Positions 1 through 64,000 of a stretch of 64,000 nt of DNA are shown here, piece after piece. Where the stretch lies: positions 44,544,001-44,608,000 of the forward strand of contig CP068257.2 in the NCBI GenBank assembly GCA_009914755.4. Reading direction: 5' to 3'. The stretch is from the human T2T-CHM13v2.0 reference genome, Homo sapiens. Position numbers and translations under genes: made by a program. The notes under the pieces are model-generated. The model saw only the letters and a list, made by a program, of their open reading frames with translations. It had not been told where the DNA came from and searched no databases. The first letter of the stretch is position 1; every line of letters starts with the position of its first letter.

Positions 1-249
<249 letters not shown>

Positions 250-333
250 TAGGGCCAATGAGGGGTGTGGAAGAGCAGGTGTAATCTCCTCCTTCTGTAT
301 CAATGTATTTCTCTCATCAAGAATCAAGCTCTT

Positions 334-691
<358 letters not shown>

Positions 692-1325
692 CTATAGAAG
701 AGAAATGATTCTAGTATAGGTTCTAGAAATGATTTCTAGTCCAACCTGGGCTCTGTAAGATCCAGCCAAAAACCTGTTCTTCAAAGGAAAAAGGCCATAC
801 ATTGATAAACCTCTAGCCAGACTTAGGGGAAAAAAGAAAGAAGACAAAAATTACCACTAGCAGAAATTAGAGATGCCACTACCACAGATTCTACAGACAT
901 AAAAAGGATAATAAGGAAGTATTAGGAATGACTTTATGCCAATAAATTTGACAACCTAGATGAAATTGACCAATTCCTTAAAAGACACAAACTACCAAAG
1001 TTCACTCAAGAAGAAATAGATACTCTGAATAGCCTTATATCTGATAACCTTACAGGTCACATTTGACAGTTTAAAAGTAAACAGACTTCCAAACTGGCCT
1101 GCTTGGGAAGGTCTTATGATTAATGGTCCCTGAGTAAAGAATCTTATCATGATTTCCTCAGATTGCTGATGTGCTGATTAATGGACTGAAAAGATGCTGA
1201 TTTATTCCTGAATCATAAAGGTTTACTGACTGTCTTGCACAGAGATGTGTTGACCTGTATGTTGTCATCTGTAGCCAATGCTTGTAACCTCTGTGTTGTA
1301 CCCTCCAAAGAAAAGGACAACATGA

Positions 1326-1575
1326 GTATGAGGAGTCCTTTCTCTCCTCCTAGCCTCTCCTGTAGAAGCCTTCTGACTTAGATATGAGTATGAGTCCTTT
1401 CCCTCCTCTTAGCCTCTCCTATAGAAACCTTCTGACTAGAAAAGGACAACATGAGTATGAGGAGTCCTTTCCCTCCTCCTAGCCTCTCCTATAGAAGCCT
1501 TCTGACTTAGACATGAGTATGAGGAGTCCTTTCCCTCCTCCTAGCCTCTCCTATAGAAACCTTCTGACTTAGATT
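1326..1575. repeat. Tandem repeat, ~62-bp unit x ~4 (atgagtatgaggagtcctttccctcctcctagcctctcctatagaagccttctgacttagac)
   Basis: Direct repetition visible in the sequence. Confidence 0.7.
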
Positions 1576-1769
1576 CCAGAACACTCTCAACTTTGTTGGT
1601 GTGTTCCTCTGGGTTGATCCTCACATTTGGCTTCCAATAAACCTTTATCGAATTATTTGTCTCAACAGCCTTAATTTCAGTTGACATTATCAATAAAATG
1701 GAATTTGTAGGGGGAAAATGTTCCCACAGAGACCATTCAAGGCTCGGGTAGTTTCAGCGGTGAATTCTA

Positions 1770-2210
<441 letters not shown>

Positions 2211-3355
2211 TCAAATCGATGAATGATAGTATGTGAGTTTGGTCAAAAACAACCAAGAAACTTTGAATGTAAATAGACTAAACTCTCCAATCAAAAGACG
2301 GAGTGGCTGAATGGATAAAAAAAAAACAAGACCCAACCATCTGCTGCCTACAAGAAACACACGTCGCCTATAAAGACTCACACAGACTGAAAATAAAGGG
2401 ATAGAAAAGGATATTCCATGCAAATGAGAACCAAAAAAGAGCAGTAGCAGCCATAGTTATATCAAAGTGGATTTCAAGACAAAAACTATAACAAGAGACA
2501 AAGAAGGTCATTATATAATGATAAAGGGGTCAATTCAGCAAGAGGATATAACAGTTATAAATATATATGCACCCAACACTGGAGCACCCAGATATGTAAA
2601 GCAAATATTACTAGAGCTAAATCGAGAGACAGACCCCAGTACAATAGTAACTGGAGACTTCAATACGCATTTTCACCCTTGGACAGATCTTTAAGACAGA
2701 AAATCAAAGAAATATCAGACTTAATCTATACTATAGACCAAATGAACATGATAGATATTTACAGAACATTTCATCCAACAGGTGCAGAATACACCTGCTT
2801 CTCATTAGCACATGGATCATTCTCAAGGATAGACCATATGCTAGGCTGCAAAACAAGTCTTTAAAAATCAAAAAAATTGAAATTATATCAAGTATCTTCT
2901 CCGACCATAATGGAATAAAATGAAATCAATAACAAAAGGAATTTTGGAAATTATACCAACACATAGAAATTAAACAATACGCTCCTGGATGGCCAGTGCA
3001 TCAGTGAAGAAATTAAGAAGGAAATTTTAAAAATGTCTTGAAACAAATGATAATGGAAACACAACACACCAAAACCTACTATGTACTAGATTCAGCAAAA
3101 GCCATACTAAGAGCTATAGCTGTAAGTGCTAAGAGTTTATAGTTATGAGTGCCTATATCAAAAAAGTAGAAAAACTTCAAATAAGCTAATGATTCATCTT
3201 ACAGAGCTAGAAATGCAAGAGCAAACCAAATCCAAAATTAGAAGAAAAATAATTAAGATCAGAGAAGAAATAAATGAAATTTAAATGAAGAAAACAATAC
3301 AACAGATCAATGTAACAAAAAATCGGTTATTTGAAAAGATAAATAAAATTGACAG

Positions 3356-3592
3356 GCCAGGCATGGTGGCTCATGCCTGTAATCCCAGCATTTTGGGAGG
3401 CCGAGGCAGGCGAATTGCTTCAGCCCGGGAGGTCAAGACCAGCCTGGGCATCGTAGCAAAATCCCATCTCTACAATAACAAAAACACAAAAACCAAAAAA
3501 TTAGCCAGGCCTGGTGGCATACACCTGTAGTCCCAGATACCTGGGAGGCTGAGGTGGGAGGCTGGCCTGAGCCTCAGGTGGATATCTACATG
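3356..3592 (+). mobile_element. Alu (3'-truncated) inside the L1 remnant
   Basis: GCCAGGCATGGTGGCTCATGCCTGTAATCCCAGCATTTTGGGAGG... Confidence 0.8.
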
Positions 3593-4129
3593 CAAACCTC
3601 ACACCATATATGAAAATTAACTTGGAATTGATCAGAGACCTACATGTAAAACCTAAACTATAAAACTTCTAGAACAACACACAGGAGAGAATCTGTGTGA
3701 CCTTGGGCTTGGCAAAGATTTCTTAAACTGAACATAAAAAGCATAAAATACAAAAGAAAAATCAATAAATTGGACATCATCAAATTAAACAGTTTTGCTC
3801 ATCAAAAAACATTATTATGAAAATGAAAAACCATGGAGTGGGAGACCGTATCTGCAAAACATACACCCAAAAAAGGACTCATATCCAGACACATAAAGAA
3901 CTCTCACAACTTCCCAAGAAGAAGATAAGCAACCCATTTTATCTTTAAAGATGGACAAAAGACTAGGACAGACACAGCCTTGGACCCCAGCCTCCCAGCC
4001 TGGCTCTCCTCCCTCCACTCTGTGTGACTGGATGGAGAAACGGCCCTGCCTGACCACCCAGTCATGCCCTCCCCACAGCTGCCAGCCTGCACTGGGGGCC
4101 CCCCCAGGTGCCCCCGCACCCGGCCATAC

Positions 4130-4480
4130 CATTGAGGTAGTAGCTCCTCCTGGTCCTGTCCCCGGTGGGCAGGCTGCTCTCCGAGAAACACACCTTCTTA
4201 GGCCGGACCATCTCCCTGGGCTCCAGCAGGGTCTTGTCCACCAGTGAGTCTTGCAAGGGGCTCAGGAGCGGGGACAGCTTCCTGTCGGTGCCTCGGTGGC
4301 TATGTGGCTCTGGGGGACTGAGGAAGGCCTTGAAGGGTGCCTGGGAGGGGGCTGCACAGCCCGGGGAGGTGTCGTCCTCGCTGGACAGGGGGGCATGTGA
4401 GCACAGCAGGTCCTCCAGGGAGGATGTCTGCAGTTGGGAGGGCGTGTCGGCAACACTCGTGAACCTTCCGAAATCTGGAA
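4130..4480 (-). CDS. SPATC1L: SPATC1L large coding exon (aa 65-182, (V)[15 protein letters not shown]...[42 protein letters not shown]), 351 bp
   Basis: Acceptor cctcAG|tt cca gat; donor aat g|GTATGG. Overlaps ORF-track 4062..4256(-). The remaining downstream SPATC1L exons lie before window position 1. Confidence 0.8.
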
Positions 4481-5049
4481 CTGAGGCGGGGAGGAAAGGG
4501 ATGAGAAATCAGGCTGATGCTCCTAAAACATTCCTGGGAAGTATAAAGAACATGTTAACAACCCCTATGCACCCCACCCCAAGCTTCAACACCTGCCGGG
4601 GTTTCCCTGGCTTCAGAGCATCCTCCTTCCCCTCAGGCCTCAAGTGTAAAAGGAGGAGCTGGATGTGGTGAAGTGGCCACAGGTGCCCATCCTGCCCGTG
4701 GGAGCACTGCGTCTATGGGCACAGCAAGCGGGCAGGCCTCCGTGTGCCTCCTGCCTGCCTGTGTGCCCACACACACTGGAGAATGACTTTTATATGCTTA
4801 AGTTGTACATAAATGGTAGCACCCTACACATTTTATTCTGCAACTGAACTTTTTGCTGCTGCATTATCTCTTTGAGATTTATCCACCCTGAGCCATCTGG
4901 TAGCTACCTGGTTCATTTAACTGTTTCCTGGCAACTCTGTACACATGAGCACAAATACAGACACACACACTGAATTTTTAACCCTTGCCCTATTGATGGA
5001 CAGGGCTTGTTTCCATGTTTCCGTGCAAACACACAGCTGTAATCGGCCT

Positions 5050-8000
5050 CCCGGGAGGAGCCTTCTGCTCTGTGAGCATCCTCTGTGGATGGGGAGGAGC
5101 CTCCTGCTCTGTGAGCATCCTCTGTGGATGGGGAGGAGCCCCCTGCTCTGTGAGCATCCTCTGTGGATGGGGAGGAGCCTCCTGCTCTGTGTACATCCTC
5201 TGTGGATGGGGAGGAGCCCCCTGCTCTGTGAGCATCCTCTGTGGATGGGGAGGAGCCCCTGCTCTGTGAGCATCCTCTGTGGATGGGGAGGAGCCCCCTG
5301 CTCTGTGAGCATCCTCTGTGGATGGGGAGGAGCCTCCTGCTCTGTGTACATCCTCTGTGGATGGGGAGGAGCCCCCTGCTCTGTGAGCATCCTCTGTGGA
5401 TGGGGAGGAGCCCCTGCTCTCTGAGCATCCTCTGTGGATGGGGAGGAGCCCCCTGCTCTGTGAGCATCCTCTGTGGATGGGGAGGAGCCCCTGCTCTGTG
5501 AGCATCCTCTGTGGATGGGGAGGAGCCTCCTGCTCTGTGAACATCCTCTGTGGATGGGGAGGAGCCCCCTGCTCTGTGAGCATCCTCTGTGGATGGGGAG
5601 GAGCCCCTGCTCTGTGAGCATCCTCTGTGGATGGGGAGGAGCCTCTGCTCTGTGAGCATCCTCTGTGGATGGGGAGGAGCCTCCTGCTTTGTGAGCATCC
5701 TCTGTGGATGGGGAGGAGCCCCTGCTCTGTGAGCATCCTCTGTGGATGGGGAGGAGCCTCCTGCTCTGTGAGCATCCTCTGTGGATGGGGAGGAGCCCCC
5801 TGCTCTGTGAACATCCTCTGTGGATGGGGAGGAGCCCCCTACTCTGTGAACATCCTCTGTGGATGGGGAGGAGCCTCCTGCTCTGTGAGCATCCTCGTGG
5901 ATGGGGAGGAGCCCCCTGCTCTGTGAACATCCTCTGTGGATGGGGAGGAGCCTCCCTGCTCTGTGAGCATCCTCTGTGGATGGGGAGGAGCCTCCTGCTC
6001 TGTGAGCATCCTCTGTGGATGGGGAGGAGCCTCCCTGCTCTGTGAGCATCCTCTGTGGATGGGGAGGAGCCTCCTGCTCTGTGAGCATCCTCTGTGGTCC
6101 AGGAGGAGCCTCCTGCTCTGTGAACATCCTCTGTGGATGGGGAGGAGCCTCCCTGCTCTGTGAGCATCCTCTGTGGATGGGGAGGAGCCTCCTGCTCTGT
6201 GAGCATCCTCTGTGGTCCAGGAGGAGCCTCCTGCTCTGTGAACATCCTCTGTGGATGTGGAGGAGCCCCCTGCTCTGTGAGCATCCTCTGTGGATGGGGA
6301 GGAGCCCCCTGCTCTGTGAGCATCCTCTGTGGATGGGGAGGAGCCCCTGCTCTGTGAGCATCCTCTGTGGATGGGGAGGAGCCTCCTGCTCTGTGTACAT
6401 CCTCTGTGGATGGGGAGGAGCCCCCTGCTCTGTGAGCATCCTCTGTGGATGGGGAGGAGCCCCTGCTCTGTGAGCATCCTCTGTGGATGGGGAGGAGCCC
6501 CCTGCTCTGTGAGCATCCTCTGTGGATGGGGAGGAGCCCCTGCTCTGTGAGCATCCTCTGTGGATGGGGAGGAGCCTCCTGCTCTGTGAACATCCTCTGT
6601 GGATGGGGAGGAGCCCCCTGCTCTGTGAGCATCCTCTGTGGATGGGGAGGAGCCCCTGCTCTGTGAGCATCCTCTGTGGATGGGGAGGAGCCTCTGCTCT
6701 GTGAGCATCCTCTGTGGATGGGGAGGAGCCTCCTGCTCTGTGAGCATCCTCTGTGGATGGGGAGGAGCCCCTGCTCTGTGAGCATCCTCTGTGGATGGGG
6801 AGGAGCCTCCTGCTCTGTGAGCATCCTCTGTGGATGGGGAGGAGCCCCCTGCTCTGTGAACATCCTCTGTGGATGGGGAGGAGCCCCCTATTCTGTGAAC
6901 ATCCTCTGTGGATGGGGAGGAGCCTCCTGCTCTGTGAGCATCCTCGTGGATGGGGAGGAGCCCCCTGCTCTGTGAACATCCTCTGTGGATGGGGAGGAGC
7001 CTCCCTGCTCTGTGAGCATCCTCTGTGGATGGGGAGGAGCCTCCTGCTCTGTGAGCATCCTCTGTGGATGGGGAGGAGCCCCCTGCTCTGTGAACATCCT
7101 CTGTGGATGGGGAGGAGCCTCCTGCTCTGTGAGCATCCTCTGTGGATGGGGAGGAGCCTCCCTGCTCTGTGAGCATCCTCTGTGGATGGGGAGGAGCCTC
7201 CTGCTCTGTGAGCATCCTCTGTGGTCCAGGAGGAGCCTCCTGCTCTGTGAACATCCTCTGTGGATGGGGAGGAGCCTCCCTGCTCTGTGAGCATCCTCTG
7301 TGGATGGGGAGGAGCCTCCTGCTCTGTGAGCATCCTCTGTGGTCCAGGAGGAGCCTCCTTCTCTGTGAACATCCTCTGTGGATGTGGAGGAGCCCCCTGC
7401 TCTGTGAACATCCTCTGTGGATGGGGAGGAGCCTCCTGCTCTGTGAGCATCCTCTGTGGATGGGGAGGAGCCTCCTGCTCTGTGAGCATCCTCTGTGGTC
7501 CAGGAGGAGCCTCCTGCTCTGTGAACATCCTCTGTGGATGGGGAGGAGCCCCCTGCTCTGTGAACATCCTCTGTGGATGGGGAGGAGCCCCCTACTCTGT
7601 GAACATCCTCTGTGGATGGGGAGGAGCCTCCTGCTCTGTGAGCATCCTCTGTGGATGGGGAGGAGCCTCCCTGCTCTGTGAGCATCCTCTGTGGATGGGG
7701 AGGAGCCTCCCTGCTCTGTGAGCATCCTCTGTGGATGGGGAGGAGCCTCCCTGCTCTGTGAACATCCTCTGTGGATGGGGAGGAGCCTCCCTGCTCTGTG
7801 AACATCCTCTGTGGATAGGGAGGAGCCTCCTGCTCTGTGAGCATCCTCTGTGGTCCAGGAGGAGCCTCCTGCTCTGTGAACATCCTCTGTGGATGGGGAG
7901 GAGCTTCCCTGCTCTGTGAACATCCTCTGTGGATGGGGAGGAGCCTCCTGCTCTGTGAGCATCCTCTGTGGTCCAGGAGGAGCCTCCTGCTCTGTGAACA

Positions 8001-8808
8001 TCCTCTGTGGATGGGGAGGAGCCCCCTGCTCTGTGAACATCCTCTGTGGATGGGGAGGAGCCTCCTGCTCTGTGAGCATCCTCTGTGGATGGGGAGGAGC
8101 CCCCTACTCTGTGAACATCCTCTGTGGATGGGGAGGAGCCTCCTGCTCTGTGAGCATCCTCTGTGGATGGGGAGGAGCCTCCCTGCTCTGTGAGCATCCT
8201 CTGTGGATGGGGAGGAGCCTCCCTGCTCTGTGAACATCCTCTGTGGATGGGGAGGAGCCTCCCTGCTCTGTGAACATCCTCTGTGGATAGGGAGGAGCCT
8301 CCTGCTCTGTGAGCATCTTCTGTGGTCCAGGAGGAGCCTCCTGCTCTGTGAACATCCTCTGTGGATGGGGAGGAGCTTCCCTGCTCTGTGAACATCCTCT
8401 GTGGATGGGGAGGAGCCTCCCTGCTCTGTGAACATCCTCTGTGGATGGGGAGGAGCCTCCTGCTCTGTGAGCATCCTCTGTGGTCCAGGAGGAGCCTCCT
8501 GCTCTGTGAACATCCTCTGTGGATGGGGAGGAGCCCTCTGCTCTCTGAACATCCTCTGTGGATGGGGAGGAGCCTCCCTGCTCTGTGAGCATCCTCTGTG
8601 GATGGGGAGGAGCCTCCCTGCTCTGTGAACATCCTCTGTGGATGGGGAGGAGCCTCCTGCTCTGTGAACATCCTCTGTGGATGGGGAGGAGCTTCCCTGC
8701 TCTGTAAACATCCTCTGTGGATGGGGAGGAGCCTCCTGCTCTGTGAACATCCTTTGTGGATGGGGAGGAGCCTCCTGCTCTGTGAACATCCTCTGTGGTC
8801 TGACGCTG
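5050..8808. repeat. 39-bp minisatellite (VNTR-like), ~96 copies (CCTCCTGCTCTGTGAGCATCCTCTGTGGATGGGGAGGAG and variants of 38-40 bp) in the SPATC1L intron
   Basis: Near-perfect periodicity over ~3.76 kb. All six frames are open because the unit is 13 codons long, which explains the 884/746/665-aa ORFs in the track. Confidence 0.9.
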
Positions 8809-9102
8809 GGCTCAGGTGTGTTCACTTTCTTTGCTTTCCACACCAAGGGGGAGGGTCCATGCCCACCAACACCTCCTGGCCCCACACCCTCATGAGGACT
8901 GAATATTCCCCAACCAGGCTGATGAGGTCATGTGGCATTTCCCCAATCCCTGGCCAAATTTAGCTTATCTATGCCTTTATGGCTTATGAAATTCTATTCT
9001 ACCTCCATGTCATGTGTATTCTCCTAGCAATAAAGCAAATACATATTAGAGAAAGTGTTCGGAGCCATATCAAAAAATTATACCTTAAAATGTGCCTACT
9101 GG

Positions 9103-9183
9103 AGCTTGCAGTGAGCCAAGATCGTGCCACTGCAATCCAGCCTGGGCGACAGAGCAAGAATCCATCTCAAAAAAAAAAAAAAA
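9103..9183 (+). mobile_element. Alu 3' fragment with A-tail
   Basis: ...GCAGTGAGCCAAGATCGTGCCACTGCAATCCAGCCTGGGCGACAGAGCAAGA...A17; TSD aaaatgtgcctac. Confidence 0.8.
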
Positions 9184-9756
9184 ATGTGCCTACAAAGGAA
9201 CCAACTAATCTTCCCTCTGAAATGTTTTCCAAGGAAAAAAAGTTCGAAAGAAGCAAAGTCATCAGCGTGTGCCCGGCCTCCTGCCACGTGGGAGGCCTGG
9301 AGTCCTCAGGCTTCACAGACCCCCCACCCCAGACACTTTTCAAATTATAAAAGAATATTATGTACAATTATGTATTAATTAAAATTTCAATAAAAGGAGA
9401 TAGCCTGGAAAATTACTTTCAAGTGACTCAATAAGAAGTAGAAAACCTAAATGAACCAATACACAAAGAAGGAAAATCTAAAAGTTATGAAATGATTATT
9501 CCCCAGAGGGCTGCAGGCCTGGATGGTCTGTGGGTGAGTGTGCCAAGTTCCCAAACAAGTCATAATCCCGACATCATACAAATGAGGCTGGAACCGTAGA
9601 ACAGGTTAAAAGATGCTCAATTAGGTTTCAAAATTTGTCACAACTCTGATGTCAAATTCCTACAAAGATAACCCCCAGAAAAAAAAAAAAAAAAAAAAAA
9701 AAACCATGGCCAGGCCAAAAATAATTGCACAAAGTCTCATCCAAACATGATCAAGA

Positions 9757-10085
9757 ACACACAGCACGAGGCAGGAGTGTGCACAGAGCATGAGGCAGGA
9801 GTGCAGAGCATGAGGCGGGGGATGCACAGAGCATGAGGCGGGGGATGCACAGAGCATGAGGCCGGGGTATGCAAAGCACGAGGCGGGGGATGCACAGAGC
9901 GTGAGACGGGGGATGCACAGAGCGTGAGGCGGAGGATGCACAGAGCGTGAGGCGGGGGTTGTGCAGAGCACAAAGCGGGGAGGTGTGCAGAGCACAAGAT
10001 GGGGGTGGAGAGCATGAGGCAGGGGTGTGTGCAGAGCACGAGGCGGTGGGGTGGAGAGCAAGAGGCAGGGTGTGCAGAACCCAGT
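9757..10085. repeat. 23-bp minisatellite x ~14 (GCACAGAGCATGAGGCGGGGGAT)
   Basis: Direct tandem repetition; accounts for ORFs 9660..10127(-). Confidence 0.8.
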
Positions 10086-11784
10086 GGCTGTGCAGCGTAG
10101 CAAGATACCAGATACGGTCCCTGGCAAGAAGCTGAGTTACCTCCACTGGTACAGAGATAGGCTCACAAACACCGAACAAGATGAGCCATTTCTCAAATTT
10201 TCTGTTTTCCAAAAATAAGAACAGGAAGGACTCTTCCACAGCATCCAGCCTGTGCAAACCTCCCTCCTCTGGGCAGATGGGACCGTTGGTCCTTCCCACA
10301 GCTGGTCAGGAGGACCAGGATGCGGCCAAAACCCTCTCTCACCTTCCCTGGACGAGGCCCCATGAAAGTCAAGGCCAAGGCCCGAGTTCTGAGTAATAAG
10401 GACAAAGACAGAAATAAGAAGTTCATGTGGATTGGAAGGGCGGGATGGCCGGCCAGATGCAGCCAGATGATACAGCTCCCACGGAGGGCCTGAGATGACT
10501 GGTGAGCTTCTAACACATCTTCAGAGGGAAGGTGCTGAGGGCAGATGGAGGGAGCACACAGAAGCTGGGCTGAAGGTGAGAAAGCTGGGAACCTGCCTGG
10601 GACTACTGAGCACTGGTGCTCATTTTTGGACCCACAACAGCTCTGGGGAAATGGGGTAGTTAAACGGGCAAGGAGCAACCCACTGTTGCCATGGGCCTCT
10701 GGAACCCCAGCTGGGGGAGACCCCTCGCCCACCATGGACACTCTAGTTGGCAGGGAGAGCTGCTTAGAGAAGTGGTGGCGGCAGCAGCCAGCTGAAGCGG
10801 AACCCAGAGGGTCTGGTGCAGGAACACAGCCAGGGACGGCCGTCCCCCAGGCTTGATTTGCTCCCACAGGAGACTTTGGACCTAGGGGAACTGTCAGACC
10901 TGTTCTCTGCAGGGTGGTCTTACCCATCAGATGGGACTGGTCCAACCTGAGCACCCCTTCGTCTGCTGGCCTCTCCTGGGGCCCCAGCCTGGCCATGCCT
11001 GCTTGCAGGGCAGTCTTGGGTGCCCTGGGGGTCTTCACCATAGCTTCTGTGCCGGCAGACTGTGCCTGGCCAGTGGAGAGCTCCAGTGAGACAGCCCCGA
11101 CGGCCACACACCAGCCTGCCTGCTCCCTCCTCATATTGTAGCTTCCCCTGGGCCCAGGCAACTCCCCACATCACTCTGCTGATGTCTGCACAGGTGGGTT
11201 TTGATTTCCTTCCCCCACCAGCATGCAGGAGTCCAGTGGGCCTCCCCTTTCCCTACAGACTTCCATTGCAGATGAAGCCTTGGCAGACACAGAGCCAGCA
11301 AGCCCCATACCCACCAGAACCCTGCCTTTGACCTAACACTGAGCAGAGAACAGTGGATCCTCCCCCACCCTGAGCGATCACTCCTGCTTGCAGGGCACAG
11401 AAAAGGCACCTAGACCTGTGCCAACCAGCACCCCACCCATGCCTATAGTACCTCCAGAGTAACTGCACACAGTCTCCAACAGGAGCCCCCCATCCCCACC
11501 CCAGCTGCTTTGCCTCCACCACTGTGGTGAACCCCCACAGGAAGGCAGGCACTCTGCATCTGCCAGCCACTCTGCTGTAGCTGCAGTACCTCAGCCCCCC
11601 AGTGCAGTGGATTCCAAACCTCAAGGAGCCAGAGAACAAAGTCAGGGCCCAAAACAAGTCCCCCAGAGCTAGAGCATGCAGAGTCCAGGAGTTGGCAGCT
11701 GGGCACTGGCCCCTTAAATATTCCATAAATGAAGCCAGTTGGCTGAATCCACCTTATACCACAATCAAAACCTCAAGGTCATCA

Positions 11785-12102
<318 letters not shown>

Positions 12103-12104
12103 CA

Positions 12105-16340
<4,236 letters not shown>

Positions 16341-16348
16341 AATACATG

Positions 16349-17000
<652 letters not shown>

Positions 17001-17005
17001 ATAAT

Positions 17006-17160
17006 GGGCCAGGCACGGTGGCTCACACCTGTAATCCCAGCATTTTAGGAGGTCGAGACAGAAGGATCCCTTAAGCCCAGGAGTTCAAGACCAGCAACAT
17101 AGAAGATCCCATCTCCATAAAAGTAAAAAAAATCACACACACACCAAAAAAAGAAATCCA
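17006..17160 (+). mobile_element. Alu monomer-like fragment
   Basis: GGGCCAGGCACGGTGGCTCACACCTGTAATCCCAGCATTTTAGGAGG... Confidence 0.7.
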
Positions 17161-20100
17161 ATGGAAATAACCTTAAATATAAAAATTCTTAAAACCTTTT
17201 TTGTGGTGCTATTTACCTCAAGGGGAAGAAAAACTTTAATTTCAAACTGAGGGAGAATTCATTACATTGTGGTTCATCCGAATCGGCAATATTGCAGGGC
17301 CATTTTAAAGTACACCTAACAACACAGGGACAATCTTCTGTCATGTCAGACGGAAGGAGTGACCAGGAGTTGCACATAGAGAATTCTCACCACTGTTGGA
17401 AATCATCTGACAATCCACCACCAACAACTAGGGAGCGAGTGGGCAATCTGGGGGGGCCTGGCTGTCCTCCAGGGGACACCTCTCCAGTGGAGACACGGCG
17501 AGTGGCATCGTGGCCGTGCTGGAGGGACCAGGACAATCCCGAGGGAGACGAGATGGGGCAGCTGGGAGGGGAGGCAGAGGACTGCTGCTCCCACTGGCCC
17601 TTCGCGTCACTCACTTGTAAACCTGGGTGAGAAGACCTGGAGACCTCGCTCCCCAGCTGACGGGGACAGATGAGCCCTCCTGTGACGTGGGAACGATGCC
17701 GGCGCAGTGCCCTCCTCCTCCATCAGTGGGGTGTAGGGACCGTTCAGAGAGCGTTTGACAGTGTCTGTTTCAACATTTCAAATGCACACAGCCTTTGACC
17801 CGAGGACCCAGGTGTGGGATCCCCTACACAAAGCCACAGGGCGCCTGCGCAGGCCACCCACGGCGGCGGCGTCCACGGTCGCAGAGAACTGGGAACAGTG
17901 CTGCCTGCCTGGGGCCCCCACAGAAGGAGCCCAGTGTTCAAGTGTGCCGGGGAGATCTGCAGATAAGGACTGGTGGGGAATGCCGCGAAATGGATCGTTA
18001 AGGGGGAAAAGTCAAGTTGCGGAACAGCACAATCCCGTGTAGGTGGACCAAAAAGATACACAGACAGACACACAGATCTCCACTAAAGTTCCAGAGAAAA
18101 CCCAAGAGAACGTTGATTGTGGCTGCCTTTGCGGAGGGGGCCGGAGGCGTGGCCTGAGGCTTAAACGTTGCACCCTCCATGGCGTTTATAAGTTTACCAT
18201 GAGCACGTGTTGTTGAATCCGTAAGAAAAGCAGGTTTTTACTCATCCTGTTTTGAACACAGATGCTAATGAAGTCTTGGCAACATGCAGACATTGCTGGT
18301 GGTGGTTCCTTTGTTTATAAACTTCTCCTTTTTTGCAGAAGCTCAGTGCTGGTCTTCCCAACCCCAGTTCTGCTGAGGGCTGGTCCTGAATGCAGCGTCC
18401 CACAGCCCCAGGTACATTCCCAAGCACATGCTGAGGCCCAGAGCATTAAGGGTGCACCACACGCTGCCACTCAAGTGGCAGAGTTTAGAGGGTGGTCTTG
18501 TCCAGGCCCCTCCCCGCTGCCAGCCCGGGCCACACTGAGCCTGCCCCACACCCTGTGGCGGGGGCTCCAAGGCCCTCTGTGGAAGGCCTGCTGGCCTCAG
18601 GTTGAGGCTCCTCCCAAGACCCGTGTCCAGCAAGACCTGGGTTTGCCAAGATGACCCAAGGGCAGGGGCAGCAGCCGTGGTCATGGAGACCCCGCCCGGA
18701 CTCAGCCCCTGACAAGGGTCCCTCTGGGGACTGCACAGCCTGGGCAAGGGTTGAGGGTCTGCCCCTCTCCTGCCAGGGGAGGCACCAGCACTCTGTCCAG
18801 CCCTGAGGTCCGGCCCAGGGTGATTCCTTCCTGAGGAGGAGGACAGCAACGCAGCCCGGGGCACGCAGCCTGCGGCGGTCCACACACGCCAAACAGATTA
18901 AGGGCCCTTTTGCAGCCACAGTGCCCGGGCCTCACAAGTGCTGTGAACGGGACCCTGCACGTGGCCCAGCACCGTAAGCGCAGGTCTGCCCAGCAAACGC
19001 CCTGTGGTGAGCGTGGGGCTCAGTGGCCGCTGATGGAGACGCAGAACCTGGGGCCTCGCACAGCATGGCCCCCAGGCGCCAGGTTCCCCAGCCACACTGT
19101 CCCCGCACATCCTGGCGAGGTGCTCTCCTCCCAGCTCCCTGCGAGGAGCCCCTGCCTGTCACCAGAGACCAAAGGTGTGGGGACGATGCCATGGATTCCC
19201 CTCTTTGCTTCCAGACACGCTCGCTCTCAGGCTTGTCCATGGAGCTCCGAGCAGGGCCTGGGGCCTGGCTGCGGAGAGTGCCTCCTGCACACTGCGCCTG
19301 CTCAGAGTGCACATCTGAGGGTGGTGGCCAGCGTTTGAGAAGGACTCAGGAAGCAACCTCCCCCACCCCCAGCACAGGTGCTGGAGCGGCCCCTTGGTGA
19401 GTGGCAGAGCTGGCCTCCCGGGCATGGCTCGTGCTCGCAGACAGCAGTGTTCACGGGCACTGGCGAGGCTGCCTGCTCCATCGTCCAGGACCAGGCAGGC
19501 TGACCACGTCCTTTCCGGGCCCGGCCCGGTGGGAAGCTGAGGTTGGCCGTGGGAATCCCAGGCAGTGCTGGGTCAGGGACTCTGTCCTCTGCCCACCATC
19601 CCAACAAAAAGTCAAGGGTACATCTGTCAGCCCCACCCCAAATCACATGCAGGAACGGGTAATGTTTTTCCCAAACCTTTTAGAATAAAGCCTACTACTT
19701 TGCAGAAAGTGACCAAACCCTATATATATACTTTTTTCAGTAAAAAGCCACAGAAGGTCGGAGTCAATGCTATGTGGTGAGTGGATCATGGCTCCACACT
19801 CCCAGCCCCGCAGGGACAGGCGCCCACTTGTCCCTACCTGCTCCCCTGGCCGGTGGCTCTGAGGCCTCCCCAGGGTGGGACCTTCCCACCATGGGGCTGG
19901 CCTGGCTCTGGCCGGGGACATGAGTGGATGGGACACAGCACTCATGGGACTCGTGTGGCTGGTCTGACACCCCCCTCGCCCCTGACCCAGGAGAAGAGAC
20001 ACATGCAGCAGAGCAAACTGCCAGCCAGGACCAGCCTGGAAGAGCTGCCTGGGGCCCTGGAGGCCCACAAGCCTGCGCGCCACCTGCTCTACCCCTATGG

Positions 20101-20249
20101 GGACACTTCCATGACTGCAGCTGACCAGTCCACCTGCCAGCGGTTGACCACTCCCACTTCGCCAGCGACCGAAGGGGAGGGGAGGGGCCTCACCTGAGGG
20201 CAACAGCAGAACCCACCACCTGGTCTTGCTTTACTCAGACCTGAGGGTG

Positions 20250-20650
20250 TGAAAGGTGCCCGTGACCTCCCGCATCAGGGAGCTGGCCGCCACCCTCGAC
20301 TCCCGGGGAGCAGGCGTCCCGCGACCCCCTCATCTACCAGGCCATCTGAGCTGGGCGGCGCCTCACCTCCGCTCCCGGGGGAGCCGGCCTCAGGGTAGGC
20401 ATGCGCCCTGGGTGGGAGCAGGTCGTGGCCGCCGCCCTCCTGGCAGCTCTGGCTGAGCAGCCGCCGCAGCATCTGATTCTCCTTCAGGAGGCGCACCTGC
20501 TTCTTCAGGTCCGCGTTCTCGCTCAGGAGCCGGCTCATCAGCTCGCCGCCTTCAGCCATGGCGGGTGCGTCCCTCCTTGTCCCTCACGGCTCCTGCAGCC
20601 CCATGGAGGTGGGAGCCCAGAGCCCGCAGGCACCACAGAAACAGCCCAGG
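20250..20650. promoter_or_regulatory. SPATC1L: CpG island over the SPATC1L start-codon exon
   Basis: About 30 CpG dinucleotides in ~360 bp (cgcgaccccc, cggcggcgcc, gccgccgccc...); GC-rich. Confidence 0.5.
20367..20559 (-). CDS. SPATC1L: SPATC1L ATG-containing coding exon (aa 1-64, [64 protein letters not shown] + split G)
   Basis: ORF-track 20275..20559(-) begins with MAEGGEL. Donor gga g|GTGAGG at 20366-20365; continues in frame into the exon at 4480. Lies in a CpG-rich block. Confidence 0.8.
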
Positions 20651-21119
20651 CACGGAGTTCCGTAGCCACCACCGCCTTCCACGCCTTGTGATGTCACTGC
20701 CCTAGTGATGAGGTGCCCAGCACCCTGCCTGCCCCTGCGATGGCTCATGGCCCCGTTGAGGCAGTGAAGCTGGAGGCCCGTGGCGTGCACAGGCAGCCAC
20801 TCCCACATTATGACCAGGGCCCGAGAATGCCAAGGACATTAGGCAGCTACGGGATGTAGCGACTGTACTCCAAGAGGGGCGTCCAAGCCACTCCCCATTG
20901 AGCGGCCCAGCCAGGGTCGGGTGTCCACCCTGTGTGGTGTCCTCAAGCTGGGTGGGGACGCTGCCTTCACCCGAGTAACATGTGGGCTGCACTTCCCATA
21001 GGACCTGCCCAGGACACAGGGTTCCCAGTGCAGCTTCCTGTGGACCCTGGCACCCAGGGCAGCAACTGATGTGCAGGTGTTCATCAGGGTCCGTCCTTGG
21101 CACCCACACTTGAGGAGGG

Positions 21120-21740
21120 AGGGACTGGCAAGGGCAGTGGGAGGAGACCAGCATGTGGGGGAGACCAGCCTGGTGGGGAGACCAGCTTGTGGGGGAGACC
21201 AGTCTGCGGGGGAGACCAGCCTGGGGAGGAGACCAGCCTGCAGGGGAGACCAGCCTGCGGGGGAGACCAGCCTGGGCGGGGAGATCAGCCTGGGGGAGGA
21301 GACCAGCCTGGTGAGGAGACCAGCCTGGGGGAGGAGACCAGCCTTGTGGGGGAGACCAGCCTGCGGGGGAGACCAGCCTGGGCGGGGAGATCAGCCTGGG
21401 GGAGGAGACCAGCCTGGTGAGGAGACCAGCCTGGGGGAGGAGACCAGCTTGCGGGGGAGACCAGCCTGCGGGGGAGACCAGCCTGGGCGGGGAGATCAGC
21501 CTGGGGGAGGAGACCAGCCTGGTGAGGAGACCAGCCTGGGGGAGGAGACCAGCTTGCGGGGGAGACCAGCCTGCGGGGGAGACCAGCCTGGGCGGGGAGA
21601 TCAGCCTGGGGGAGGAGACCAGCCTGGTGAGGAGACCAGCCTGGGGGAGGAGACCAGCCTTGTGGGGGAGACCAGCCTGGGGGAGGAGACCAGTCTTGCG
21701 GGGGAGACCAGCCTAGGGTGGGGAGACCAGCCTGAGGCAG
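21120..21740. repeat. G-rich minisatellite, 15-bp sub-unit (GGGGGAGACCAGCCTGC) with ~120-bp higher-order periodicity
   Basis: Repeated GGGGGAGACCAGCCTG / GGGAGGAGACCAGCCTG strings. Lies 0.6-1.2 kb 5' of the SPATC1L ATG on the gene strand. Accounts for ORFs 21071..21811(+) and 21285..21968(-). Confidence 0.85.
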
Positions 21741-22189
21741 CCCCACGATGGCCCCCACATGCTTTGGAGCACTGGGTGGCCCTGAGGGCTGGGCTGGAGG
21801 CCACCTACTGACCTCACTCCCTGATGAGAAGGGTCCAGCAGTGCATGTCCACCCCTCAGACCACGAGCGCCCGTGTCTAAGACACCAATTGTTCCTGACT
21901 GCACTGCTCCTGCCTGCACGTAACTGAGGACGCCCCCAACCCATGGCCACGGCCCCTCGGGCCGTCACACAGGGCTGCGGCTCATGGGGCCCTGCTAGAG
22001 CAGGCGTCTGTCCTCAGTCAGTGCGACCGACTTGAAACCCACCCTGACTCCCTGCTTCAATTACTTGGGAAAGTAAATCACCTCAGTGTTGTTTCTTGGC
22101 TCCGAGGGTCTTGTTTTATCAGCAGCCGGGATGCAACAGATGGGTCATCTCATCCTCATGGGAAGGGACGTACGGCAGAAAGCACAACC

Positions 22190-23040
22190 CAGTGGGCCGG
22201 CCACACCTCCAGCCCTGTGACGGGCACCCACCACCACCAACCCAGTGGGCCGGCCACACCTCCAGCCCTGTGACGGGCACCCACCACCACCAACCCAGTG
22301 GGCCGGCCACACCTCCAGCCCTGTGACGGGCACCCACCACCACCAACCCAGTGGGCCAGCCACACCTCCAGCCCTGTGACGGGCACCCACCACCACCAAC
22401 CCAGTGGGCCGGCCACACCTCCAGCCCTGTGATGGGCACCCACCACCACCAACCCAGTGGGCCGGCCACACCTCCAGCCCTGTGACGGGCACCCACCACC
22501 ACCAACCCAGTGGGCCGGCCACACCTCCAGCCCTGTGACGGGCACCCACCACCACCAACCCAGTGGGCCGGCCACACCTCCAGCCCTGTGATGGGTACTC
22601 AGGACCACCACCAACCCAGTGGGCCGGCCACACCTCCAGCCCTGTGACGGGCACCCACCACCACCAACCCAGTGGGCCGGCCACACCTCCAGCCCTGTGA
22701 CGGGCACTCAGGACCACCAACAACCCAGTGGGCCGGCCACACCTCCAGCCCTGTGATGGGTACTCAGGACCACCAACAACCCAGTGGGCCGGCCACACCT
22801 CCAGCCCTGTGACGGGCACCCACCACCACCAACCCAGTGGGCCGGCCACACCTCCAGCCCTGTGACGGGCACCCACCACCACCAACCCAGTGGGCCGGCC
22901 ACACCTCCAGCCCTGTGACGGGCACCCACCACCACCAACCCAGTGGGCCGGCCACACCTCCAGCCCTGTGATGGGCACCCACCACCACCACCATCCCAGT
23001 GGGCCGGCCACACCTCCAGCCCTGTGACGGGCACTCAGGA
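22190..23040. repeat. 53-bp minisatellite x ~16 (CCCAGTGGGCCGGCCACACCTCCAGCCCTGTGACGGGCACCCACCACCACCAA)
   Basis: Period measured at 53 bp (22201, 22254, 22307). Accounts for the Trp-rich ORFs 22119..23090(-). Confidence 0.85.
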
Positions 23041-24126
23041 CCACCAAGGGCACTCAGGTGCAGATGCCCCTGGGAGAACACCACCTTCATTCAGCCCGGG
23101 CGGCCAGATTAGGGGAAGGTTGCTTCTAGGAGAGAAAGTCTTGAGTCAGGCTTTGTGGAGAAAGGAGGTTTCTACACCCCAAGCGTTCCTGACACAACCC
23201 AACCAGCCTGGTGTTGCACCACAGGGCTCACACCTCAGATCAAGACAACGGGGGCCCAGCCACAGCCCACTGACGAGGGCATGCAGGGCGTCCAGGATGC
23301 AGGGCAGAGAGAGAAGCGAGGGATGAGTCACGGATGCGCCCCCCGCTCTGAGCCCGACGGGGCCCTGAATGGCTTTTCCTGCCCTGGCTCCTCCCATCAT
23401 ATTTTAAATGCCGTCTTCCTCCCGCTCCAAGGAAACCTTCTCTTGACGTCAGGTACTCTCCAGCCACGGACCTATCAACATTCTGACAGTTTTCTGGTCT
23501 TGACACATTATCCTTTTAATATAGCGCTGGATTCAATTTATTAATATTTTAAGTATTTTTATGCTCACAGGGGAAGTCGATCTGAATCTCCTTTTCTTGT
23601 GATGTCTCGGTCTGGCTTTGGAACACTGGCCTTTTAAAATGAGCCGCAGAGATTCTGCGCCATTTTCTGGGTGTTCCTTCTTAAACGTCGGATAGAATTC
23701 ATCTGTGAAGCTATCTAGAACTAGATTTCTTCTGGAAAAGTTTTAAATTTCTAAATCAATTTCTTAAATAGATACAACGCTACTTATATTTTATATTTTT
23801 CCCTCATGTGCGTTTTGCTGACAATTGTGGCTGTCAGGTAGTTTGTTGATAATAGGGGAGGCTGTGCATTTGTTGGGGCAGCGAGTGGGGAAATCTCTCT
23901 ATCTTCCTCTCAATTTTGCTAAGAACCTAAAACTCCTCTTAAAAAAGTCTTGAAAAAGACAAAAGCACGAAGGAAACCAGAGAATATTTCAAGTTGAATG
24001 AGAATAAAAACATGACATTAGAATTTGTGGGGTGTAGTTAAAGCTTGATGCCCGTGCTCCACAACCACAGGAAATGGACAAACCCTACCAAAGTTATCAA
24101 AAGAGAAGGACACCCCATCTGTAGAA

Positions 24127-24586
<460 letters not shown>

Positions 24587-24734
24587 TGATGAATCTACAT
24601 GGACACATCGTCACCACCCAAAGCCCACAGTTTACAATGGGGCTCACTCTTGATGCTGCACATTCTCTGGCTTTGGACAAATGTATAATGACCTGTATCC
24701 ACCATCACAGTGTCAGGCCAGAGCAGTTTCGCTA

Positions 24735-24870
24735 CGCCTATAGTCCCAGCTACTCAGGAGGCTGAGGCAGGAGAATGGCGTGAACCCGGGAGGCAGAGCT
24801 TGCAGTGAGCCAAGATCGCGCCACTGCACTCCGGCCTGGGCGAAAGAGCGAGACTCCGTATCAAAAAAAA
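24735..24870 (+). mobile_element. Alu right-arm fragment
   Basis: ...GTCCCAGCTACTCAGGAGGCTGAGGCAGGAGAATGGCGTGAACCCGGGAGGCAGAGCTTGCAGTGAGCCAAGATCGCGCCACTGCACTCC... Confidence 0.8.
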
Positions 24871-25045
24871 AGAAAAGGCTGAAGACCTTAACAGACACCG
24901 CACCAAAGAAGATACACAGTTGTTAAATAAGCATATGAAAAGATGTTCCACATCATATGTCATCAGGGGAATGCAGATTAAAACTACCAATATACCTTTT
25001 AGAGTGGCCAAAATCCAGAACACTGCCACCACCAAATGCTGCTGA

Positions 25046-25410
<365 letters not shown>

Positions 25411-25477
25411 CCTTCAGCCCATTTTTTAACCAGGTTGTTTTATTGTTGGGTTTGAAGAGCTCTTTTGGATACTGATC

Positions 25478-25745
25478 CTTTGTCTTTTTCAAATATATTC
25501 TCCCAGTCTCTGACTTGTCTTTTCATTTTCTTGACATTCTTTGCAGAGCAGAAAGTTTCAGTTTCATTAATTATTTTATTGAGACAGGGTCTCACTTTGT
25601 CACGCAAGTTAAGAGCACAGCCGCGCAACCACAGTTCACTGTAGCCTCGGCCTCCCAGGCTCAAGCAATCCTCCCACCTCAGTGTTCCGAGTAGCTGGGA
25701 CAACGGGCACGCACCACCACACCTGCCTAATCTTCTGACTGTTTT
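25478..25745 (-). repeat. Right arm of the inverted duplication
   Basis: See the 24127-24392 arm; the arms are separated by ~1.09 kb containing Alu and L1 fragments. Confidence 0.75.
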
Positions 25746-27410
25746 GTACAGATGGGGTTTCACTGTTATCCAGGCTGGTCTCCAACTCCTGAGCCCAAGT
25801 GACCCTCCCACCTTGGCCCCTCAAAGTGCTGGGACTACAGGCATGAGCCAGAAATGTATTATTTTAATGAAGCCCAACCTATTAATGTTTTCTTTCGAGG
25901 ATCATGCCTTTGGTGTCATATCTAAAGAGTTACTGCCAAACCCAAGGTCACCTAGATTTCCTCCTATGTGATGTTCTAGGGGTTTTATAGTTTTGTTTTA
26001 CATTTAGGTCTCTGATTGATCTTGAGTATGTCTAGATGTGAAGGGTATGTCAAGGTTCATTTTTTTTTTTTACAAATGGAGTTTGTTTCAGCATTTGTTG
26101 AAGGCTGTCCTTTCTCCATTGAACTGCCTTTGCTCCTTTGCCACTGATTTTCAATTCAGTTTAACTCCACTGTGGTGGGGGAGGATGCTGTGTGCGACTT
26201 CCGTCCTTGCTAACATACTGAGACTCACCTGGTGAGCCAGCTGTGGTCTACCTTAGCACATGGGCCACGAGCTCTTGCAAAGCCGTGTGCTTCAGCAGTG
26301 TTAGGTGAAGCATCCTCTAAAGACCGCTCGCTTGTGTTGGCTGATGTTCAAATCTCTGTCCTTACAGATCTCATGTCTGTCAGTTACAAAGTACGGAAAG
26401 CACCCGTTAAAATTCTGTTTTTATCTCATTCTCTTCAATTCTGCCATTTTGCTTCATGTATTTTGAAGCTGTTATTTAGTGCATATACATTTGGGGTTGT
26501 TATGTCTTGATAAATCGATCTTATCATTATTGTCTCTTTACTCATTTCTGGTACCGTTCCTTGTCCTACCGTCTATGTTGATATTAAAAATATCAAGAGT
26601 CTGAAACTTTACATCATAGTGAACAAAGAAAACCTAATATGATGCCAGGGAAAAGATTTCAGGATGTTCAAAATCTGTTCCTGATAAAAATAATCTGAAT
26701 TCAAAAATCTTTCATGACTGATTTTTAATCACACTGAGGCAAATATCCCCCTCAGACAGAGGCTGCACCGGTACAGCTGCCATCTCCTCTTGGTGGTGTC
26801 CTTTGTCAAGAGCATGTCAGGGTGATGAGTCATCTGGGACAGGTCACCCTCCCAGCACCGAGAAGCCGACGGGGGAGGAACAGACTCCTCTGCATTGTGA
26901 TCCAATTGTGAACAAAAAGTCCTCTTCATGGAACAGGAAAAATACACTCCCTCTAAACAATGGATTGAACACAGATGTGATTTCTAAAGAAGACTGAAGG
27001 CAGGGATACTGACACTGAAGTCCTGCCTGTGTAATAACACCGAAGAGGGCAGGGAATCGCTGCGTCCTGTGACTTGAAGGCCACTGTGAAGGAAAACAAT
27101 GCAGTGAAAGAAAGTTCCTCCTATGTGGACATTGTATCACGTTTATTTATCTTCCTGGATATGCTTATGGCCTTTAAAACATATTAAAATAGGCTATGCT
27201 ATTATCTCTTAAAATATCTGTTTTACCTCAGGTAACTGGAGACGCACCCTGCTACTCCTCACGTCACTCTTGTTCCCTAAACCAGGCTGGGCCTCCCACT
27301 CGCCCCACAGGCAGGTGACGTATGACAGCCAGAAACCCCAAATCTGCAGTTCTCCCCAGGATGAAACGAAACACAGTGTGACAGGCTTCTGATAAGGGAA
27401 TCAATGTCTG

Positions 27411-27416
27411 TTTATT
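27411..27416 (-). terminator. LSS: Candidate LSS polyadenylation signal AATAAA (alternative at 27143-27148)
   Basis: TTTATT on the plus strand ~1.95 kb downstream of the LSS stop codon. Eukaryotic polyA signal, not a prokaryotic terminator. Confidence 0.35.
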
Positions 27417-28589
27417 AAGGCAGATGCTCATAAAAGTGACTTTCAGTAACATTTTCAGTATAAAAATGGATTTACATTTCATTTCTGGAAAACCGTTTTG
27501 TACAGTCTGACCATGGCTAGGAGTCCCAGGGACAGCAGCCTCTGCTCAGGGCAGACTCTGTGATTCACTGTCTGTCCTGCTGCTACCCCACGTGGGGGAG
27601 AACACGTGGGCTGAGAAAAAAAAACAGCATGTGCAAACCTGACAGATGTCAAGGGTCCCAACACAGTTCCTTCAGCGAAAATAAAGCCCAGTTTTAAGAT
27701 GTGCAGGGAAGTGTTGACACTGAACAGGCAGCTGACCAAGCCCTGCAGGGCTCTGAGCAGGCAGGCGAGTCCCAAGGAGAGTCAGTGACAGCACATGGGG
27801 CAAGGGAGCTGGACAGAAGACCCCAGAGGGTGCGGCACCTGGGTGAGAGCCCTGGACCGCACACCAAGGCAGAGGGGTGCCCCTGAAGGACTCTGGGCAG
27901 GCAATGACAGGATCTGAGGGTGTCCAGACGCAGATCTCCACTGCCTGAGGGAGAGTGATCAGCCAGGGGGAGAGGCCAGGGACTGCTACCTGCCCAGAAG
28001 GCGGCAGGGAGGGGAAGAGCAGATGAGGAGGTATAGGGTGTGCCCTGGGCAAGGCAGCAGGGGTAACGAAGCTCTCAGTGACTCCTCCCAGTAGCCAGGG
28101 GAGAGCAGTGACAGTCTCAGGTGGCCCTGAGCATGTGAGCTGCTCATCCACATCAGGCAAAGGCAAAGCCAGGACCTGAACTTCCCACCCCAAGCCCTAC
28201 ATCCATGCAAGCCAGACCAGACTGGGTCAGAGGCTAGAAGGGAGCTCACAGGATTGCCTGGGGAAGCCTCGGCCCAAAACCTGGCCCTCGCTCCAGCCCA
28301 GAGCACCCACCTGGGCATGAGACTGGCGGCAGCCGTAGGGGTGCCCTGGGTATATGCCGGGCTCCCAGGGTGCCATACCTGCCAGCCAGCCCAGGGAGTG
28401 GTGATGGGCTGGGCGCTGGCTGTCCCTGCACATAGCAGTGCCCCGCGGCAGTAACTACAACTGCTGCCTGCCCCTCACCCCTGGTTATGCTCGGCCTCCC
28501 CTGTGCATTTCTGTGTCCGTAAGTGTCCCCTGTGCATTTCTGTGTCCACAAGACTACTATAAACCCTGTAGACACCTCACAAACAGCAT

Positions 28590-28850
28590 TCCACGCAGGT
28601 GGGTTCATGTCCCAGGGGCATGGGGCTCCCTGCTGCACAGACTTGGGATGTTCCATGACAGACCCTGCATATGCAGGCGAGCTCACAACCCAGGGGTATG
28701 CGGCTCCATGACACCACCCCATACTCAGGCGAGCTCACGACCCAGGGGCATGAGGCTCCATGACACCACCCCATACGCAGGCAAGCTCACGACCCAGGGG
28801 CATGGGGCTCCCTGCTGCACGGCCTCAGGATGCTCCATGAGCAACCCCCG
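28590..28850. repeat. ~57-bp tandem repeat x ~4 within the presumed LSS 3'UTR (GCTCCATGACACCACCCCATACTCAGGCGAGCTCACGACCCAGGGGCATGAG)
   Basis: Direct repeats visible at 28680-28800. Confidence 0.7.
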
Positions 28851-29365
28851 CACTGGGCTATTCACGGATGCACACTACCTGCCATTGTCACAGGGTTGCC
28901 CTCGTGTCCCTCAGCCCAGCAGACAAAAGGTGCAGGAGAAGCCTGCCCAGGGCCGACCCCAGCCCAGAGCCCACTCGACACTAAGGAATCACACAGGCAC
29001 AGCTGCTCCTCTCCCAAGAACTCAGCTATTGGTCAGAAAAAACCTCCTAGCCTCACTACCTTGAGGCCGTGCCCAGAGGTGGCAGAAGGCGCTGTGCCTC
29101 CTCAGGGGTCACGGCTCCTGTGCCCCCTTCCTCACCCAAGCCCGACAAGCTACTTTCAGAAATGAACCTACAGTAAAAATCAAGAGTCTAAGCCACCCAC
29201 CCTGTCCCCATCCCTGCCTCCAGCCTGGCCCCCAGATTCACATCTATGAGATAGAGGTTGAGGGGTTGGAGCCCAAGACAGGGTTATGGGAGGGCTCCCC
29301 AACCCGGCCAGGACCCCTTGGCCTCACTGGAACGCACAGACGGCACCCAGCAGGTAGGCATGTTC

Positions 29366-29497
<132 letters not shown>

Positions 29498-30142
29498 CTA
29501 AAAGAACACAGAGAAATAAACACAAAGGCTTCACCAGTCAGCTGAGGGCTAGTCCCTGAACTGGAGCCCTGGCTGTTGGCTTGGCTGGCTTGTGGGTGAG
29601 TCAGCCTGGAAAGGGCTAATTAAGCAAGAGCATAGGAAAGCAAGTAGTCCATCCCGCGTCAGTCATGGCACCATCAGCCCAGCTCAGACTCCCCGCCCTG
29701 CAGCAGACCCTAAGCCAGGGTCACCAGCCCCTCACAACCACATCAGCTTCCACCAACTCAGCCTCATCCCAGGGGAGGGCGGTTGGCCTCACATGACCTC
29801 ATGACACCCACACCACAGGGACTTCTGGCTCAGTGAGGGGCCACTAGGTCATCTGGAGTGGGAGGGTCTGTCCTGCAGCAAAAAGGCTTCCCGCCCACTG
29901 GCTTCTCCCATCCAGCTCCTCCCCCACCCAGAGCATCACTTGAAACAACAGCAAGATCTGGACTTTAGGACCCGACCACCTGCCACAGACCTGCCACCAA
30001 CTGTGGCATTCACTGGCAGAGGTGACGCCTCCCAAGTGTCCAAAGTACCCCAAAAAGGACACAGAGCAGGGGGACGTGGAAACAGCCATGCACGCTGGAG
30101 GTCAGTGCTGGGCCTTGTGCGCTCAGGTCCCTGGCGGCATAC

Positions 30143-30221
30143 CTGCGGCCAGTCGCCATTGGGGAGCTGTTTCTCAAGTAGACACCGGACTCCTCTCTCC
30201 TGGGCCTCGATGTCAGGATGC
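30143..30221 (-). CDS. LSS: LSS coding exon (aa 663-689, (R)[26 protein letters not shown]), 79 bp, phase 2 start
   Basis: Acceptor ccaccAG|g cat cct; donor cag|GTATGC; frame continues into the next exon GAA AAC. Confidence 0.9.
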
Positions 30222-30759
30222 CTGGTGGAAGAGAAGGCTGAAACACACCCAGCATGCATGCCCCCACAGCATCATCCTCACCCTCACACAGCCGAGCATA
30301 AGGGCAAACCCTGGAATGCTGCAGTGAGAATGGATGGGTCTAAACTGACGCCCACAGGCCCCGCCAGGTGCAGCCAGCGCCTCGGGCTCTTGCCACACCT
30401 TCTTCCTAGGCTCCCTGAGAAGCGGAGCCACAGCAATGACAGGCTGGGGACACAGGCCTCCTCAGGCCTGCCCTGGTGTTCCCCCCTGAAGAGGACGCCA
30501 AGCCTTGTTCCCACCTGGCCCACTGGTCCTCATGGGCCTCTGGAGACCCACAGGAGCTCACACTTGCTTGCTGGCCAGGATAAGACACCAAGAAGGATCC
30601 AGGGCTCAGCGGGCCCAGCTCAACTGTGGGTCCCTGACTGTCCTGCCCTCAGGGGTCCCCCAGACCCTGCTGCTCCTGCTCAAGCAGACCTGCCCTAGCT
30701 TTTAGGGTTTTAGGAAGATTCCCCAAATGGCCACAAACCTAATAGGGCAGCACAGACGG

Positions 30760-32340
30760 GATGTTGCGGGTGCATCTGTATGTATGTGTGCACAGGTGCC
30801 TGTGCATGTGTACGTGTGCGCATAGACCTGTATGTACATCTGTCTCCATGTACGTATGTCTGTGTGTGGCACAGATGCGATACTGCGGGTGCATCTGCAT
30901 ATGTGTGCACAGGTGCCTGTGCATGTGTACATGTGTGCATAGACCTGTGTGTGCATCTGTCTCCATGTACGTATGTCTGTGTGTGGCACAGATGGGATAC
31001 TGCGGGTGCATCTGCATGTGTGTACACAGGTGCCTGTGCATGTGTACATGTGTGCATAGACCTGTGTGTACATCTGTCTCCATGTACGTATGTCTGTGTG
31101 TGGCACAGATGGGATACTGCGGGTGCATCTGCATATGTGTGCACAGGTGCCTGTGCATGTGTACATGTGTGCATAGACCTGTATGTGCATCTGTCTCCAT
31201 GTACGTATGTCTGTGTGTGGCACAGATGGGATACTGCGGGTGCATCTGCATGTGTGTACACAGGTGCCTGTGCATGTGTACATGTGTGCATAGACCTGTA
31301 TGTGCATCTGTCTCCATGTACGTATGTCTGTGTGTGGCACAGATGGGATACTGCGGGTGCATCTGCATGTGTGTACACAGGTGCCTGTGCATGCATACGT
31401 GTGTGCATAGACCTGTGTGTGCATCTGTCTTCATGTACCTATGTCTGTGTGTGGCACAGATGGGATGCTGTGGGTGTATCTGCATGTGTGTACATAGGTG
31501 CCTGTGCATGCGTATGTATGTGTGTGCACAGACCTGTGTGTGCATCTGTCTCCATGTACCTACGTCTGTGTGTGGCACAGATGGGATGCTGTGGGTGTAT
31601 CTGCATGTGTGTACACAGGTGCCTGTGCATGCGTATGTATGTGTGTGCACAGACCTGTGTGTGCATCTGTCTCCATGTACCTACGTCTGTGTGTGGCACA
31701 GATGGTATGCTGTGGGTGTATCTGCGTGTGTGTACACAGGTGCCTGTGCATGCGTATGTATGTGTGTGCACAGACCTGTGTGTGCATCTGTCTCCATGTA
31801 CCTACGTCTGTGTGTGGCACAGATGGGATCCTGTGGGTGCATCTGTACGTGTGTGTACACAGGTGCCTGTGCATGCGTATGTGTGTGCATAGACCTGTGT
31901 GTGCATCTGTCTCCATGTACCTATGTCTGTGTGTGGCACAGATGGGATGCTGTGGGTGTATCTGCATGTGTGTACACAGGTGCCTGTGCATGCGTATGTA
32001 TGTGTGTGCACAGACCTGTGTGTGCATCTGTCTCCATGTACCTACGTCTGTGTGTGGCACAGATGGGATCCTGTGGGTGCATCTGTACGTGTGTGTACAC
32101 AGGTGCCTGTGCATGCATACGTGTGTGCACAGACCTGTGTGTGCATCTGTCTCCATGTACCTATGTCAGTGTGTGGCACAGATGGGATGCTGTGGGTGCA
32201 TCTGTATGTGTGTGGACACAGGTGCCTGTGTGGGCATGCGTACGTGTGTGCATAGGCCTGTGTGTGCATCTGTCTCCATGTACATCTGTGTGTGCACATC
32301 AGTGTGTACACTGATGCCTGCCTGCATGCGTCTGCGTGTG
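30760..32340. repeat. 117-bp TG/CA-rich tandem repeat x ~13.5 in the LSS intron between the exons at 30221 and 32759
   Basis: Period 117 bp (GGCACAGATG at 30868, 30985, 31102). Accounts for the Cys/His-rich ORFs 30761..32314(+) and 30739..31650(-). Confidence 0.9.
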
Positions 32341-32736
32341 TGTGCACCTGGCACATATGTGGCTCAGCACCAGCTGTGAACACAGTAGGGCCACAGAGAG
32401 CAGCTGCTGTGACCGTCATCACTACCACACCAGGAAGCAGCATCCTCATCGCAGCCCACCTCGCTGTTTCCATGGGTCCCTGATGTGCTTGCTCTTCCAC
32501 TGACATGGCTAATGGTGGGTGGTTCACTTCTAAGAGGCGAGCCTCTCTGCAGGGCCCCACTTGGTCAGAGCAGCCCACGTTCTTGCCCCAGGAACCAGGC
32601 ATGTGGCTCTTGTAGGTGTCTGTTCCCAGAGTGGCAGCTGACCTGGCCCACAGGCCTCCCCTCCTCTCTACATTCACTCAGCCCAGGCCACCGGCTCACA
32701 GCTGAGTGTCCCTCCTCTACCCAAACCCAAGGCTCA

Positions 32737-33045
<309 letters not shown>

Positions 33046-33566
33046 CTACCTAAGGGCCATGGGCCACTACTGAAACCCGAGCTTGACTTTTGCAGATGTG
33101 AACTGGGAACAGATACTCCTGCCTCCCAGAGTCGCTGGGAAGACAAAGGGACATGCGAGTACCGAGGATGGCCTCACGGACGCGTCAGGCTGAGTGAGGT
33201 CTGCAGTGCTTGGGAGCAGCGTCTCACAAGCTGCACTCAGCCAAGCACGGTGCTCCCCACCTCTAAACATCCACACGGCAGACTCTGGGAGACAGTGGGG
33301 CAGCTGGAGACAGGGCTGGGAGAGAGTCCGGCGGCTGGAGACACGGCTGGGACCGGAGATCTCCTGCCTTCTAACCCGCTCCAGCGAGGCCGTGGACCCT
33401 AATCTTCCTACTCAGGGTTGGGAGGCATCTGTATGCCTGGAGGGGCCGGAGACCAGAAGCGTCCCTCCAGCATACATGTCAGGAAGCTCCAGAGAGCTGT
33501 GGGACCAGGGAAACATCTTCATTTCAACCGGGGATCTTATCTCACTGTTTAAAAATATTAAAAACA

Positions 33567-33856
33567 GGCCAGGCACATTGGCTCATGCCTGTAACCCCAG
33601 CACTTTGGAAGGCCGAGGTAGGAAGACTGCTTGAGCCCAAACCAGTGTGAGCAACACAGCAAGACTCCATCTCTACATAAAAGTTTTAAAAGATTAGCCC
33701 GGGGTGGTGGCGTGCACCTGTGATCCCAGCTACTCGGGAGGATCGCTTGAGCCCACGAGTTTGAGACTGCAGTGAGCTAGGATCATGCCACTGCATGTCA
33801 GCCCGGTTGACAGAGCGAGACTCCGTCTCAAAAACAAACAAACAAACAAACAAACC
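33567..33856 (+). mobile_element. Alu
   Basis: GGCCAGGCACATTGGCTCATGCCTGTAACCCCAGCACTTTGGAAGGCCGAGG...(CAAA)n tail. Confidence 0.85.
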
Positions 33857-33942
33857 CTAAAACCAAATGTCAAAGCAAAAAACACTCATGACAGAGCATT
33901 GGGTTGAGAACCCCCACCCACCAGAGGACAGGCACTCACTCA

Positions 33943-34140
<198 letters not shown>

Positions 34141-34468
34141 TCAGGCATTAAGGCCGTGGAAGACAGCAGCTCTGTCTGCTGGACCCTAAGAGCAAGCAGA
34201 AAGGGTGGAGGGAATAGCCACGCTCAGGCTACAGCGCGCTCCCAGCAGCCCGGCTGCGCCCAGCAACGTACTGAGCAATTTCCACCGGGGCAAAGGCCAC
34301 GCATGCCACAAAGGAACGAGGTCCCCCAGAAGTCACGGGCTGGCAGCTCACTTCCAGAAACTTCTGGTGTAGCAACAACATACAAGCCAACATTTATGAA
34401 CGCAGTGTGTGAGAGCAGAAACCTCTGGATCCCATGCATCTCTGCACTCACGAGTGGAGGCTCACTCA

Positions 34469-34585
<117 letters not shown>

Positions 34586-35875
34586 CTATCCCAATTCCAT
34601 CCTTTCCAGGGTCTCAAAAGAATGAGAATGGTCTCCCTTAAAAACCACATAAAAATAAACAGTTTACACAGACCGATGAGGGTTTTAAAAAGAAGCAACC
34701 ACAGGACACCAGAGCGGGAAGCGGATTGGCAGAGTCTGAGAAAGGGACGTGAGGGGAAAGCAAGGCCTTGGGAAGCCCCTGCAGACACAGCTGCAAACAG
34801 GAGCAGCATCCCTGAGATCCAGTGACCCAGGCTTGAGCAAACCCAACAAAGTGAACTAAATAAAAACAGGAAAAAATCAATTAGAGAGAAAACAATAGAT
34901 TTAGAAGACAAGACCCATCCTACATCTAACTGATATTTCCAAAAAATAACCAGTTCTCTGAAAAGGCCAGAGCGAAGTGTCTACTCCAGTGTCACCCTGT
35001 GGGACGTGGGACTTGTCTTTAACCAGCAGATCACGGCAGGGTTGATGGGTGCGGGTCCTGGGACCGAGGTCTGTGTGACCGCGACTCCCATGGTGCTAGC
35101 AGACTCCCTCTACCAACTCTCCCTTCTCGCTTTTGTGAAGATGCCATCTAGAGAGGCCCCGCAGCAGACGGCAGTCGGCAGCTTCCAGCTGAGGAATGGG
35201 ATCGTGCCGAGGACCCTGTGTGCTCAGAGGCAGATCCTTCCTCACTGGAAGCTCAGGCGAGACCCCAGTCCTGGCTAACACCCTGACTGAAGCCCGGAGA
35301 GACCCTGAGGCAGAGGACGACCTGCGAGGCCGCGCCTGGACTTCTGACACACAGAAACGGTGAAGTAATCAATGTGTGTTGTTCTAAGCCACTAGGTTTG
35401 TACTAATATTGTTACTCGGCAACAGGTAACAAATACAAATAGTCAAAGTACAAATTAGTAATATTAGCAATAAAAAGATAGAACTACAGATATGGTGAGA
35501 AATGACAAGAAAGTTTTATGTATTACATTTGCAAACTTAGAGAAAATATCTACAAATTAGAAAGATTAACTTATCAAAACTGGCTCAATCAAGAAATAGA
35601 GAACCTAAACAGTCCTAAAACTACTAAAAAAATGAGTCAAAATGTAAACTTTTCCCAGAAAAAAAACTCTAGGCCTAGGAATTTTATAAATGAATGCAAC
35701 TAAATTATCAGACACACTCATTCTAATCTCACACAAACTCTTCCAGAGAACAGAAAGGAGGAACACTCTCTAGCTCATTCTAGGAACCCAGAGAAATAAG
35801 ATATGGAAAAGTGAAAATTTCAGGCTCACTCATGAACACAGATGCAAAACTCCAAATTAAAACTGAGAAACTGCT

Positions 35876-36283
<408 letters not shown>

Positions 36284-36321
36284 TTAACAAAGGACACAAA
36301 TATATAATCATCTCAAAGCAG

Positions 36322-36555
36322 ACGGGAGTTTGAGACCAGCCTGGGCAACAGAGCAAGATCCCATCTCTACAAAAAAATTGAAAAATTAGCTGAACGTAGT
36401 GGCACATGCCTGTGGTCCTAGCTGCTCAGGAGGCTGAGACAGGAGGATTCCTTAAGCCCAGGAGTTTGAGGCTGCAGTGAGCTATGATGGCACCACTGCA
36501 CTCTGCCTGGGCAACAGAGTAAGACTGCGTCCCTTAAAAAAAAAAAAAAGGGTCA
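36322..36555 (+). mobile_element. Old Alu-like element (AluJ/monomer-derived)
   Basis: ...GAGTTTGAGACCAGCCTGGGCAACAGAGCAAGATCCCATCTCTACAAAAAAATTGAAAAATTAGCTG... Confidence 0.7.
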
Positions 36556-39244
36556 GTTGTTTTCCTACCAGCAATGAACAATTAGATTTTGACATTTAAA
36601 ACACAACGCCATTTACATTAGCACCAAAAAAATGAAATCCTTAGGTATAAACAACAAAATATGTACAAGATCTATATATGATGAAAACTACAAAATTCTG
36701 ATGAAAGAAATAAAAGATCTTTCCAACTTGAGCTACAGATTCAATGTAATCCCAATCAAAGTCTCAGCAAGTTATTTTGTAAACTATTGACAAACTGACT
36801 CTAAAATGTATATGGAGAGGGAAAAAACCTAGAATAGTCAAAACACTATTGAAGAGAACACTGAAGTGAGAACAGGGGCGGTAACTGACTGCAAGGCCTA
36901 CTACAGAGCTACAGGAACCAAGACAGTGTGGGATTGCTGAGAAGAACAAACAGATCAATGCAATGGAACAGAGAGCTCAGAAATAGACCCATGCAAATGC
37001 AGTCAACTGATTTTTTACAAAGAAACAAAGGCAACAAAATGACCCAAAAAGAGTCTTCTTGACAGATGGTACCAAAACAACTGGACATCCACATGCAAAA
37101 AAAAAAAAAAAAAAAAAAAAAATCTAGACACAAACCATAAACCCTTCACAAAAGTTAACTCAAAATGAATCATGGACCTAGATGTAAAATGCAAAACTTT
37201 AAAAATCCTAGAATATAACACAGGAAAAAATCTAGGTACCCTTGGGCTTGGCAGTAACTTTTTAGATACAACACCAAAAACATGATACATGAAAGAGAAC
37301 ATTGATAAGCTGGACTTCCTTGAAATGAAAACTGGCTCTGCAAAAGATACTGTTAATAGAATGAAAAGACAAGACACAGGCAGAAAATATTTGCAAAAGA
37401 CATATCTGATAAAGGACTGGCAGCCAAAATATATGAAGAACTAAAACTCAACAATAAGAAAATTTAATTTAAAAATGAGCCAAAGACTTTAAAGGACACA
37501 TCACTGAAAAAGATACACAGATGGCAAATAACTATATGACAAGATTTTAACATAATGTCATTAGGGAATTGCAAATTGAAACAAGGAGATACCACTACAC
37601 ACCTCTTAGAAAGGCTAAAACCCAAAACACAACAGCAAATGCTGGTGAGGATGTGAAGCAACAAAACGCTCATCATTGCTGGTGGAAACGCAAATGGTGC
37701 AGCCACTTAAGATACAGTTTGGCAGCTTCTTACAGAACTAAACACACTCTTACCATAGGATCCCGCAATCATGCTTCTTGGCATTTACCCAAATGAGCTG
37801 AAAACTTATGTGCACGCTAACATTGATAGCAACTTTATTCATAGTTGCCAAAACTTGGAAGCAAGCAAGACATTCACCTTAGTAGGTGAATGAATAAACT
37901 GTGGTACATCCAGACAATGGAATATTATTCAGCACTAAAAAGAAATGTGCTATTGAGCCATAGAAAGAGACTCAGGAATCTTAAATGCTTCTTACTAAGT
38001 GAAATAGGTCAGTCTGAAAAGGCAAAACTATGGAGACAGTAAAAATATCAGTGTTTGCTACTAAGGGGTTCTGGAGGCGGGGACAGCGCAGAGGACTCCG
38101 GGGCAGTGAGATCCTGTGTGACACTGCAGTGGTGGGCACATGCATCACACATCTGTGAAACCACAGAATGAACAACATGAAGAGGAAGCTGAATGTAAAC
38201 AATGGACTCTGGACGATAATAATTTATGAATGTTGCAAACGCACCACTTGAATGCAAGATGTTAGTACTGGGGAAACTTGAGGGAAGGTGCGAGGAGTTA
38301 GCGGCTTTATGGGAACACTGCATCTTCCACTCAAATTTTCTGTAAATTTAAAGCTGCTATAAAAGATAAAGTACATAAATTTTTTTAAAAGTTTAGCAAA
38401 ATTGTCTAGCTATGAGATCAGTATCAAAATCAATTGCATAAGAATCTATGCGTCCACAGTGATAAATAAGTAAATAAACAGAGGCAAAGGAAAAGCTTTT
38501 GGAAGAACACCAACTAATACATATGGAAGGAATGATAATTTTGTAAGCATTATGCAAATAATTGATTCAGGCAAGAATCATCATCAAATGCTAACACTAA
38601 CAGGTATAAGTATGATGAGAAATAGGACGTTTACATAGTCTAAAACTGTCTCCCCACAAAGAAAAAAAAAGCAACTTCATAGCGGAGAAACTAAGTACAG
38701 CGGTCATCACCTTAATCAAGGGATCAAAGTTGGTGTGTGCTTCCTGGTAAGGTGCAGGAGAAGGCCCCATTTCTTCTGCAATCTTCCTGACAAAAATGTA
38801 GTTTCATAACCTGAATCTAATCACGAGACACCAGAAAAAAAAAAACACTGAGGATATTCTACAAAATAACTTGTGGAACAATTCAAAAATGACAAAGTCA
38901 TCAAACACAAGGAAAGATTAAGGAATTATTCCAGGTTAAAAGGGTGTCAATGTGATAACTAAATGCAACCCATGTGCACAGTGAGAAGGGTAAGGAAAAC
39001 AGAAAAAGAAAAGAAAAATAATTAAAAATAAACAAATGCAACCCATGATATTGGATTAAAGCTTGAGGGAAGATTTTGCCATAAAGGACATTATTGGAAC
39101 AATTAGGCCTGCAGATTAGTATTTCATCAACATTAACATTCTGACTTACACTTGCACAAAAGAATACACCTGCTAAGAAATACTCAGGCAGTTAGGGGTA
39201 CACATCCTATCTGCAAATTCCTTTCCAATGGTTCAAGAAAGAAT

Positions 39245-40140
39245 GGGCCTGGATCATGTGGGAAGACAGGTAATGAAGCCCTGAGGGTAGAGCCTGGATC
39301 ATGTGGGAGGACAGGTCATGAAGCCCTGAGGGTAGAGCCTGGATCACGTGGGAGGACAGGTCATGAAGTCCTCAGGGTAGAGCCTGGATCATGTGGGAGG
39401 AAGGGTCATGAAGCCCTGAGGGTAGAGCCTGGATCACGTGGGAGGACAGGTCATGAAGCCCTGAGGGTAGAGCCTGGATCACGTGGGAGGACAGGTCATG
39501 AAGCCCTGAGGGTAGAGCCTGGATCACGTGGGAGGACAGGTCATGAAGCCCTGAGGGTAGAGCCTGGATCACGTGGGAGGACAGGTCATGAAGCCCTGAG
39601 GGTAGAGCCTGGATCACGTGGGAGGACAGGTCATGAAGCCCTGAGGGTAGAGCCTGGATCACGTGGGAGGACAGGTCATGAAGCCCTCAGGGTAGAGCCT
39701 GGATCACGTGGGAGGACAGGTCATGAAGCCCTGAGGGTAGAGCCTGGATCACGTGGGAGGACAGGTCATGAAGCCCTGAGGGTAGAGCCTGGATCACGTG
39801 GGAGGACAGGTCATGAAGCCCTGAGGGTAGAGCCTGGATCACGTGGGAGGACAGGTCATGAAGCCCTGAGGGTAGAGCCTGGATCACGTGGGAGGACAGG
39901 TCATGAAGCCCTCAGGGTAGAGCCTGGATCACGTGGGAGGACAGGTCATGAAGCCCTGAGGGTAGAGCCTGGATCACGTGGGAGGACAGGTCATGAAGCC
40001 CTGAGGGTAGAGCCTGGATCACGTGGGAGGACAGGTCATGAAGCCCTGAGGGTAGAGCCTGGATCATGTGGGAGGACAGGTCATGAAGCCCTGAGGGTAG
40101 AGCCTGGATCATGTGGGAGGACAGGTCATGAAGCCCTCAG
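39245..40140. repeat. 45-bp minisatellite x ~20 (CCTGGATCACGTGGGAGGACAGGTCATGAAGCCCTGAGGGTAGAG) in an LSS intron
   Basis: Period 45 bp (GGATC at 39241, 39286...). Accounts for ORF 39152..40207(+). Confidence 0.9.
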
Positions 40141-40291
40141 GGTAGGGTGCCACCCACTAAAGAATTCTAGTCAGAGTAAACAGGAGCACTTTTCAGTATT
40201 TTTGTAACTTTTCTATAAATTTGTGAATTTAAGGGAGAATTTAAGTCTGTCTAGTAAAATAGAATATTCCATATAAATAGTGTTAAAGTAA

Positions 40292-40631
<340 letters not shown>

Positions 40632-40654
40632 GCAAGTTTAAAATCTTAATATAG

Positions 40655-40981
<327 letters not shown>

Positions 40982-41143
40982 CTAATATATTTAACCATTT
41001 AAAAGTTAAAAACTTATGTTCATACTCCCTAAAGAGATAAAAAGAACAAAGAAATTGAGGGGAAAATATCTGTAACATAATACACAAATACTTACTGTGC
41101 TTAAAAATGAAAGAAAAAACTTCCTGGTGAAAATTTTAAAAAT

Positions 41144-41437
41144 GGCTGGGTGTGGTGGCTCACTCTGTAATCCCAGCATTTGGGGAGGCCGAGGTGGGAG
41201 GATTGCTTGAGCCCAGCAGTTCAAGACCAGCCTGAGCAACATTTAAAAAATACAAAACATTTAAAAAATTAGCCACAGGTGATGGTATGCACCTGTAGTC
41301 CCAGCTACTCAGGAGGCTGAGGTGGGAGGATTGCTTGAGCCCGGAAGTTTGAGACTGTGGTGAGCCATGATTTTGCTACTGCACTCCAGCCTAGGTAACA
41401 GAGTGAGACCCTGCTTCAAACAAATAAACAAAAAAAG
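41144..41437 (+). mobile_element. Alu
   Basis: GGCTGGGTGTGGTGGCTCACTCTGTAATCCCAGCATTTGGGGAGGCCGAGG... Confidence 0.8.
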
Positions 41438-42523
41438 AATGTTCTAGCTTGGAAGTCACCAAAGAAATGCAGAGGAAGCCCGCGATTAAGTCACCACTGC
41501 TCCCCTGCGGGCCACATCCGGGACTCATTGTTCTACACAGTGACAACAACTGACATGTGCTTCCCTGTGGCATCTCACACAATCCCACCACTCTGTGAGG
41601 CTGTACTCTTGCCCACTCAGGCAGGGAGAGAGATGAGCAGAGAAGAGAAGTCACCAGGCCAGGTCAGACAGCCAGAAGGGGCAGGGATGGGGGCTGACCC
41701 AGGCAGGTGGACCCCAAGCCATGTGGCTCTAGGGAATAATAATGGTCATGAATAAATATTTAACAAGAAAATACCAGTTAAGGTTAAAATGGGGAAAAGC
41801 TAAAAAACAACAAGGAAAACTGAAAAATAACCCAGAGGCTACTGAGTAAAATGACACAACACCTGTGCCATTACTGCTCGTGCTGGAGGAGCGCGCTCAA
41901 TGGTGGGGCTTTTAGAAACCTCACCAGGCACAAAGTGGGCCAGGCGTGAAAGGGGCAGCAAGCCGCCATGGAAATGTGGAGACCAAACAGCAACAGCAGA
42001 TTCTCCTTCAGGGGCGAGGAGGGGCGACTTAGCTTCTTCTTTGCGCTTCTCTGTATTTTGCAAGTCTTGTTTGCAAAGAACCTGCTTTACTTTTATTACA
42101 GTGATTTTTAAAAGATGATCTATTTTTTAAAAGGCCAATTCTCTAAATGTGGCTGAGGACAACTCACGCCCACCTCATGCCGCAGAGCAGCACATGGCCG
42201 AGGGCCACGCCAGGCCGACAGAAGACCCTGGACACAGTGCCCTCCTAGCTGCACCTGTGAAGCACAAGAAAACCCCTGCTCCATCCACGGCTTCCAAAAA
42301 AACCACACCAGAACATTCTCAGATTGTAAATGAAGCAGCATACTCCCACATAACTCATGGGCCAGAGAAGAACAGTAGAAACAGAAAACACTTTTAGTAT
42401 CTGTGCTACCACAGCAAGCACCAGAACACACATTTAACTGAATGATATCTCAAAACTCATTTATAGCCTCAAATGCATATTTCAATAAAAGCCTGAAAAT
42501 CAAATATCTAAGTATTCAAGTTA

Positions 42524-42945
<422 letters not shown>

Positions 42946-43162
42946 TCAGTATAAGATTCTCAGAAGGAAGAGGAGGATGTCAGCGTTGGGCTCAGAGCCA
43001 TCTAAGAGGACACTGAACAACTTTGCATGAATCAGTGTAAAGCTGAGTGGAAATGGGAAGACTCCCCAGACTGATACAAAAATGGAAAATCTGCTCAGTC
43101 CTATAAACTATTAAAGAAATTACACCGCACTCCAGCCTGAGTGAGAGAGCTAGAACCCATCT

Positions 43163-43196
43163 CAAAAAAAAAAGAAAGAAAGAAAGAAAGAAAGAA
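43163..43196. repeat. (GAAA)n microsatellite following an Alu 3' fragment (43105-43165)
   Basis: aaagaaagaaagaaagaaagaaagaaa. Confidence 0.8.
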
Positions 43197-43204
43197 ATTG
43201 AACT

Positions 43205-43740
43205 TCTAATTTAAAAACTTTCCTCAAAGAAATCTCCAGGCCCAACTGGCATTTCCGGTAATTTTTCCCAAACATTTAAGGCAGAAATATTATGAATATT
43301 ACATAAATTCTTCCAAAGAGTATTTTAAAAGCATTTTCCAACTGCTTTTCTAAGTCCAGCATCATCTTAACAGGAAAACCTGACAAAAACATTATAAAGA
43401 AAAAAAAATTATAGACCAGCGTCTCTTGTAACCAGAGTTGCTAAAATCCTAACAAAATATTCTTCAAATTGAATCTAGCAATATATAAAAAGGACAGTGC
43501 ATTGTGACCAAGGTGAGTCTACACCAGGTTGAACAAAAGTAAAAAAATGTAATCGTGATAGGATAAAGAAGAACCTACAAAAATCACATACCCTATAACG
43601 TACCCTCTAACACAGCAATGCCACTCCTAGGTACGTGACCATGAGAAATGGGTACCCAGGTGCCCCCAAAAGATAAGTACAAGAGTGTTCACAGTAGATG
43701 CTTCATAATAACCCAGACTGAAATCCTCCCAGGTGCTGAG
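43205..43740 (+). mobile_element. Old L1 (L1M-like) 3'-region fragment
   Basis: ...cagcaatgccactcctaggtacgtgaccatgagaaatgggtacccaggtgcccccaaaagataagtacaagagtgttcacagtagatgcttcataataacccagactg resembles the L1M ORF2 3' region. Confidence 0.45.
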
Positions 43741-44375
43741 AACAGGCAGCTGGATAGCGCGGCATCTGTGTTCAACCGAAGGCCCGAGGGAGAGAACGCT
43801 GCTGTTACCCGAGCCACCTGACTAACCGCGAGCAGGAGAGCAGGAGAGCAGGAGAAGGCAACACGAATTCCACACCTCAGGAGTCCACCTAGACAAGATC
43901 CAAAGCGAGCAACAGACACCCACGACCTGGCAGGCATGTGGGCGGCCCCGTCATGGGGCGGGCCGAGGGCTCTGGTGGTGTCACCATGTCTAATGCTGGC
44001 ACTGTTCGCTTCCTGTTTGCTTCAAGAAGACCAACCTGTACACTTTTCTGAATACTTGCTACCCTTCAACAGGAAAGGTTACTTAAAAACCGTTTCTGGG
44101 ACACCGGTGGAGTCAGGTATGTGATGTCTTCTTAACATTATTAAAAGAGAGAGAAAATCCATTTTTGTATTATAACTGTGCTATTCTGAGCCCCTAACAG
44201 ATATTTTGTATGCTTTAGGGCATATGACTGGATTCCACAACATCCGAAGCCTCTTGCATGTTTCCATGAGTTTCGCTTCTGAGATGGGCCACCAGGGCCG
44301 TGTCACAGAATGATGCGTCTGGGTCTTGGCCCCCGACTTGGCAGCGCCCACACTGAATGGCTGAGACCCTCCTTA

Positions 44376-44516
<141 letters not shown>

Positions 44517-45168
44517 TCACCCTGGCTGCCCAGGCTCTGCAGCTCAGGCAAAGCCACAACAAGCAAGAGTGTTGCAGTGAGCCCGGGCCCGGACGCTGCC
44601 TCCCTGACCAACCTCCAGAGCAAACGCCGGCTGGTCCAGGACACACACCTGTGCTACCTGAGAGCGAAGATGAGGGGAACACAGCAGAAAGCTGCGACCC
44701 CACCCCAAAAAGCCATGTGTGATGTGGAGGGGACCAGGAAGGCGGGTATGTGAGGTGCCCAGAGGTGGACCAGGGCTGAGATCCTCCCCCAAGACCAGTA
44801 CGGTGGCAACCATGCACACACAGCAGCCTACTGCCCATGGCATGGGTCCCCACAGTCCCCACAGTCCCCAAAGACACCTCCCTGCAGGCGCTCTGGATAC
44901 ACAGCAGCCTCCACAGAACACAAGCCCTGTGGACTGAGCAGGAACCAGCCCAGGCTGTGGATCTCACTGGAACCCTCCACTGTCCCCTAGGTCTGACCTG
45001 ATGCCCTCCTATCCACAACACAAGGATCCTGCCACCCCGGGGGATGGAGGAGCGCAGAACAGCCTGGGCTGAGGGAGGGCTCCAGACAGATCTGCCGGTG
45101 AACCTGGGCCCTTGCAGCCTCGGGCAAGGGGGAAAAGCTGGCCCCCAGGTTTGTGTACCACAGTGCTA

Positions 45169-45315
<147 letters not shown>

Positions 45316-45920
45316 TCACAGAGAGCACCCTAGAACTCGCCCATGTGCTGAGCACACACAGGCGCCCAGGGCACAGCGGAACTCTCTAGAGGCAACACTA
45401 GGGCTGACAACCGATGGGGCAGGAACAGGGGGCGGAGAGCTGATTTCCACGTTAACCAAGCCCTCGGGTGCCCCAAGCAGCAGCTGCAACCTCATCTGTC
45501 AGGGCCTCCATGCACAGCCACCAGGGAACATGCCCCCACACGTGCCCATGACTTAGAAACCAAGTCTGTGCTGCCAGAAAAGGGCAGGGTCTCCACTGGG
45601 AAACACACACAAAAGCCAGATGTGCTGAAAGGATGTGGCACCAAAACCAACACCAACAAATTCCCTCTTCAGACACCCAGTGGAAACCACCAGAGAGAAA
45701 CCTTGGGGGCCACGCCGGCTCCCCCAAGTATCGGTGGCTGGGCTGGACACCAGCTCCGCAGTGCAGGGCCCTGTGCACACAGCCCAGCAAGGCCCCTAGG
45801 GGTCCAGCCAGAGCTCACAGTTCTCCACATATAGACACCATCCAAGGACAAGCTCCTACGGCCTGGCCGGACTGTGTGCTGGGCTGGAGCCCACAGGAGT
45901 GGAAGTGAGCACGCAGCTCA

Positions 45921-46169
<249 letters not shown>

Positions 46170-46791
46170 TCAGAACCTCCCCACAGCCGCACGCATCCCT
46201 CCCCACCACAGAGCACCCGGTCAGGGCAGGGGCCCAGCCACCAAAGGTGTGGGTGCAGCCAGGGCCCCAAGCTGGGTACATCCAGACAGACCTCCAGCTT
46301 CCAGCACAGGGACCCTCAGGGGTGCAGCTCACACCCTCAACACCTGCAGATCTCACGACGGACAGGATGGGGCCCAGGTGCCCCCCACCCCCATTGTAAA
46401 CAGGCAGCAGCAGCTGGGTCCATGCCTAATTTCACAGTCTGCACCTGTGGTCACAGCCCACACCGGCTCTGAGGTCTACTTCTTTCCTCTGCCTTCCCCG
46501 GACACACTGGCTACACTTCGGCTGTCCTTCTGAAGCCTGTGTGTGCCGTGACCACTGGAACTGCTCTGAGGCACGGCTGTGTGTGCAAGCCAACTGTGCC
46601 TCCATGTGCCAGGCAGCTCAGCAACATGAAGCATGAGCCCCTAGGCCAGGCATCCACCACAGCAGGACACCCAAAAACGCCAAGGGAGGAGTCCCCCAGG
46701 GAGGAGCCCCCCCTTCAGAGGGAAGGACCCACCCTGCTGAGGGCGGCCTCCCCTGGGGGACGGGACAGGGATGGGGCTGGCTCCCGCATAC

Positions 46792-46842
46792 CTTGCGCAT
46801 CTGGCGGTAGTACTTCTGGTAGTCGGGAGGGTTATCTGGGAC
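46792..46842 (-). CDS. LSS: LSS coding exon (aa 423-439, VPDNPPDYQKYYRQMRK), 51 bp
   Basis: Acceptor ctgcccAG|gtc cca gat; donor aag|GTATGC. In frame with ORF-track 46618..46911(-). Confidence 0.85.
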
Positions 46843-48094
46843 CTGGGCAGCATCGAGGGCAAATGTGGAAGCAGAGAACACGTCACCACGGGACGTCCCC
46901 ATCTGGGACATCGCTGAGACAGACTGGGCAGGACTGGAGAGGCAGAACGTGCCTGGGAGCTTACTCTGCCGGCCACAGCCACCACTGGTGCTGCGAGGCG
47001 CTCGAGGGCCTGCACCTGTTTAGCTCACCACCCACAGCTGCTGGGAAACGTGACTGGCCAGCGAGGGCTCAAACCAGCCCAGACGGGACTGGGAGTCAGC
47101 ACCTGACTCCCCTGTGATCTCCCCACCGGCCAGAAGGCAGGGAGGGGGCCCAGGTCTCTGCGGGTGTGCTCTGTGCCAGGCGCCCCCAATGCCTCCTGAA
47201 CAACCTCAGCTTCTGGCTGCCTCTCTCACCTCAGTGAGAAGGGAAGAGGCCTGGAGTGCCGTAGGGTTCAGTCAGCCTCCCCAAGTCCCCATCACCCAGA
47301 GCAAGTCCTGGGCAGGAGGCAGGAGCAGGAGCAGGCCGCCATTGGGCCAGGCACAGCAGGACAATGCCCCTCCTCTGCTTGAGCCCAAGATGGGTGCCAG
47401 CCTTGGCCACACAGAGGCCAGGAAGACCCAGAAGCCCTGCAGAACAATGTCCTAGTGAGAGCTGAAGGGAGGGAGACGGGGCTGGGGGGCAGCGGTTCCA
47501 GGCAGAGGGACACTGGCTGAGGCCGTGGCCGGGACAGGGTGTGGGAGACACGGGAGGTTGGGGCGCATGTATGGGATGACTGTGGCTGCAGACTGGGGTG
47601 CAGGCACGTGTGAGAGACACTGAGGTCAAACTATGGGCTCGGGCAGGGTCTGTGGGCAGCTGATCTGGCAGGAGGGACCGGGGCTTTTGCTGCAAACAGT
47701 CTCAGGAGGGCAAGTCCACAGGCTGGCGTCACCTCCATGGGCAGAAGGTGCTTCAGAGACATGGAGGTGCCGTGTAGGCTGTGCAGCTCAGGGTACACAG
47801 CCCCTGCCCGTGCCTGGCCCTTGCACACAGTGGCTCCAACATGAGCAGGACGCAGAAACTGCCAGCACCCCCAGCACCCTGCAGGCCTCAGAGAACTGCC
47901 CCAGGTGAGGCCAGCCCGAGGAGGACCGGTGGATGGAGCAGGGGCTAGGGAGGGGATGGGAGGGTGGGGGTGACCTGAAACACCAGTGCAGGAAATAGGG
48001 CAGGGTGGAGGTGAGGTGGGCACTTCTGCCTGCAGGAGCTCCCAGCCCTGATCCCCCTCTTCAGCCCCCTCAGAGCCCCAGGCACCGGCCTCAC

Positions 48095-48166
48095 CTGTGA
48101 GAGCCTCAGGAACTCATGAGCCTTCTGCAGGCAGGACGAAAACTCGGGCCTGTGGTGCCCGCCCGC
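48095..48166 (-). CDS. LSS: LSS coding exon (aa 399-422, [24 protein letters not shown]), 72 bp
   Basis: Acceptor ctcttccAG|gcg ggc ggg; donor tca cag|GTGAGG. Confidence 0.9.
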
Positions 48167-48590
48167 CTGGAAGAGACAGCAGGACAGAGAGGCTCAGCTG
48201 CCCTTGCACGGCCAGCATGGCTGCGCTGGTTTCCCGATGGTCCTGGCCACATCCTGCCCCAACCGGGGACCAGAATCAAACCAGCAGACATCTCCAGAGA
48301 GTGCCAGGGTCTCCTGCTGCACTTACCTTTAAAGACAAAACAGCAAAAGTCCATGAGATATGACTGAAGATGGAAGGGCGCAGGAGACCATTTATGGATG
48401 CCAGCACCCCCCTGCCTGGCCAGCATCCATGCCCAGAGGGTCTCCAGCACCCTGTGTAGGCAGGCCCTTTGCGTGGCCCAGCCCTCAGGGCTCTCCAGAA
48501 ACACCTTCAGAATCCCACCTACCTCATTCCCACCGGCATAAAAATCCACTCTCGTTTTTCTCCAGTACTGGCTCGAGAATGCCCATAACA

Positions 48591-48906
48591 AACAGTTCCA
48601 GTTCTTTTTTTTTTTTTTTTTTTTTGAGACGGAGCCTCTCTCTGTCACCCAGGCTGGAGTGCAGTGGCACAATCTCGGCTCGCTGCACCCTCCACTTCCC
48701 GGGTTCAAGCAATTCTCTGCCTCAGCCTCCCAAGTAGCTGGGATTACAGGTGCCCGCCACCACGCTTGGCTAATTTTTGTGTACTTTTAGTAGAGACGGG
48801 GTTTCACCATCTTGGCCAGGCTGGTCTTGAACTCCTGACCTCGTGATCCACCCTCCTCGGCCTCCCAAAGTGCTGGGATTACAGGTGTGAGCCACCGTGC
48901 CTGGCC
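48591..48906 (-). mobile_element. Alu (minus) in an LSS intron
   Basis: T24 then reverse complement of the Alu consensus; TSD cagttccagttct. Confidence 0.9.
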
Positions 48907-49195
48907 CAAGCAGTTCCAGTTCTAAGAAGAGCCTGGAGTCCCACTCCTGCCTGCACTCTCAGAAACAGCCTTCACCAGACTCCCCTTCTCACACAGCCTC
49001 CAGCCCCTGCCCTCCCAAGGCCCCCGACCCAGCCCAACACCCAAGGCTGCTGGCCAAGGCCGCCCCCTCCACAGCACGACCCTCTGAAGCCAGAGGCCAG
49101 AGCCCAGGTCACTGGAAGTATCGAGGAGTGGCAAGTGTGTGGCCAGCAGTGCTGCCCTCAGGTGGATGCGTGGGCTCACGTGCACAGGAAGGTCA

Positions 49196-49285
<90 letters not shown>

Positions 49286-49628
49286 CTACACACAAAGGAT
49301 GGTGTTACAGCAGCAGATGCAGCCCCTCCCACTCCCAGCCACTGCCTCCAGGATCCAATGGGCGCCTGAGGGCCAGGTGTGGGGGCTCCCACCCAGCCAA
49401 CGCTCAGCCTCAGGCTCTGAGCCCTGGGCACCCCTCATGGCTGACAAGGGCCTCAGAGAAGGCTGAGCCCTGCAGGCAGACACACGTCGGGGAGACTCAG
49501 GGAGCCCTCCCTTTCTTCATGGGCCACCAGGCAGGACAGTGTCCCTCTGAGGACACTTCTAGGACTGGACGATCCCTCAGAGGCTCCAGCACCTACACAT
49601 AGAGCATCCAGCTGCTCTCACCCAATGA

Positions 49629-49970
<342 letters not shown>

Positions 49971-51565
49971 ATGATCCCCATTTCTGAGTACACCTGGAGG
50001 TGATGGGAATTCTGCACAGGGCTGGGAAGGCTCCACCTCAAATCTCACCCCGAGCTGGGCTCACAGGTACACAGCCTGGTCTCAGTTCAAAGGGCCGGTG
50101 ACCAAACCCTAGTGAGACAGAGCTGGGCACTGACCAGACAGACATGGGGACTGGGCAGGGGGTGGTGTGTGGCAGAGGCATCCAGACATCGTGCACTGGA
50201 GGGACAAGGCAGGGACCACCAGAAAAGCATTCTCGCCAAAGAAACACAATGGGATCGAGCCTCAGGGCCTGGCCAGTTTACAAAAACTCAGGGAACATAA
50301 GAAGCAACCAGTCAGATCTGCAATGTGAAGCCCTTCAGGAACAAACCTTCCAGGAGGAGAAAAGAGACCACGAGAGACGGCTGGACTAACAGGAGCTCAA
50401 AGACCAACAACTGAAGGCCTGTGCAGGCCTGGCCTGAATCCTGATTCACAAACACCAGCCACAACGTGAGGACTACACTCAGGAACCGTCATAAGTTTGT
50501 TGGGTGTGACAACCTCAGAGCAATTTTGTCAAAACACAGACGCCCTCATCAGCTTGAGGTGCACTGATGAGTCGGTGCTGAGGGAGCGCTGGGCAGGGAG
50601 GGGCAGGGAGGGGACAGGGAGGGGCAGGGAGGCCAGGGCCTGCTCTAGGGCTTGCTACTCACCTCCACTTTACATGTGTTTTGAAAACCTTTTCACAAAA
50701 CACGGACAGTGTCCGGGGAGCCTCTGGGGAGCTCAAGGCCAGCTGGGTAAAAGCTCGTGGCTGGGGGCACCTGGCACCAAGGGTAGCCCTGGGGCGGGCA
50801 GTGCTGGGCCCACGTGTATCCATCCCAAATGTGACACCCAGGACACCTCTGGAGACTCCACATTTCCACACTGAATCAGGTGGGGGACAGAAGACAGGCA
50901 CCGCAGGGCGTAACCCTCCTTAGACCACAAGACACAGGGCAACACTGTCTGGGCTTCTGACACGCACAGAGGGGCGCAGGCTCAGCCCAGTCGGACAGGA
51001 CTGCGGTCTACAGGGCCCCCAGAGCCAGGACAGGACCAGGGTCAGCCAGGATCCACCGGCCTCCCCTCTCCTTGTGCTTGGTGCCCCTCATGACTGGGTT
51101 CCAGCCCACTCAGGCCAAGTCCACGGGGAGCTCCCAGGCCCGGCCACACGCCACCACGGTCCTCCAGGCTCCTGTCCTGTCCACCCAGGACCTTTAAGAA
51201 GAAGCCCCTTAAATTAAGAGTGCATGGAGGAGAAGCCCCCACTAACCAGAGCCACCTCCTGCCACAGTAACAAGATGAGAGCTTCTGCAGCTCTGGGTCT
51301 GTCGTTACACAGCTGAGCCCACTCAGATCATCAGGGCAAAAAGCAAACAGGACAGCTGCAGACAGACATCGAGAACGGTGGGCACCCACACAGAGACCAA
51401 CAGCACCCACAGGGACACGGCCAGAGGCCTCAACTGACTCAGCCTCTAGTCGCACGCTGCCGGGACCTGGTCCAGGAGGAGTTATTTCTGAACCCCAAAG
51501 GAAAAATAATAAAGGGGAGACATGATTGCAAAGGAAGCATGCAGCCGCAGTCCCGCAGCCCTTAC

Positions 51566-51593
51566 CTGCATTTTCATGCCGTCAAGGCCCATC
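51566..51593 (-). CDS. LSS: LSS coding micro-exon (aa 370-379, (W)MGLDGMKMQ), 28 bp
   Basis: Acceptor ctcctcacAG|g atg ggc; donor atg cag|GTAAGG. Bridges W370 split with the upstream exon. Confidence 0.85.
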
Positions 51594-52278
51594 CTGTGAG
51601 GAGAAAAAAGCCCAAGTCAGGTGCAAGGAGAAAGCTGGAAGCCCAGCTGCTACCCAGACCCTGCACTCAGGAGGGTCCCAGAGAGGCCGTCTGTCCCCTC
51701 CCGAGGCCTGGCACTGGCCTGGATGCCACCCCAGCTGGGCTGCTGGGCTCCTGGGGGTGAGGGCCACACTCTATGGAAAACAGGACACACTCACCCAGAA
51801 GGGCCACACCCAAGGCAAGGGGCAGCGGGAGGCTCCCCGACCCCAGGCTGTGCCAGCCCTGCCGCCCTCGTGCAGTGCTGAGGCACCAGAGGAAGAGGCC
51901 TGTACAGCGGAAGCTTCCCACCATGGGACGGCTCTCTGCCCTCCATGACAGGGGCCCCACCTCCAGGGCACAGTCCATGGCTGACAAGCTCCCCTTGTCC
52001 ACAGGCCTCCTGATGCCAACCTGAACCTGCCCTGCTACCTACCACCCCCTTCCTCACTCTACCTTCTGGGAACACCCCACACTTCCACTGGGTGGCAAAT
52101 CTTCCAATTCAAAGACAACCCTCAGTGGCTTCCACAAGCCCTGACACTGCTGGTTCCTGGAGGTATTCCCTGGCAGTATTCCCAGATGGCACCGTGGGGG
52201 CCCCCTCACTGGGATGCAGCTGGGGCTCAGATCCAGTCTTCGTGAGAGGCCCCGCCAGCATATCCCAGCCACACTCAC

Positions 52279-52376
52279 CAGAGATAGTCCGGGATTCTGG
52301 AGACATGCTCCTGGAAGGCAGTGGAGGCGGGCCCGTCCACATACCAGCGCACAAGCATGTTGATGGTTTTCGAGAT
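52279..52376 (-). CDS. LSS: LSS coding exon (aa 338-370, [32 protein letters not shown](W)), 98 bp
   Basis: Matches ORF-track 52275..52490(-); acceptor ctcctgcAG|atc tcg; donor ctc tg|GTGAGT. Confidence 0.9.
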
Positions 52377-53678
52377 CTGCAGGAGAGACAGCCCTGTCAA
52401 GGCTCCGCTCCAGACGCACAGCAGCCTCCAGGGACAAGGTCTCGTCCAGATCCACAGCAGCCCCCAGGCATAAAGTGCCGTGCAGATCACTCAGGGCCAG
52501 GACAGGGGCCTTCTGCTCTAACAGGCATTTCCTGAGCGAGGATGGGCAACAACTGTGTCCCCAGGACCCAACTCAGACAGAGGCAGTGTCGGCCAAGGCC
52601 ACAGCCTGCCTTAGGCTGTGAGAAGGAGCAGCACTCCACCAGGGAGAAGCGAGGGGTTCCAGGAGAAACCAGAGGGGCATGGGCTACCAGGTGCCTTAGA
52701 GACAACACAGGGGACAGAGGACAGGGCCTGAGGGGCCCAGGAAGAGATGCGAAGACAGGACTGTAGCAGTAGGGACCACTTGCCCCCCTTCTTCCTCAGA
52801 ACAGAATGTTCCAGAGGCCCCCAACTTTTTACTTATGCATCTCACAAGTCAAGATCCAATTGCAAGCATGTTTCTAATGCGTTTAGTACAGATGTGCTCT
52901 ATATGGGATTAAACCAAAACCCACAAAGAACCACATCACTGCTGAGCAAAAAACAAGGGACCCGCTGCAGGGTCAGTCAGGATTTGTGATCCACTGAGGT
53001 GGCATGAGGCCCAGAAAATCCGAGATGCAGTGTCAGGGTGGGACTCAGTGGCCCAGTGCCACCTGGGTATGTCCAGAGAATGCCTAAGCCAACCCACTAC
53101 ACCACAGCAGCTACGCGCACAGCTACGGCAGCAGCTGCAGCACAGCCCAGGGCCTGCTGACTCTGTCAGGAGGCGGCCACGCACCAGCACAGCCCGGGGA
53201 TTGCACCCTCTAAGGTCACTGAACTGGCCACACCTGGACCCCTGCAGGCCCCACAGAGGTGAGAGCTCCAAGTCCCTAGCTAGGCAGGAGGAATCAGGAG
53301 TGGCACCTGCTACTCCCACCCACCCTGGGCATGTCTAAACCCCACGGGAGAATGGCGAATGATGAACTGTTTGGGGAGAGGGAACCAAGTGAGGAAAAAG
53401 CACCCCTCCCAGCTAGCCAGCTAGCCAGCAAGATCTCAGGGAGGGGCCTCTAGGAGAGTGTCCAGGCACACTGAGGACAAGAGCCGGTGGGGGACGGAAG
53501 CGGGGGGTCGAGTGTGGTGGGGCAACTTCACTGAGCTGGGCATGCAGGGGTCCAGGACAGAAGCCCTCAGACACTTGTGCGATCAGAGGGCCACCTCCCA
53601 AATGGAGGTACACCAGGCTCCAGGAAACCCCACTCCCAGCTCACAGCCCGGCCTCTAGGACTTCACTTTCGGACCTCA

Positions 53679-53855
<177 letters not shown>

Positions 53856-54017
53856 TCAGTGGATGCCAGACACCATGACACTGGCCTCAGCCTGGAGCTC
53901 CATGCACTGCAACGCCTGGACTTGCCCTTCCCCAGGGTTTCCCCCTCCCACCCACCCCCAGGCCTGGTCTCTGAGCTCCTCCTTCCCTGCCCAGGAGGGG
54001 CTGCCCCACACCTCCTA

Positions 54018-54389
<372 letters not shown>

Positions 54390-54906
54390 TCAAACCAGGA
54401 GGGGTGGCCTCCCACCATCCGCCCTCAGGGCCCTGGGCCAGTCCCTTCCTGGGTGGGGGTCCCTCCAGCAACTGACCCCGAGGGCACATGAAGGCCCCCT
54501 ATGGGAGGACCGCTCTGAGGAGCTCCCCAGCTCCATGAGTCCCAGGTCTGCCCAGAAGCTCATTTCCTCCCTCTGCCCCTCCTTCTTCCCCATGGCAGGC
54601 CTGATAAACATCCTGCACCTCAAACCTCGCCTCAGGCCTGCTTCCAGAGGACACAGTGCACATCTGCCTCCTGCATCCCTTGAGTCCTGGAAGTCCCCCC
54701 CAGGAACCCTGGGCTACAGCTACTGACTGTCCCATAGCACAAGTCCCCTCTGGGCAGAGCTTGCTCACTGTTTATTATAGGATGGAGGAAGGTGGAGGCT
54801 CTGCTCCACAGGGCTCTCCGCTCCACAGGGCCACCAGGTGAGTGGACAGGTGTGGTTAGATTCCAGAAGCCCCAGGCCCTGTGGGTCCCAGCCCCAGAGG
54901 CCTTCA

Positions 54907-55104
<198 letters not shown>

Positions 55105-55507
55105 TCAAGCCTGCCCCCTCCGCCAGCATCCATACCTTGGGCCCTTTCAAGCACGAACACTGGTGGATGGCTATTCCCCACCACGTCAGTGCATCTGCGG
55201 GCATTTCCCAACCGTGCTCCTGAGGGGCACAGTTGAACCATAGGTGCACCCTCTGAGGAGCTGCACCTCCTAGTTCGGTCAGCATTTTGCATCCTAAAAC
55301 CAGGTGATGGAGCTCCTAAATGCTTAGGATTGTCCGTGGGTTTCTTAGCTACAACAAACGTACCTTGGTAACATAAAACATCAACAATGGGGATATGGTG
55401 TGAGGGCCCCAGGGAACACTCTTGGCTATCTTTGCAACTTTTCCAGAAATTGGAAACTACTCCAAAATTTAAAGTTTACTTTTAAAAGTGTATTTAAGAA
55501 ACTTTAG

Positions 55508-55832
55508 GAGGGGCACGGTGGCTCACGCCTGTAACCCTAGCACTTTGGGAGGCCGAGGCTGGTGGATCACTTGAGGTCAGGAGTTTGAGACCAGCCTGAC
55601 CAACATGGCGAAACCCCATCTCTACTAAAAATACAAAAATAAGCCAGGCATGGTGGTGTGTGCCTCTAGTCCCAGCTACTCGGGAGGCTGAGGCAGGAGA
55701 ATCGCTTGAACCTGGGAGGAGGTTGCAGTGAGCCGAGATTGTGCCACTGCACACAGCCTGGTGACAGAGCGAGAGACTCTGTCTCAAAAAAAAAAAAAAA
55801 AAAAGAAAAAGAAAGAAAAAAGAAACTGTAGG
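55508..55832 (+). mobile_element. Alu
   Basis: GGGGCACGGTGGCTCACGCCTGTAACCCTAGCACTTTGGGAGGCCGAGG...A-rich tail. Confidence 0.85.
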
Positions 55833-56709
55833 TCTGTGGAATCTCCCCAAGGCCTGGGTCTTTGATCACTGGTCTGCTGACGTTAGCACAGCTCCACCAG
55901 CTTCCCAGGGTCTGTGTGTGCCTCATGTGTTTTCTCTCCCTTTCCCTGCTAGCCCCCATCCTTATGTGATGCCTTATGTGATGCTAGCCCCATCCTTAAG
56001 TGAGGGTGAGCAATGCTGAGCCTTCCCTGCTCCCTGACTGTGGCATCAGGCCTTGGCCCACTTTCACACCCACTTACTTAAAAGGGTGTTTTTTTTTCTC
56101 ACATTTTGGGTTACACTTCCAGCATTTCGCAGCTGGAGTGGTTCAGGTCTGTGGTCCTCCTTTCACCTCCCAACCCACCCTCCAAGCAACTCCAGCAAAG
56201 ACAAGCAGCACCCTGGCGTGCCCATGCGGCAGCACTGACCGACGGCCCCCCCAAGTGGGGCAGATGAGACGCCCTCACCAGCACCAGCGTGTGGAACCCA
56301 CACCCCTCCTGCCCTGGCAGCTGTGCTGACTGCCGTCTCAGTCCTTCCTCTGCCGCTCATTACACACGGGCGAGGCGCAGAGTCCAGTGGGCATTTGAAT
56401 GGCCCCAGGACACCTCCCAACCTATGTGCTCTACGGCCCGCCTCAGGTAGCGGCACCCTAACCCTGCCCCCTACTCTGGTATCTCTGTCTACCCTCCCGG
56501 GGTGATCTCACCATCCCTGTGCCTCCCCGTCACCACCCAAACTGGCTTCCGGGGTTAAGCCCCCGGCCTTTGCATCAGGACACTGCTGCTGTCCTTTCTT
56601 GAGCGGCCCCTTCACTTCCTGCCTCCCCTAACTTGACCCCCCACCCCCCACCCCCGCACCAAAGTCATCTAACACAAGGGACCCCCCCAGCCCTGCTGAT
56701 AGCTCTCTA

Positions 56710-57580
<871 letters not shown>

Positions 57581-58017
57581 CAGACACTGATCTTTTAAAG
57601 GCACACACGCTGAGTCCACAGGTGAGGTGTCACGTCGGGACACACTTCACATTCACCAGCAAAGGAGACAAACGCAGCAGCAGCAACACAGGACGCCCCT
57701 GTGCAGGCTGGGGGAGGGGCACCCCCCCACTTCTACAGATGCTGAGTCTTCCACAGCAAGAGGGAAGCCACCCAGCCCTGCCTGCAGCCTGACTCGGGGT
57801 ACCTCCATCCATGGCACAGCCTTCTTCCTGCTCAATTGGGAACCTCCCCCTTTCTGTACCCCTACAGGACTCAAGCTTGATCAGGGCCTCTGCCAGGAGC
57901 CTAACTCCACCCACCCACAGAATGCCCACCCCTCTCTGCTGTCACAGCCTGCACCTGACCCACGGTCCCTGTCACTCTACTCCCCGGGACAGCAGCAGCG
58001 ACCCAACAACCCAATCA

Positions 58018-58167
<150 letters not shown>

Positions 58168-59269
58168 TCAGCAAAGTCTGCACTGCCTCTAGCTGGGAAG
58201 CTTCACCCTCTGGGAGTCACGTGTGCCCCTCTCCATGAGGCAAGGGCAGCCTCATGTGGATCTTGCGACCCCCATGTGCGAAGCAGGTTCCAGAGTGCTG
58301 AGAACTTGCCTGGATACACGGCCCCCTAGGTGGAACCAGTGGCTTTCCTGGGAGTGTGTGTGTCCAGCCCCAGGAGAGGTGTTTGCAACCCCTGGCCCCA
58401 GGAAGGAGCACATGAAGACAGCTACCTGGGAAGGTCCAGGGACACCTCAGTGCTCAGGTGAGCGAGGGGCCCAGGTGCACATGCGCCTGGAGAAGGCAAG
58501 GTGGGGAAGTGACAGCACACACTCAGCCTCGCCCTCTGAGCCAAGCCTGAGCTGCCCCAGTCTGTGTCATCTCCACTTGGCAGACTGGTCCTGTATGGGA
58601 ACAAAGACGACCCTAGACTCCAGAGTAGCTCCAGCACGCTGGCCCCATGCCAGAGCCACTTCAGCAGCAGCAGTCCTGGCACAGCCACACCATCTAAACA
58701 TGCTTCTGAGGAGTCCCTGCTCCAAACCCCAAAAGGTATGCAAAAGTCAATAAAGACCCACAAAGCTACTAGGCAAAGTGCAGCCTAAACACGTTCCTTC
58801 ACCAGGCAGGCGCCAGGAGTGTGGTGGGAACCGGACAGCAGCCTTGGGGACGCAGCATCAACGACACCAAAGGCTGACAGTGAACTGAGGACAATAGTGA
58901 CAAGCTCACCAAGAAAGAAGGCAGGATCTCATGAGAATGCGTAACAGGACACTCCACCTGGCACGGTAGGTCAGGAAGAGGTCCTCAAAGAAGGAACACG
59001 TAAAGTGTGAGCCAGCGGGGCAGGAGTGGAAGGTAAGAGGCTCCAGGCGAAGGAGGCAGTGCATGGCGAGCCCTGGGATAATAAGGGTCTCTGAGGAGCT
59101 GACAGGAGGCCCCTGCGCATGCAGCAGAGAGCAGGGCAGGTGGGACTGGCTACGGAAGGTCTGTGAAACACAGAGGACAAGACCAGGCCAGGCTCTGCAG
59201 AGCCACAACATGAACTAGGTTTTCTTGGAGCAGCAGGAGCCATGGATTCCCTTGGGCTGGAATTGCCCC

Positions 59270-59790
59270 TCAGGGCCTATAGGCAAGAGGAGAGGTAGCC
59301 AGGCCGGGCATGGAGAGGTAGCCAGGGGCTTGGAGAGGTAGCCAGGCCGGGGCTTGGAGAGGTAGACAGTTGGGGCTTGGAGAGGTGGACAGCCTGGGGC
59401 TTGGAGAGGTAGCCAGGCCAGGGCTTGGAGAGAAAGATAGTTGGCGCTTGGAGAGGTGGACAGCCCAGGGCTTGGGGAGGTAGCCAGGCCAGGGCTTGGA
59501 GAGGTAGACAGTTGGGGCTTGGAGAGGTGGACAGCCTGGGGCTTGGAGAGGTAGCCAGGCCGGGGCTTGGATAGGTGGACAGCCAGGGCTTGGAGAGGTA
59601 GCCAGACCAGGGCTTGGAGAGGTAGACAGTTGGGGCTTGGAGAGGTAAGACAACCCGGGGCTTGGAGAGGTGGACAGCCCGGGGCTTGGAGAGGTGGACA
59701 GCCCCGGGCTTGGAGAGGTGGACAGCCCCGGGCTTGGAGAGGTGGACAGCCCCGGGCTTGGAGAGGTAGACGATCAGCTTGGAAGGTGCA
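59270..59790. repeat. ~24-bp minisatellite x ~21 (GGGCTTGGAGAGGTAGCCAGGCCA / GGGCTTGGAGAGGTGGACAGCCC) in the LSS intron between the exons at 58127 and 60412
   Basis: Direct repetition. Accounts for ORFs 59215..59988(-) and 59567..59974(+). Confidence 0.85.
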
Positions 59791-59929
59791 AGCTCCAGGG
59801 CTGCTCTTGCCTGCAGCCAGGCTGCCCCCAGAAGGTGGACATATTAACACGGTTCGTTTAAGTTTTTGCCAATTCAGGAAACAAACAGAATTACCTGGTT
59901 GTCTTAGTTTGCTTGGCTTTTTTATTTTA

Positions 59930-60218
59930 TTAGAGACAGGGTCGCACTCTGTCACCCAGGCTAGAGTGCAGTAGTACAACCAGCTCATTGCAACCCAGAA
60001 CTCCTGGGCTCAAGTGATCCTCCTGCCTTACTAGCCTCCAAGTAGCTGAGACTACAGGTGCATATCATCACACCTGGCTAATATTTTATTGTTTTTGTAG
60101 AGACCAGGTCTCACTATGTTGCCCAGGCTGGCCTCGAACTCTTAGGTTGAAGTGGTCCTTCTACCTCAGTCTCCCAAAGTGCTGGAATTGCAGGCGTGAG
60201 CCACTCACTGTGCCTGGC
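59930..60218 (-). mobile_element. Old Alu (AluJ-like, minus)
   Basis: Reverse complement of a diverged Alu consensus (..gccaggcacagtgagtggctcacgcctgcaattccagcactttgggagactgagg..). Confidence 0.75.
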
Positions 60219-60319
60219 TCTTAATTTGCTTTTTTAAAAAATGATGCCTAGGTTAAACAGTGTCTGCCTACTTCTGCTTTGACAAATTCCCTGCTCATGT
60301 GCTTTTGCCCACTGTTTCA

Positions 60320-60622
<303 letters not shown>

Positions 60623-61186
60623 CTAAGAATGCTAAAATGCCTTAACCTGACATAACATGCCAACACAGGAGACCCCTGAGCAGCCACTCTGCAGTACGAA
60701 TTCATGCACCTCCCATGACAACTGAGCCCCCCACTCCTTCCTCACCGTGACCCGCCTGCTCTACACCTTCCCACGCCTGAGTCAACACTTCTAGCTCAAG
60801 GGCGGTCCACTTTGGGCTATGGCTCTGCTCCCAAAGTGTGTGCCACATGGCAGGAAAGCTGTCAGGCCTTGTCTCCACCTGCTGCCAGCCCAGAGTCAAG
60901 GGCAATTTTCTTCTGCCTTAAGTGATAACAGACTGACAGTTTTCACATGTGGGTCTCAAGAGTGTCCTAACAGCCACAAAATCCATTTAACAAAAGATGT
61001 GAAGCCGAGGCCCCACCTGCATGGCCTTCAGCCCACTCCCCGCCTGCTAGTCTCTCCCTCACCCACCCCACACCCACAGCTGCAATCACTCCTAACCCCT
61101 GGCAGCTGCCTGGAAACCCAAGCATCTCCTACATCATGAGAACACACACATGCACATGTGCAGTGACACAGGGGCAGGCACACTCA

Positions 61187-61336
<150 letters not shown>

Positions 61337-62064
61337 TCATGACTGCTAAGACCAGGCCCCTTTCCTCCTGAGCACCTCACTCCAACAGGGAGCTACCTCC
61401 TTCTCATAAAAACACCCCCTGGAAAGGCCATTCCTCCCAGGCCCCCATGGGGAACTTTGGGAACAGGGCCAGAAGGAACGTCAGCCACAGCACAGGCGAT
61501 GCTCCCTGCCTAGGGCCTGTAGAGCCCACTCAGCCACGCCTGGCTCCCATGACCACCTGGGTCTGAGAAACACCAGACACTGCACAGCACCTCAGGAAGG
61601 TCTCCCCCAAGTGCCCTGAAGGTCCAAAAGGAACCAGCATTTTAGATCAGTGGGCCTTCCATGAGGGGAGACTGTTGGTCTTGCTTTAACATCTGCTGGG
61701 AAGAAAAATACAAAATTGGTCACCCTTGCATGTGGTAATACCTACTTATTTATTTATATTTTTCTGTTTCAAAATTTTTTTACAAGCATATGCCGCTTTG
61801 CAAATGTCAGGGGGGAGGCAGAGACAATAAATATTATCCACTAAGAACCTTCCGTCCCCAGCCTGGTCCTCTCAGGCATGGTGCTCACAGGCCACCCTCC
61901 ACCTTCACTCCCCATGCTTGGTTCCATCAGCCATGTGCCCCCAGAGCCTGGCACGGGACAGGTCTCAGGGCAGACCCCAGCCACATGTGCCATGGAATGA
62001 ATACCTGACTCTGGCTTAGAGCATCAGAAGCCCTAGTGTTCAAACCATCCAGACATGCCCTGTG

Positions 62065-63030
62065 TGGGCGGCAAGCCACCCAGGCACCAAGGCAAGAGAC
62101 CGAGGACACGAGCTGTTCCAGTATAATAAAATATAAAACAAGAATAGTTATACCAGATATAGATCTTAGAGATATATGAATATCATTAATCATTAGTTTG
62201 TAGTAATTACTCTTTATCCCAATATTATAATAATCCTCGCTCTACAATCATAACCTAGGAAAAACCAGGCCATACAGAGATAGGAGCTGAGGGGACATAG
62301 TGAGGTGTGACCAGAAGACAGGAGTGCGAGCCTTCTGTTATGCCCGGACGGGGCCAGCAAAAGGGCTCCTTGGTCTAGTGGTAACGCCAGCGTCTGGGAA
62401 GACGCCCGTTGCCGAGCGGACGGTGGTCTAGCGGTAGCGAAAAGTGTCAAGGAACAACACCCGCTACTTAGCAGACCGGGAAAGGGAGGCTCCCTTTCCC
62501 CGGGGGAATTTAGAGAAGACTCTGCTCCTCCACCTCTTGTGGAGGGCCTCACATTAGTCAGACCTGCCCGCAGTTATCCGGAGGCCTGTCTCCCTGTGAT
62601 GCTGTGCTTCAGTGGTCACGCTCCTAGTCCGCCTTCATGTTCCATCCTGTACACCTGGCTCTGCCTTCTAGATAGCAGTAGTCAATTAGTGAAAGTACTA
62701 AAAGTCTCTGATATGCAGAAATAATGGCATAAGTTGTCTTTCTCTGTGTCTCCTCTCTCTGCCTCGGCTGCCAGGCAGGGAAGGGCCCCCTGTCCAGTGG
62801 ACACGTGACCCACGTGACCTTACCTATCACTGGAGATGACTCACACTCTTTACCCTGCCCCTTTTGCTTTGTATCCAATAAATAACAGCACAGCCAGACA
62901 TTCGGGGCCACTACTGGTCTCCGTGCATTGGTGGCAGTGGTCCCCCGGGCCCAGCTGTCTTTTATCTCTTTGTCTTGTGTCTTTATTTCTACACTCTCTC
63001 ATCGCCGCACACAGGGAGAGACCCACCGAC
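62065..63030 (+). mobile_element. Unclassified LTR-like repeat (begins TGTGTGGG, internal AATAAA at ~62880); copy 1 of a duplicated element
   Basis: The 62065-62490 segment recurs at 63577-64000 (~90% identity by eye). Carries a possible polyA signal (ccaataaataacagcac) and a TG start typical of LTRs. Family not identified. Confidence 0.35.
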
Positions 63031-63387
63031 CCTGTGGGGCTGGTCCCTACACCCTGGAAGAAGGGCAGATGGACTCAGAGACAGCGCACAGGGTCACATA
63101 AAATGAGCCATCCCAAAACAAGCCCGTCTCTTTCCTAACAGTTATAATGTTGTTAGGACGGGGAAATGTGCAGAGAGGAGCAGAGCCAGCATCTTCCTGA
63201 TTTTACAGGCAAGGAAACTGAGGCTCAGCCAGTAAATGGTGGGGCTAGGAGGTCAGACCCGATTCAGTGTTCACCAGAGTGCTGCCCAATGCCGCACAGG
63301 CCACAGTCAATGGGAGCTGTCTACATAGCATCATGGACCAAGAGCATTTTCCAAAGTCCAAAAAGAGGGAAGAAAAGCTCCAACTCA

Positions 63388-63577
63388 GCCAGGTGCAGTG
63401 GCTCACGCCTGTAATCCCAGCACTTTGGGAGGCTGGGGGTGGGGGGTGGGGGATCACGAGGTCAGGAGTTCGAGACCAGCCTGACCAACAAGGTGAAAAC
63501 CTGTCTCTACCAAAAATACAAAAATTAGCCAGGCATGGTGGCACATGGCTGTAATCCCAGCTACTCGAGAGGCTGTG
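63388..63577 (+). mobile_element. Truncated Alu abutting the second LTR-like copy
   Basis: CAGCCAGGTGCAGTGGCTCACGCCTGTAATCCCAGCACTTTGGGAGGCTGGGGG... Confidence 0.8.
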
Positions 63578-64000
63578 GGTGGCAAGCCACCTTGGTGCCA
63601 AGGCAAGAGACCGAGGGCACGAGCTGTTCCAGTATAATAAAATATATAAAACAACAAGAGTTATACTAGATCTAGATCATACATATGATTATATATGAAT
63701 ATCATTAATCATTAGTTTGTAGCAATTACTCTTTATTCCAATATTATAATAATCCTCGCTCTACAATCATAACCTAGGAAAAACCAGGCCATACAGAGAT
63801 AGGAGCTGAAGAGACATAGTGAGAAGTGACCAGAAGACAAGAGTGAGAGCCTTCTGTTAAGCCCGGACAAGGCCACTAGAGGGCTCCTTGGTCTAGCGGT
63901 AACGCCAGCATCTGGGAAGAGGCCCGTTGCCAAGCGGACCCAACCGTGGTCTAGCGGTAGCGTCAGTGTCAAGGAAAAACACCCGCTACTTAGCATACCG
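63577..64000 (+). repeat. Second copy of the LTR-like segment (runs off the window edge)
   Basis: tgggtggcaagccaccttggtgccaaggcaagagaccgagggcacgagctgttccagtataataaaat... parallels 62065-62490. Confidence 0.4.

What the first reader, a model, noticed from the sequence alone, without database searches (positions are those of the whole stretch)
62065..64000. Duplicated ~430-bp LTR-like segment (copies at 62065 and 63577) containing tandem tRNA A-box-like motifs (TGGTCTAGTGGTA / TGGTCTAGCGGTA)
The segment begins with TG, carries an AATAAA plus a GT-rich downstream region (ccaataaataacagcacagcc...ggtctccgtgc) like an LTR R/U5, and includes two tRNA D-loop-like boxes ~55 bp apart. I could not assign a family. 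The second copy starts exactly at the end of a truncated Alu and continues past the window edge, so this is either an LTR-internal-LTR mini-provirus or a ~1.5-kb tandem duplication inside the 5' LSS introns.
Basis: seen in the sequence. Interest (0 to 1): 0.5.

Follow-up and report, generated by a model that had tools for sequence, protein, structure and literature searches.

The report
Two LTR13 retroviral LTRs in LSS intron
The duplicated segment is two separate insertions of LTR13, a known human endogenous-retrovirus long terminal repeat (HERV-K HML-4), in an intron of the lanosterol synthase gene; the "tRNA-like boxes" are part of the LTR13 consensus and are not tRNA genes, so the finding is ordinary.

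Summary
The repeat is real. Copy 1 is 62063-63051 (989 bp, TGTGGG...CCCTACA). Copy 2 starts at 63574 and runs off the window. Both match the published Repbase LTR13 consensus (1007 bp): copy 1 at 92.1% over positions 1-1007, copy 2 at 94.4% over 1-422. LTR13A matches only about 70-73%. LTR13 is the LTR of HERVK13 (HERV-K HML-4, HERV-K-T47D), an ERV2/ERVK family, not ERV1 or ERVL.

Copy 1 is a solo LTR with its own 5-bp target-site duplication (CCCTG). No primer-binding site, polypurine tract or retroviral internal sequence lies between the copies. The two copies carry different family variants and are less alike (91.5%) than either is to most unrelated copies. They are therefore independent insertions, not a mini-provirus or a 1.5-kb tandem duplication. 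Copy 2 landed inside an AluS-like element. Its 3' end could not be retrieved.

Both GGTCTAGCGGTA boxes are in the LTR13 consensus. They come from a 53-54-bp tandem duplication in U3 that LTR13A lacks. ARAGORN and Rfam find no tRNA, and there is no B box.

One curiosity: the first box region matches 18 of the first 20 nt of human tRNA-Pro. This is suggestive only.

Both LTRs are antisense to LSS.

The parts
62058..62062 (.). 5' target-site duplication of copy 1 (CCCTG)
   Evidence: The same 5 bases directly abut both ends of the LTR. A chance match at fixed positions is about 1 in 1024. ERVK families show 5-6-bp duplications (table in PMC1779541).
62063..63051 (+). LTR13 solo LTR, copy 1 (989 bp, TGTGGG...CCCTACA), antisense to LSS
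   Evidence: 92.1% identity to Repbase LTR13 positions 1-1007. The ends coincide with the ends of homology in 10 other copies. The base after the LTR starts CCCTGGAAG..., not a primer-binding site. K2P distance to the consensus is 0.058.
63052..63056 (.). 3' target-site duplication of copy 1 (CCCTG)
62366..62418 (+). U3 tandem-duplication unit 1 (LTR13 consensus 311-363). It contains box TGGTCTAGTGGTA at 62371-62383 and hairpin GCGTCT-GGGA-AGACGC at 62390-62405.
   Evidence: Unit 1 and unit 2 share 38 of 54 aligned positions. LTR13A has a single unit and a 54-nt gap here. The box is AGCGG in the consensus and in all other copies; copy 1 has the CpG-to-TpG change AGTGG.
62419..62472 (+). U3 tandem-duplication unit 2 (consensus 364-416), containing box TGGTCTAGCGGTA at 62424-62436
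62364..62383 (+). 20-mer resembling the first 20 nt of human tRNA-Pro (consensus form GGCTCCTTGGTCTAGCGGTA, 18 of 20)
   Evidence: Local alignment score 30 against shuffles of 17.9 +/- 2.1; 1 of 2000 shuffles reaches it; nine other human tRNAs score 16-20. The tRNA sequence comes from the PMC12217144 methods. No tRNA is called by ARAGORN or Rfam.
62478..62500 (.). Near-perfect palindrome GGGAAAGGGAG-N-CTCCCTTTCCC in U3
   Evidence: (fold z-score -4.4). It is present in the LTR13 consensus.
62877..62882 (+). LTR13 polyadenylation signal AATAAA (consensus position 826), followed by T-rich U5
   Evidence: For HML-4, polyadenylation 69 or 84 nt downstream of AATAAA is reported by Baust et al. 2000, as cited in PMC2664473.
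63385..63573 (+). Alu (AluS-like by my reading), cut off at its 3' side by the insertion of copy 2
   Evidence: Rfam SRP/Alu-domain matches at 63388-63509 and 63528-63593. Internal Alu monomer repeat and inverted matches to another Alu at 60041-60205. The junction reads ...CTCGAGAGGC|TGTGGGTGG.
63574..64000 (+). LTR13 copy 2, first 422 consensus positions, cut by the window end. Boxes at 63889-63901 and 63947-63959, with a 5-bp ACCCA insertion between the units.
   Evidence: 94.4% identity to LTR13 positions 1-422. It carries a different 5' variant set from copy 1. K2P distance 0.047.
61187..61297 (-). Context: LSS exon encoding aa 107-143. The LTRs lie in the intron upstream of it, on the opposite strand.
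   Evidence: tblastn of the LSS sequence. Another exon of the same series matches PDB 1W6K lanosterol synthase residues 217-261 at E = 4e-27.

Best explanation
Two independent germ-line integrations of the endogenous betaretrovirus-like element HERVK13 (HERV-K HML-4, the HERV-K-T47D group) landed about 0.5 kb apart. Both lie in the same orientation, in an intron near the 5' end of human LSS, antisense to the gene. Each is now seen as an LTR13 long terminal repeat.

Copy 1 (62063-63051) is a complete solo LTR. The inferred history is that a provirus integrated, the integrase made a 5-bp target duplication (CCCTG), and recombination between the 5' and 3' LTRs later deleted the internal genes. 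Copy 2 (63574 onward) integrated into an older Alu and is most probably also a solo LTR. Its 3' end lies outside the window.

The paired 'tRNA A-box-like' motifs are inherited from the LTR13 master sequence. They mark a 53-54-bp tandem duplication in U3 that the sister subfamily LTR13A lacks. Such duplications are common in retroviral U3 enhancers (background knowledge). The motifs are not tRNA genes or Pol III promoters.

Shown here: family identity, element boundaries, the target duplication of copy 1, the absence of proviral sequence, the variant differences between copies, the origin of the boxes, and the orientation. Inferred: the provirus-to-solo-LTR history, an age of roughly 20-35 million years (from 4-6% divergence from the consensus and an assumed rate), and present-day neutrality.
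For: Family identity:
- The Repbase LTR13 consensus printed in Text S1 of PMC2664473 aligns to copy 1 over 1-1007 at 92.1% and to copy 2 over 1-422 at 94.4%. LTR13A aligns at only 70-73%.
- LTR13 and LTR13A pair with HERVK13, which is HML4 (PMC5753468).

The family behaves as a retroviral LTR:
- Twelve contigs from one metagenome scan carry copies 90-94% identical to copy 1, most full-length at about 1006 bp. Homology stops at 62063 and 63051.
- L007 continues after the LTR with TGGCGCTCTGACGTGGGGC, a tRNA-Lys-type primer-binding site by my reading.
- L005 and L006 have AAAAGGGGGGAGA directly upstream, a polypurine tract by my reading. L008 has a 6-bp duplication, CCCACT.
- The sequence upstream of the L006 LTR translates to a HERV-K-type Env with a transmembrane domain. 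It is 81% identical to a macaque 'ERVK13-1 Env-like' protein and about 60% identical to HML-2-named Envs.

Independent insertions:
- Copy 1 is flanked by CCCTG on both sides.
- Positions 63052-63384 match nothing in the proviral contigs. No HERVK13-like internal sequence occurs anywhere in the window.
- Copies 1 and 2 differ in 50 of 430 columns. At 15 of these, each state is shared with at least 2 other family copies. Only 2 columns are shared-derived relative to the consensus.
- Their 91.5% identity is lower than that of either copy to most unrelated copies.

The boxes:
- Both are in the consensus and in every copy.
- LTR13A has one unit, with a 54-nt gap.
- ARAGORN finds no tRNA. Rfam finds none at E <= 10. 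No B box within 2 mismatches occurs in either LTR. There is no cloverleaf fold.
Against: The 3' part of copy 2 lies beyond the window and could not be retrieved. Its solo status and target duplication are therefore untested.

Copy 1's duplication is 5 bp, where 6 bp is more usual for ERVK. Five-bp cases are listed for HERVK10 and HERVK14.

Some metagenome contigs look chimeric: L004 and L010 share a 3' flank but not a 5' flank, and so do L005 and L011. Single-contig flank inferences and variant counts therefore carry some noise.

No RepeatMasker or Dfam run was possible. The family name rests on alignment to a consensus reprinted in a paper supplement.
Confidence: 0.93

Rival explanations
1. 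Copy 2 is not a solo LTR but the 5' LTR of a full or partial HERVK13 provirus that extends beyond the window. Copy 1 remains an independent solo LTR.
For: Copy 2 has a non-proviral 5' flank (an Alu). That fits a 5' LTR as well as a solo LTR. Nothing past position 422 of the LTR is visible.
Against: From general knowledge of HERV families, solo LTRs far outnumber proviruses, and HML-4 has few proviruses. An intronic provirus of about 9 kb inside a housekeeping gene would be unusual. There is no direct test either way.
Confidence: 0.07
2. LTR-internal-LTR mini-provirus: copy 1 is the 5' LTR and copy 2 the 3' LTR of one heavily deleted provirus.
For: Same orientation, same family, only 522 bp apart.
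Against: Copy 1 is bracketed by its own CCCTG duplication. There is no primer-binding site after copy 1 and no polypurine tract before copy 2. The spacer is unique DNA plus an Alu and has no match to proviral leader or env. The copies carry different family variants and share only 2 derived states, whereas the two LTRs of one provirus start out identical.
Confidence: 0.02
3. Tandem segmental duplication of a roughly 1.5-kb unit (LTR plus 522 bp) within the LSS intron.
For: The start-to-start spacing of 1511-1522 bp is constant along the shared part.
Against: Homology begins exactly at the first base of the LTR in both copies, and the upstream flanks are unrelated. A duplication breakpoint would have to coincide with the LTR terminus. 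Fifteen of the 50 differences are variants that segregate among unrelated family copies, including a 2-bp indel. Random post-duplication mutation would not reproduce these. The copies are not each other's nearest relatives.
Confidence: 0.02
4. The boxes mark a genuine tRNA gene or Pol III-transcribed tRNA-derived unit embedded in the element.
For: TGGTCTAGTGG is one mismatch from the A-box consensus TRGCNNAGTGG. The first 20 nt match tRNA-Pro at 18 of 20.
Against: ARAGORN at default and relaxed settings finds nothing at the boxes, in the window copies or in the LTR13 and LTR13A consensus sequences. The Rfam tRNA model reports nothing at E <= 10, even on a 151-nt search. No B box within 2 mismatches occurs in either LTR. 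There is no cloverleaf, and fold energies for unit 1 are no better than shuffles. The better A-box match in copy 1 is a private CpG-to-TpG mutation of the consensus AGCGG.
Confidence: 0.01

Closest known systems
LTR13 (Repbase/Dfam), the LTR of HERVK13, also called HERV-K(HML-4) or HERV-K-T47D
   Same: Full-length collinear match (92% and 94%), consensus length about 1007 bp, TGTGGG...CCCTACA termini, AATAAA at consensus position 826, the U3 tandem duplication with both GGTCTAGCGGTA boxes, the palindrome and the double CACGTGAC motif.
   Different: Only copy-specific decay. Copy 1 has small deletions (6, 4, 6 and 5 bp) and 55 substitutions. Copy 2 has a 5-bp ACCCA insertion between the boxes.
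LTR13A, the sister subfamily of HML-4 LTRs
   Same: Same termini, same R/U5 architecture, and one copy of the box unit (GGCTCCTTGGTCAAGCGGTAACGCC...).
   Different: Only 70-73% identity to the window copies, and it lacks the 54-nt second unit. The window copies are not LTR13A.
LTR5_Hs/LTR5 of HERV-K(HML-2)
   Same: Same class (ERV2/ERVK), similar length, TGTGGG...CCCTACA termini, and a similar CAATAAATA ... GGTCCCCCGGG ... T-rich U5 layout. The LTR5 sequence is recalled from memory and was not tested here. A related provirus has an Env about 60% identical to HML-2-named Envs.
   Different: U3 is unrelated. The window copies match LTR13, not LTR5.
Human tRNA-Pro (TGG/AGG/CGG isoacceptors)
   Same: 18 of the first 20 nt are identical to LTR13 consensus 308-327. 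A 5-bp hairpin with TGGG in its loop follows at about the anticodon-arm distance (the hairpin is read directly from the sequence).
   Different: No 3' strand of the D stem, no T arm, no 3' acceptor strand, no B box, and no call by any tRNA finder.

Membership tests
LTR13 (HERVK13/HML-4 LTR) | Collinear nucleotide similarity to the LTR13 consensus over its whole length, better than to any sister subfamily | tested here: met
   Copy 1: 92.1% over 1-1007. Copy 2: 94.4% over 1-422, the window limit. LTR13A: 70-73%. The consensus comes from PMC2664473 Text S1.
LTR13 (HERVK13/HML-4 LTR) | Retroviral LTR termini TG...CA | tested here: met
   TGTGGG at 62063 and 63574; CCCTACA ending at 63051. The 3' end of copy 2 is not in the window.
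LTR13 (HERVK13/HML-4 LTR) | Short (5-6 bp) target-site duplication flanking the insertion | tested here: met
   Copy 1: CCCTG on both sides. Not testable for copy 2. Related copies: L008 6 bp CCCACT, L001 5 bp TACCC.
LTR13 (HERVK13/HML-4 LTR) | Family members flank a betaretrovirus-like internal region (tRNA-Lys primer-binding site, polypurine tract, HERV-K-type env) | tested here: met
   Seen in related loci, not in the window. L007 has a primer-binding-site-like TGGCGCTCTGACGTGGGGC; L005 and L006 have a polypurine tract; the L006 Env/TM is 81% identical to an 'ERVK13-1 Env-like' protein.
LTR13 (HERVK13/HML-4 LTR) | Official RepeatMasker/Dfam call at this locus | not testable with these tools
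   No Dfam or RepeatMasker tool is available. The reprinted Repbase consensus was used instead.
tRNA gene or pseudogene | Cloverleaf structure recognised by tRNA models | tested here: not met
   ARAGORN finds none in the window copies or in the consensus sequences, even with -ps. Rfam reports no tRNA at E <= 10 on 2.5 kb or on 151 nt.
tRNA gene or pseudogene | Internal Pol III promoter: an A box plus a B box 30-60 nt downstream | tested here: not met
   A-box-like at 1-2 mismatches. No GGTTCGANNCC within 2 mismatches in either LTR; the only hit in the scanned stretch (62063-64000) is the Alu's own B box at 63467.
Provirus (LTR-internal-LTR) | Primer-binding site after the 5' LTR, polypurine tract before the 3' LTR, retroviral internal sequence, and one target duplication around the whole unit | tested here: not met
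   CCCTGGAAG... follows copy 1 and an Alu precedes copy 2. The spacer has no match to proviral sequences. Copy 1 has its own target duplication.
Tandem segmental duplication | Homology not bounded by element termini, and the copies being each other's closest relatives | tested here: not met
   Homology starts at LTR base 1 in both copies. Copy 1 to copy 2 identity is 91.5%, lower than either copy to most other family copies, and 15 differences are shared family variants.

The most novel reading that the evidence does not exclude
The U3 region of HML-4 LTRs (LTR13 and LTR13A) may contain an ancient captured 5' portion of host tRNA-Pro. The inferred route is template switching to a co-packaged tRNA during minus-strand synthesis. 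The segment would comprise the 5' acceptor strand, the D-loop region and a degenerate anticodon-arm hairpin with TGGG in its loop. In LTR13 it was then tandemly duplicated.

Evidence: 18 of 20 identity anchored at tRNA position 1. Only 1 of 2000 shuffles reaches the score, while nine other tRNAs score at background. In about 1.1 million characters of retroviral LTR training sets, the 12-mer GGCTCCTTGGTC occurs only in LTR13 and LTR13A.

Caveats: the match was found post hoc. After correction for about 25-50 tRNA families, p is only about 0.01-0.03. No T arm or 3' acceptor strand survives.
Probability: 0.25. Interest if true: 0.35.

Novelty: already known. Interest (0 to 1): 0.1.

Why it matters
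It matters little beyond annotation. LTR13 solo LTRs are catalogued repeats, and intronic, antisense-oriented copies are the usual surviving configuration. The useful outcome is negative: there is no new tRNA gene, no mini-provirus and no segmental duplication in the 5' part of LSS. The box pair is explained by a U3 tandem duplication that separates LTR13 from LTR13A. HML-4 LTRs are reported to supply polyadenylation signals to cellular transcripts (Baust et al. 2000, as cited in PMC2664473). These two copies face away from LSS, so their AATAAA is not on the LSS sense strand. The tRNA-Pro resemblance is a minor curiosity about how retroviral U3 regions acquire sequence.

Tried and rejected
**Extending the sequence past 64000 failed**
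- Exact-product look-ups of five window ORFs found nothing.
- A protein search with window-derived LSS exons returned no human LSS entry that could be traced to a genomic locus.
- Two genome-contig scans were empty.
- The single metagenome scan found 12 other LTR13 copies but not this locus.

**Naming the family**
- Searching paper main texts for six family-specific strings found nothing.
- The name came instead from a supplement of PMC2664473.
- MER11A, B and C (HML-8) were considered because of their roughly 1-kb LTRs. They were rejected because their printed consensus sequences start TGTTGCGGGAAGTCAGG... and are unrelated.
- Cluster-member look-ups for named Env relatives gave one informative name only: the macaque ERVK13-1 Env-like protein.

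**tRNA tests**
- ARAGORN at very relaxed thresholds (-ps70, -ps80) gives scattered calls with no strict-threshold support: none overlaps the first box in any sequence; the only ones near the box region are an antisense tRNA-Val call in copy 2 (LTR positions 353-423) and an undetermined call in LTR13A (314-402), and neither recurs across the four sequences.
- RNA folds of the box units show ordinary hairpins and no cloverleaf. Only the palindrome-containing stretch folds better than shuffles.
- A literature search for tRNA-like sequences in ERV U3 regions found nothing relevant.
Full report
**Observation**

The window end holds a genuine direct repeat. Using copy 1 as a blastn query gives one further match in the whole window: 63574-64000, 88.3% identity with gaps, E = 1e-155. 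A MAFFT alignment gives 91% column identity.

Similarity starts at the same base, TGTGGG, in both copies: 62063 and 63574. The upstream sequences are unrelated. Copy 1 is preceded by unique DNA and copy 2 by an Alu. The Alu at 63385-63573 is confirmed by Rfam SRP/Alu-domain matches and by inverted matches to another Alu at 60041-60205.

The two boxes are at 62371-62383 and 62424-62436 in copy 1, and at 63889-63901 and 63947-63959 in copy 2. AATAAA is at 62877-62882.

**Genomic context**

A tblastn search with the lanosterol synthase sequence places 17 exon matches on the minus strand, from 29369 to 61297. The most 5' of these (aa 107-143) is at 61187-61297, and nothing matches aa 1-106. One exon translation hits PDB 1W6K/1W6J 'lanosterol synthase' residues 217-261 at E = 4e-27. 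The repeat therefore lies in an intron near the 5' end of LSS, on the opposite strand.

**What the element is**

One scan of metagenome contigs with a 20-mer shared by both copies returned 12 contigs, evidently human DNA in metagenome assemblies. Each holds a copy 90-94% identical to copy 1. Ten are full-length or nearly so (about 977-1009 bp); two are cut short by a contig end. In all of them homology stops at window positions 62063 and 63051. This defines a dispersed element of about 1 kb with TGTGGG...CCCTACA termini.

Three contigs show what it belongs to:
- In L007 the element is followed by TGGCGCTCTGACGTGGGGC. I read this as a tRNA-Lys-type primer-binding site.
- In L005 and L006 it is preceded by AAAAGGGGGGAGA. 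I read this as a polypurine tract.
- The 1086 bp upstream of the L006 copy translate into the C-terminal surface and transmembrane parts of a HERV-K-type Env.

A protein search with that Env found family copies at 85-93% identity. It also found a macaque protein named 'endogenous retrovirus group K member 13-1 Env polyprotein-like' at 81%, and Envs named after HML-2 members at about 60%.

The decisive step was a paper supplement. Text S1 of Benachenhou et al. 2009 (PMC2664473) reprints Repbase consensus sequences for the HML LTRs. Against these:
- LTR13 (1007 bp) aligns to copy 1 over positions 1-1007 at 92.1%.
- LTR13 aligns to copy 2 over positions 1-422 at 94.4%.
- LTR13A aligns at only 70-73%.
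- The MER11 consensus sequences are unrelated.

Repbase pairs LTR13 and LTR13A with HERVK13, which is HML4 (PMC5753468). The element is thus an ERV2/ERVK LTR, not ERV1 or ERVL.

**Relationship of the two copies**

Copy 1 is complete and directly flanked on both sides by CCCTG (62058-62062 and 63052-63056). Five-bp duplications are listed for ERVK families (PMC1779541). What follows copy 1 is not a primer-binding site, and what precedes copy 2 is not a polypurine tract. The spacer 63052-63384 matches none of the proviral contigs. No HERVK13-like leader or env sequence occurs anywhere in the window. This excludes an LTR-internal-LTR structure.

A tandem segmental duplication is also excluded. 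Its breakpoint would have to fall exactly on the LTR's first base. In addition, the differences between the copies are not random decay:
- Fifty of the 430 aligned columns differ between the copies. At 15 of these, both states are shared with at least two other family copies, including a 2-bp AT indel and a linked set of substitutions at consensus positions 82-106.
- Only two columns show a state shared by the two copies against the consensus.
- Their identity, 91.5%, is lower than that of either copy to most unrelated copies.

They are separate insertions from different source variants. Kimura distances to the consensus are 0.058 for copy 1 and 0.047 for copy 2. At commonly assumed primate neutral rates this implies roughly 20-35 million years. 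That age is inference only.

Copy 2 interrupts an Alu at ...GCTACTCGAGAGGC|TGTGGG, so it is younger than that Alu. Whether it is a solo LTR or a 5' LTR cannot be seen. All attempts to obtain sequence beyond 64000 failed. From general knowledge of solo-to-provirus ratios, solo is much the likelier.

**The 'tRNA-like' boxes**

Both boxes read GGTCTAGCGGTA in the LTR13 consensus and in essentially every copy. The AGTGG form that looks most like a tRNA A box is a private CpG-to-TpG change in copy 1.

Aligning LTR13 to LTR13A shows a 54-nt gap in LTR13A at exactly this place. The two LTR13 units (consensus 311-363 and 364-416) share 38 of 54 positions. The box pair is therefore a diverged tandem duplication within U3. 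From background knowledge, such duplications are common in retroviral enhancers.

No tRNA is present:
- ARAGORN reports none in the window, in either copy, or in the LTR13 and LTR13A consensus sequences, even with its pseudogene setting.
- Rfam reports no tRNA at E <= 10 on 2.5 kb or on a 151-nt slice.
- No B box within two mismatches exists in either LTR.
- Folding gives hairpins, not a cloverleaf.

**A side observation**

LTR13 consensus 308-327 (GGCTCCTTGGTCTAGCGGTA) matches 18 of the first 20 nt of human tRNA-Pro-TGG. That tRNA sequence was taken from the methods of PMC12217144.

The local alignment score of 30 compares with 17.9 +/- 2.1 for 2000 dinucleotide shuffles, and one shuffle reaches it. 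Nine other human tRNAs score 16-20. A 5-bp hairpin (GCGTC-TGGGAA-GACGC) follows at about the distance of an anticodon arm. Across about 1.1 million characters of LTR training sets, the 12-mer GGCTCCTTGGTC occurs only in LTR13 and LTR13A.

After allowing for the number of tRNA families, and for the match having been noticed post hoc, this is suggestive and no more. I record it as the most novel reading not excluded.

**Function**

No test of activity was possible. The LTRs are antisense to LSS, so their AATAAA is not on the LSS sense strand. HML-4 LTRs have been reported to polyadenylate cellular transcripts when in sense orientation (Baust et al. 2000, as cited in PMC2664473). The default reading is two neutral intronic passengers.

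**Verdict**

The LTR reading is right. The class guess and both structural hypotheses are wrong. This is an already-known repeat family in an ordinary configuration.

Noticed in passing
window 62364-62405 and 63882-63923; LTR13 consensus 308-349: The first 20 nt of the box region match human tRNA-Pro at 18 of 20, anchored at tRNA position 1. A 5-bp hairpin with TGGG in its loop follows. Only 1 of 2000 shuffles reaches the score, and nine other tRNAs score at background. This may be an ancient tRNA fragment captured in HML-4 U3, or it may be coincidence.
   Followed up: partly
window 60041-60205 versus 63385-63573: A pair of Alus in inverted orientation (arms 72-90% complementary) brackets the two LSS exons at 60398-60532 and 61187-61297. 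From general knowledge, this arrangement can favour back-splicing and circular RNA. Not examined.
   Followed up: no
window 62802-62818: A tandem double E-box-like motif, CACGTGACC CACGTGACC, also present in the LTR13 consensus. It is a possible bHLH-ZIP factor site in U3 near the promoter. Function not tested.
   Followed up: no
window 62478-62500: The palindrome GGGAAAGGGAG-N-CTCCCTTTCCC is conserved in LTR13 and LTR13A and folds far better than shuffles (z-scores -4.4 and -5.6 on the two strands). By my reading, the consensus core GGGAGTCTCC fits the NF-kB-type pattern GGGRNWYYCC. Copy 1 has a T-to-G change in it.
   Followed up: no
window 62214-62552 (minus strand) and 63733-63996 (minus strand): Antisense ORFs of 112 aa and 87 aa run through U3 of both LTR13 copies. 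Benachenhou et al. 2009 noted unusually long ORFs in the HML4 LTR consensus. There is no evidence here that they are coding, and exact-product look-ups found nothing.
   Followed up: partly
loci L004/L010 and L005/L011: Pairs of metagenome contigs share an identical 3' flank of their LTR13 copy but have different 5' flanks and different 5' LTR variants. This suggests assembler chimeras across the repeat, or recombinant LTRs. Flank-based inferences from single contigs need care.
   Followed up: no
window 63435-63452: The Alu's left monomer carries a G-rich expansion, (GGGGGTG) x 2.6, where the Alu consensus (recalled from memory) has GCCGAGGCGGGCGG. It may be able to form a G-quadruplex.
   Followed up: no
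window 62980-62990 (minus strand): The reverse complement of the LTR13 U5 stretch TCTTTATTTCT reads AATAAA on the LSS sense strand, so antisense LTR13 copies place a cryptic polyadenylation hexamer inside the intron. No evidence of use was sought.
   Followed up: no
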